From: a virus
Virus record (IMG/VR): IMGVR_UViG_3300029996_000144
Reading direction: 5' to 3' (one strand)
Length of the DNA stretch: 36,590 bases
Within the stretch, counting starts at the first letter, position 1. Every line of letters begins with the position of its first letter. Shown in pieces: positions 1-36,590 of the stretch. The position numbers were made by a program, and so were the translations under genes. The notes below the pieces were generated by a model. The model had not been told where the DNA came from. It saw only the letters and a list, made by a program, of their open reading frames with translations, and did not search any database.

Positions 1-193
1 AGCTGAGGGTGAAGGCGAACCCGTCGAGGCAGCAGCCGAGGGCGAAGGCGAACCCGTCGAGGCAGCAGCTGAGGGTGAAGGCGAACCCGTCGAGGCAGCA
101 GCCGAGGGCGAAGGCGAACCCGTCGAGGCAGCAGCTGAGGGTGGAGGCGAACCCGTCGAGGCAGCAGCCGAGGGTGGAGGCGAGAACATCGAG
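1..193 (+). repeat. Coding 33-bp tandem repeat (partial unit + 5 units). Each unit encodes AAAEGEGEPVE. The last two units are degenerate (AAAEGGGEPVE, AAAEGGGENIE). It is the continuation of the array at the window end.
   Basis: Direct reading: unit gcagcagc(c/t)gagggYgaaggcgaacccgtcgag is repeated head-to-tail in frame 2 with no stop codon. Confidence 0.9.
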
Positions 194-1543
194 GCATCTC
201 AGGGGCGCCGCGCAATGCCGGCAGGTATGGCGTGGCATGAACACAATATCAAACCACAATCAACAATTTCAACGATGAACAAAACGTACAAAGAACTGAT
301 CTGTGACCGTGAGTTCCAGAATCGGTTGGAGGCGGTGAATGCGGCGTTCCGTAGTGGGAGCACCGTTATGGACAACACGCCGGAGAACGTCGAGACGATG
401 CAGATTCTTGCTTCGTCCATGCTTGCTGACGAGCGTATGGTCATTCTGGCCAGCGCTTGCAACTTCACGAACGGAGTGACGCATGAGCGCAAAAACGGTC
501 TGTATATGCTCGTAGAGTGCGCGGCCGGTGGTGCGGCTGCGGCTACGCTGACCGCGGCCGATCTGGGCGTCATCAAATGGATGTCGCTGTTCTTGGAGAA
601 GCTGCTCCCGAACAACACGTTCATGCGTTCGATCCGCTTCGTGCCCATGTCGGATCGTGAAGGCGCGATCTACATCGAGAGCGGAATCAATCCGGCGACG
701 TACACTGGTGCGGTAACTCCGGTTAACGCGCCGAAGTACTTCTACGACGACGTGAAGCGGACGATCGCGCGTCAAGTGTTCTCGATCCAGCCGATCACGT
801 TCCAGAACGCCGACATGGCTATTTTGGCCTACGACAAGCAGTCGTGGGGTTGGACGACTGCGATGGATTCGCTGATGTCGGATGTTTGCACCTACATTTT
901 GCAGGTGGTTGCCAACACGGCCGGCATTTCGAAAATCCCCACCACCGGATCGTCGTTCCCGTCGAGCGGCCTTTTCCCGATCGAGGCTCCGAGCTCGGCA
1001 GTCACGATCAAAGGTGTGGTCGCCGACGACATCATCATGACGGAGGGCGCCTTCCTGTTGCAGAACTACACGCTGAACAACCGCAAGGTCGAAATTGTCC
1101 TTCCGGCTAACCTCTACACGAAGCTGGCCACCGATGCGACGTTCAAGACCTTGCTGACGCCTCACCTCTCTGGTTCGGTCGGCAGCGGCTTCGAGTATTC
1201 GGGCTCGCGCATCACGGCTCGTAACCCCGTGGCTCGCTACAACCTCACCTCGGCGGCCGCAGAGCTCGATCCGGCGATGTACGCCGACGGCACGGTGGCC
1301 AACGACGGCAAGATCACCGACGTATCGCCCGCATCGACCACTGCGAAGCATGTCGGAGCTGGTGTGGCCTTCGTCGAGGGCGAGGTCATTGCCGGTGTTG
1401 GTACGATCGATGTTATCGTAATGCCCGATCCGCAGAACTACGGATACACGATGTCTGGCTGGATGTCGACCGGTGCGACGGTAGCTCGTTCGAACGGTGT
1501 AGGCGCTGCGCTCATCGTTCCTACCGAGGAAGCAGGCGCGTAG
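1..1543 (+). CDS. C-terminal part of the wrap-around ORF: Ala/Glu/Pro repeat linker followed by a putative HK97-fold major capsid protein domain (in-frame Met at 215). It continues from 35896..36590.
   Basis: Frame 2 is open from nt 2 to the stop at 1541-1543 and is contiguous in frame with the ORF running off the window end. The capsid call rests on about 440 aa size and position (after the protease, before the tail genes). Confidence 0.55.
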   Translation, partial: AEGEGEPVEAAAEGEGEPVEAAAEGEGEPVEAAAEGEGEPVEAAAEGGGEPVEAAAEGGGENIEASQGRRAMPAGMAWHEHNIKPQSTISTMNKTYKELICDREFQNRLEAVNAAFRSGSTVMDNTPENVETMQILASSMLADERMVILASACNFTNGVTHERKNGLYMLVECAAGGAAAATLTAADLGVIKWMSLFLEKLLPNNTFMRSIRFVPMSDREGAIYIESGINPATYTGAVTPVNAPKYFYDDVKRTIARQVFSIQPITFQNADMAILAYDKQSWGWTTAMDSLMSDVCTYILQVVANTAGISKIPTTGSSFPSSGLFPIEAPSSAVTIKGVVADDIIMTEGAFLLQNYTLNNRKVEIVLPANLYTKLATDATFKTLLTPHLSGSVGSGFEYSGSRITARNPVARYNLTSAAAELDPAMYADGTVANDGKITDVSPASTTAKHVGAGVAFVEGEVIAGVGTIDVIVMPDPQNYGYTMSGWMSTGATVARSNGVGAALIVPTEEAGA

Positions 1544-1608
1544 TGTAACTTTATGACCGTGGAGGTGGGGAGGGAAGACACCTTCACGGTCATAATAAAC
1601 AAAACAAG

Positions 1609-2022
1609 ATGAAGACGAAGTTTAATAAACAACAGATTCAGCAGATCGCAATGCAGCTTTCCGTCTACAAGAAGCTGTACGTGACGACCGAGGGTATGAT
1701 GTTCCGTACCCGCGATTCGGTCGAAGCAGCGATCCGTGTCAAGAACATGATTATCGACGATGCGTCGAAGTTCGTGGGGTATATCGAAATGACGGCCGAC
1801 ATGGTTTCGATCGACCGTCTGCGGGCATACGGCCGCGACACCGCAGAGTTCGATCGTCTGTTCGAAGTTGCGATCGTACCGCGCCAGAAGGTTCTCGAAG
1901 AGACGACGGTGCGGAAGGTTGCGAAGGCCCCCGCTGTCGACGAACAGACAGTGGACAACATCGCCGAAGCACTCGGTGCGTCGGAGGATGAACCTAAGAA
2001 GTCGAACAGAAAGAAAAAGTAA
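1609..2022 (+). CDS. Hypothetical protein with a Lys-rich C-terminus (KKSNRKKK), possibly a head-completion/connector protein.
   Basis: ATG at 1609 with an A-rich leader. It is the only gene between the capsid gene and the sheath. No motif recognised. Confidence 0.5.
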   Translation: MKTKFNKQQIQQIAMQLSVYKKLYVTTEGMMFRTRDSVEAAIRVKNMIIDDASKFVGYIEMTADMVSIDRLRAYGRDTAEFDRLFEVAIVPRQKVLEETTVRKVAKAPAVDEQTVDNIAEALGASEDEPKKSNRKKK

Positions 2023-2028
2023 TGCCTT

Positions 2029-3228
2029 ATGGCAAGAACAGGAATTAATATCAACATCTCCAATACGGTATTGGCCCCTCCTGCATCGGTCAATTCCAAC
2101 TCGATGCTGATCGTCGTCGGTGCGAAGGCAACATCTGCTAGCCCCGGTACGGTCGCTTTCGAGCTGGACATGCCGTATAAGCTGACCTCGGCCAATGATT
2201 TGGCCAGCTACGGGATCACGGAGGCGAACAACAAGGACTTGTACGAGCAGGTCAACGACTTCTACCAGCCGAAGGCCTACGTGAACAACTCCGGTACGAT
2301 ACTGTGGATTGTCGGTCTGGCGGACTACACCAGCAAGATCGAAGATAAGCTGCCCTTGTGGGTGAAGTACACCACGGTGGGCGGCAACGAGTATCGGCCG
2401 CGTCAGATTCTCATTTCGAACGACCCGACGAAGATGACGTCGGCGCCAGACGTGACCAAACTCCAAGCCGCGGTTATGAAAATGTACGCGCAAGCGTTTT
2501 CCACGTGCATCATCACGGACGTCGGCGTTATCACCGGCGATATCTCCGAGTTGGAGGATTTGTCCACGAAAGCGTCAGGTATGGTGGGCGTCGTGACGTT
2601 CACCAAGCGTCAGGGCAGTCGTGCGGCCGTCGGGGCTGTCGGCGGTTGGGTCTCGACGCTTTCGGTAGGTACGTCGATGGGCGACGGGTCGTTGTCGGCA
2701 TTCGGCACCGATCTGTTTTTCGTAGACGGAGCGGTAAGTGGCTCGACGGTTACTTGGGCCAACTCTCCTTGCGCTTCGGCGTCCCAGGCGACGATCGACG
2801 CTCTGTCGGACAAGCAGTATATCTTCCCGATCTCGCGGCCGCCCGAGAACGGTTTGTGGATCAACGACGGCTCTACGGCCGAAGATTCCAGCACGGCTTT
2901 GTGTACGATCGAAGCTGCGCGTACTATCGCGTCCGTCGTCGATGATCTGCGTGCATTCTTTAACAAGTACCTCAATACGAAAATCCCGACTTCGAAGTCT
3001 GGGGACATCCAGTCGACGTTCAAGCAGGTCATGCTCGATGCAGCGCGTGCATCGGTCATTCAGCCGTACATCGACAGCGGGGACATCTCTGACGCGACGA
3101 TCCAGATCGTCGCAAAGAACAACGACATGCAGGGTACTCGTACTTTGGAGGTTACGTTGGGAATCCAGCAGGCGATCACTCTCCGCTGGGTAGAAGGTTT
3201 CGTTTTCTATGTAAAAAGCGTAGAGTAG
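2029..3228 (+). CDS. Putative contractile tail sheath protein (P2 FI-like size).
   Basis: 399 aa, immediately followed by a 158-aa gene, a frameshifting chaperone pair and the tape measure. This is the canonical myovirus order. The call rests on synteny and size only. Confidence 0.45.
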   Translation: MARTGININISNTVLAPPASVNSNSMLIVVGAKATSASPGTVAFELDMPYKLTSANDLASYGITEANNKDLYEQVNDFYQPKAYVNNSGTILWIVGLADYTSKIEDKLPLWVKYTTVGGNEYRPRQILISNDPTKMTSAPDVTKLQAAVMKMYAQAFSTCIITDVGVITGDISELEDLSTKASGMVGVVTFTKRQGSRAAVGAVGGWVSTLSVGTSMGDGSLSAFGTDLFFVDGAVSGSTVTWANSPCASASQATIDALSDKQYIFPISRPPENGLWINDGSTAEDSSTALCTIEAARTIASVVDDLRAFFNKYLNTKIPTSKSGDIQSTFKQVMLDAARASVIQPYIDSGDISDATIQIVAKNNDMQGTRTLEVTLGIQQAITLRWVEGFVFYVKSVE

Positions 3229-3229
3229 T

Positions 3230-3706
3230 ATGGCACAGAAAGTTATTGCGGCAAGAGACTTTGAGCTCTACCTCACGTTCAACGCAATCGGTACGCCGAT
3301 TAAGATCGGCACCGGTGCGAATTTCAGCTCTGTAATTTCCGGTCAGACCGACGACATCGGCGCGTTCTCTACGGACGAGCCGATCGGGACGGACAACGGA
3401 GGAAACACCTACGATATTTCGTTCTCTATTCAGACGGCCGAGTGGATCACGATCATGGACGCGGTCAGAGCGGCTACCGCGGCTACTGACCATCCGATCG
3501 TGCATATTCGGGACATCGTGGAGAGCTTGACGATCACGGCGGTTTGGAACAAACGCAACGATGTTCCGGCCACGTCGACGACCAAGACCTTCACCAGTTG
3601 TACCGGTGTTGAAGAGAGTGATGATGTCGAACGACGGGGTACGGAAACTCTGCAATCACTCCGTTTCCGCGCCCGAGGAATGGCGGTTGCCACGACGCTG
3701 TTGTAG
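3230..3706 (+). CDS. Putative tail tube protein (P2 FII-like size).
   Basis: 158 aa, 1 nt after the sheath stop, upstream of the chaperone/TMP block. The call rests on synteny and size only. Confidence 0.45.
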   Translation: MAQKVIAARDFELYLTFNAIGTPIKIGTGANFSSVISGQTDDIGAFSTDEPIGTDNGGNTYDISFSIQTAEWITIMDAVRAATAATDHPIVHIRDIVESLTITAVWNKRNDVPATSTTKTFTSCTGVEESDDVERRGTETLQSLRFRARGMAVATTLL

Positions 3707-3771
3707 AGTGCGAGTATCTGGTTCATGGGGTTTGATCGCCCCATGAACCGCTAACCAAAAACAAAACAGGT

Positions 3772-4119
3772 ATGGGAAAAGAGTTGGTATTGCGTAAAGT
3801 TACGCTTAAAAATGTTCTCACACCCACGGGTGAGCGGGACATCGAGGTTCAAGTAGTGCCGTTCGACCGGCGCAAAGACGAGCATACGGATTTTGCGTAT
3901 GCTTACATCGACATGCTGGGGCGCATGCCTTCCGAGTTTCGGAACATGTCGGATGCGTCGAAAGCCTATGTTCGTCAGTTCATGGTGCATAAAGCTGAGG
4001 ACGAGAAAAATCCGGAATCGGACTTCGCGTGTGTTCTGTCGGACACCCGAGCAGCTCGAACACTTCTGAACACTGACGAGACCCAGCAGGAGTTCCACGC
4101 TTTTTTCGAGAACGCCTAA
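3772..4119 (+). CDS. Tail assembly chaperone, zero-frame product (lambda G / P2 E analogue).
   Basis: 115-aa ORF between the tube and the tape measure. Its 3' end overlaps a -1 frame ORF and contains the slippery site T_TTT_TTC. Confidence 0.6.
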   Translation: MGKELVLRKVTLKNVLTPTGERDIEVQVVPFDRRKDEHTDFAYAYIDMLGRMPSEFRNMSDASKAYVRQFMVHKAEDEKNPESDFACVLSDTRAARTLLNTDETQQEFHAFFENA

Positions 4120-4454
4120 CATATCCGATACGTGATATTTTAGGCGTAGAGGAATCGAAGCAGGAAGACGCTAAACGTATCGTTCAGAATCATCTGATTC
4201 TCAAAAGAGCGCAGCAGGAGGACCCTTTGTTCCTTCGACGGGTTTTCGTAGCACACTACTGCAACATTCCGTTCCACTTGCTGATGGATCATACGCTGTA
4301 CCCTCGGACGCTGATCGAAGAGCTCTTCGCGGCATCGATGTACTGGTGCAGAAACTGCGAGTTAGCTCCTTACCAACAGGACAACTTTGACGACAAGTTA
4401 ATCGACGATCTGGAAAATGGCAGGTTACAATATTGTTTTGAATCTGGGCGGTAA
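4077..4454 (+). CDS. -1 frame extension of the tail assembly chaperone (G-T / E+E' analogue). It is expressed only by a frameshift at 4101-4107.
   Basis: Frame 0 is open from 4077 (after the TGA at 4074-4076) to 4454. It overlaps the end of the upstream chaperone ORF and the start of the tape measure gene. Confidence 0.5.
   Translation, partial: RDPAGVPRFFRERLTYPIRDILGVEESKQEDAKRIVQNHLILKRAQQEDPLFLRRVFVAHYCNIPFHLLMDHTLYPRTLIEELFAASMYWCRNCELAPYQQDNFDDKLIDDLENGRLQYCFESGR
4101..4107 (+). promoter_or_regulatory. Programmed -1 ribosomal frameshift slippery heptamer T_TTT_TTC.
   Basis: In the zero frame of ORF 3772..4119 the codons read gcT TTT TTC, 12 nt before its stop. A -1 slip enters ORF 4077..4454. 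Confidence 0.55.
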
Positions 4455-6534
4455 CGCCGTATCGAACTCTGAGCGTCTGGCGACCAATCTGGCCGCTGCG
4501 GCAGCCAACGCGACTACGTTGGCCTCGGCGCTTCGCTCTGTCGGTGCGGCGTATCGCAGCATCCCGAATCGTCGGTTCACAGTTCCTTCGGCACCGCGGC
4601 AGAGCCGGCCCTACGCTCGGCCGCTGCGGACGGCGTCCCGTCCCGCGACGGCGCGTCCGTATGCTCAGGGGGCGCCTTACACGCGCCACCGGTCGACACG
4701 CATAGCGTCATGGGGGTATGGGCTCAGCCTCGGAGGCTTCAACGCCCGCTTGTCATCGGTGTTGCAGCCTGATGAAAACGGCATGTTGTTTGGTATGGAC
4801 GCCGGCCGCCTGATGCGGGGTGTCAATGTCGCGGGGATCGCTGGAAACATCATGACATCGATCGGGCGGGCGTTGTTCAAAGCCACTAAGATGGCAACGT
4901 TCTCCGGCCCGATGATCGCCGGAGGGGTTATGACTGCGGCGCTCCGTGTCTTGCAGTCCGACTGGTTTGCCGAGGGCGCGAAGCTGATCTCACGTCGGCA
5001 CCAGACCAGGGAAGGTATGGGGCCTCAGTACGAACAGACGCTTCGGAACGCAGACATCATATCGGCGGCCTATGGCTTAGACCGATCCACGACGCTGAGT
5101 AGTATCAACGTTCTGGCAGGCTTAGGCGTCGGAGCGAATAACCGCAAGATCACACTGGGCGAGGCCACGGGCCTCACGAAGGTCGGTGGCCTGATCGCTC
5201 AGCATGCCGGTGTTTCGTTCGAGCGAGTCATGACCAATATTCAGCAGCTGCTGGTCACGACGGCGCCCAACATGCGAGACATCCGAGAGCTGTTGAACCA
5301 GGCTCCGATCTTAGGTAAGTACGCCTTGAAGGAAATGGAAGAGCAGGGGCTCAAAGGCGTCGACGTTCGTACCTACCTCAAAGATCAGGGTGCGCTGCTC
5401 TCTGTGTTGAAGCGCTACGAGTTGTCGAATGCGTCGAACGCTGGTATGCGGGCCCGAGGCATGATTAACATGGCCAGTCAGGACGCTGCGGCGTTGATCG
5501 CGTCGAATAATCCATTTTGGTCCTATATCGGCAACGCCGGTTCCGGTATGATAAAGGCCTTAGCGACCTCTGCGAACAAGTTCATGTCGATGCTCGTCGA
5601 TAACCGGAGCTTCCTCAACATGGTCAAGTCGTTGGAAATGACGATCGACAAGATGGGCGACAAAGGCACCACGCTGGTCGATAAGCTCATAACGCTGGTC
5701 GATCGGATCGCTGCCTATTTTAAGATCGAGCTTGTCGATAATAAGGCCGTGAAAGAAGCGGTCGATAGGGAGCAGGCGGTTCGTATGGCTATGGGCAGTT
5801 CTCAGATTCGTGAGCGGTTATATCAGGGCTGGCTCAAAAACGGGAACTATACCAGCAAAACCGAGGCCGGTCGGCGGGAAGAGTTCGGTATGCTCTACGA
5901 GCAGCTCACCGAGCAGGCTGTGCATAATCCGAGGATACTGGCTCTTGTAAAGGCCAGCAACGATCTGCAAAGCATAGAAAGTCTTCCGTGGGGTGCGCGT
6001 GTTGCAAGCAAGACGCTGTCGGCTTTGCAGCCGTTTGCTCCCGTTGCGGGAACTGCATCCAGTCTGTTCTTGTCGGATTTGTCGGCAAAGAATAAGGCCA
6101 AAATCTATCGTGCTCAGCATGAAGCACTCAATGTTCGGGACAGCACATTCCGGTATTTGCCGTATGCAGACACGCTGCCAAGCGACATGACAGCTCCATT
6201 GTCGGCGTCGAGTATGCTCACGGTCGGGATAAATGAAATCGTGAAGGAGCTGCTTTCGAGCATGGCGCAGCTTATGTCTGTCGAAGGTTTCGATCCGAGC
6301 AAGTTCAATCTTGGCTCGGCCGCCGGAGGTAAGGACCTGACCGGTTTTAACCGAGATCGGCGGGCGCTGGAAATTCACTTCCACGACAAGCTGGTCGAAT
6401 GGAATAGCACGATCAAGACCGACGACCCGCAGCAGGTCGTAAACGAGGTAGCCGATACGATGGACCAGTTGGTCGCAGCGGCTATCCAGCAAGCACTCTT
6501 AGGTTCCACTGATAAAATGGCGACACGGTTCTAA
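4417..6534 (+). CDS. Tail tape measure protein.
   Basis: 705 aa with an Ala/Gly-rich low-complexity N-terminus, directly downstream of the frameshifted chaperone pair and upstream of the baseplate genes. Confidence 0.7.
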   Translation: MAGYNIVLNLGGNAVSNSERLATNLAAAAANATTLASALRSVGAAYRSIPNRRFTVPSAPRQSRPYARPLRTASRPATARPYAQGAPYTRHRSTRIASWGYGLSLGGFNARLSSVLQPDENGMLFGMDAGRLMRGVNVAGIAGNIMTSIGRALFKATKMATFSGPMIAGGVMTAALRVLQSDWFAEGAKLISRRHQTREGMGPQYEQTLRNADIISAAYGLDRSTTLSSINVLAGLGVGANNRKITLGEATGLTKVGGLIAQHAGVSFERVMTNIQQLLVTTAPNMRDIRELLNQAPILGKYALKEMEEQGLKGVDVRTYLKDQGALLSVLKRYELSNASNAGMRARGMINMASQDAAALIASNNPFWSYIGNAGSGMIKALATSANKFMSMLVDNRSFLNMVKSLEMTIDKMGDKGTTLVDKLITLVDRIAAYFKIELVDNKAVKEAVDREQAVRMAMGSSQIRERLYQGWLKNGNYTSKTEAGRREEFGMLYEQLTEQAVHNPRILALVKASNDLQSIESLPWGARVASKTLSALQPFAPVAGTASSLFLSDLSAKNKAKIYRAQHEALNVRDSTFRYLPYADTLPSDMTAPLSASSMLTVGINEIVKELLSSMAQLMSVEGFDPSKFNLGSAAGGKDLTGFNRDRRALEIHFHDKLVEWNSTIKTDDPQQVVNEVADTMDQLVAAAIQQALLGSTDKMATRF

Positions 6535-7262
6535 TGGCAATCGATCTTAACATAGGTGCGCAAGGCATCGCAGCCGATACGCTGCGGCGGGCAGAGAGCG
6601 TCGTAGGCGAGCCCGTTACACTGGCTTTGTCTAAGGCATGGATCGGCATCTCGACGGTCGCGCCGGCGCGGACCAATGACGACGCGCTGTTCTCGCTGCC
6701 CTCATGGGTGAAGACCGAGGACGATGCGGTCAAGGCGCGGACCGTCTCTGTCGAGACCGAGAAGATCGACCGGTACGACAGCACGAAGTTGTATTCGCTG
6801 CAAATCGGCGATTACTTCATGCCGGTGTCGCAAACCTTCGATCTGAGTGCGTCGAAAAAGCTGAACTTCTCGGATTTGGTCGACGGTCCGACGATCATCC
6901 AGCAGACCAGGAAGCAGTCCAAGACGATCAACTGTACACTGCGCCTGACGCTCCGTGACAACCAGCCGAACCTGAGCATCGTTCAGGCAGAGCGTGCCCA
7001 GGAGGCGGAGAACGCGATGTTCATGCTGGCGCAGTTCCTCCAAGAGTTCTACGAGCAGGACACCGTGCTGGCTATTTCGAATCAGACGATCAACGAGGTC
7101 TTCGGGGTGAGCCACGTGATGATAACCGACTACAAGTTCACGCCCCGAACAGGTATGGGTACCTTCATGTTCGAGTTCAAGCTAACCGAGGTGCTCTACG
7201 GTGAGAATGTGGTAACGTTTAATTTAACGACGCTCGACGCAGACCTGCCGAGTGAGGGATAG
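6534..7262 (+). CDS. Tail/baseplate-proximal protein in the post-tape-measure position (gpU/N-like position).
   Basis: Start overlaps the tape measure stop (TAATG). No motif recognised. Confidence 0.4.
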   Translation: MAIDLNIGAQGIAADTLRRAESVVGEPVTLALSKAWIGISTVAPARTNDDALFSLPSWVKTEDDAVKARTVSVETEKIDRYDSTKLYSLQIGDYFMPVSQTFDLSASKKLNFSDLVDGPTIIQQTRKQSKTINCTLRLTLRDNQPNLSIVQAERAQEAENAMFMLAQFLQEFYEQDTVLAISNQTINEVFGVSHVMITDYKFTPRTGMGTFMFEFKLTEVLYGENVVTFNLTTLDADLPSEG

Positions 7263-7263
7263 G

Positions 7264-8388
7264 ATGGACACGAACCTGATGATATGTCAGAACGAGGTAT
7301 TCATCGAGGGTGAATCCGTCGGGCAGTTCGAGAGTTTCGAGCTGCAAAGCGATGCGTTCACGTTCGGCGATTCGGCTGTGCTGACGATCCCGCTGTACGC
7401 TATCGGGGTTGGTCAGAGCGGGCCGGCCAAGAGCCGTATTCGCTCCGTGTTCAAAAATACGCGGATTCGTCCGACGGCTAAGGTCGAGGTGTATGTCTGG
7501 TACAAAGGACAACCCCGCCTTCGGGCCTTTTTGGGATGGATCGAGCATGTCGGCGAGGGCTTCCCGACGAAGCTGTACCTTCGGGACAATACGTTCATCC
7601 TTCGCTTCGGCTCCATTACGAAGGCATGGGACGGCTCGGCGACGGTGCAGTCGATCATCAAGGACTGCATCCCGATCGCGCAAGAGGCGTTCAAGCAGGA
7701 GCGCCAGAAGCAGGGCTTCACGGGGGAGGTGCCTCAGCTGACCTACTCGACGAACAAAACGAACGTGCAGGCCATCACCACGTCGCTGTCGTTCCGCAAC
7801 TGGGGCGGCCGCAGCCCTTACGACACATTGCAAAAGCTCATGCAGCTGCTCGTGCTTTACGGAGGTGTGTCGGACGAGTACAATGTCTACATCGGTACGG
7901 GGCGACGGGACAACACGCGGCCGATCGAATCGTTCTCGACGAAGTACAACGTGTTCAGCCGAGACATCGTGCCGGTCGACGGCCGGTTCGTGAACTACGA
8001 CGTGAAAGTCACCGGCATATTGTCTAACGGGAAGCAGTACACGGCCACGGGCGGCTACCGGACCTCTGCGAGCAAGTCGTCGAAGAGCGAGTTCGACAAA
8101 ACCTATGGTGAGCCGGTACGGACCTTCTGCCCGCTGCAAACCGTCGACGGGATACAAAAGTTTGCAGACCAGATGTTGGAGAAGCTCAGGGGCTTTCGTA
8201 ACCGTGGTACGATCGTGGCGCCGCTGTATCCGAAAGTCCAAGTGCTCGATCAGATACATTATACGGATACGATCTTCCCTGAGCTTGGCCAAGAGCGGCT
8301 GTACTACATCATGCGCTACCGCCTGGCGTGTGGTGTGAACGGGTACTTCCAGCACCTGACCGTAACGGATCAACAGTACTTGATATGA
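7264..8388 (+). CDS. Putative baseplate hub / P2 gpD-Mu gpP-like tail protein.
   Basis: 374 aa (P2 D is 387 aa, Mu P is 379 aa). It sits between the tape measure and the spike-like gene. ATG at 7264 directly after the upstream stop. Synteny only. Confidence 0.4.
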   Translation: MDTNLMICQNEVFIEGESVGQFESFELQSDAFTFGDSAVLTIPLYAIGVGQSGPAKSRIRSVFKNTRIRPTAKVEVYVWYKGQPRLRAFLGWIEHVGEGFPTKLYLRDNTFILRFGSITKAWDGSATVQSIIKDCIPIAQEAFKQERQKQGFTGEVPQLTYSTNKTNVQAITTSLSFRNWGGRSPYDTLQKLMQLLVLYGGVSDEYNVYIGTGRRDNTRPIESFSTKYNVFSRDIVPVDGRFVNYDVKVTGILSNGKQYTATGGYRTSASKSSKSEFDKTYGEPVRTFCPLQTVDGIQKFADQMLEKLRGFRNRGTIVAPLYPKVQVLDQIHYTDTIFPELGQERLYYIMRYRLACGVNGYFQHLTVTDQQYLI

Positions 8389-9026
8389 TCGACCTTACCC
8401 ACATACGGAGCATCGGCGAAGAGTACGGTGAGCAGGTCGGGGGCATCCTCTCGTCGCTGCGGATCAAATGCGCGACGGTGGTCTCGGTCGACGAAGAGAA
8501 CGCCTATGTTCAGATATTTGCCGACACGACGCCGCTGCCGGTGCCGCTGAGCTTCCTGAACTCCGAGGATGCGGACCGGCGGATCGTGCCCACCGTGGGG
8601 TCGATGCTGGCCTTAGGTATGCTGAACGGCGACGACAACCGACCGATCATTCTCGCGTGCGAGCAGATCGACCGGTTCGAGTTCCGCCGCAACAAGATAG
8701 CGATCCATGCGTCGGTCGACCCTGACGACGAGACCAAAGATGAGGTGACGGTCACGGTCGGTAATTCGTCTTTGCGCATCGCTCAGGACGTGATCGAGTT
8801 CAACGGTGCGCAGAACAAAGGTCTCGTGCTGTACGAGCCGCTCCGCGAGAGCTTGTTGAAGATAAACCAGTTCTTAGAAGCGATGAACTCGGTGATCTCC
8901 GGATCGCCGATCGCGGAGGCGGGGAACGGCAGTCCGTCGGCGTTCCAGACGGCGCTGCGGTCAGCTCTCTCGGGGCGGTCGCTGGACCAATACGACAACA
9001 TAGCAAACGAAAAGATACTGCAATGA
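8385..9026 (+). CDS. Putative baseplate central spike (gpV-like).
   Basis: 213 aa (P2 V is 211 aa). ATGA overlap with the upstream gene. Position upstream of the wedge/J-like genes. Confidence 0.4.
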   Translation: MIDLTHIRSIGEEYGEQVGGILSSLRIKCATVVSVDEENAYVQIFADTTPLPVPLSFLNSEDADRRIVPTVGSMLALGMLNGDDNRPIILACEQIDRFEFRRNKIAIHASVDPDDETKDEVTVTVGNSSLRIAQDVIEFNGAQNKGLVLYEPLRESLLKINQFLEAMNSVISGSPIAEAGNGSPSAFQTALRSALSGRSLDQYDNIANEKILQ

Positions 9027-9322
9027 CGGGTTTGAAATACGACTTCGACATAGGGGATTTGGTTGTCTCTTCGACGGGTTCGTTCGCTGCGGCCGTCACG
9101 GACAACCAGAACGTCGCCTTGATCGCGGTATCGCAGATATGCCGCCTGACCGTGCCGTCGCTCGGTGCCGCGATCGGCCGCCGCCTGATGAACCGCTCCG
9201 TGAAGAGCGTGCAGCCGGTGCTGACCTCGGCGTCGAAGATGGCGCAGAAGGACGGTGCGAAAAACGCGAAGGTGACGATAGTCGACCAACACTTAGAATT
9301 CTCCGGTGAGTATGAAGATTGA
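9023..9322 (+). CDS. Small baseplate protein in the gpW position.
   Basis: 99 aa with an ATGA overlap. I did not see the gp25-family motif, so this is a positional call only. Confidence 0.3.
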   Translation: MTGLKYDFDIGDLVVSSTGSFAAAVTDNQNVALIAVSQICRLTVPSLGAAIGRRLMNRSVKSVQPVLTSASKMAQKDGAKNAKVTIVDQHLEFSGEYED

Positions 9323-10646
9323 ACCCAATACTACGATCGTAGACGTCTCGTTGAACCTATCCGGCTCGATTACGGGCATACCTGCTGCATTGGATCAACT
9401 CCCCGTAGGCGACCGGATAGGCTTCGACGACTTGCCCGACCTCGGCGAGGACGTCGAAGACATCGGGCAGACGTGGACGCCCGATCTGGTGGGCCGGCAG
9501 CTCGACATCGAGTTACCGCTGTACGACACGCTGGGTCAGGAGAAGCAGCCGTACAGCACAAACCTTGTGAAGATGAAGTCTGTCGTCACCGACGGTGAAG
9601 GGTGGGTGCAGCCGATAACCGAGGGCCGTCCGTTCTCGTCGCTCAAAGCAGGCGAGAAGGTCGACTTGCCGCATCTGTCGCTCTTAGGCAGAGGCGACAA
9701 CATGCGTTTTGCCGGAGAGGTCGGCAGAGTATACGGGATCGGCTTCTCGCAAGACAAAAACGACACTTTCATCAACGCTCAACTGTCTTTCGTCTACGTC
9801 GTCTCGTCGGAGGACGGCGACGGCACGCTCCTGATGAACCTGGTGGGCAATGTCATACCCGTTTTCTCACATGTCACAGAGAACGGGGTGACACGGCTCG
9901 TCAAGTGGCTCGAAGCCGCATATATAATGTTTCAGGACCTCTACGTCGTCTTCGACACCACGGGAGCCGTCGAGCCGCCGGCGCCTGCCGAGGCGGGGAA
10001 GTGGAGCTTCGACAATCTGCTCATCGACAACTTAGAGGCGTCCGTTCTGGACGAAAACTGGCAAAGCGCGCCTATCGACTTCGACGCGCCGTCGTGGGAT
10101 GACTTGTACGAGTTCCTGATCCAGTCGACATATCTCAGCTTCGATCTGAAAGGCACGTTCAACGAGCGTCATGTGATCCAGTCGAAAGTAGCTAAGGGTA
10201 CGTTCGATTTTTACGGTATCAACTTCATCGCAGAGGGTTCGGAATATAACTATTCGCAAAGCGACAATGCCATATATGTAACCAATATTCGTGAGGTATA
10301 CCCGGTAGACTATATTCTAAACAACTGGCAGACCGCGGCTAAGCGGATTGTCGGGAAATGGATCAGCCACAAAGGGATTACTGCGTATGACGGTAATATA
10401 AATTTATCGGCCTGGTCAGCAAACAGCTTCACATTCTCTCCTGATCCTGCGAACGCCTATCTGAGGGTCATTTGCCGCTACAAGTTCAATCTGAACAAGT
10501 ACCAGGAATCCGCCGAAGCGACGACCGTAGACGGCTACATCCCCAACTCAGTGTACATGTACAACCCCAGTAAAGCGCCCACGCCTGCGGAGGCCACTGT
10601 CAAAATCCGTATGCGTTTCCGGCCCGTTTACGACGAAACCAAATAA
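9312..10646 (+). CDS. Putative baseplate J-like protein (gp6/gpJ family position).
   Basis: 444 aa from the ATG at 9312 (a GTG at 9306 is also possible). It follows the spike/wedge-like genes and precedes the fibre genes. Confidence 0.4.
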   Translation: MKIEPNTTIVDVSLNLSGSITGIPAALDQLPVGDRIGFDDLPDLGEDVEDIGQTWTPDLVGRQLDIELPLYDTLGQEKQPYSTNLVKMKSVVTDGEGWVQPITEGRPFSSLKAGEKVDLPHLSLLGRGDNMRFAGEVGRVYGIGFSQDKNDTFINAQLSFVYVVSSEDGDGTLLMNLVGNVIPVFSHVTENGVTRLVKWLEAAYIMFQDLYVVFDTTGAVEPPAPAEAGKWSFDNLLIDNLEASVLDENWQSAPIDFDAPSWDDLYEFLIQSTYLSFDLKGTFNERHVIQSKVAKGTFDFYGINFIAEGSEYNYSQSDNAIYVTNIREVYPVDYILNNWQTAAKRIVGKWISHKGITAYDGNINLSAWSANSFTFSPDPANAYLRVICRYKFNLNKYQESAEATTVDGYIPNSVYMYNPSKAPTPAEATVKIRMRFRPVYDETK

Positions 10647-10649
10647 GCT

Positions 10650-11051
10650 ATGCGTTACTTCACACTCAAAGAGCTTACACACTCCGATACGGCTCTCCGA
10701 CTGGGCCTCGACAACACACCTGGCGTGACCGCGTCCGTCAACCTGATCTACCTCGTGGAGAGGCTGCTGGACCCGATCCGAGAGAGGTACGGGGCCCCGA
10801 TCATCGTCATCTCGGGCTACCGAAGCCCCGCGGTGAACGAGGCCGTGGGCGGCGTGGCTACGTCGCAGCATCTGCGCGGCGAGGCGGCCGACATCAGCGC
10901 CGGCGCCGTCACGCTGAACAAGCAGCTCTTCGAACTGATCCGTACCTCGGGTTTGGAGTTCGACCAGCTGATCGACGAGAAAAATTACCAATGGGTTCAC
11001 GTATCGCTTACCTCCCGTGGTACGAACCGTAACCAAGTATTACACTTATGA
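10650..11051 (+). CDS. Peptidase M15 (VanY / L-Ala-D-Glu endopeptidase-like) cell-wall hydrolase; candidate endolysin or tail-associated lysin.
   Basis: SGYRSPAVNE ... SQHLRGEAADI matches the zinc-binding SxHxxGxAxD signature of M15 phage endopeptidases (T5 Lys / Ply500 type). Confidence 0.7.
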   Translation: MRYFTLKELTHSDTALRLGLDNTPGVTASVNLIYLVERLLDPIRERYGAPIIVISGYRSPAVNEAVGGVATSQHLRGEAADISAGAVTLNKQLFELIRTSGLEFDQLIDEKNYQWVHVSLTSRGTNRNQVLHL

Positions 11052-11845
11052 GCGCAGTCGACACTATCCAAAAGGCATTGAAGCTTCTGATCCCGTCGCT
11101 CGACTATACGAACGCATCGATCGAGAAAAAGATCATCGACGTGGTAGGCAGCTATGCCGACACTGAGGCTATCGAGCGGCAAAATACGCTCGCTACGATC
11201 CAGACGGCCTTAGCGCAGCAGAAGGTCACGGGCATCGAGTACTACCGCCGCCGCGCTGTCGCGTACCAAGAGGGCGACGAGCTCCTGATCGATCCGGTAA
11301 GTCAGGCGGGCTACTACGCCACGGTAGACGAGGAGGCGCAGATCATCAAGCAGGCTTACATCGTCGGGCTGTACCCGCAGTACACGCTGCTCGTGAACGT
11401 CATCGGCGACGACGGTCACTTAGCGGCGCTAAGTGAATCGCAGCTTGCGTCTTTCAAGACGTACTTCACGGCGTACCAGCCCATCGGTCTCGACCTCAAC
11501 ATCCTGTCGCTGCCGGTAGCTCAGATCACGGACCCAGGTATCGTGATCTACGTCAGCAAAGGTACGGACGCTGCGGAGGCCGTCGCTACGATCCAACAGA
11601 ACCTCACGGCTCACGAACAAGTGCTTCGTAAGAACAACGTCGTATCGCTGACTGAAATCGAAGACGTCATACAACAATTCTCGCAGGTGCAGGCAGTAGG
11701 CTTCTCGGACATCGTAGCGACCGAGACGAGCTTGTCGGGCGAGCAGGTTACGGTGAGGCCTATGAACGGGATATTCAATCTTACGAACGGAGCTTTCACC
11801 TTCGCTACGCAGCTCACGACGTCGAACATTAAAGTGCTGGGGTGA
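11048..11845 (+). CDS. Tail/baseplate protein (gpI-like position).
   Basis: 265 aa, ATGA overlap with the peptidase gene. Positional call. Confidence 0.35.
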   Translation: MSAVDTIQKALKLLIPSLDYTNASIEKKIIDVVGSYADTEAIERQNTLATIQTALAQQKVTGIEYYRRRAVAYQEGDELLIDPVSQAGYYATVDEEAQIIKQAYIVGLYPQYTLLVNVIGDDGHLAALSESQLASFKTYFTAYQPIGLDLNILSLPVAQITDPGIVIYVSKGTDAAEAVATIQQNLTAHEQVLRKNNVVSLTEIEDVIQQFSQVQAVGFSDIVATETSLSGEQVTVRPMNGIFNLTNGAFTFATQLTTSNIKVLG

Positions 11846-12345
11846 TGTTCCGCTATATAGACATGCCGAAGCTGGTCGCGTACTACCTGCGCGAGTTCTC
11901 GTACCGGAGGGACGGCACGACGTCTACTCTGTACCAGTTCGTGTTCAGCTTATGCCTGCCATTCGTGTCCAAGCAATTCCGCTCGGCGCGTCTGGCGGCA
12001 TTGGCCATTGCCGAGTGTACGAACAGCGCAGACCAGATCAAGCGGCTGTTCGACAAGCTGATGGGTGGCGACGCGAAGCTCACGATCCTGTCGCATAACA
12101 ACGACTTCCTGCTCTCATGGGACGGCACGGGGGCGGAGCCGCTGTTCCCGTTCGACGGCAGCGCGGCGACGAACGATCCGCAAGTACCTTACTCACCGTC
12201 GCCTAACTTGGTCGACTTGACGGTAACGATCCCGAGTATCTACGACGACGCGAAGTTCGAGAGCGTGAAGCAGACGGCCGCGGCCTATTTGCAGCTTCTG
12301 ATACCGTTCTACATCCAAACCAATATTAACTACATAAAAGCATAG
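11845..12345 (+). CDS. Hypothetical tail protein.
   Basis: 166 aa, TGATG overlap with the upstream gene. Confidence 0.35.
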   Translation: MFRYIDMPKLVAYYLREFSYRRDGTTSTLYQFVFSLCLPFVSKQFRSARLAALAIAECTNSADQIKRLFDKLMGGDAKLTILSHNNDFLLSWDGTGAEPLFPFDGSAATNDPQVPYSPSPNLVDLTVTIPSIYDDAKFESVKQTAAAYLQLLIPFYIQTNINYIKA

Positions 12346-12349
12346 CAGC

Positions 12350-13306
12350 ATGGCAAATTTCCTTACACTCAACTCGGCGAACCCCGCGCTGAAACGCCCG
12401 CTGCGGGTATCCGATTTGCAGAACATCTACGACGCGATCAAAGCCGTCGTCCCACAGTCCAGCCTCACACCTAAAATTCTCTGGGGTATGAGCCTCGATG
12501 ACGACGGCTTCATCCAAGCCGGTGCCGTGTCCTTCAAAGGTGAGGTGTACACATGGGACCCCGTAGCGCAGAACGATCAGCTTCAAATCGGGGACGCGAT
12601 CTACGCTGCGAAAATTGCCTCGGGCGACGTCCGAACGATGGAGGGAGGTACGCAGCAGGAGTTTTCCTACAAAAACATCCTTACCTCAAAAGCTTCCGGA
12701 GAACAGCTCTCCGGAAACGTGTCGCTCGAAGACATCACGGAGTGGCAGATGCCGTACATTCCGGCTTTGGGGATCACTAATGATATGATCGCGCCCAACA
12801 CCATTACGAACAGTGAAATCGCGCATGGCACGATCTCTCAGATCACCTTATCGAAGGAACTCGCACCTTGTAGGCTGGTCCAGTCCCGCCAGTACAACAT
12901 TACTGCGGAAATAACGAATATAAGCCTCGATGCTATTTGCACATGGCAGAACACCGGATATTGGAGGTCTTCGATGCTTATGGTCGCAACGGCGCTCAAC
13001 CAAGCACCTACGATCAACATCGTCGGTGCTTTCGAAGGCAACATAGCTCCGAATGAAGTTAAAGTCATAATTCACTCGGCAGGGCTTCCCACGACGGGCG
13101 CAACGATCGGCTTCGTCAGCTACCGGCCTCAAAGAACCACCGATTCTGACCAGACACGCAAAGTCACGAAGACAGTGACGTTCACTAAGCCTAACAACGA
13201 GTCAGTTGTAGCAACTTTCTCCAAGACCGACCCACCGATCACTCCGTCGAGTCCGTCGGTAGCATTGTACACACTCACCTCTCTCGTCACCTTTTTAGCT
13301 GAATAG
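12350..13306 (+). CDS. Putative tail fibre / receptor-binding protein.
   Basis: 318 aa, Ser/Thr/Asn-rich, last large gene of the tail module. Confidence 0.35.
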   Translation: MANFLTLNSANPALKRPLRVSDLQNIYDAIKAVVPQSSLTPKILWGMSLDDDGFIQAGAVSFKGEVYTWDPVAQNDQLQIGDAIYAAKIASGDVRTMEGGTQQEFSYKNILTSKASGEQLSGNVSLEDITEWQMPYIPALGITNDMIAPNTITNSEIAHGTISQITLSKELAPCRLVQSRQYNITAEITNISLDAICTWQNTGYWRSSMLMVATALNQAPTINIVGAFEGNIAPNEVKVIIHSAGLPTTGATIGFVSYRPQRTTDSDQTRKVTKTVTFTKPNNESVVATFSKTDPPITPSSPSVALYTLTSLVTFLAE

Positions 13307-13307
13307 T

Positions 13308-13793
13308 ATGAAACCGTTTTTCATTTACAGTCGCTACCTCCCGTTCGGGAAGTTCGACTACCTGACCTTCCTCGTCTGGGTCATCATCAAGAAGCAGTAC
13401 AATCCGGCGACCGGCGTATGGGAGCGCCCCGTCATGTCCGATTGGGCTGTGAGGCATGAGACGTGGCATGTATGGCAGCAGTGCTGCCTGTTCGTGTTAG
13501 GTGTGGTTTGCGCGATAGCCTCCGCCGCGACGTTCGCATTGGCCGGTGTCCCGATCCCGTGGTGGGTATGGGTGACACCTGTCGTGGCGCCGTATGCCGT
13601 CTATGCCGTCTGTTGGTTCGTAGAGCTCCTGCTCCCGCCCTACGATAGCGCATACCGTGACGTCTGCTTCGAGAGCGAGGCGCAGTACCATGAGTACGAC
13701 GAGAACCCGCAATACTGCCCGTTCTCGTTCCTGCGGTTCATACCGAATAAGGATTGGAGGGCGCTGGGCCGAGAACGGTTCAAGAAGCAGTGA
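13308..13793 (+). CDS. Three-TM membrane protein; candidate holin.
   Basis: Three hydrophobic segments (LTFLVWVII; CLFVLGVVCAIASAATFALAGV; WWVWVTPVVAPYAVYAVCWFVELLL). It is the last gene of the late arm. Confidence 0.3.
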   Translation: MKPFFIYSRYLPFGKFDYLTFLVWVIIKKQYNPATGVWERPVMSDWAVRHETWHVWQQCCLFVLGVVCAIASAATFALAGVPIPWWVWVTPVVAPYAVYAVCWFVELLLPPYDSAYRDVCFESEAQYHEYDENPQYCPFSFLRFIPNKDWRALGRERFKKQ

Positions 13794-13825
13794 ATACGAG
13801 GGGCTTTCAAAGCCCCTCGTATTCA
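13791..13825. terminator. Bidirectional hairpin terminator between convergent late (+) and early (-) arms.
   Basis: Perfect 17-bp inverted repeat tgaatacgaggggcttt / aaagcccctcgtattca with a 1-nt centre. The stop codons of both convergent genes lie inside the stem. Confidence 0.6.
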
Positions 13826-14751
13826 TTTATCGTTTCGAAAATCCGCAGCGCCACCTGCGGGACTATCGCGTTGCCGTAAGCTTTGATCGATCCTTTGCGC
13901 CATGCCGGAAAGGTAATTCCGTCCAGTCCGGCGGAAAGCCCATCATCTGGGCCACATATCGGGGATTCAGTCGGAAACCCTTCCCAATTCGAGACGGATG
14001 CGAAATCATGACGTCGTGGACGACTCTGCTCTTCCGCTTGGCTTGACTGGGTGGAAGATTGGAATTTATAGCATCGTTGACCGTCGGCGTCGACAACAGC
14101 CCCATCCGCGCTGCAAGCGCGAGCGTCGGCCGAGCAGTCGCACCCTTCGACAGGCTCTTGTTCACACGCCCGCTCCCGCAATCCAACGCGACCGGTGTCG
14201 GCAGTAGAGCCGGCGGCAATGGCTCCGAATCGCTCTTGCCATGAACTTTCAGCCCTTGCGTCACCACGGTGGGCAACAAACCATGTTCTGTATCGCAGGT
14301 GGGGGGCACCGACGCCCGCAGCTGGTATAAGGTACGCTTGCACCTCGTATCCCGCCGCTTCCAAATCAGCACACACCTGCTCGAAAACCATTCCCTGCGA
14401 CCAATTAACGATTCCGAGAACATTCTCGCCCACGACCCAGCGCGGTCGAACAGTCCGAACAACTCCGAGCATTGCGGGCCAGAGGTAGCGGTCGTCGGCC
14501 GTACCCTTGCGTTTGCCCGCGAGGCTGAACGGCTGGCACGGGAACCCGCCGGTGAGCACGTCGACGCGATCTCTCCAAACGGTAAAGTCAGTTGTTTTGA
14601 TGTCTCCATATTGTTCCGATTCGGGAAAATGATACTTCAATACGCGCCGGCAGAACGGGTCGATCTCGCAGTTGAAGACGTTCGTCCAGCCGGCCCACGC
14701 GGCCGCCAGGTCGAAGCCGCCGATGCCGCTGAATAGAGAACCGTGCGTCAT
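13807..14751 (-). CDS. DNA (cytosine-5)-methyltransferase, orphan.
   Basis: Motif I FSGIGG, motif IV GFPCQPFS, motif VI ENV, motif X AYGNAIVP. No adjacent endonuclease. Start MTHGSLF at 14751 overlaps the upstream stop (TAATG). Confidence 0.85.
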   Translation of the reverse strand: MTHGSLFSGIGGFDLAAAWAGWTNVFNCEIDPFCRRVLKYHFPESEQYGDIKTTDFTVWRDRVDVLTGGFPCQPFSLAGKRKGTADDRYLWPAMLGVVRTVRPRWVVGENVLGIVNWSQGMVFEQVCADLEAAGYEVQAYLIPAAGVGAPHLRYRTWFVAHRGDARAESSWQERFGAIAAGSTADTGRVGLRERACEQEPVEGCDCSADARACSADGAVVDADGQRCYKFQSSTQSSQAEEQSRPRRHDFASVSNWEGFPTESPICGPDDGLSAGLDGITFPAWRKGSIKAYGNAIVPQVALRIFETINEYEGL

Positions 14752-15344
14752 TAGTACTCCACCGCTGCCCTGCGATCGATGAAGAAATGAATACCCGGTG
14801 CGCATTCGCTCCACCTGTAATCGTCGAAATCCGGAACTTCAACTGTGGCACCGACGGTGTAGACGAAGTTTTTGTCATGGTCGGAACGAACGGTATCCTC
14901 AGTTGCCTTGGTGCCGTCCATGTTCTGAATCTCCATGACGTATGCTTTATCGCAACGGCATTTGTGTCCCGTTGCCGAACTGCGCCGTGCATCTTCCGGA
15001 ATTCGTAATTTTACGATATGCCCAGAGGCTTTTTTCCAACCGATGAAACTACCCTCAGTCGGACATGATAGATAACATCCCTTGGCATCGCGCAGGTCGG
15101 CACCGCACAGGTCGGCACCGCACAGGTTGGCACCGCACAGGTTGGCACCGCGCAGGTTGGCACCGCGCAGGTCGGCACCGCGCAGGTTGGCACCGCGCAG
15201 GTCGGTATCGCGCAGGTCAGCACCGCGCCTAATAGCTTCCAAAACCGTTTCGGTGATTGTGTTTCCCTCTTTCGTGTATTCAAATACGACCGAGCCAGTC
15301 CAACGGTTGCGGATTTCGATTTTAATCTGTTTCGTTGATTCCAT
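14751..15344 (-). CDS. Pentapeptide-repeat protein (8-9 A(D/N)LxG units) with a Cys/His-rich C-terminal domain.
   Basis: [45 protein letters not shown], then C..C..H..H.C.C. Translationally coupled to the methyltransferase gene. Confidence 0.75.
15093..15227. repeat. 9 x 15-bp tandem repeat (caggtYggcaccgcR) encoding the pentapeptide repeats.
   Basis: Direct reading: near-identical 15-mers head-to-tail inside CDS 14751..15344. Confidence 0.9.
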
Positions 15345-15368
15345 TGTGGTAAATTTGCTTATTCGAAT

Positions 15369-15623
15369 TCACGTATTGCTCTCTCGATAAATGCTCAAAT
15401 CCATCCAGCTGGGGTGTTCCAGCTCTCGGAAGTCGCAGGCCCATATCTTTCCCTTCCAGTACTCGACTGTTCCTGCCTCGTAGTCTTCGATAACGACCTT
15501 CAACGTGTACTCGCCGTTACGAATGAACCCGATGTCGCAAGTGTCTAACTTGCGCTGCAATTCGATGCGCACCTGCTCCGGCACTGCGTAGAGGGGTACG
15601 AGGACTTCATTTTTCTTTGCCAT
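15369..15623 (-). CDS. Hypothetical protein (84 aa).
   Basis: ORF within the early operon. No motif recognised. Confidence 0.4.
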   Translation of the reverse strand: MAKKNEVLVPLYAVPEQVRIELQRKLDTCDIGFIRNGEYTLKVVIEDYEAGTVEYWKGKIWACDFRELEHPSWMDLSIYRESNT

Positions 15624-16956
15624 AACCTATCTGTTCGTTAAACATGTTAGCTTCCGTTTGCTTTTTAAGCAGCACTTTCATAATCCGTTCGTCGATCGTA
15701 GCTGCGGCCACCAGATGCAATATGCTCACGGTGTCGCGCTGACCGCGGCGATGCAGTCGCTTGTTCAGCTGTGCGTACAGCTCGGCGTCGTAGGTGAGCG
15801 AGAACCATACCAGTGTGCAGCCGCCGTCTTGCAGGTTCAGCCCGTGGCCGCAGGACTGGGGATGCACCAAACCCATAGGTATGCAGCCTGCGTTCCACTC
15901 CTCGATGTCGGCCGCAGTGTCGAGCGTCCAGCTGCGGGGGAATGATGCTTGCAGCTCTGCGAGCTCGCTCCGGAACTGGTACGCGACCAAAATAGGCCGG
16001 TCCTGCGCCTCGGCGATGTCTCGCAGCGTTTCGATCTTGGCTCTATGCAGCCGCTGGTACTGCACGCACTGCTCGTCGGTGTAGAGGAACCCCGATGCGA
16101 ACTGCCGCAATTTGAGACCGAGCGATGCCCGAGAAAAAGCGATCAACGTTCGCTCCTTCCCATCGAAGGCGTCCGTACCGGTCTGTTCTCGGTAAGTCAG
16201 CACCGACGAAGCCTCGAAATCTTTGTAGCGCGCCAGAACAGCATCGGGAAGCGCGACAGCGATCGTCTTGTAGAGGATCGGCGGCAGCGCGACGTAGTTG
16301 CGTACCACGCATACGATCGGTCGGCAGTCCTGAGCCAGCAGGTGTGTCTTCTGAGGATCGACCTCGTAGACCGAGACCACGCCGTTTACTTGGAACTTCA
16401 CGCGCTCATACCTGCGGCGGAACTCGGTCAGGCTCCGGCCCAGCGCTGCGCCACCGTCGACTAAGAGGCACTGATGCCACAACCCTTCATACCCGTTATG
16501 AATAGGTGTTCCGGTCAGGAGTATGCGATACGGGACTTTGTTGCATATCCGCCGCGCCTGCTTCGACCGGATCGATCGCGGGTGCTTGAACAGCGTGCTC
16601 TCGTCCAAGATAACCGCGTCCCAGCAGCCGTGAGGTATCTCCCCGATGCGGGTCACGCTGCATACGCATAGCTTCCGGTCCGATGGCTCCATGAGGAACA
16701 GTTTCACGTCCAGAGCCCGCAAGCAGAAGCGGACGTGAAGCGACGACTGGAATTTCTCGGCTTCCTGCACCCAAACCGATTGCGCTACGCGCTTAGGCGC
16801 AATGACCAAGACACGCCGCAGCTCGGGCAGCTGCTCCAACGCATGCAGCGTCGCCAGCGTCTTCCCCGCGCCCATCGGAGCGACGATCATTATCCGACGA
16901 CGGGTAACGATCGCCTGCTCGATGATCCGCTGGGCCTCATTCAGTTTGACGTTCAT
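15607..16956 (-). CDS. SNF2-family helicase.
   Basis: Motif I APMGAGKT, II ILDEST, III LLTGTPIHNG, VI HRRGQRD. Confidence 0.8.
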   Translation of the reverse strand: MNVKLNEAQRIIEQAIVTRRRIMIVAPMGAGKTLATLHALEQLPELRRVLVIAPKRVAQSVWVQEAEKFQSSLHVRFCLRALDVKLFLMEPSDRKLCVCSVTRIGEIPHGCWDAVILDESTLFKHPRSIRSKQARRICNKVPYRILLTGTPIHNGYEGLWHQCLLVDGGAALGRSLTEFRRRYERVKFQVNGVVSVYEVDPQKTHLLAQDCRPIVCVVRNYVALPPILYKTIAVALPDAVLARYKDFEASSVLTYREQTGTDAFDGKERTLIAFSRASLGLKLRQFASGFLYTDEQCVQYQRLHRAKIETLRDIAEAQDRPILVAYQFRSELAELQASFPRSWTLDTAADIEEWNAGCIPMGLVHPQSCGHGLNLQDGGCTLVWFSLTYDAELYAQLNKRLHRRGQRDTVSILHLVAAATIDERIMKVLLKKQTEANMFNEQIGYGKEK

Positions 16957-17393
16957 CTCTCGCTGATGTAGTTAACCGTCCCGTCCAAAAACAGCAGATG
17001 ATGGCTGAGCTCCGTCGAGAAATCGGTCAGAATGCTCTCTGTCGTCGGGTCGAAATATTCGAGTGCGATGCCGTCGTCGATCAGCCGGACGATCGTCATC
17101 ACCTCGTTACGGGACAATGCGACAAGTGTCATGTCGGCTGTCGAGTTATCGATCGGCTCACTAGGTTTAATCGGCGATGCTTCGGCGAACTGTGCCCACG
17201 TTTGGAGAGGTGCGTGGCCCAGCACGCGCAGCCTCTCGGCTACGGCGTCTATGCCTTTCTGCAATGTCTTATACACGTCGTCCAGCATCAGGTGGATCGA
17301 GTAGAAGTGCGGGCCGGCAACCATCCAGTGCCGCGCCTTGATGTTGGTAGCCGATACCTCGGCTGCCGCCAGAATTTCATTCAGCTTTTTCAT
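16953..17393 (-). CDS. Dps-like (ferritin-superfamily) DNA-binding / ferroxidase protein.
   Basis: ARHWMVAGPHFYSIHLMLDDVYKTLQKGIDAVAERLRVLGHAP aligns residue-for-residue with the Dps core (HWxxxGxxFxxxHxxxDDxY...DxVAERL). All ferroxidase ligands are present. ATGA overlaps with both neighbours. Confidence 0.8.
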   Translation of the reverse strand: MKKLNEILAAAEVSATNIKARHWMVAGPHFYSIHLMLDDVYKTLQKGIDAVAERLRVLGHAPLQTWAQFAEASPIKPSEPIDNSTADMTLVALSRNEVMTIVRLIDDGIALEYFDPTTESILTDFSTELSHHLLFLDGTVNYISER

Positions 17394-17718
17394 TTTCAGT
17401 AATATAAGTGCGATAACCTTTATAAAAAATGTCGTAGTAGTTATAAATCCTCGTGTCCAAGACGTAGGTCTCGAACCCTAATTCTTTGAGCCGCCGATGA
17501 AAAGCGATCTGCGCCTCGGTGCAGCGCTCACCTGTGGTCTTCGTCTCGACGAAGATCGCACGTCCGCGCAGCATAACGAGGTAGTCAGGTACGCCGCGCT
17601 GTGTCAGCGGGTGGTTTTTCATCGCCAGGCCGCCTTGTTCGCGTACCGCTTCCCGCATACAGCGAGCGACATAGTGCTCGCTGTACACTGTCTTCTGGTT
17701 AACTCCCTTCTTATACAT
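17377..17718 (-). CDS. VRR-NUC domain nuclease (PD-(D/E)xK).
   Basis: GVPDYLVML ... IFVETKTTGERCTEAQI matches the VRR-NUC core. Confidence 0.7.
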   Translation of the reverse strand: MYKKGVNQKTVYSEHYVARCMREAVREQGGLAMKNHPLTQRGVPDYLVMLRGRAIFVETKTTGERCTEAQIAFHRRLKELGFETYVLDTRIYNYYDIFYKGYRTYITENEKAE

Positions 17719-18178
17719 AGTCGGATTCTTTTAAACTGAGGTTAGATAAAATACTTCTTTTTCGTATAGCATAAACTGTGGGCACTGAGAGTTCAACACG
17801 CTTCGCGATCTCCGCAGGCGTCAATGTGGTGCGGGTGAGAAGCGCGTCGGCCGCGACCATTCGAAGATGCCGCATCGCATACGGCATAACAATGCCCCAA
17901 TACTCCGGATACGGGTAGAACTCGTTCAGCATCTGTACCACCTGCATATTCTCCGGCGTCTTCGGCAGCGGCTTAATCCCGTAAAACGCAGCCTTCAAGA
18001 TTCTGTAATTCAGCTCGTCAGGAAACATGTCGATAAGGGTCTGTAAGTCCTTACGCTGACAAAACCGCTGCGTGAACCACGCAAGATACGGGCGCCGTCC
18101 GAGCCGAAACATCTGCTCGAAAAGCCACTTCGGGCAGCCTGTATGTGCTAAATGCTCAAAAATCAAATCCTTTACCAT
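17711..18178 (-). CDS. HTH regulator with a sigma-70 region-4-like C-terminus.
   Basis: C-terminal LTPAEIAKRVELSVPTVYAIRKR. Start taken at MVKDL (18178), just after the primase stop. Confidence 0.5.
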   Translation of the reverse strand: MVKDLIFEHLAHTGCPKWLFEQMFRLGRRPYLAWFTQRFCQRKDLQTLIDMFPDELNYRILKAAFYGIKPLPKTPENMQVVQMLNEFYPYPEYWGIVMPYAMRHLRMVAADALLTRTTLTPAEIAKRVELSVPTVYAIRKRSILSNLSLKESDYV

Positions 18179-18180
18179 TT

Positions 18181-20505
18181 CTATTCCTCCTTGATGTCGT
18201 CTCTTCTTTTCCAACATAGCATAACTCCGTATTGTGAGAACCGGCGCTTTTGTGTCGTCATTTCAAACATGCAGGTGCGCCGTATTGCCTCTGCAACTTT
18301 TCGACCGAGCGACGGCGACATATCCTTTCGCTCGTATTCGTAGAACTCACGAGCCACCTCGCTCGTGCAGATGTACTTCCGCGGCGTACCTGACCACAGC
18401 GCGCGATCGTTGTTCCAATACTGCCGGCGCTCGAAGATGCTGCGGTTGTCCCAGTCGTCCGGCACCGGCATGTTCAGGTATTCGACCAGCGACCCCTGCT
18501 CCGTGTCTTCGATCCGGTGCGCCTCACGCAGCTGGTTCACCTCACGCTCAGCCTCGGGCGACAGCACCGGCAGCATACCCTCTAAGTAGTAATGCACAGC
18601 TTCGGCCCAGTACTGGTCCACAAGGTCCAAGAAGGTCTCCGAGTGAATGTCGATGCGGATATGCTTCCGTTGACATACCAAGCCCCACCAGCGGCGCCCC
18701 TCTTCGGCCGGATCGTCCAAGAAAATCATGTCGTTTGATGAAGCGATGAACACGCACTGCCGCTTGTATGTCTTCGTATATTTCAGGTATGCGGCGCGGT
18801 ACCGATCCTCGCTTTTGGTGATAAACGCCTTTCGACCATTTGTACTGCGGCTCTGCACGCCTCGAAGCTCGGGGATCTCCATGATCCACACACCGCGGAG
18901 CTGCTCGTAGGCCTCCTTGCCGCCGTTGAACGTATAGAACGTGTCGCTGCCCCAGAGCTTCGCCATGCGGCGGATGAACTTCGACTTGCCTAAACCTTCC
19001 TCCGAGACCAGCACGGGGATATAGTCCATCTTGGCCGCAGGGATGAACACGCGGCGCACGGCTCCGACGAAAAACTTCACACCTACCTCGCGGGAATAGA
19101 GCGTATCCGGTACGCCGAAGCAATCGATGAAAATCCGCTCCAAGCGCTTCCTGCCGTCCCATTTCAGCGAGTTCAGGTAGTCGCGCACCGGATGAAAGGC
19201 GTTCCGGCTCTCGACGATGTTCAGCGCATCGTCCAGCACGGCACGGGCATTGAACCCGTAGGCCTCCTCGAAGTAGAGCCGCAGATAGCTCTCGTCCGTG
19301 TCGGTCATCTCGGCGTTCACCTCCAAATTCTTGCAGTCTTCGCTGTTGGGCCGTACATCGAAATTGCGCCAGAAGGGCGGCTTGCGCAAGACCGGCATCT
19401 CGGAGAACTGGTCGTATGCGAACACGCCGCGGAGCTTCGGGTCGTAGGTTAAAATGAGCTGCGCGTTTTTCAACGAGGGGAGCAGGTTGCCGTGTTTGTC
19501 GAGCTCCAACCGTTCGTTAAGAATCGCCTTAACGTCGTCATCGTCCATCTCGTCGATCGTCGCTCTGTGCGCCATACCTTCGTCGGGGCGGATGCCCAGC
19601 GATTCGCAGAGCTGAGCCATCGCCGCTTCGCCCTTCTTGCCCTCGCCGAACTTGTATAGCCGCACTGCATCGTATGCGTTGTGGCATCGTCCCAAGTACG
19701 GATCGGACGCATGATTCGAATAGAGGTATAAATTCTCGTAGATCACACCTCCGCCGAACGTCGAGGCGCCTACCAGTGTGTAGCGGCCATTCTTAGCCGG
19801 CTCCCATATCCCCTGCAAATACGTTTCGATAGCCTCACGGATAGGTACGCGCTTGCAGAAAGCTCCGATAATCCCGCGTTTCGTTAACGGGTTCTGCACC
19901 ATCACTTTCATCGGGACTGGGACGTCCGACAAATCTCGCCAGTCGTCGGGCCGGTTCAGCAGCTCCGAGACGCACAGCTCCGAGCCAGTCTGCGCTTCGA
20001 AAAAGTAGTCCGCGTCCTTCGGCACCGATGGCAGAAACATGATCCGGTTGAAGTCGAAGGTAGCGATGTCCAGCGGCAAGTGGAATTGATCGTAGAGCAC
20101 CCGCATGAGCGCACCGTACTCGTCGGCCACGACGATGCGATCCAGTGGCGCAATGACCCGATAGCGGGGTTTCTCCGGTGTCGAGCTGTGCGTCGAGTGA
20201 ATGAGGTACGAATGCCCGCTGAGCCACGCACGCAGAGCATTCAGAACCTCCGGCGACCCCTCGTCGATGTCCAATGCTATCAACTGTCGAAAACTTACCT
20301 TTCGTTTTACGGCCATACCGCCGATGAAAAACCCGACGTCCTTAATCTCCGTCTTCTGGGCTTTCGACAACTCGGCGTATTGCTTCATTGTCTCTTCGGT
20401 ATGGACGACCCTTCTGAACCGGTCCACGATCTCCTGCCATTCCCACCGGTATGGTGTCGTCGTCGTGTTCGTCCGCTTCGTTCCTAATGCAACTTCAAAA
20501 ACCAT
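18181..20505 (-). CDS. Primase-polymerase (PrimPol) / D5-VirE family SF3 helicase fusion.
   Basis: PrimPol DxD (LIALDIDEG) in the N-terminal part and a P-loop (VSEEGLGKSKF) in the C-terminal part. Start MVFEV at 20505 is adjacent to the polymerase stop. The longer GC-rich N-extension (to 20640) is probably not translated. Confidence 0.75.
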   Translation of the reverse strand: MVFEVALGTKRTNTTTTPYRWEWQEIVDRFRRVVHTEETMKQYAELSKAQKTEIKDVGFFIGGMAVKRKVSFRQLIALDIDEGSPEVLNALRAWLSGHSYLIHSTHSSTPEKPRYRVIAPLDRIVVADEYGALMRVLYDQFHLPLDIATFDFNRIMFLPSVPKDADYFFEAQTGSELCVSELLNRPDDWRDLSDVPVPMKVMVQNPLTKRGIIGAFCKRVPIREAIETYLQGIWEPAKNGRYTLVGASTFGGGVIYENLYLYSNHASDPYLGRCHNAYDAVRLYKFGEGKKGEAAMAQLCESLGIRPDEGMAHRATIDEMDDDDVKAILNERLELDKHGNLLPSLKNAQLILTYDPKLRGVFAYDQFSEMPVLRKPPFWRNFDVRPNSEDCKNLEVNAEMTDTDESYLRLYFEEAYGFNARAVLDDALNIVESRNAFHPVRDYLNSLKWDGRKRLERIFIDCFGVPDTLYSREVGVKFFVGAVRRVFIPAAKMDYIPVLVSEEGLGKSKFIRRMAKLWGSDTFYTFNGGKEAYEQLRGVWIMEIPELRGVQSRSTNGRKAFITKSEDRYRAAYLKYTKTYKRQCVFIASSNDMIFLDDPAEEGRRWWGLVCQRKHIRIDIHSETFLDLVDQYWAEAVHYYLEGMLPVLSPEAEREVNQLREAHRIEDTEQGSLVEYLNMPVPDDWDNRSIFERRQYWNNDRALWSGTPRKYICTSEVAREFYEYERKDMSPSLGRKVAEAIRRTCMFEMTTQKRRFSQYGVMLCWKRRDDIKEE

Positions 20506-20507
20506 TT

Positions 20508-22355
20508 TTATTTCATGTATCTTGAATCGATAAAACCATCGCCTTTGGTCAGCAGACCCTTCGCCCAACTCACCGGTGCCGACATCGCACGCAGCAGCAC
20601 GTCCAACGCCTCCGTATCCTCCGCACGCACCAAGTACCAAAGTTCGTCATGCACCGTGCCGATTAGCTGCATCTCTGGGTGAGAGCCTGCGATCGATCGC
20701 ATGATCTCCGCGAGAACGTCGCGGGCGATTCCCTGCACGATATTCTCCACCAGCACGCCGTGCCACAACTTCGTCATAACCGGCCCGCCGCCGCGCGAAT
20801 AGTCCGTATAGAACATGTCGTCGGCCGACTGAGTGTTAACGTTACGGTAGTACAAGAACCGACCCGACGGCAGCTGTATGCACGTCGTCGACCCGTCGTG
20901 CCTGAAAACGATCTTCGTACCCTGCGCTACGATCAACGGGTAGACGCCTGACCGCTGGCAGCGGAGGAAAGCATCGCCGATGGCGTACCACAACTGGCAT
21001 ATCTCGGGGTTCGCGCTGCGCCACCGCTGCACTGTTTCCTGCACTTTCTCCGCGCCGTTCTCGGCACAAAACTTAGGTGCGACGCGTTGCAACGCTCCCG
21101 CACCGCCGCCGAAGCCCAGTCCGAGCTCAGCGCATTTGCCCGTGTACCGGTAGGGGCTCGACTTGTCGACGTGCTCCAACCCAAACATACGTTCGGCCGA
21201 ACGAGAGTAAATGTCCTCGCCCGCAGCGAACGCCTGCATCCGCCACTTACAATTAGCCATCCACGCCGTGATGCGCGCCTCGATCTGCGAGAGGTCTGCA
21301 CAGACGAACCGGTAGCCGGACGGAGCATAGATGCACAGACGCATGTGCTGACGCAGGTGGTCATAGCTCTTCACACGCGACAGATCGGTCGACACCTCGT
21401 CGGCGATGCGGGCAAAATTTTGGAGTTGCACGCCGCGACTGCTCCACCGTCCGGTATGCGCACCGTACCCAACGAACTCGCCGTGCAGGCGGCCATCCGC
21501 ACAGATGCGTGTCTGCGCCGTCTTGATCTTAGCGAATGCAGACCCTGTGGCCTCGTCGCGCAGCTCCAACAGCTCGTGCTGTATGTCGCCCCGCTCCTTC
21601 TTATTGAGCGACGCAAGCCGCACGCCCTCCCGCTGCAACGCCTCCATTACCTGCTTCGTCGACCGAAGATTCTCGACCCCGTACTTATCCAACGCTATTC
21701 TGCCCGCACGTTCGGCGTACCCGTCAGCCAGCGACTGAACCTGCCGAGCGAACTCGATGTCGAACGGTACGCCGTTGCGGTTCATCTCAAAGGTAAGCCG
21801 CATGATCTTACATTCGAACTCCGGCAATGCAAGCATCTTTTTGTAGCACTCACGCATAACCGCGACGTCGGTGGCCGCGTATGATTCGAAACGAGCGGCC
21901 TCAGCGGGGAAATCCTCCATTTCGTTCCATACCACGAGGTCCCTGCGCTTCGGCGTCCGCACGGGCTGCGTGAAAAAATACATCTCTTCGGTCGAAGCCT
22001 TGCGGTGCGTATGCAGCACGTCGGCTAAGGCGCTCAACTTACGGGGCCAGCCGAAATATGCCGCCTGGTAGGCCGTATCGTGCCACATGTCGAACCCCGA
22101 CGGACAACCCAGTACGAACTCCGCGATCGCATGGTCGAACTCCGCATTATGCGCAATCTTTAACACCTCGGAGCTCTGGATCGCTGCGAACACCTCGTCG
22201 GGCAGATCGCGCGAGACCCGCACCGGCTCGTCATCGAATGCATAGGCGATAAGCAGCATCTGTGTCGACTCGTGCTGCGCATACCGGTATGTCCCGCACG
22301 TAGCCAGATCGAGACCGCTCCGCGTTTCAAAGTCTAAATATAAGATTTTTTTCAT
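20508..22355 (-). CDS. Family A DNA polymerase with 3'-5' exonuclease.
   Basis: Exo I YLDFETRS, motif B R..YTGKCAELGLGFGGG, motif C VHDE. Start preferred at MKKILYLDFE (22355). Alternative start at 22394. Confidence 0.85.
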   Translation of the reverse strand: MKKILYLDFETRSGLDLATCGTYRYAQHESTQMLLIAYAFDDEPVRVSRDLPDEVFAAIQSSEVLKIAHNAEFDHAIAEFVLGCPSGFDMWHDTAYQAAYFGWPRKLSALADVLHTHRKASTEEMYFFTQPVRTPKRRDLVVWNEMEDFPAEAARFESYAATDVAVMRECYKKMLALPEFECKIMRLTFEMNRNGVPFDIEFARQVQSLADGYAERAGRIALDKYGVENLRSTKQVMEALQREGVRLASLNKKERGDIQHELLELRDEATGSAFAKIKTAQTRICADGRLHGEFVGYGAHTGRWSSRGVQLQNFARIADEVSTDLSRVKSYDHLRQHMRLCIYAPSGYRFVCADLSQIEARITAWMANCKWRMQAFAAGEDIYSRSAERMFGLEHVDKSSPYRYTGKCAELGLGFGGGAGALQRVAPKFCAENGAEKVQETVQRWRSANPEICQLWYAIGDAFLRCQRSGVYPLIVAQGTKIVFRHDGSTTCIQLPSGRFLYYRNVNTQSADDMFYTDYSRGGGPVMTKLWHGVLVENIVQGIARDVLAEIMRSIAGSHPEMQLIGTVHDELWYLVRAEDTEALDVLLRAMSAPVSWAKGLLTKGDGFIDSRYMK

Positions 22356-22376
22356 ACAAAACAGCTTTTGTTTCGT

Positions 22377-22406
22377 GGCATAGCAGGCGGTCAAACCTGC
22401 TATGCC
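22377..22406 (-). promoter_or_regulatory. Stable stem-loop in the 5' leader of the DNA polymerase gene.
   Basis: ggcatagcagg-N8-cctgctatgcc, a perfect 11-bp stem lying 22-51 nt upstream of the MKKIL start on the minus-strand transcript. Confidence 0.4.
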
Positions 22407-22479
22407 TTTGCGCCTGCTTCAACGAGTGTCAACGATTAATAATTATTGCCTGCATCGGCGCTCATGCAGTTAGTGCGAT

Positions 22480-23076
22480 CTATTCGTAGTCCGTAGGCGT
22501 GATATAAGAATCGACGTCGGTCGGCATGCCTGCGATGCGCTGGCCCTCTTTCGCACGCATGACCGCATGCACGTTGCATCCGATGCCCTGCGCGACTCTG
22601 TTGTAGGCCCAGAAGGATATGTTAGCGAAAATATAGTCGCCATCGTGGAGCTCCTCATCGGAAATATGTTCGACTGCAAGCCCAGGCATGGGCACTCCAT
22701 TGAGGATGACACGCTTCTGCAAGTCCGTAACGATCGGACGGAAGTCGCCGGACTTGCAGTTAAGAATCATGTATCCGCGGAACATGTCCTTGCCGTTCTG
22801 CGTGTCGGCCAGCTTGTCACCGTCGATCAGACAGTTGTTTTTCGGGTTGATCGCATCAGGCGTTTTGCCGGTGAATTTCATGGTTTGCAGCTCACGAAAG
22901 GCTTCCATAAAGGCCTCTTCGATCTGTGCGATCTTCTGTTTATCGTCCTTCGGAACGAGAATCCACGCCCCGTACTTCGGCGTACCGTCCGTACCTTTGG
23001 GTGCACGCTTTTCGAAAAGTCCTGCGGGGTAAACGATGCGGCACGTAGGCGCACCTTTAATCATAAAGTTTTTCAT
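22480..23076 (-). CDS. DUF2815-family phage single-stranded DNA-binding-like protein.
   Basis: N-terminal KGAPTCRIVYPAGLFEKRAPKG...KYGAWILVPKDD matches the DUF2815 signature. Pairs with the MBL gene and the polymerase, as in many phage replication modules. Confidence 0.65.
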   Translation of the reverse strand: MKNFMIKGAPTCRIVYPAGLFEKRAPKGTDGTPKYGAWILVPKDDKQKIAQIEEAFMEAFRELQTMKFTGKTPDAINPKNNCLIDGDKLADTQNGKDMFRGYMILNCKSGDFRPIVTDLQKRVILNGVPMPGLAVEHISDEELHDGDYIFANISFWAYNRVAQGIGCNVHAVMRAKEGQRIAGMPTDVDSYITPTDYE

Positions 23077-23082
23077 AAAGTT

Positions 23083-23802
23083 TTAATTAAATGGGTTTAT
23101 AATGGTTGCAATTTTGCATAACTCATCGATCGCATCGGGGTGCCAACTGTAATAATAGGAGCTTTTATGCAACAAATAGGTCGGTGTCGGACACGGGTTC
23201 TGCGGCGTGAAGCCGGCATCGCGGAACAGCTGAATCAGATAATGCACGTTGCAATGGTTCATGAACGACTTTCGGCGGTGAAACCCATCTTTTGCCGGAT
23301 CTCCGAAATATACGTCGTCGAAATCCGCCACACACAAAGTGTTGTTACACTCTATGTACAAAGCATCGAACGCTCCCGCACGCAGCATCGAAACGATGCG
23401 ATCACGCTGCACGATCTCGCGGAAATCCGTGGCATAGAATATCCGCTCCCGTTCGTCCTTCTCGACGATATACCCCACGCACGGGGCATCGTGAACCAAG
23501 TCAACCGTGTCTAACCGGTAAACCGAGCCGTTACGATCGAAACGCAGCTCCCTGTCGATCTCACCTACCGGTAGGTATGGGAAGGGTCGCAATAGGAACT
23601 CCTTCGTTTTCGGCATGCAGAAGATCGAGAAGCCCACCAGATCGGGCAAGCATTTCGTGTGGTCTGTGTGGTGGTGCGTAAGCACTACGACCGTTTCGGC
23701 CCCGAGTGGCTTATTGATCGGGTAGCCTGCATCGATAACCAACCAATCATCGATGATCGTACAGTTACCCGACGAGCCGCTATGTAAAATTTGTACCTTC
23801 AT
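23083..23802 (-). CDS. Metallo-beta-lactamase-fold hydrolase.
   Basis: HxHxDH motif (VLTHHHTDHTK) plus downstream Asp/His ligands. Confidence 0.7.
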   Translation of the reverse strand: MKVQILHSGSSGNCTIIDDWLVIDAGYPINKPLGAETVVVLTHHHTDHTKCLPDLVGFSIFCMPKTKEFLLRPFPYLPVGEIDRELRFDRNGSVYRLDTVDLVHDAPCVGYIVEKDERERIFYATDFREIVQRDRIVSMLRAGAFDALYIECNNTLCVADFDDVYFGDPAKDGFHRRKSFMNHCNVHYLIQLFRDAGFTPQNPCPTPTYLLHKSSYYYSWHPDAIDELCKIATIINPFN

Positions 23803-23993
23803 CTCGCATCGAAATAATTTACGTCATAATGTTCACGCTCTTCGGCGTTCAGCCGGTCGTAGCAATCCCAGCACACGCACGGATAACCCACCATTTGAAC
23901 AAACGGCCGCCCGCACAAGGCACAGCATACCCCGAGGTTTATATCCTCGGCGATCGTGTTTAAAATGTACTCAGGCTCCATGAAACAATCCAC
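23799..23993 (-). CDS. Small zinc-ribbon protein.
   Basis: Two CxxC pairs (CCALCG ... CVCWDC). Confidence 0.45.
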   Translation of the reverse strand: MDCFMEPEYILNTIAEDINLGVCCALCGRPFVQMVGYPCVCWDCYDRLNAEEREHYDVNYFDAR

Positions 23994-24174
23994 TTAAAAG
24001 CACCGGCAAAAAGAACACCGCAAAAAACACTATGTATACAATGGCTATTTCTATTATCGCGACAGCGGCGATGCGAACCCACTTCGATTTTTGTAACTTG
24101 TTCATAGTAAATGCTTTATAACAATTACGGCTACGCAGGCCAGTCAAACCAAAATATACCACACGGCAAGCCAC
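23971..24174 (-). CDS. Small membrane protein. Possibly starts at the MNKLQ ATG (24105).
   Basis: One strong TM helix (IAAVAIIEIAIVYIVFFAVFFLPVLL). Confidence 0.4.
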   Translation of the reverse strand: MACRVVYFGLTGLRSRNCYKAFTMNKLQKSKWVRIAAVAIIEIAIVYIVFFAVFFLPVLLSGLFHGA

Positions 24175-24214
24175 GCGCTGACGCGCTCGTCGTCTTCATC
24201 ATAGATACGCATAG

Positions 24215-24448
24215 CTACTTGATCGATTGTACCGGCACCTCGAACAGCTGCCCGAAAATGTTCAACAATATCGTAGAATCCGGCCGCAATATGATCGTCG
24301 TATTTTGGAGAAATGCGTCATACATCGCCAGACCCTTTAAAAGTTCTTGCTCTTGGCTTGACATAAGCGCTAACCCGTATTTGTCGAAATCCTCGTACAC
24401 ATCGCCGCGCGTACGGAAAAAATCGCACCACTCACGGCATTGTTTCAA
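24215..24448 (-). CDS. Hypothetical protein (77 aa).
   Basis: ORF in the early operon. No motif recognised. Confidence 0.35.
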   Translation of the reverse strand: MKQCREWCDFFRTRGDVYEDFDKYGLALMSSQEQELLKGLAMYDAFLQNTTIILRPDSTILLNIFGQLFEVPVQSIK

Positions 24449-24455
24449 ACTGTCC

Positions 24456-24611
24456 CTATACGAATTGATCGCATTTATCTGTGCCCCTACGAGAGTACGG
24501 CATATTATCGCCGTACTCTCGTATCTTTGCTACTCGATGATGCTCATATACGGCACCAGCCCCGATGACCAGACCGAACACGACAACCGAAATAATTTGC
24601 TTCGCTTTCAT
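24456..24611 (-). CDS. Small single-pass membrane protein (51 aa).
   Basis: Start at the ATG at 24611, just after the upstream stop. TM helix IISVVVFGLVIGAGAVY. Confidence 0.4.
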   Translation of the reverse strand: MKAKQIISVVVFGLVIGAGAVYEHHRVAKIREYGDNMPYSRRGTDKCDQFV

Positions 24612-24624
24612 GATCCCGCACGTA

Positions 24625-25095
24625 TTACGCAATGAAACAACCCTTTGACTTTTGAAGACTGCGCAGCGAGAATACCCGCTCCGGCTCCACCTGGCAAACA
24701 GCCCGCAGCAATTTCGCCTCGTATGTCTCACTTACAAAGCCCAGCGCGGGCAAAATATACTCCGCCTCGATCCTCCCGTCGACGTCGTACATATCCAGCA
24801 GCTGCAAGATGCGCGGTTGCTGCTGGACAGCGCTGCGCAAGACCGCACCGGCAAATGATCTTACGAACTTGGATACGACCGCTGCGGCGGCCTCCTTGCA
24901 CTCCATCTGCGCCATTTCGTAATTGTCGGAAAAAAGCGACTGCGCGCCCAATATGCAATTATCGACGAGCCGGAAGGGTAGACTATCGAACGACTTACCC
25001 CCGTTAGCGTAGGCGATAGTCAGAACGTCCGCGCAAAAGAACTCCCGCACGTACCGTTCGCGTGCATCTCTCAAATCTGTATCCAGCCATTTCAT
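24625..25095 (-). CDS. Hypothetical protein (156 aa).
   Basis: ORF in the early operon. No motif recognised. Confidence 0.45.
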   Translation of the reverse strand: MKWLDTDLRDARERYVREFFCADVLTIAYANGGKSFDSLPFRLVDNCILGAQSLFSDNYEMAQMECKEAAAAVVSKFVRSFAGAVLRSAVQQQPRILQLLDMYDVDGRIEAEYILPALGFVSETYEAKLLRAVCQVEPERVFSLRSLQKSKGCFIA

Positions 25096-25203
25096 AGCAT
25101 TGAAAATTTTTAAATCGGGACATTATCGCCCTTTGGGGTTAGGCGCGGTGTCGCTCCGCGCGGCATACCTGTGTATGCCCCGTGCCTCCGGCTAACCCGT
25201 TAT

Positions 25204-25678
<475 letters not shown>

Positions 25679-26827
25679 TTATTGCAACACCGAAAATCTA
25701 ATGATATTCGGCCATTGTTCGAAAGTATTTTGCACGCTCTCGGCGTTGTCTACGATGATAGGCACGAGGTCGTCCGCACCAGCTGCCGCACGAGCTTTCG
25801 CCAGCATCTCGACCGACAAAGCGACCCGCTGCGCGTGGTTCACGCTCCGAAGCGGCACCCCGCCTACCGTTATCTGGTACGTCCCGCGCTCCGTCACATC
25901 GAGCGCTACACCCTCGGGAAGGGCCAGCGGCTGCGGGCCGAGCGCCTCGGTTATCTGCTGCTCTACCCGCACGATCTCGGCCCGCAGCCGCTGGTAATCC
26001 GCACGTGCCGTCGCGGCTCTCGTCCGCACCAGCTGGGCCGCGCGCCTCTGCTCCTGCTCCTGCGTGTACGCCTCGTTTTTGGCCCGTATCCGCTCGATCT
26101 CGGCGTTCGTCGCTTTGTCGCATACGAACGTTACCGCACGTTTGTAACGCTCCAAATTCCGCCGTATCTCGGCCTCTGAAAGCGCATGCCCACATGCGGG
26201 GCAATGGCTCTGCGGCTTGCTTGCTGCGTCCCGCGCCTCGGCCTCGTACCTCCGTTCGAAAAGCCGCTCTGCCTCCGTCAGCTCGGGGCACTGGGGCGGC
26301 GCCTCGGGCGGCAGCGTGATCGCCGCGGCAGCCTCCGCACGTCGACAGCCCGAGAGCAGCGCCAGGCGCCGCCGCCGCAGCTCGTCGACGGCCGACGACT
26401 CGATGACACCGGCCCGCGAAAGCAGCATACGCACCTGCTCGGCCTTCAAGTCCGGTGACGCTAGCACGCCGGTGTCGGCGCATGCCTCGACGAGCTCGAT
26501 AGGTATACCGCGTTCGTTTAGGAACTGCTCGAACGCTTTTTGCGTGGTCACGTCGCCGTCGACGTAGAGCGTCGTCCGCCCCTCGTCATAGACGCGGCGC
26601 AGCGTCGCGCCGGCGAAGCCTCGCACCGTTACGCTGGTCTGTCGGCTCGCCGGAGCACCGACGCGGCGCACTTCGAAACCCGAGGGTGCACGACCCGTAA
26701 GGGCGAACCGGTAGGCGTTCAGCAGCGAGGTTTTGCCCCAGCCGTTAGGCCGCGCCTGGCTCGTCAGCGTCGCCGCATGATCCACCCACGGGCCGAACTC
26801 AATACATAAGATCTCAATCATAAGCAA
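25679..26827 (-). CDS. Mini Rad50/SbcC-like SMC ATPase with a central CxxC zinc hook.
   Basis: N-terminal Walker A ARPNGWGKTSLLNAYRFALTG (SbcC/RecF type). Central CPACG between two Glu/Arg/Ala-rich coiled-coil-like segments. C-terminal degenerate signature plus Walker B LVPIIVDNAE. Confidence 0.7.
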   Translation of the reverse strand: MLMIEILCIEFGPWVDHAATLTSQARPNGWGKTSLLNAYRFALTGRAPSGFEVRRVGAPASRQTSVTVRGFAGATLRRVYDEGRTTLYVDGDVTTQKAFEQFLNERGIPIELVEACADTGVLASPDLKAEQVRMLLSRAGVIESSAVDELRRRRLALLSGCRRAEAAAAITLPPEAPPQCPELTEAERLFERRYEAEARDAASKPQSHCPACGHALSEAEIRRNLERYKRAVTFVCDKATNAEIERIRAKNEAYTQEQEQRRAAQLVRTRAATARADYQRLRAEIVRVEQQITEALGPQPLALPEGVALDVTERGTYQITVGGVPLRSVNHAQRVALSVEMLAKARAAAGADDLVPIIVDNAESVQNTFEQWPNIIRFSVLQ

Positions 26828-26833
26828 ACTAGG

Positions 26834-27232
26834 CTAAGGTATTTCGAATCGTTCGACGATATCCCGCGCCGCCTCGAAATCGCGGGACAGCTGTTCGCGG
26901 GCCTCGCAGGCTCTCGATAAAACGGCTTGCGCCGTCTCGATCTGCCGCCGCAGTTCGGCGTCCTGCTCTTCGAAGGAGCAGAGGAGCGCCGCGGCACGTT
27001 TCGCCGCGATCTCGTCCGCTGCGTCTGCGGGCAATTCATCGTCCGGTACGACGCACCGGATCAAAGCCAAACCATCAACCGCACTGCGGAAAAACTCCCC
27101 TGTGCTCGGGCTGAAATATATGCCCTCCATGCTCGGAAGGCGCGACCGCAGCCGCAGTATTATCTCGGCCTTCCCTTTGAGCCCGATCGGGGTCCCCGCA
27201 GCTTCGCACGGGGCGTCATGCTTTCGTACCAT
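26834..27232 (-). CDS. Hypothetical protein.
   Basis: Start taken at MVRKHD (27232), 1 nt after the upstream stop. Longer alternatives reach 27247/27280. Confidence 0.4.
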   Translation of the reverse strand: MVRKHDAPCEAAGTPIGLKGKAEIILRLRSRLPSMEGIYFSPSTGEFFRSAVDGLALIRCVVPDDELPADAADEIAAKRAAALLCSFEEQDAELRRQIETAQAVLSRACEAREQLSRDFEAARDIVERFEIP

Positions 27233-27233
27233 G

Positions 27234-27692
27234 TCAAAACCCTTCATGATCCTCCAATAAACGGCGGCCCACTGATGCAATGATCGAATATGCGCGCCGC
27301 AGCGCTGCGCCTTCGATGCTGATGAGCGTGTGACCGCTGACGGGGCAGCGGTAGCTACTGTCTGCGCGCCTCGACCGTTTCACGACCGAAGGCGGGAACA
27401 GCCGTTCTATAATGCTCCCGTCGTAGATCTGCGCGGCGGCGCACGCACCTGCCGCGTACTCATACCACGAGGATGCGCCATTCAGGAAGGTCTCTTCAGT
27501 CGGGGCGGACACGAGTCCGTCCTCGTGGATGCAGCCGGCTACATCCGAAGCGTACCAATCGACCAGATCGGCGGCGTAGGCCGCAATACCGCGGTCCCAT
27601 GTGCTGCGGGTATTTGCTTCGAAACGTTCGATGCGCTTGCGGGCCTCGTTAACAAACTGCTGTGCCTCTTCGGCGGTAATGTGCTTTTTCAT
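27234..27692 (-). CDS. Hypothetical protein (152 aa), first gene of the early arm.
   Basis: ORF directly abutting the control region. No motif recognised. Confidence 0.45.
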   Translation of the reverse strand: MKKHITAEEAQQFVNEARKRIERFEANTRSTWDRGIAAYAADLVDWYASDVAGCIHEDGLVSAPTEETFLNGASSWYEYAAGACAAAQIYDGSIIERLFPPSVVKRSRRADSSYRCPVSGHTLISIEGAALRRAYSIIASVGRRLLEDHEGF

Positions 27693-29361
27693 CGTTTTTC
27701 TTGTTTTATGGCGCCGATAGCCTCGTGCGCCGGTTATTAATACGTTAAAATGCGATATACGTTCATTCAGCTTAAAATCGGGCTTTGCATCTAAGGATCG
27801 GCCCGCTTACGGGTCGAAATGTTTCGTACCCCTTTCCGATGACAAAGATAAAAGAAATTCCCCGCTTGTCAATAGTTTTTTAATCAATTTTCTTTATACT
27901 TTCTGCGGAAAGTATAAGCGAAACGCTTATTTTGTTCTAAATGTCCTATTTTAGCCGCAAACCTTTGATATACGACGCGAAACTGTTCTAAATACCCCCT
28001 AAAAATTTTTCCATCCCGCGCGACACACCTCGATAAGCCTGCCGCAGACCTTCAAAGGCCCCGATCATGCCGGAAAAGCACCCGAAAACGGCCATTTTGT
28101 TCTAAATAGGAACAAGTCACTTCGAGTCAAATAGCTATAAATCAATAGTTTAAGATAAAAATGTTCAAAACGTGAACAAATTTTTGAAAAATCAATAAGG
28201 CATTTAGGACAAAAAGTGCCCGAAAAACAGCGAAAAAATGGTTATAGCAACAAGGATAAGAAACTGAAAATGTGTTTATTACGAATATTTTGTTGCTATG
28301 GGAAAACTTTCCAAAACTTTTTTGGGATGAATTTTCAAAATGATGAATTTTTGACCCCCGAAAATGTTAGGGGTGTATCTGCTCATAGCAACAAACGGCC
28401 TCTAAATCCTTACAGGTCTGTGCGTTAGGTGTGTTGCTATGAATGTTGCTATGAAATCTTCACGAACAACCGTTTTTTGCTAATATGTTGATATTTAGAT
28501 GCTTAGCTTTAAACAGCTTCCAACGAATGTACAAATGCTTGATTATCAAAATGCTAACTTTTAGATATTATTATAAGCTGCTGAGTATCACTGTTTTCTG
28601 TCGGAGTTCCAATTTTGAACATTTTATGCCTCTCCCGGTTCGGTACGACCGGTCTGATCCGAAACAGCGGAGCGCCGGCGCAGAATACAGGCTAAAAGCA
28701 TAGTCGCAGCGGCGCAATGGCTTGATAATGTGGCGGGTATGCGCTGCTTCGCTCTGTCATGGTCTGCGGCGCCCGAATGGCGCAGCGATTCAATGCGCAG
28801 CGATGCAATGGTGCTGGCCTCAGTGCACCTATCCACACGCGCATGCACGGCGGTATTGATCGTGAGACGCTGGGCCGCTGTTCCATTGCTTCGCTGCTTC
28901 TGTTCACAAAATGAACAGTGTTCCACGTGGAGCAATGGGCCGCTGTTCCATTGCTTCGCTGCTTCTGTTCACAAAATGAACAGTGTTCCACGTGGAGCAA
29001 TGGGCCGCTGTTCCATTGCTTCGCTGCTTCTGTTCACAAAATGAACAGTGTTCCACGTGGAGCAATGGGCCACTGCTCCACTGATTCGCTGCTTCTGTTC
29101 ACAAAATGAACAAAACGAAGGTTCAGTAGGTGAATGAAGCAATGAATCAAAGGGGCAATGACGCAAAGGCGCAGCGAGGCAAAGGTAAACAGGCGGCAGG
29201 GGGTCTGGCGCTGACCAGCATCTTTGAGCCATTTTAACTTTGAAAAAATTCGGGATGGAAAAATTCGGGATGGAAAAATTTGAGAAAATTCAGAATTCCG
29301 ACGAAAAGAACATAAAAAAACGACATTTAGAACAATATTCGATGGAAAAACATTTGGCAAG
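27693..29361. promoter_or_regulatory. 1.67-kb AT-rich non-coding control region between the divergent early and late arms; candidate origin/operator/packaging region.
   Basis: No credible ORF. It contains TTGTTCTAAAT(G/A) x4, TGTTCA-N5-TGAACA x5, GTTGCTATG x5, 65-bp tandem repeats and several perfect palindromes. Confidence 0.6.
28871..29120. repeat. About 3.8 x 65-bp tandem repeat. Each unit contains nested inverted repeats (CCATTGCT...AGCAATGG and TGTTCA-caaaa-TGAACA).
   Basis: Unit starts at 28871, 28936, 29001 and 29066. The first three are identical and the fourth is diverged. Confidence 0.9.
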
Positions 29362-29384
29362 TTGGAAAAGTTTTTTTATATTTG
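29353..29384 (+). promoter_or_regulatory. Bacteroidota-type sigma-A promoter candidate: -33 TTTG (29353-56), 20-nt spacer, -7 TATATTTG (29377-84).
   Basis: Exact match to the TTTG / TAnnTTTG consensus, about 15 nt upstream of the ATG at 29399. An inverted TTGTTCTAAATG site lies 20 nt upstream. Confidence 0.4.
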
Positions 29385-29398
29385 GGCAAAAGAATCTA

Positions 29399-29610
29399 TG
29401 AACAAAGTAAAGAAGCGTCTGGATGCTTTGACGTCTCAGATTCTGGCGAACCCCGCTTTGGGTAAGGATGATGCGATCATATCCGAGCTCAGAGGTCTGA
29501 GGGAGCTGTTGCAGACGTGGCGCGCGTTCTATGCGGTGCAGGGGCAGTACAGCGACGATCTTCCGGAGGGCCCTCGGCAGGTGCGGGAGGCGTCCCAGAC
29601 GTGGGATTAA
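29399..29610 (+). CDS. Small protein upstream of the large terminase; possible small terminase subunit or DNA-binding protein.
   Basis: 70 aa from the ATG at 29399 (ORF open from 29362). The stop lies 3 nt before the terminase start. Confidence 0.3.
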
Positions 29611-29613
29611 GGT

Positions 29614-31041
29614 ATGCCGCTTACGACCGCCATAAGTTTAACCGCCAAGCAGAAGGAGGCATTGGAGCTTCTGGATTCACCGACGCAGGACAAGCTCCTG
29701 CTGCTCGGTGGTTCGGGCTCGGGCAAGACGTTCGTTCTTATATATAAGGCAATTCGGGATGCGCTGCGGTTCAAGGCGCCGGTCTTGGTCTGTCGGAACA
29801 TGTTCGTCGATCTGCGGCAGGGTGTGATGGACCAGATCGTGCCGGCAATTTTACAGAAAATTGCTGAGGCGAATGGTCAGGAACGCTGGGACAAGTGGCT
29901 GATCGATGATCTGCGTTTCGCCACGTGGTCCGACCAGCATTCGCGGCTGTCGTTCTGTACGGGCGGCTACCTCCGTTTCGCAGGTCTGTCGAAGCGCGAC
30001 ATTTCGGAGAGCGGGTTGGACAAGCTCCTGTCGCCGTCGTGGCTTCACATTTTGGTTGAAGAGGTGTCGGAGGTCGAGTACCCGCCGGTCGAGATGCTCA
30101 TTACTCGACTGAGGTACAAGGCCGAGGGATGTACGGGCAAGCTGATGATGTCGGAGAACCCGCCGTCGATGATGCACTGGTCCTACCGCCGCTTCTACGA
30201 GGCGAAGCATGAGGACGGGTCGCCGCTGTCGCATGAGGAGAAGCGGCAGCAGGCGTACCTGCTGATGAACCCGCGGGACAATCGGGAGAACCTGTCGGAC
30301 GAGTACATTCGCAACCTTTCGCAGCTAACTGGTGCGAACCGAAAGCGGTTCTACGAGGGGCAGTTCCAAGACAGCGAGACGGGTGAGATATTCAAGCGGA
30401 TCAGCTGGACGGACCGGCTGCCGATGCCGGAGGAGTGGGAGAAGCTAGTGATCTACACGGACCCGACGCCGCTCACGGGCAAGGACTACTCGGTGTACGC
30501 CGACTACAAGGCATCCGTTCTGTGTGGTCTGTGGAATCATCTGACATTTGTCATCGACGTCCGGTTGGTACGGGGGTCGACGCTGGACATGCTTCAAAAT
30601 GTGAAGCAGCTGTGGGACATATCCCCGAACCAGTCGATCACGGAGGTCTGCATGGAGAAAAAGCAGGTGCCGTCGGACTTCAAGCAGGTGCTTGAACAGT
30701 TCACCTATCTGACGGGCTGGTCATGTACGGTGAAGCTGGACACGCGGATATTCGGGGACAAGAAAGCGGCGATCGAAACATTTTTGCAGCCTCTGTTCGA
30801 GAACGACTTGATTCTGTTCAACAGTGCTTTTCGGGACACGGAGCGGGGGCGGCTGACGCAATATCAGGTGTTGAAGTTCTCGCGTAAGGCGAACAAGCGC
30901 ATCCACGACGACGTTTTGGACGCAATCATGCGGGCGGACACGCTGATGAAGGGGCGCAAGGGCCGCAAGCGGCGGTCGAAGCATACGCAGCTGGTTCAGC
31001 TGGTGCGCCCCGGGTACATATTCGACAGCAGGAATGGATAA
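29614..31041 (+). CDS. terL: Terminase large subunit.
   Basis: Walker A LLLGGSGSGKTF, Walker B ILVEEVSE, C-terminal RNaseH-like nuclease acidic residues (IYTDPT, HDDVLDAI). Confidence 0.85.
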   Translation: MPLTTAISLTAKQKEALELLDSPTQDKLLLLGGSGSGKTFVLIYKAIRDALRFKAPVLVCRNMFVDLRQGVMDQIVPAILQKIAEANGQERWDKWLIDDLRFATWSDQHSRLSFCTGGYLRFAGLSKRDISESGLDKLLSPSWLHILVEEVSEVEYPPVEMLITRLRYKAEGCTGKLMMSENPPSMMHWSYRRFYEAKHEDGSPLSHEEKRQQAYLLMNPRDNRENLSDEYIRNLSQLTGANRKRFYEGQFQDSETGEIFKRISWTDRLPMPEEWEKLVIYTDPTPLTGKDYSVYADYKASVLCGLWNHLTFVIDVRLVRGSTLDMLQNVKQLWDISPNQSITEVCMEKKQVPSDFKQVLEQFTYLTGWSCTVKLDTRIFGDKKAAIETFLQPLFENDLILFNSAFRDTERGRLTQYQVLKFSRKANKRIHDDVLDAIMRADTLMKGRKGRKRRSKHTQLVQLVRPGYIFDSRNG

Positions 31042-31777
31042 AATAGAACAATACACGGAGGAGGAGCTGAGTTCGATGGGCTGGGGGTTCAAGACGGTAG
31101 AGACGCCGGAACCGGAGCCGGCCGAGCAGAAGCCGACGATCGAGATACTGCGCGAGACGTCGGACCAGTACGTCACGCCGTATGTCCGCATCAGCGGCAT
31201 CGAGCTTACGGACAAGCACATCGTCGCGTTCTATCGCAAGATTCACGGCCACTACCGGCGCAAGGGCGCGGGGACCGCCGGCAAAGATATCTACTCGCCG
31301 TACCGCGGCTGGGTGCACCCTTATGACGAGACTTATTCCGCCGGCGGCCGGCAGCGTGCGGGGGAGATGTTGTTTTTCAAGGGCCGCAACACCAACGACG
31401 CGATCATCAAGTCGGAGTTCACGCCGTTGCAGATGAGCGAGGGCGTGTACTACTTGCAGACGCGCGGCCGGAGCAAGAAGGTATGGCTTACCTATGCGGA
31501 CCTCATGCTGCCCTTCTGCTACGGTCAGCACGGCGACCAGTTCAACATAGTGTACTCGGCCGGCCGGCAGTACCGCCACACTTTCCAGTTAGGAGCATGC
31601 CCGACGGGGTCCTTGGGCAAGAGCTCCGTTACGTTCAATGCGAGGGGCCTGGGCTTTGCGCTCTGCGAGAAGGTCTCGGCCAGTGCACTGATCCGTCTGA
31701 CGGACATCGCGGAGTTCTCGCTGGCTCTGACGGTCGTTTGCGAAGACACGCGGCTTCATGCGACGCTGCGGTTATGA
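31034..31777 (+). CDS. Hypothetical protein (247 aa).
   Basis: 8-nt overlap with terL. No motif recognised. Confidence 0.45.
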   Translation: MDKIEQYTEEELSSMGWGFKTVETPEPEPAEQKPTIEILRETSDQYVTPYVRISGIELTDKHIVAFYRKIHGHYRRKGAGTAGKDIYSPYRGWVHPYDETYSAGGRQRAGEMLFFKGRNTNDAIIKSEFTPLQMSEGVYYLQTRGRSKKVWLTYADLMLPFCYGQHGDQFNIVYSAGRQYRHTFQLGACPTGSLGKSSVTFNARGLGFALCEKVSASALIRLTDIAEFSLALTVVCEDTRLHATLRL

Positions 31778-31790
31778 CTTCGGTGCAGGT

Positions 31791-32297
31791 ATGCAGCCGA
31801 TATTTCGGCTGCGGAAAACAGCCGAAAGATCGGCTGTGGTATTGCACCGATCCTTAATGCTGCTGGTCCTCTTTGCAGCGGGGTGTACCAAGACGGTCTA
31901 CGTGCCGGTCGAGAAGACGACGACAGTCGTCAAGACCGAGCGCGACACGATCGTAGAGGTGCGGCTTGAAAAAGAGGTCGTTCACACAAAGACGAGGGAT
32001 ACAGTTGTCACGGCCGAGACGAAGTATGCGGAGGCCGTAGCTCGTTGGGCTGGCGGTGAAGACGAGCGGCTGTCCCTCGATTTGTGGAACAAGGATGTGA
32101 AGGTACCGGTCGAGACGAAGGTCGTCGAGGTGGTCATCAGGGACAGTGTTCCGTACCCCGTCGAGGTCCCCGTCAAGGTGCGGGAGCGCTATGTACCGTG
32201 GTACTACAAGATAGCATGGTGGGCGGCGCTGGCTTGTGTGGCGCTGAGCCTTTTCGGGGTGACGTTGTTGGATATAAGAAAACTTTTGGGACGGTGA
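31791..32297 (+). CDS. Lipoprotein with a C-terminal TM anchor; unimolecular-spanin-like architecture.
   Basis: Signal peptide with positive n-region, hydrophobic core and lipobox LFAAG-C. Pro/Val/Glu/Thr-rich beta-strand-like middle. C-terminal helix IAWWAALACVALSLFGVTLL. Confidence 0.5.
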   Translation: MQPIFRLRKTAERSAVVLHRSLMLLVLFAAGCTKTVYVPVEKTTTVVKTERDTIVEVRLEKEVVHTKTRDTVVTAETKYAEAVARWAGGEDERLSLDLWNKDVKVPVETKVVEVVIRDSVPYPVEVPVKVRERYVPWYYKIAWWAALACVALSLFGVTLLDIRKLLGR

Positions 32298-32371
32298 AAC
32301 TTTATACTTTGGCTACTCAGGGCAGACAAAACGGGGTTTATCTGTGTGACATAGCGATCGTAGAGATTCGT

Positions 32372-32674
32372 ATGAGCGATATGCAAACTGAGGACGCGCA
32401 GAATTACACGATGACAGTGGATTCGGATTTTCAGGAGCTAATCAGAGACGCGACTATGGTGGCTTTGGTGAACGACTTAATGGGGGGTGAGTATACAACG
32501 CTGCTGACTAAAAGTCTCATCCCCGGCGACAACACGACCAGTTTTTCAGCGGTGCAGTGGGCGGGGGATCAGGTACTGGTAGCGTACTTAGTTAAGCACC
32601 TGCCATCGTCCAACCAGGTTACGATGAAGCTGACCCAAATGACGATTCCCACCGGAGGCGGTGGTAACATGTAG
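32372..32674 (+). CDS. Hypothetical protein (100 aa).
   Basis: ATG at 32372. The longer ORF from 32084 overlaps the lipoprotein gene and is unlikely. Confidence 0.35.
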   Translation: MSDMQTEDAQNYTMTVDSDFQELIRDATMVALVNDLMGGEYTTLLTKSLIPGDNTTSFSAVQWAGDQVLVAYLVKHLPSSNQVTMKLTQMTIPTGGGGNM

Positions 32675-33111
32675 TGGACTGGTTGCAGATCATATCAATT
32701 GTTTTCGGCGTTCTCGGTGGCAGCGGAGCGCTCGTGACGTACCTGTTGTACTCGAAGCAGCTGAAACGCTTCAAGAATGCCGAGGCCTTCGAGAAGGAGG
32801 TGCAGGCGCTCAAAGCGGCGATGAGTGTGTTGGAGCAGCAGATAACGTTCCAGGCAGGCCAGATCACGAGCTTGCAGCAGTCCTACGCGGCCCGAGACAC
32901 GGAGGCGAAGCAGTTGGAGCGGTCGCTGCGCATCTGCGAGGTTAAGAACTCAAAGAACAAAGGTGCGATCAACCGAGCTTACGAGTGTACGTTTTGCCCC
33001 GACACGTCGAAGTGCCCCGTCATACTGCAACGGGTGAAAAATGAGCAGGAGCATTTGAAGGCATTAGAACAGCACAATGTTCACAACGACGATACAAAAA
33101 ACGGTAGTTGA
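32674..33111 (+). CDS. N-terminal TM + coiled-coil + C-terminal Cys-cluster protein (i-spanin-like or holin/antiholin-like).
   Basis: GTG start overlapping the upstream TAG. TM IISIVFGVLGGSGALVTYLLY. Heptad-rich middle. CTFCPDTSKCP at the C-terminus. Confidence 0.4.
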   Translation: MDWLQIISIVFGVLGGSGALVTYLLYSKQLKRFKNAEAFEKEVQALKAAMSVLEQQITFQAGQITSLQQSYAARDTEAKQLERSLRICEVKNSKNKGAINRAYECTFCPDTSKCPVILQRVKNEQEHLKALEQHNVHNDDTKNGS

Positions 33112-33652
33112 TCCGGACACGGGCGACGAGCTGCTGTACTCATTCGTAACGACGGGTGAGACGGCCGAGCAGTCGGTTTCGCTCGCGTGTACCTATGCGT
33201 CGATGGTTGAGTATGGTATGGAGGCCGAGAAGTGGGCGCCTGCGGAGATGGCGTTCCCTCGGGAGCAGCTGTACCAGTTCATCCAGCCGCAGCAGCTTGC
33301 GAACATCGAGGCGATGTACCCCGATGCTGTCGCCACGGCCTACCAGAGTGCGCTGGCTTATGTCCAGTCGTACATCGGCGCGATGTTCGATATAACTGCG
33401 ATGCTGGATTCGGAGGACACGTCGTCTACGGCGCTGACGCTTCGTCTGGCACTGGCTATTTGTACGGCGACATACATTCTCTCTTCGTCGCCCCAGTTCT
33501 CGGAGGTTATCGAGCTGCAAAATAAGCAGTTGCATACCCTTCTGAGAGGGTTGAAGAGCGGGAACCGCAACTTCGGCAAGGCCGCGATAGCAGGTGAGCC
33601 GAACGTGCGTGTTCAGGTGGTAAAATTAGAACGGACCGGTGCAAAACCTTGA
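33077..33652 (+). CDS. Hypothetical protein (191 aa), possibly a head-tail connector component.
   Basis: ORF upstream of the portal. No motif recognised. Confidence 0.4.
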   Translation: MFTTTIQKTVVDPDTGDELLYSFVTTGETAEQSVSLACTYASMVEYGMEAEKWAPAEMAFPREQLYQFIQPQQLANIEAMYPDAVATAYQSALAYVQSYIGAMFDITAMLDSEDTSSTALTLRLALAICTATYILSSSPQFSEVIELQNKQLHTLLRGLKSGNRNFGKAAIAGEPNVRVQVVKLERTGAKP

Positions 33653-33660
33653 TATAGAGT

Positions 33661-34995
33661 ATGTTTCGCAACCCGTATAACATAATGAATTTCCACGGCG
33701 TACCTGGGGCTCGCATTCAGGCGTTGCCTCAGAACTACCACTTCGACCTCACGATGGAAACGTGGTGGAGCGCCGTTCAACGTGCGAGGGTCTACTCCGA
33801 CTTCACAGGTCTGGATGCGCTGTACAGCTACCTGCTGAAAAGCAGCACGCTGATCCGGTCGGCCGTCGACAAGCGTTTGCGGCCGTTGAAGTCGAGGACG
33901 TTCGCCGTCATTATCGACGGTCGGGAGGACGAGCGCCTGACGGGCAAGCTGCGCCAGTCTGCATTAGTCCGTGAGCTGATCTACCAGAAGGGCATGGCGA
34001 ACTTCACTTTCGCCCGTGTCATCGGTGTGAATCGGGACGGCACTACCTACATCTACCCGCTTCGGAACCTTGACGTGGTGAACCGTGCGGTTCGTCGTAT
34101 GACCTACGAAATTCAGGACCCGATTCCGGTCAAGTCCCATGTGAACTTGTTCTGGATGCAAAGCTCGTTCCATACGGAGGACACGTTAGGTCTGTTGGAG
34201 CCGGTAGCCCGTGACTACATCAACATGCAGAACGCTCAGAACAATTGGCAGACTGCATCCCAGTTCCTGGCCTACCAGCAGATGGTTATGTACTTCGAAA
34301 ACGGAGACGAGGAAATGGAGCGGGCAGCGACCGAGGCGGCTCAGAACGTAGGCCTCGGCAAAGTCATCGTGTCCGGCAAGTCGACCGACGAGGTGACGGG
34401 CAAGATCACCAAAGACTTGGAGCTGGAAAACATCTACGGAGGTGCGTCGGCCGATACGTTCCGTATCTTCAAAGAGAATATCGAGCAGCTGCGGGGGTTG
34501 ATCATGCAGCTCATTTTGGGTTCATCCCTGCTTGGTATGTCGGAGAAAAACACCAATTCGGAGCGTCTGGTCCGTGCTCACCTTAAACTGTTCCGAGACA
34601 TTACCGAGAGCGACGCGATCGATGTTCAGGACTGGTTCAATATTCCGGAGAACCGGACGAAGCTGTCGTACCTGCTGAACGAACCTGCGTTGGAGCGTGC
34701 GGAGTTCAGAGTGAAGCCGTCGAACTATGTCGACATCGGCGATGTGGACGTATACACGAAGATGTTGAAAGACTTGGGGTTGAAGCCCACCGTCTCGTTT
34801 GTCGAGAAAGTAGGGCTCAGCGCCGAAGATGTGATTATCGATGAAGTCGTTGAGAACACTGGCGAGGGAGGCGAAGGAGCTGAACCGGTACCTCAGAACA
34901 GGAATGCCAAAAGAGGTATCGCAGGCATGGCTGTGGACTTCGCAAAACGCATTCTTAACCGGCACAAATCCGGCGACGGGCCAACGATGGCCTGA
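33661..34995 (+). CDS. Putative portal protein.
   Basis: 444 aa with an acidic C-terminal tail. It sits between terL and the protease-capsid gene. Call from size and synteny. Confidence 0.5.
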   Translation: MFRNPYNIMNFHGVPGARIQALPQNYHFDLTMETWWSAVQRARVYSDFTGLDALYSYLLKSSTLIRSAVDKRLRPLKSRTFAVIIDGREDERLTGKLRQSALVRELIYQKGMANFTFARVIGVNRDGTTYIYPLRNLDVVNRAVRRMTYEIQDPIPVKSHVNLFWMQSSFHTEDTLGLLEPVARDYINMQNAQNNWQTASQFLAYQQMVMYFENGDEEMERAATEAAQNVGLGKVIVSGKSTDEVTGKITKDLELENIYGGASADTFRIFKENIEQLRGLIMQLILGSSLLGMSEKNTNSERLVRAHLKLFRDITESDAIDVQDWFNIPENRTKLSYLLNEPALERAEFRVKPSNYVDIGDVDVYTKMLKDLGLKPTVSFVEKVGLSAEDVIIDEVVENTGEGGEGAEPVPQNRNAKRGIAGMAVDFAKRILNRHKSGDGPTMA

Positions 34996-35000
34996 TCGAA

Positions 35001-35359
35001 TGGGTCTCATCCGAGACAACCGCGGGCAGTACTTCGGGAACGTCGAATCGAGGTTGTCATACGGAAAGCTGCATCGGACGGGCCGGTTGTTGAGAGGTTT
35101 GCGGGTCCGGCGAGACGTGTTCGGGAACATGGTGCGGGTCATGCTCTACAACCGAGTGAGCTATGCCGCGGAGCATGAATTGGGCATGCAGACCGGTAAA
35201 TCGACGGTGTTGAAGCGGCCGATGATACATAATGCGAGCAGCGTCAAGCTCGGAGGGCGGGTAGCTCCGCGGCCCTTTATGACGCCGAGCCCGAAGATAT
35301 TGCAGGCGCCGTATCGGTTGACGACGGCGAAGATTAAAGAATTTGGATGGAGCATGTAG
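35001..35359 (+). CDS. Hypothetical head-morphogenesis-region protein.
   Basis: ATG at 35001, just after the portal stop. The ORF is open from 34841 and overlaps the portal. No MuF motif seen. Confidence 0.35.
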
Positions 35360-35362
35360 GCT

Positions 35363-35899
35363 ATGGTAGGGTATCTGAGTGAAGCGATAGCAGAGGCGAT
35401 TCGTACATGGCCGGCGTTGAAGGACATGAACGTCGTTCCTATTCGGGCCACCGGTGGTACGACGGTTCTTGAAAACACGCCGCTGCCGGCTGTCGCAGTA
35501 CATGTCTCAGGACACGACGGCCGTGGGAACACGTTTTTCGGAGGCGGCATCCGGTTGTATTTCGACGTGGAGCTGTACTACATGCTGCCGATTACGAACT
35601 ACACGTTTTCGAGAGACGGCGGCCACCAAGCTCAGATGCTCGATCTGTCCGAAGAGGTGATACGCTGCATGGAGCAAAGCAGTGTTTTCGACAATATCCG
35701 GCATGAACATGACCTTGTGCTGCAATTCGACCGGATGGACACGGAAACCACCTATGGTACGCAGGGCTCGACGTCGGTAGTCGTCGACCTCCACAAGATA
35801 GTTTACAACGGCTCAGTTGCTTTCGATCCGAAGGACACCCGATTCAGCTGGGCTACGGTGAACGATGTAAGTGTAATGCCAGATTATAAGAGAAAATGA
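35363..35899 (+). CDS. Hypothetical protein (178 aa).
   Basis: ATGA overlap with the downstream protease ORF. Confidence 0.4.
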   Translation: MVGYLSEAIAEAIRTWPALKDMNVVPIRATGGTTVLENTPLPAVAVHVSGHDGRGNTFFGGGIRLYFDVELYYMLPITNYTFSRDGGHQAQMLDLSEEVIRCMEQSSVFDNIRHEHDLVLQFDRMDTETTYGTQGSTSVVVDLHKIVYNGSVAFDPKDTRFSWATVNDVSVMPDYKRK

Positions 35900-36590
35900 G
35901 AATTTCGAAGAGAAAACAGATGTTGACGACTGGGATCGTCGACTTGAACAACAACCAGATCGATGTAGATGCTATCGACTGGTCGATGTTCGACCGTAAC
36001 CCCGTCCTTCGATACGACCGTAAAAACGAAGGCCACAAGGGTGTCGTCATCGGAAAAGTGATCGAGCGCGAGCGGGTCGGCAACGGGTTCGCTGGACGGC
36101 TGGTGTTCATGGAGCGTTTCGAAGACGCGGACATCGCTTTCGAAAAGTACGATCAAGGCGTCCTGACCTATGTTTCGATCGGTGGGTACGGTCTCGGTCA
36201 GGAGAACGAGGACGGCGTATTCGTCTGCGAGAAGTATGTGCCGCGTGAAGTGTCGCTTGTCGCCTTCCCTGCGAACATGGAGTGCCATCCGATTAACGAG
36301 AGCGAGGTGACGGCTTCGGAGAAGCGGGTCATCGATCAGCTCAAAGTAACCGGATCAGAGGTTCGCTACCTCTCGATGTCTACTGGTATGCCCTACGACA
36401 CGTATATGGGGCAGATCGAGGCGGCAGCTGAGGGTGAAGGCGAACCCGTCGAGGCGGCAGCTGAGGGTGAAGGCGAACCCGTCGAGGCGGCAGCTGAGGG
36501 TGAAGGCGAACCCGTCGAGGCAGCAGCCGAGGGCGAAGGCGAACCCGTCGAGGCAGCAGCTGAGGGTGAAGGCGAACCCGTCGAGGCAGC
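35896..36590 (+). CDS. N-terminal part of the wrap-around ORF: HK97-type prohead protease (peptidase S78) domain followed by an AAAEGEGEPVE repeat linker. It continues at 1..1543.
   Basis: REVSLVAFPANMECHP matches the S78 'E-S-V..PAN' block. GHKGVV and LTYVSIGGYG fit the catalytic His/Ser blocks. No stop before the window end, and the frame is continuous with nt 2 onward. Confidence 0.7.
   Translation, partial: MRISKRKQMLTTGIVDLNNNQIDVDAIDWSMFDRNPVLRYDRKNEGHKGVVIGKVIERERVGNGFAGRLVFMERFEDADIAFEKYDQGVLTYVSIGGYGLGQENEDGVFVCEKYVPREVSLVAFPANMECHPINESEVTASEKRVIDQLKVTGSEVRYLSMSTGMPYDTYMGQIEAAAEGEGEPVEAAAEGEGEPVEAAAEGEGEPVEAAAEGEGEPVEAAAEGEGEPVEA
36421..36590 (+). repeat. Coding 33-bp tandem repeat, 5 units plus a partial unit, contiguous with 1..193 across the circular junction.
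   Basis: Direct reading. Confidence 0.9.
36492..36590. repeat. 99-bp exact duplicate of nt 1-99 (terminal overlap of a circular contig).
   Basis: Character-by-character identity of 36492-36590 with 1-99. Confidence 0.85.

Follow-up and report, generated by a model that had tools for sequence, protein, structure and literature searches.

The segment between positions 27693 and 29361 of the window (the whole analysed stretch of 36,590 nucleotides) is an inter-module spacer of about 1.7 kb, which separates a minus-strand early (replication) module from a plus-strand late (packaging and structural) module. The window represents the 36.6-kb, circularly assembled genome of an Alistipes-type gut phage. 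The lineage is very widespread in metagenomes from the human gut, and 772 blocks of the contig collection list its 70-aa ORF, which some relatives carry as a fusion with TerL. As far as our search reached, no culture or published description of the lineage was found. The features considered below are listed by position, and those marked "new" had been missed in the initial annotation of this DNA.

18181–20505, minus strand: primase-helicase (PriRep-like) of 774 aa, a SaPI Rep homologue and the proposed origin-binding initiator
27693–27842, minus strand: putative 5′ leader of the early operon, running from the promoter to the ATG (27692), with a hairpin at 27798–27817
27843–27872, minus strand: predicted early promoter and candidate driver of the replication operon (−33 TTG at 27870–27872; −7 TATCTTTG at 27843–27850)
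27930–27952: conserved TTTTGTTCTAAATGTCCTATTTT motif, also at 27984–27993 and 28098–28107 and, inverted, at 29325–29334
28097–28115 and 28162–28178: pair of GTTC-N7-GAAC palindromes to the left of the conserved core, with a spacing of 64 bp
28243–28453: candidate origin core, with five GTTGCTATG iterons and A+T-rich spacers, within the conserved block 28150–28460
28608–28624: third GTTC-N7-GAAC palindrome (AGTTCCAATTTTGAACA), an inverted repeat on the right flank of the core (new)
28620–28870: G+C-rich island with forward CGCAGCGA/GCAATGG motifs (motifs new)
28871–29112: 65-bp tandem array of 3.7 copies
29113 to about 29190–29200, plus strand: degenerate 8-nt-phased array (CAAWGRNG, about eight copies; new)
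29186–29232, plus strand: family-conserved single-copy element AAACAGGCGGCAGGGGGTCTGGCGCTGACC (new)
29244–29280, plus strand: AAAAATTCGGGATGG repeat of 2.5 copies, with a degenerate third copy at 29336–29350 (new)
29353–29384, plus strand: predicted late promoter (−33 TTG; −7 TATATTTG at 29377–29384), 14 nt upstream of the ATG at 29398

The spacer had been described as a divergent control region without credible ORFs, and this description holds. No stop-to-stop segment of at least 30 aa is conserved in relatives, and in the closest relative each ORF either is interrupted or has most of its changes at the first two codon positions; without protein-level conservation, and with the ORFs broken or evolving non-synonymously, hidden genes in the spacer were ruled out. 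The region is likewise non-coding in related genomes, and its motifs are invariant in 12 variants of the same lineage. The first late gene is a plus-strand ORF, as proposed, with its start corrected from 29399 to 29398. The motif families reported for the region are real, with counts far above chance and confined to 27693–29361, and the AT-rich stretches correspond to a block at 28100–28620 with 60–80% A+T. Apart from two coding repeats, the spacer is the sole repeat-dense segment of the genome. In comparison with the relative L001, conservation reaches 91% at motif positions and 81% at the remaining positions (p = 0.002). Because the arrays in the region are copy-number-polymorphic, assemblies of the phage often break there. 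No similarity to GenBank phages was found for the spacer, the sole DNA matches in the window being to a pentapeptide-repeat gene, and a scan of the window for tRNA and tmRNA genes found none.

The housekeeping-sigma promoters of Bacteroidota carry a −33 TTTG and a −7 TAnnTTTG element. Full consensus promoters of this kind (TTG-N19/20-TAnnTTTG) occur only twice in the whole window, both heading operons, and they lie at the two edges of the spacer, facing outward. Both promoters, predicted by sequence, match the known type, whereas their use here as a divergent pair 1.5 kb apart sets them apart from it. A sigma-70 scan also picks up the two sites. The early promoter is conserved in 11 of the 12 variants and the late promoter is 100% identical in L001; in L001, the place of the early leader is taken by about 900 bp that include two additional ORFs.

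Within the spacer, the palindrome TTGTTC-N7-GAACAA was confirmed at 28097–28115. The second form, TGTTCA-N5-TGAACA, had been placed at 28163–28178; the palindrome is real, but it begins at 28162. This form occurs five times (28162, 28901, 28966, 29031 and 29096, against 0.06 expected), always inside the region, and its presence once per 65-bp repeat was found as described, in the tandem array at 28871–29112. The two left-flank palindromes are 95–100% conserved with respect to L001 and invariant, with fixed spacing, in the 12 variants, in which the third palindrome is also invariant. Each 65-bp unit combines TGTTCA-N5-TGAACA with TGTTCCACGTGGAGCA and a GCAATGG...CCATTGC inverted repeat, giving three adjacent inverted repeats, and the self-complementarity of the array reaches z = −4.6. 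The copy number of the array varies from 0.7 to 3.7 among the 12 natural variants, and the core of the unit is single-copy in L007 and L011. The enrichment of TGTTC is specific to the phage's own lineage.

The iterons were also recovered, with TGTTGCTATG matching at 0–1 mismatch at 28243 (−), 28291 (+), 28384 (−), 28432 (+) and 28444 (+). A sixth match, with one mismatch, lies outside the region at 12341, giving six matches in total against 1.26 expected. The iterons follow the order −, +, −, +, + with spacers of 38–83 nt, one of them 79% A+T, and do not form two clean opposed sets. The GTTGCTATG set at 28243–28453 is the only non-coding iteron cluster of the genome. Across 11 distinct variants, nucleotide diversity drops to 0.02–0.08 at 28150–28450, compared with 0.10–0.17 in the flanks; an RNA, or a regulatory site with densely packed elements, could also account for the high conservation of 28150–28460. 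The cumulative GC skew has its minimum at 28123, adjoining the iteron set, and its maximum at 10410, with the strand switch 3.4 kb further on, and a pattern with minimum and maximum about half a genome apart was observed in six genomes (the phage and five stitched relatives). Since transcription diverges at the minimum and switches strand near the maximum, the skew is confounded with gene orientation and serves as weak, supporting evidence only.

Relatives carry lineage-specific iterons in the same A+T-rich half, such as three exact copies of GTGGGATATG in L071 and long inverted iteron sets in L007 and L057. Beyond A+T-richness, no universal pentamer or hexamer iteron common to all relatives was found. 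A DnaA-dependent origin was rejected for lack of a DnaA-box cluster, as the region contains one box (TTATCCACA) with one mismatch, and the genome-wide count of seven, against 4.7 expected, shows no enrichment.

The binding protein had previously been sought in a "sigma-like HTH" ORF (17711–18178). This assignment is unsupported: the protein gave only a sub-threshold C-terminal HTH match in Pfam and no match in the PDB or NCBIfam, its single-sequence model was unusable (pLDDT 49), and it is poorly conserved or undetectable in relatives. A better-founded candidate, absent from the initial annotation, is the predicted winged helix of the primase-helicase. In a phmmer search against the PDB, residues 344–694 of this protein matched residues 33–374 of 7PDS_A (SaPI1 Rep1-DNA; E 4.4e-53), and a Pfam VapE-like domain was detected at 4e-60. 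At the N-terminal side, residues 48–335 match the primase family phrog_9765 (DNA primase, 2e-72). The AlphaFold model of the C-terminal domain, built from 86 sequences, shows a helix-helix-strand-strand topology with pLDDT >90 over residues 40–135. The best Foldseek matches of the model are the 7PDS chains (E 3e-5), followed by weak matches (E >0.1) to winged-helix repressors of the MecI/BlaI/BigR type. The winged helix is a prediction that concerns the fold of the domain.

The C-terminal domain alone gave four matches in the homologue search, and the full-length protein was therefore used as the query. Four distant homologues (33–36% identity) were found to have a gap of 235–295 bp directly 3′ of the gene. 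The gaps of L188, L191 and L192 contain 8–10-nt iterons in both orientations, and that of L190 contains a short 8-nt tandem. Downstream of the phage's own gene there is neither a gap nor a repeat cluster, the stop at 18181 abutting or overlapping an ORF that begins at 18178 (or 18217).

According to PMC9371898, SaPI Reps use a C-terminal winged helix to bind 6–12 short iterons, which form two opposed sets on either side of A+T-rich central DNA. The phage protein resembles the Rep/PriRep family of the SaPIs, pathogenicity islands of Staphylococcus aureus, whose members are self-loading helicases of the SF3 type, as a homologous initiator that is primase-fused, like PriRep5, and has a C-terminal winged helix, predicted here. 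The candidate origin shares with SaPI origins the short iterons in both orientations and the A+T-rich DNA, with an iteron sequence that is lineage-specific. However, the SaPI origin lies directly downstream of the initiator gene, whereas the phage's candidate is found 7.5 kb away from it, between the main promoters. SaPI iterons also measure 5–6 nt, whereas those of the phage measure 9–10 nt, number only five and alternate in orientation, an arrangement that is equally loose in the distant homologues. Furthermore, SaPIs are satellites, and what we describe here is a complete phage with a Bacteroidota host. To our knowledge, the palindromes and the polymorphic 65-bp array flanking the candidate origin have no SaPI counterpart.

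A second point of comparison is the satellite phage P4, whose alpha primase-helicase reportedly binds both ori and crr, the latter consisting of two 120-bp repeats. As in P4, a single multifunctional primase-helicase that also binds the origin is proposed for the phage, and a short motif is reused in the origin and in separate long direct repeats, represented here by the 65-bp array of 0.7–3.7 copies. The P4 octamer (TGTTCACC) and the TGTTCAC of the array are alike at 7 of 8 positions, which may be coincidence. The two systems differ in that the TGTTC sites of the phage are palindromic, as for a dimer, whereas the P4 octamers are direct, and in that the phage array lies about 450–750 bp from the core, compared with 4.5 kb in P4.

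The SaPI-Rep-like initiator, the iteron origins of its homologues, the diversity trough and the GC skew make an origin within the region the most likely and best-supported reading, and this half of the earlier proposal of an "origin/operator hub" is supported. We therefore favour, with slightly better than even confidence, a divergent promoter region that encloses a SaPI-type origin between the replication and the packaging/structural modules. Both the start of replication in the region and the pairing of each protein with its motif are points that we infer. In such an arrangement, the two host-type promoters at the edges would fire outward into the early and late modules. The primase-helicase would recognise the five GTTGCTATG iterons with its C-terminal winged helix and open the A+T-rich spacers; after loading itself, it would initiate replication in both directions. 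Flanking the core are two palindromes on its left and a third on its right, and the 65-bp array adds one to four more; they are spaced at 64/65 bp (about six helical turns). We propose them as sites for a dimeric protein of phage or host origin. The bound dimer could build a higher-order or looped complex around the origin, with an accessory or enhancer-like role for which copy number is not critical. The right third of the region, with the 8-nt-phased array, the conserved element and the 15-bp repeats, would be part of the late module and contribute to late-promoter control or act as a terminase recognition site.

The G+C-rich island (28620–28870) is the fastest-evolving portion of the region (71% identical to L001, with indels), and it was observed at the same relative position in 8 of 9 more distant relatives examined (not in L013/L014). 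The phased array produces autocorrelation peaks at lags of 8, 16, 24 and 32 (z = 3.8–4.9) and TRF periods of 8 and 16. At the same position, relatives have exact 8- or 16-bp arrays, the 8-bp ones with 7–11 copies and an inverted set. Because these exact 8-bp arrays also look like Rep iterons, the origin could instead lie in the G+C-rich island. The conserved element consists of AAACAGGCGGC...CGCTGACC at 29186–29216. Its 8-mer core is exact in 10 of 16 loci, and additional lineages have versions that differ by one base; the element shows 100% identity to L001 and gave no consensus secondary structure.

The right third travels with the terminase module, and it may hold a packaging signal. We regard it as possible, if somewhat unlikely, that the island, the 65-bp and 8-nt arrays and the AAACAGGCGGC...CGCTGACC element form a cos/pac site, in which a cleavage-type core is flanked by lineage-specific terminase-binding repeats; this would be compatible with an origin in the left half. 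The element lies 180–210 bp upstream of the small ORF and about 400–430 bp upstream of TerL (29614), and it is the best-conserved nucleotide block among genomes whose TerL is only 65% identical, with adjacent arrays that are lineage-specific and A-runs that follow the element in relatives. In the comparison with L001, the element is inherited together with a late module of 98–100% identity, and the break falls in the 65-bp array. Lambda-type cos sites have the order cosQ-cosN-cosB upstream of the small terminase gene. The phage region resembles them in that a conserved G+C-rich core, flanked by A-tracts and by repeats that differ between lineages, immediately precedes the terminase genes, but its variable arrays lie mainly on the side of the core away from these genes. 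The packaging interpretation is weakened by the lack of a recognisable DNA-binding small terminase subunit, as the upstream 70-aa ORF is helical and has no Pfam, PHROG or NCBIfam match above threshold, and no other candidate was found. In the assemblies analysed, contig ends cluster at the arrays, but these are repeat-induced breaks, one array containing a scaffold N-gap. The break points of full-length contigs vary in position, and three of these contigs are circular overlaps. Given the N-gap and the varied break positions, contig ends were rejected as evidence of genome termini. More distant TerL clades (35–40% identity) have a different upstream architecture without the element, which makes the mosaicism comparison uninformative.

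Purely transcriptional control is in our judgement unlikely. On this view, the palindromes and repeats would be operator or activator sites through which a dimeric HTH regulator sets the timing of early and late expression, and the origin would be located outside the region. Both main promoters lie in the region, and the GTTC-N7-GAAC palindromes have the form of dimer sites. In addition, TGTTCTAAAT, overlooked in the earlier reading and present in four copies in the region, and GGGATGGAAAAA occur upstream of both promoters in mirror orientation. The TTTTGTTCTAAATGTCCTATTTT motif has eight matches at 0–1 mismatch (1.1 expected), including four exact copies that are all in the region. In the L010/L011 lineage, a 23-nt block shows 96% conservation, and the motif does not differ among the variants; the centre of the 29325 copy lies some 62 nt upstream of the predicted late transcription start. 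The AAAAATTCGGGATGG repeat varies from 0 to 5 copies among variants, and its inverted copy (GGGATGG) on the early side, at 28003–28018, is not conserved (56% with respect to L001), which counts against this reading. The palindromes also lie at least 225 bp from either −33 box, the nearest being 28097 (225 bp from the early one) and 29096–29112 (241 bp from the late one), so the operator half of the earlier proposal, at least in its classical form, is not borne out. Profile scans detected no repressor gene, in line with the initial annotation, and no integrase gene or clear regulator was found, the single HTH ORF being poorly conserved in the family. With palindromes away from the promoters and neither repressor nor integrase found, an operator cluster of the lambda OL/OR type was rejected. 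Moreover, a Rep-type initiator needs an iteron origin, for which the genome offers no other candidate.

The preferred origin reading can be extended to a fused replication-packaging hub, in which the SaPI-type origin is coupled to a new class of packaging signal and the palindromes loop both together. We consider this extension quite doubtful. If true, the signal would be a G+C-rich core of about 30 nt (AAACAGGCGGC...CGCTGACC with the A-run), flanked by fast-evolving, copy-number-polymorphic 8-bp-phased arrays, and replication initiation, late transcription and terminase loading would be coordinated from one 1.5-kb nucleoprotein complex.

It is very improbable that the conserved 300-bp core (28150–28460) encodes a structured non-coding RNA. 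No other block in the left 1.3 kb is as conserved as this core, and its self-complementarity is significant (z = −3.8), but its stems are the iterons themselves. Compensatory changes are absent from the 80 predicted pairs, and the single double change that looks paired weakens the stem. A consensus promoter facing into the core is absent, and Rfam covariance models gave no match in the window at gathering score, with only sub-threshold eukaryotic miRNA/snoRNA noise in the region. It is hardly tenable that the phage is a phage-plasmid whose short phased repeats serve as a centromere-like partition site for a protein of the ParR/omega/TubR kind. The exact 7–11-copy 8-bp arrays and inverted set of relatives may resemble heptad or iteron centromeres (pSM19035 omega, tubC), but the phage's own array is degenerate and no ParA/ParM/TubZ-type or ribbon-helix-helix gene was detected among the proteins scanned.

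For the phage family, the preferred reading of a divergent promoter region enclosing a SaPI-type origin suggests a rule and an exception to it: homologous primase-helicases in other phages appear to carry an iteron origin directly 3′ of their gene, and this family seems to have moved its origin to the inter-module spacer. With an origin, an initiator and two main promoters assigned, handles would become available for Alistipes/Rikenellaceae replicons or reporter constructs, and the assigned origin would also be a handle for reading replication activity from metagenome coverage. Together, the origin and its initiator would give access to origin recognition by a SaPI-type self-loading helicase outside Staphylococcus.

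All motifs listed in the initial annotation of the gene-free region (27693–29361) were identified, far above chance and restricted to this region; the features stood as described, with two positions corrected by one (a palindrome at 28162 and the late ATG at 29398). TGTTCA-N5-TGAACA occurs in 5 copies against 0.06 expected, TGTTGCTATG in 5 copies at 0–1 mismatch, and the 65-bp repeat in 3.7 copies, with three adjoining inverted repeats in every unit. GTTC-N7-GAAC palindromes were observed on the flanks of the core (28150–28460) and again in the array at a 64/65-bp spacing. A k-mer cluster scan identified the region as the sole repeat-dense non-coding segment of the genome. The following elements were added to this inventory:

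27850, minus strand: -7 box of the early promoter, heading one operon and facing outward
28608: third GTTC-N7-GAAC palindrome
29113–29200: 8-nt-phased array
29244–29280: 15-bp repeat AAAAATTCGGGATGG, 2.5 copies
29377, plus strand: -7 box of the late promoter, heading one operon and facing outward
Within the region: TGTTCTAAAT, 4 copies
Within the region: CGCAGCGA/GCAATGG motifs

The absence of credible ORFs was borne out, as all 36 stop-to-stop segments with a length of at least 30 aa lacked a protein-level match in relatives. The ORFs of the region are broken in the closest relative, L001; the sole one still open there (28216–28428) changes mostly at codon positions 1 and 2. Rfam and tRNA scans found no known RNA, and alignments of the core and of the conserved element (29186–29232) revealed neither compensatory pairs nor a consensus fold.

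A scan of the whole 36.6 kb with the Bacteroidota consensus (TTG, 17–23 nt, TAnnTTTG) detected exactly two full sites, the early and late promoters, and a generic sigma-70 scan selected the same pair. Since these sole full sites head the two operons and face outward, the proposed divergent control region is supported. The 1.5 kb separating them shows no obvious sign of transcription. The palindromes had been proposed as operators, but the GTTC-N7-GAAC sites are too distant from the promoters for the classical type; they may represent accessory or architectural sites functioning like crr of P4. The “sigma-like HTH” ORF (17711–18178), suggested earlier as a possible binding protein, gave a weak C-terminal HTH signal, a predicted structure too poor for use, and poor conservation. 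Its protein is just 75% identical in L001, compared with 98–100% for both neighbouring genes, and a ~300-bp indel adjoins it; the surroundings look like a patch of local divergence or recombination. Additionally, L001 carries ~900 additional bases with two minus-strand ORFs (its positions 3330–4290) at the point corresponding to 27770/27800 of the window, after the early promoter and ahead of the first early gene, and the first two early genes of the window are just 64–69% identical to their L001 counterparts.

The genome is complete and circularly assembled, its ends meeting within a coding 33-bp repeat. This tandem repeat (36416–36590 plus 1–196) encodes an in-frame acidic linker, (EAAAEGEGEPV)n, connecting an upstream ORF (from ~35893) with a conserved capsid-like ORF (215–1543); the two are probably a single fused protein, and the repeat copy number differs in L001. 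The replication module comprises minus-strand genes from 13.8 to 27.7 kb, including DNA polymerase A, a primase-helicase, a gp2.5/Enc34-type single-strand-binding protein, an SNF2 helicase, and a VRR-NUC nuclease. A C-5 cytosine DNA methyltransferase (13807–14814), mostly missing in the relatives examined, closes the early operon. Within the pentapeptide-repeat/DUF5758 gene (14751–15344), ~145 nt (~15084–15228) are 88–94% identical at the DNA level to pentapeptide-repeat genes from Edwardsiella phages and P22-like phages of Salmonella, which is unexpected in a phage of a Bacteroidota host. The plus-strand genes begin at 29398; a 70-aa ORF comes first, and the genes for the large terminase subunit (TerL, 29614–31041) and a Mu-type portal come next. 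Many relatives (P0003, P0010, P0028, and others) encode a TerL of 590–650 aa whose N-terminus is fused to one or two copies of this helical ORF (29398–29610), while more distant TerL clades have a separate ~118-aa ORF upstream instead.

Relatives of the window carry the label Alistipes/Rikenellaceae, and no similar phage was found when the region was compared with GenBank phages. The comparison covered L001 (81% identical), about 15 loci with TerL 63–68% identical (56% in L069), and 10 more natural variants of the same lineage. The architecture is mostly kept: all relatives possess an ORF-poor stretch of 1.2–2 kb with an A+T-rich promoter zone beside the late genes, and, except in the L013/L014 lineage, an A+T-rich half precedes a G+C-rich island 450–1000 bp upstream of TerL. 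Only three nucleotide blocks are conserved out to the TerL 63–68% relatives, namely TGTTCTAAAT, the palindrome TGTTCCACGTGGA(A/G)CA within the 65-bp unit, and the single-copy AAACAGGCGGC...CGCTGACC element with an A-run after it. Beside this conserved element lie lineage-specific tandem arrays with an 8- or 16-bp phase, such as ACGTATCG x7 with an inverted set and CCGACGGA x11. Contig ends within these arrays were rejected as genome ends and attributed to assembly, since an N-gap interrupts the array in one scaffold and the breakpoints of full-length contigs vary. Conservation of the motifs, named at the outset as a check, was confirmed: all 12 same-lineage variants keep the palindromes, the GTTGCTATG and TGTTCTAAAT sites, and the conserved element, with copy numbers of 0.7 to 3.7 for the 65-bp unit and 0 to 5 for the 15-bp repeat. 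Nucleotide diversity among them falls to 0.02–0.08 at 28150–28450, compared with 0.10–0.17 on either side. Against L001, the A+T-rich half is conserved at 91% of motif positions and 81% elsewhere (p = 0.002).

The primase-helicase (18181–20505; 774 aa from its likely start) is tripartite, with a match to a phage primase family at the N-terminus; the centre matches the SaPI1 Rep1-DNA complex structure 7PDS (E 4.4e-53), and the last ~100 residues form a confident winged helix in a model built on 86 homologues, for which 7PDS is the best structural match, with winged-helix repressors weakly behind. SaPI Reps are self-loading SF3 helicases doubling as initiators. Through a C-terminal winged helix they read 6–12 short iterons, which lie immediately downstream of rep in two opposed sets with an A+T-rich centre between them, and PriRep5 is a natural fusion of a primase with Rep (PMC9371898). 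Four distant homologues (33–36% identity) from unrelated temperate phages were checked, and all four have a gap of 235–295 bp directly after the gene:

L188: TGACTACCAA, 6 copies, both orientations
L191: GTGAGCCAC, ~9 copies, both orientations
L192: CTCCAATA, ~6 copies, both orientations
L190: short 8-nt tandem only

Downstream of the window's gene no repeats were found and the next ORF abuts directly; a SaPI-type origin must therefore be elsewhere, leaving the region as the sole candidate. The replication cassette (DUF2800/PDDEXK nuclease, Enc34-type SSB, DNA polymerase A, VapE primase-helicase, SNF2 helicase) is shared with temperate phages (L188, L189, L190) that have integrases and different terminases, and thus travels as a unit between very different phages.

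Within the region, the GTTGCTATG set (28243–28453) appears to best fit the iteron pattern of the homologues. It comprises five copies of 9–10 nt in both orientations, with one tandem pair and spacers including a 79% A+T stretch, and falls in the diversity trough. The same half contains a distinct 9–10-nt iteron, GTGGGATATG, in L071 (right, right, left); in L007 and L057 it contains long inverted sets of iterons. Cumulative GC skew has its minimum at 28123 and its maximum at 10410; the two are 48% of the circle apart, and the maximum precedes the gene strand change by 3.4 kb. Five stitched complete relatives also have the minimum in the non-coding region, with the maximum 0.51–0.54 genome lengths off and 0.3–2 kb ahead of the strand switch. 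This pattern agrees with bidirectional replication from the region but counts as supporting evidence only, since transcription diverges where the minimum lies. The skew turns negative ~3.4 kb short of the late-gene end (10410–13800), which would be consistent with termination of replication near 10.4 kb, across the circle from the proposed origin. The region is a divergent promoter spacer in which, with moderate confidence, a SaPI-type origin dependent on the primase-helicase most likely lies. The initial interpretation is partly supported: it stands for the control region and for the origin as the likeliest reading, and is not supported for the classical operators.

The right third is 100% identical in L001, compared with only ~80% for the left part, and was therefore inherited along with the late module. 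A packaging signal adjoining the candidate origin is a tentative reading, compatible with the origin: the conserved core beside variable flanking arrays resembles the lambdoid cosN/cosB logic, although neither genome ends nor a DNA-binding small terminase subunit is in evidence. The exact 8-bp arrays of the relatives could also be the Rep iterons themselves, in which case the origin of those lineages would lie within the G+C-rich island. The region is of interest as its lineage is abundant and the origin, promoter, and packaging assignments are open to direct test.

What the first reader, a model, noticed from the sequence alone, without database searches (positions are those of the whole stretch)
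35896..36590. One ORF across the genome junction fuses prohead protease, an 8-11 x AAAEGEGEPVE repeat linker and the capsid-sized domain
Seen directly: frame 1 from the ATG at 35896 runs off the window end and, joined to nt 1, continues in frame 2 without a stop to 1543. The ORF is continuous whether or not the 99-nt terminal overlap is trimmed, because 99 nt is 33 codons. The N-terminal part carries S78/HK97 protease blocks, and the 33-bp repeats encode a low-complexity Ala/Glu/Pro linker. Protease-scaffold fusions (Mu I/Z) and scaffold-capsid fusions (HK97 delta domain) are established. A single protease-linker-capsid polypeptide with a VNTR-like spacer is less usual. It suggests the repeat acts as a disposable scaffold/tether whose copy number could vary between isolates.
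Basis: partly seen in the sequence, partly recalled or inferred. Interest (0 to 1): 0.6.

Follow-up and report, generated by a model that had tools for sequence, protein, structure and literature searches.

The report
Phage protease–capsid fusion, variable repeat linker
One gene of an uncultivated gut phage, cut in two by the assembler inside a 33-bp repeat, encodes the head protease, an acidic repeat spacer and the capsid protein as a single chain. This design is already known in other phages; here the repeat number varies between isolates and the capsid part probably also has its own internal start.

Summary
The window ends overlap by 99 nt inside a 33-bp tandem array. One ORF runs from ATG 35896 across the junction to the stop at 1541-1543: 712 aa with 8 units if the overlap is trimmed, 745 aa with 11 if not. 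An independent contig carries the same gene internally, with 8 units.

Structure prediction and fold search show an N-terminal prohead protease of the T4 gp21/herpesvirus type and a C-terminal HK97-fold capsid protein. About 90 helical, delta/scaffold-like residues lie between the linker and the capsid fold.

The fusion is conserved across a broad, syntenic lineage. It is not unusual in kind: Nocturne116 ORF18 (PDB 9SZ9), the PAJU2 capsid polyprotein and the actinophage "major capsid and protease fusion" have the same plan.

Two points are new:
- The linker is a hypervariable acidic repeat site. Close relatives carry 2-13 copies, and sister clades carry different repeat families at the same place.
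- A conserved in-frame ATG at 275-277 sits behind the most A-rich, least structured stretch of the gene, with strongly biased synonymous sites, in all clades examined. This suggests separate translation of a 422-aa scaffold-capsid product. That is inferred, not shown.

Verdict: a variant of a known kind, of moderate interest.

The parts
35896..36590 (+). 5' part of the fused head polyprotein ORF. It runs off the window end. ATG 35896 overlaps the stop of the upstream ORF 35363-35899.
   Evidence: start conserved in the sister clade
1..1543 (+). 3' part of the same ORF (frame 2), ending at TAG 1541-1543. Nt 1-99 duplicate 36492-36590 (assembler overlap).
   Evidence: identical internal gene in L001
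35896..36315 (+). Prohead serine protease domain (residues 1-140). Candidate catalytic Ser94 lies in VSIGG. His47 lies in the loop that carries the canonical His. The EVSLVAFPAN motif is conserved.
   Evidence: AF2 pLDDT 87.4; Foldseek top hits T4 gp21 5jbl, prob 1.0, TM 0.55-0.58, then herpesvirus proteases; S94/E118/S120 invariant in 90 relatives; 60 of 90 relatives hit Pfam Peptidase_S78
36316..36417 (+). Post-protease segment (residues 141-174), mostly low-confidence or disordered, with a conserved E(V/I)RY(L/V) strand
36418..36590 (+). 33-bp tandem array, upstream half (5.2 units), encoding EAAAEGEGEPV
1..190 (+). 33-bp tandem array, downstream half; the last two units are variants (GGGEPV, GGGENI)
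191..274 (+). Conserved post-repeat motif (R-x-[ML]-P-x-G-M-[AT]-W-H-E). The A-rich, structure-free tract at about 241-274 follows it and resembles gene-start leaders of this genome.
275..277 (+). Conserved in-frame ATG (codon 291 of the 712-aa ORF): candidate internal start of a 422-aa scaffold-capsid product (MNKTYKEL...)
   Evidence: a gene caller chose the homologous ATG in L014
275..553 (+). Helical delta/scaffold-like segment (helices at residues 25-113 of the 442-aa model)
   Evidence: Foldseek alignments to 270-370-aa capsid chains span about 340 columns, fewer than the 442 query residues; the core shared with distant relatives starts near profile position 300
602..1540 (+). HK97-fold major capsid protein core. 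Long hairpin at residues 180-197 and 26-residue helix at 208-233 of the model, read here as E-loop and spine helix.
   Evidence: AF2 pLDDT 84.8; Foldseek PDB 339 hits and BFVD 257 hits at E<=1e-3, all capsid proteins among the listed matches
1551..1595 (+). 17-bp stem-loop immediately after the capsid stop codon. No U-tract follows, so it is a possible terminator, attenuator or mRNA stabiliser.
   Evidence: fold -29.5 kcal/mol, z = -6.9

Best explanation
The window is a circularly closed genome of about 36.5 kb from an uncultivated myovirus-like phage. It has a large terminase, a Mu-type portal and a DUF2586 sheath-like protein. The assembler opened the circle inside a 33-bp coding tandem repeat.

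Across the junction lies one gene for a head-assembly polyprotein. Its parts, in order, are:
- a prohead serine protease of the HK97 gp4 / T4 gp21 kind;
- a disordered, strongly acidic tandem-repeat linker;
- a helical delta/scaffold-like segment of about 90 residues;
- an HK97-fold major capsid protein.

Shown here: ORF continuity, both folds, conservation of the fusion and its gene neighbourhood across a wide lineage, and repeat-number and repeat-type polymorphism.

Inferred from established HK97, T4 and Nocturne116 biology: the N-terminal extension faces the procapsid interior. The flexible linker lets the tethered protease reach its sites. After shell assembly the protease removes itself, the linker and the delta-like segment. 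The fragments leave and the shell matures.

Inferred from sequence signals only (my estimate about 0.55): the capsid part is also translated alone from the conserved ATG at 275. The locus would then work as a nested gene pair, like lambda C/Nu3 or Mu I/Z. Only a fraction of subunits would carry the protease.

The repeat most likely persists as a length-tolerant disposable spacer that expands and contracts by slippage or recombination. Its constant property across clades is net negative charge.
For: ORF and overlap. Independent internal copy.

Homologues: 215 hits, the 118 full-length ones all fused, with lengths in steps of 11 aa in the close clade.

Distant relatives: a profile search of 1.84 billion representatives found about 55 relatives of 600-905 aa that match in two stretches, protease plus capsid core, separated by a charged middle region of 50-470 aa. 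Three of them were fetched and show the same order: portal, small genes, fusion, small gene, DUF2586.

Capsid fold. Protease fold. S78 link. Conserved Ser94, Glu118, Ser120.

Repeat families at the same site in different clades: AAAEG[EG]GEPVE x2-13, NASAEPEPEPV, NASEETQ[AT]EET x10, DPEPN[NS] x4-15, AERLE x7, NASEEEQTEEV.

Internal start at ATG 275:
- Upstream 25 nt have A = 0.48 and GC = 0.36, against at most 0.32 A at the other 24 internal ATGs.
- MFE of -30..+20 is -0.3 kcal/mol, against -9.3 to -21.4 for the others and -2.4/-2.7 for the gene's own start.
- The 12 upstream codons have GC3 0.08-0.33, against 0.71 gene-wide, and A3 0.50-0.58, against 0.12. This holds in six GC-rich loci from three clades; in the AT-rich L009 clade GC3 is not exceptional.
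- In the eight loci tested, from three clades, the most A-rich 25-mer of the ORF lies at or within about 35 nt upstream of that ATG.
- In the 21-kb plus-strand block, 9 of the 10 other tracts with A >= 0.56 directly precede ORF starts.
- Relatives at 25-31% identity show the same signal at the homologous Met.
- A Met lies within a few residues of that position in 16 of 17 relatives P0121-P0139.

Experimental precedent for the architecture: Nocturne116 ORF18, with the mature capsid N-terminus at residue 243 (PMC13595954).
Against: - There are no expression, proteomic or virion data for this phage. Cleavage sites and the mature N-terminus are unknown.
- The window protein itself has no Pfam hit.
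- In the MAFFT alignment the canonical His column holds Arg in this clade. The conserved His47 lies 5 residues later in the same loop. No model coordinates were available to check His-Ser geometry.
- The A-rich tract could instead be a rare-codon pause at a domain boundary, or a relic of an ancestral intergenic leader.
- The host is unknown. A scan of GTDB species genomes found no prophage. The Bacteroidota-type reading of the leaders rests on the apparent lack of Shine-Dalgarno motifs at 12 called gene starts (read by eye) and on one non-significant promoter-like match.
- Part of the copy-number spread may be assembly collapse. All six Logan (lgn-source) assemblies of the close clade show 2 units. 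Several contigs break or carry N-gaps in the array.
Confidence: 0.8

Rival explanations
1. Obligate polyprotein. Every capsid subunit is made only as the full-length protease-linker-scaffold-capsid chain (1:1 protease to capsid). There is no internal initiation. The A-rich tract is a translational pause, a flexible-linker coding bias or an evolutionary relic.
For: This is the simplest reading of a single ORF and of what Nocturne116 ORF18 shows. The peptide before Met291 is rich in N/K/Q/T/I, as linkers often are. I found no direct evidence of internal initiation.
Against: Synonymous third positions, not only amino acids, are shifted to A (A3 0.50-0.58 against 0.12). The Met is conserved down to 25% identity. 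The context matches genuine gene starts of this genome in A-content and lack of structure. A gene caller picked the homologous ATG over two upstream in-frame ATGs in L014.
Confidence: 0.35
2. Assembly artefact. The fusion exists only because the assembler joined a protease gene and a capsid gene through a collapsed repeat.
For: The window is broken inside the array. Three IMG/VR contigs also end in it and one scaffold has an N-gap there. The lgn-source assemblies of the close clade all give the minimum copy number.
Against: Many independent assemblies from different samples and pipelines have the gene internal and uninterrupted. These include a near-identical copy and distant relatives with non-repetitive middle regions.
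Confidence: 0.02
3. Pseudo-protease. The N-terminal domain has lost catalysis and serves only as a scaffold or core domain. Maturation would use another protease, or none.
For: The canonical His column is Arg in this clade. There is no Pfam S78 hit for the window protein.
Against: Ser94, Glu118 and Ser120 are invariant across 90 relatives, and His47 is invariant in the clade within the same loop. An alternative gap placement makes His47 equivalent to the canonical His. No other protease was found among the 20 larger window ORFs scanned.
Confidence: 0.08
4. The acidic repeat has a selected function of its own, and copy number tunes it. It might be a polyanionic space-filler or DNA mimic inside the procapsid, a source of acidic internal peptides, or a variable region that evades host sensors of head proteins.
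For: Net negative charge is kept in every repeat family, although the units differ. The middle regions of distant relatives are also acid-rich, with Asp+Glu about 0.2-0.3. Repeats arose repeatedly at the same site.
Against: Copy number ranges 2-13 within near-identical phages, and unit length differs (5, 6, 11 residues). That fits a weakly constrained spacer. There is no functional evidence.
Confidence: 0.2

Closest known systems
Lactococcus phage Nocturne116 ORF18 (PDB 9SZ9/9SZA; PMC13595954, PMC8306868)
   Same: A single ORF with an N-terminal prohead protease, a central scaffolding segment and a C-terminal HK97-fold capsid protein. The mature capsid protein starts after cleavage at the scaffold/capsid junction. 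My protease profile matches residues 90-229 of the deposited 516-aa chain (E = 3.8e-5).
   Different: There is no detectable sequence similarity in the capsid part. Nocturne116 is a small prolate siphovirus of a Gram-positive host. The passages I read describe neither a tandem-repeat linker nor an internal start. Its ORF is 516 aa, against 712 aa here.
[quoted passage not shown]
   Same: Protease and major capsid protein are encoded as one polypeptide, annotated routinely. PHROG 4523 is even named 'major head and protease protein' and gives a weak hit here.
   Different: The PHROG 617 and 4523 hits cover only the N-terminal protease/scaffold part, so the capsid domain belongs to a different sequence family. 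Those phages are mostly small siphoviruses; this one has a sheath-like gene and a Mu-type portal.
HK97 gp4 protease plus gp5 capsid protein with delta domain
   Same: The same kinds of parts: a herpesvirus-like serine protease, an N-terminal helical assembly domain on the capsid protein, and the HK97 fold. The maturation logic is presumably the same.
   Different: In HK97 the protease is a separate gene product recruited non-covalently. Here it is covalently tethered through a repeat linker.
Nested in-frame head genes: lambda C/Nu3 and Mu I/Z (my own knowledge)
   Same: The long product carries the protease. A shorter C-terminal product is made in excess from an internal in-frame start. 17 of 90 protease relatives also hit Pfam Mu-like_Pro, and the portal is Mu-type.
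   Different: In lambda and Mu the nested product is the scaffold only, and the capsid gene is separate. Here the putative nested product is scaffold plus capsid, and initiation would be Shine-Dalgarno-independent. The nesting is inferred, not demonstrated.

Membership tests
Protease-scaffold-capsid fusion polyproteins (Nocturne116 ORF18 type) | One uninterrupted ORF spanning the protease and the major capsid protein | tested here: met
Protease-scaffold-capsid fusion polyproteins (Nocturne116 ORF18 type) | N-terminal domain with a prohead-protease fold | tested here: met
   AF2 pLDDT 87.4; T4 gp21 5jbl is the top hit (prob 1.0, TM 0.55-0.58), then herpesvirus assemblins. Foldseek E-values are marginal (3.5e-3).
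Protease-scaffold-capsid fusion polyproteins (Nocturne116 ORF18 type) | C-terminal HK97-fold capsid domain | tested here: met
Protease-scaffold-capsid fusion polyproteins (Nocturne116 ORF18 type) | Central scaffolding segment | tested here: inconclusive
   About 90 predicted helical residues lie before the HK97 core. Distant relatives have charged, Ala/Glu/Lys-rich, scaffold-like middle regions. Scaffolding function was not tested.
Protease-scaffold-capsid fusion polyproteins (Nocturne116 ORF18 type) | Autoproteolytic release of the mature capsid protein | not testable with these tools
   Needs virion N-terminal mapping or recombinant processing assays.
Pfam Peptidase_S78 (PF04586) | Score above the Pfam gathering threshold | tested here: not met
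   No hit for the window protein or its 175-aa domain. Fused relatives score 18.7-19.4 bits against a cutoff of 21. 60 of 90 aligned relatives hit at E <= 0.01, best 6.5e-15.
Pfam Peptidase_S78 (PF04586) | Catalytic Ser in the S-[IV]-G motif | tested here: met
   Ser94 in VSIGG is invariant in 90 sequences.
Pfam Peptidase_S78 (PF04586) | Catalytic His at the canonical position | tested here: inconclusive
   The canonical column holds Arg42. The clade-invariant His47 lies in the same loop. No coordinates were available to check geometry.
HK97-fold major capsid proteins | Match to a sequence family model (Pfam or PHROG capsid families) | tested here: not met
   There is no Pfam or PHROG hit on the C-terminal domain, either in the window protein or in the 10 relatives scanned. 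A PDB profile search gave only low-complexity noise.
HK97-fold major capsid proteins | Fold with long E-loop hairpin, spine helix, and P and A domains | tested here: met
   DSSP shows a hairpin at 180-197 and a helix at 208-233. 339 PDB and 257 BFVD capsid matches at E <= 1e-3.
Nested in-frame head-assembly genes (lambda C/Nu3, Mu I/Z) | Functional internal in-frame start producing a C-terminal product | tested here: inconclusive
   Strong, conserved start-like sequence signals at ATG 275. No expression data.
Mu-like head module | Mu-type portal, gpI-type protease-scaffold and gpT-type capsid protein | tested here: not met
   The portal hits PF06074. Mu-like_Pro appears only in stand-alone relatives. 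No Pfam family, including the gpT capsid family, matched the capsid domain.

The most novel reading that the evidence does not exclude
The 'fusion' is really an operon folded into one reading frame. Protease, spacer/scaffold and capsid are translated as a set of nested products from Shine-Dalgarno-independent internal starts. One such start is conserved throughout the lineage. A weaker second one follows the protease in distant relatives.

In this reading the acidic repeat site is under diversifying or tuning selection. It could set the reach or timing of the tethered protease, or help the phage escape host defence systems that sense head-assembly proteins.
Probability: 0.12. Interest if true: 0.7.

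Novelty: new variant of a known kind. Interest (0 to 1): 0.4.

Why it matters
- It is a compact natural head-assembly system: one gene supplies protease, spacer, assembly domain and shell.
- It offers a directly testable case of internal translation initiation without a Shine-Dalgarno sequence.
- The repeat array is a natural strain marker for a widespread gut phage lineage.
- The array is also a practical trap. It breaks assemblies, splits the capsid gene across contig ends, and creates N-gaps and truncated 'stand-alone' capsid calls (L011-L014). It also leaves the capsid gene annotated only as 'prohead serine protease' (P0070).
- The capsid domain has no Pfam or PHROG model, so this lineage's capsid gene is missed by routine annotation.

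Tried and rejected
- Direct Pfam scan of the fused protein gave only a spurious sub-threshold TraH hit.
- A PDB sequence-profile search with the capsid alignment returned only charged low-complexity matches such as CFAP46 and RPN2, so it was uninformative.
- A tblastn of the capsid part against 50,697 phage records found one unannotated faecal phage at 33% identity. No cultured relative exists in that collection.
- The scan of GTDB species genomes for a prophage or host found nothing.
- P0122 looked like a stand-alone capsid gene, which would have argued against an obligate fusion. It is an artefact of an N-gap inside the repeat array of a scaffold.
- The Bacteroides-type promoter motif TTTG-N(18-22)-TAnnTTTG occurs once, at 29353-29384, which is a sensible place. 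It is not significant: 18 of 100 shuffles do as well.
- A look-up of the 140-aa protein downstream of the poly-A tract found no exact copy on record.
- His-Ser geometry could not be measured because model coordinates are not exposed.

Full report
**1. Observation**

The window ends share an exact 99-nt overlap; 33 nt also match. The overlap lies inside a 33-bp tandem array that Tandem Repeats Finder reports at 36416-36587 and 1-183.

The ORF starts at ATG 35896, which overlaps the stop of the upstream ORF (ATGA). It runs off the end and continues from nt 2 to TAG 1541-1543. Its length depends on how the overlap is treated:

| Trimming | Length | Repeat units |
|---|---|---|
| none | 745 aa | 11 |
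| 33 nt | 734 aa | 10 |
| 99 nt | 712 aa | 8 |

Locus L001 is an independent ENA contig of 22.7 kb. It carries the gene fully inside the contig, differs at 2 of 2115 nt, and has the same 8-unit order as the 99-nt-trimmed window. The split is an assembler cut of a circular genome, and 8 units is the best-supported number.

**2. Context**

- The + strand carries a large terminase (29614-31041) and a Mu-type portal (33661-34995, PF06074). Two small ORFs follow, then the fused gene, a 137-aa ORF and a DUF2586 sheath-like protein at 2029-3228.
- The - strand carries family-A DNA polymerase, VapE-like and SNF2-like genes.
- No cultured relative exists in the phage collection. The single hit is a human-faecal contig at 33% identity.
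- No prophage was found in GTDB species genomes.

**3. Domains**

The whole protein gives no meaningful Pfam hit. PHROG hits are weak and fall on families named 'major head protein', 'major head and protease protein' and 'head maturation protease'.

*C-terminal domain.* The AlphaFold2 model of the 442 C-terminal residues has pLDDT 84.8. It shows a helical stretch (helices within residues 25-113), a long hairpin at 180-197 and a 26-residue helix at 208-233, which I read as E-loop and spine helix. Foldseek finds 339 PDB matches and 257 BFVD matches at E <= 1e-3. All listed matches are capsid proteins, or an encapsulin shell.

*N-terminal domain.* The model of the first 175 residues has pLDDT 87.4. 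Its top PDB hits are the T4 gp21 prohead protease (prob 1.0, TM 0.55-0.58, rmsd 3.6-4.0 Å), followed by herpesvirus assemblins.

*Conserved residues.* In an alignment of 90 relatives, Ser94, Glu118 and Ser120 are invariant. The canonical His column holds Arg in this clade. An invariant His47 lies five residues later in the same loop. Whether it is equivalent cannot be settled without coordinates.

*Link to Peptidase_S78.* 60 of the 90 relatives hit Pfam Peptidase_S78 and 17 hit Mu-like_Pro. The window protein itself hits neither.

**4. Family**

A word-indexed search returned 215 homologues. The 120 best are listed, and all full-length ones are fused.

A profile search of 1.84 billion representatives found about 55 distant members of 600-905 aa. 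They match in two stretches, protease and capsid core, separated by a charged middle region of 50-470 aa that looks like a scaffold. Three distant members were fetched. All show the same gene order: portal, small genes, fusion, small gene, DUF2586.

The fusion is therefore an old, conserved trait of the lineage.

**5. The repeat**

In the close clade, protein lengths differ in steps of 11 aa, which corresponds to 2-13 units. The order of Glu- and Gly-type units also differs between contigs. Simple assembly collapse cannot create that.

Sister clades carry other repeats at the same site:
- NASAEPEPEPV
- NASEETQ[AT]EET, up to 10 copies
- DPEPN[NS], 4-15 copies
- AERLE, 7 copies
- NASEEEQTEEV

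All of these are net acidic.

Caveats on copy number:
- All six Logan (lgn-source) assemblies of the close clade show the minimum of 2 units.
- Three IMG/VR contigs end inside the array.
- One scaffold has an N-gap there.

Some of the counts are therefore assembly-limited.

**6. A conserved internal start signal**

The ORF has 27 in-frame ATGs. Only codon 291 (nt 275-277) has a context like real gene starts of this genome.

| Measure | ATG 275 | Comparison |
|---|---|---|
| A fraction, upstream 25 nt | 0.48 | at most 0.32 at the other 24 internal ATGs |
| GC fraction, upstream 25 nt | 0.36 | at least 0.40 at the other 24 internal ATGs |
| MFE of -30..+20 | -0.3 kcal/mol | -9.3 to -21.4 at the others; -2.4/-2.7 at the gene's own start |
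| GC3 of 12 upstream codons | 0.08-0.33 | 0.71 gene-wide |
| A3 of 12 upstream codons | 0.50-0.58 | 0.12 gene-wide |

The codon figures hold in six GC-rich loci from three clades, so the signal sits at synonymous sites as well as in the amino acids. In the AT-rich L009 clade the GC3 value is not exceptional.

Further points:
- In the eight loci tested, from three clades, the most A-rich 25-mer of the ORF lies at or within about 35 nt upstream of this ATG.
- In the 21-kb plus-strand block, 9 of the 10 other tracts with A >= 0.56 directly precede ORF starts.
- Relatives at 25-31% identity show the same signal at the homologous Met. They also show a weaker one just after the protease.
- A Met lies within a few residues of that position in 16 of 17 relatives P0121-P0139.
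- In scaffold L014, where the array is interrupted by Ns, the gene caller chose exactly this ATG over two upstream in-frame ATGs.
- Adenine at -3 and low mRNA structure are known positive determinants of initiation in Bacteroidetes, which lack Shine-Dalgarno use (PMC6847099).

I infer, with probability about 0.55, that a 422-aa scaffold-capsid product is also made on its own.

**7. Comparison with what is known**

- Nocturne116 ORF18 is described as an N-terminal prohead protease, a central scaffolding domain and a C-terminal capsid protein. The mature N-terminus is at residue 243 (PMC13595954). My protease profile matches its deposited chain 9sz9.
- The PAJU2 capsid polyprotein is cited as a protease-capsid fusion (PMC8306868).

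The architecture is therefore known. The differences here are:
- a capsid sequence family without any Pfam or PHROG model;
- a myovirus-like, Mu-portal context;
- the hypervariable acidic repeat linker;
- the inferred nested start.

**8. Verdict**

This is a new variant of a known kind, of moderate interest. Its main value lies in the repeat polymorphism, the testable internal-start hypothesis and the annotation pitfalls.

Noticed in passing
window 25626-25676: A run of 51 T on the + strand, which is A51 on the - strand. It fills the gap between two - strand ORFs and ends directly at the ATG of ORF 25204-25626. It could be an extreme A-rich leader, a slippage-prone homopolymer or a sequencing artefact.
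   Followed up: partly
window 28871-29112 (also 29139-29185 and 29244-29280): A 65-bp unit repeated 3.7 times (97% matches), plus shorter 15-16-bp repeats, in the AT-richer region between the - strand and + strand gene blocks. These may be origin iterons or regulatory repeats.
   Followed up: no
window 15084-15228: A 15-bp unit repeated 9.7 times inside the - strand ORF 14751-15344, which hits Pfam Pentapeptide repeats and DUF5758. This is a second coding tandem repeat in the genome.
   Followed up: partly
window 1551-1595: A strong 17-bp stem-loop (-29.5 kcal/mol, z = -6.9) directly after the capsid stop codon, with no U-tract. The next gene's A-rich leader follows it.
   Followed up: partly
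window 29353-29384: The only full match to a Bacteroides-type promoter pattern (TTTG-N20-TATATTTG), just upstream of the first + strand ORFs. It is not statistically significant but is sensibly placed. Together with leaders that look free of Shine-Dalgarno motifs and rich in A, it hints at a Bacteroidota host.
   Followed up: partly
L015 3001-5256, L016 3001-5067, L017 3001-5127: Distant fused relatives have a second, weaker start-like Met just after the protease domain (M170, M159, M156). This suggests up to three nested products. The window clade lacks this site.
   Followed up: partly
L011, L012, L013 (contig ends) and L014 3724-3823: Other public contigs of this lineage end inside the repeat array or carry an N-gap in it. 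This yields truncated or 'stand-alone' capsid gene calls such as P0122.
   Followed up: yes
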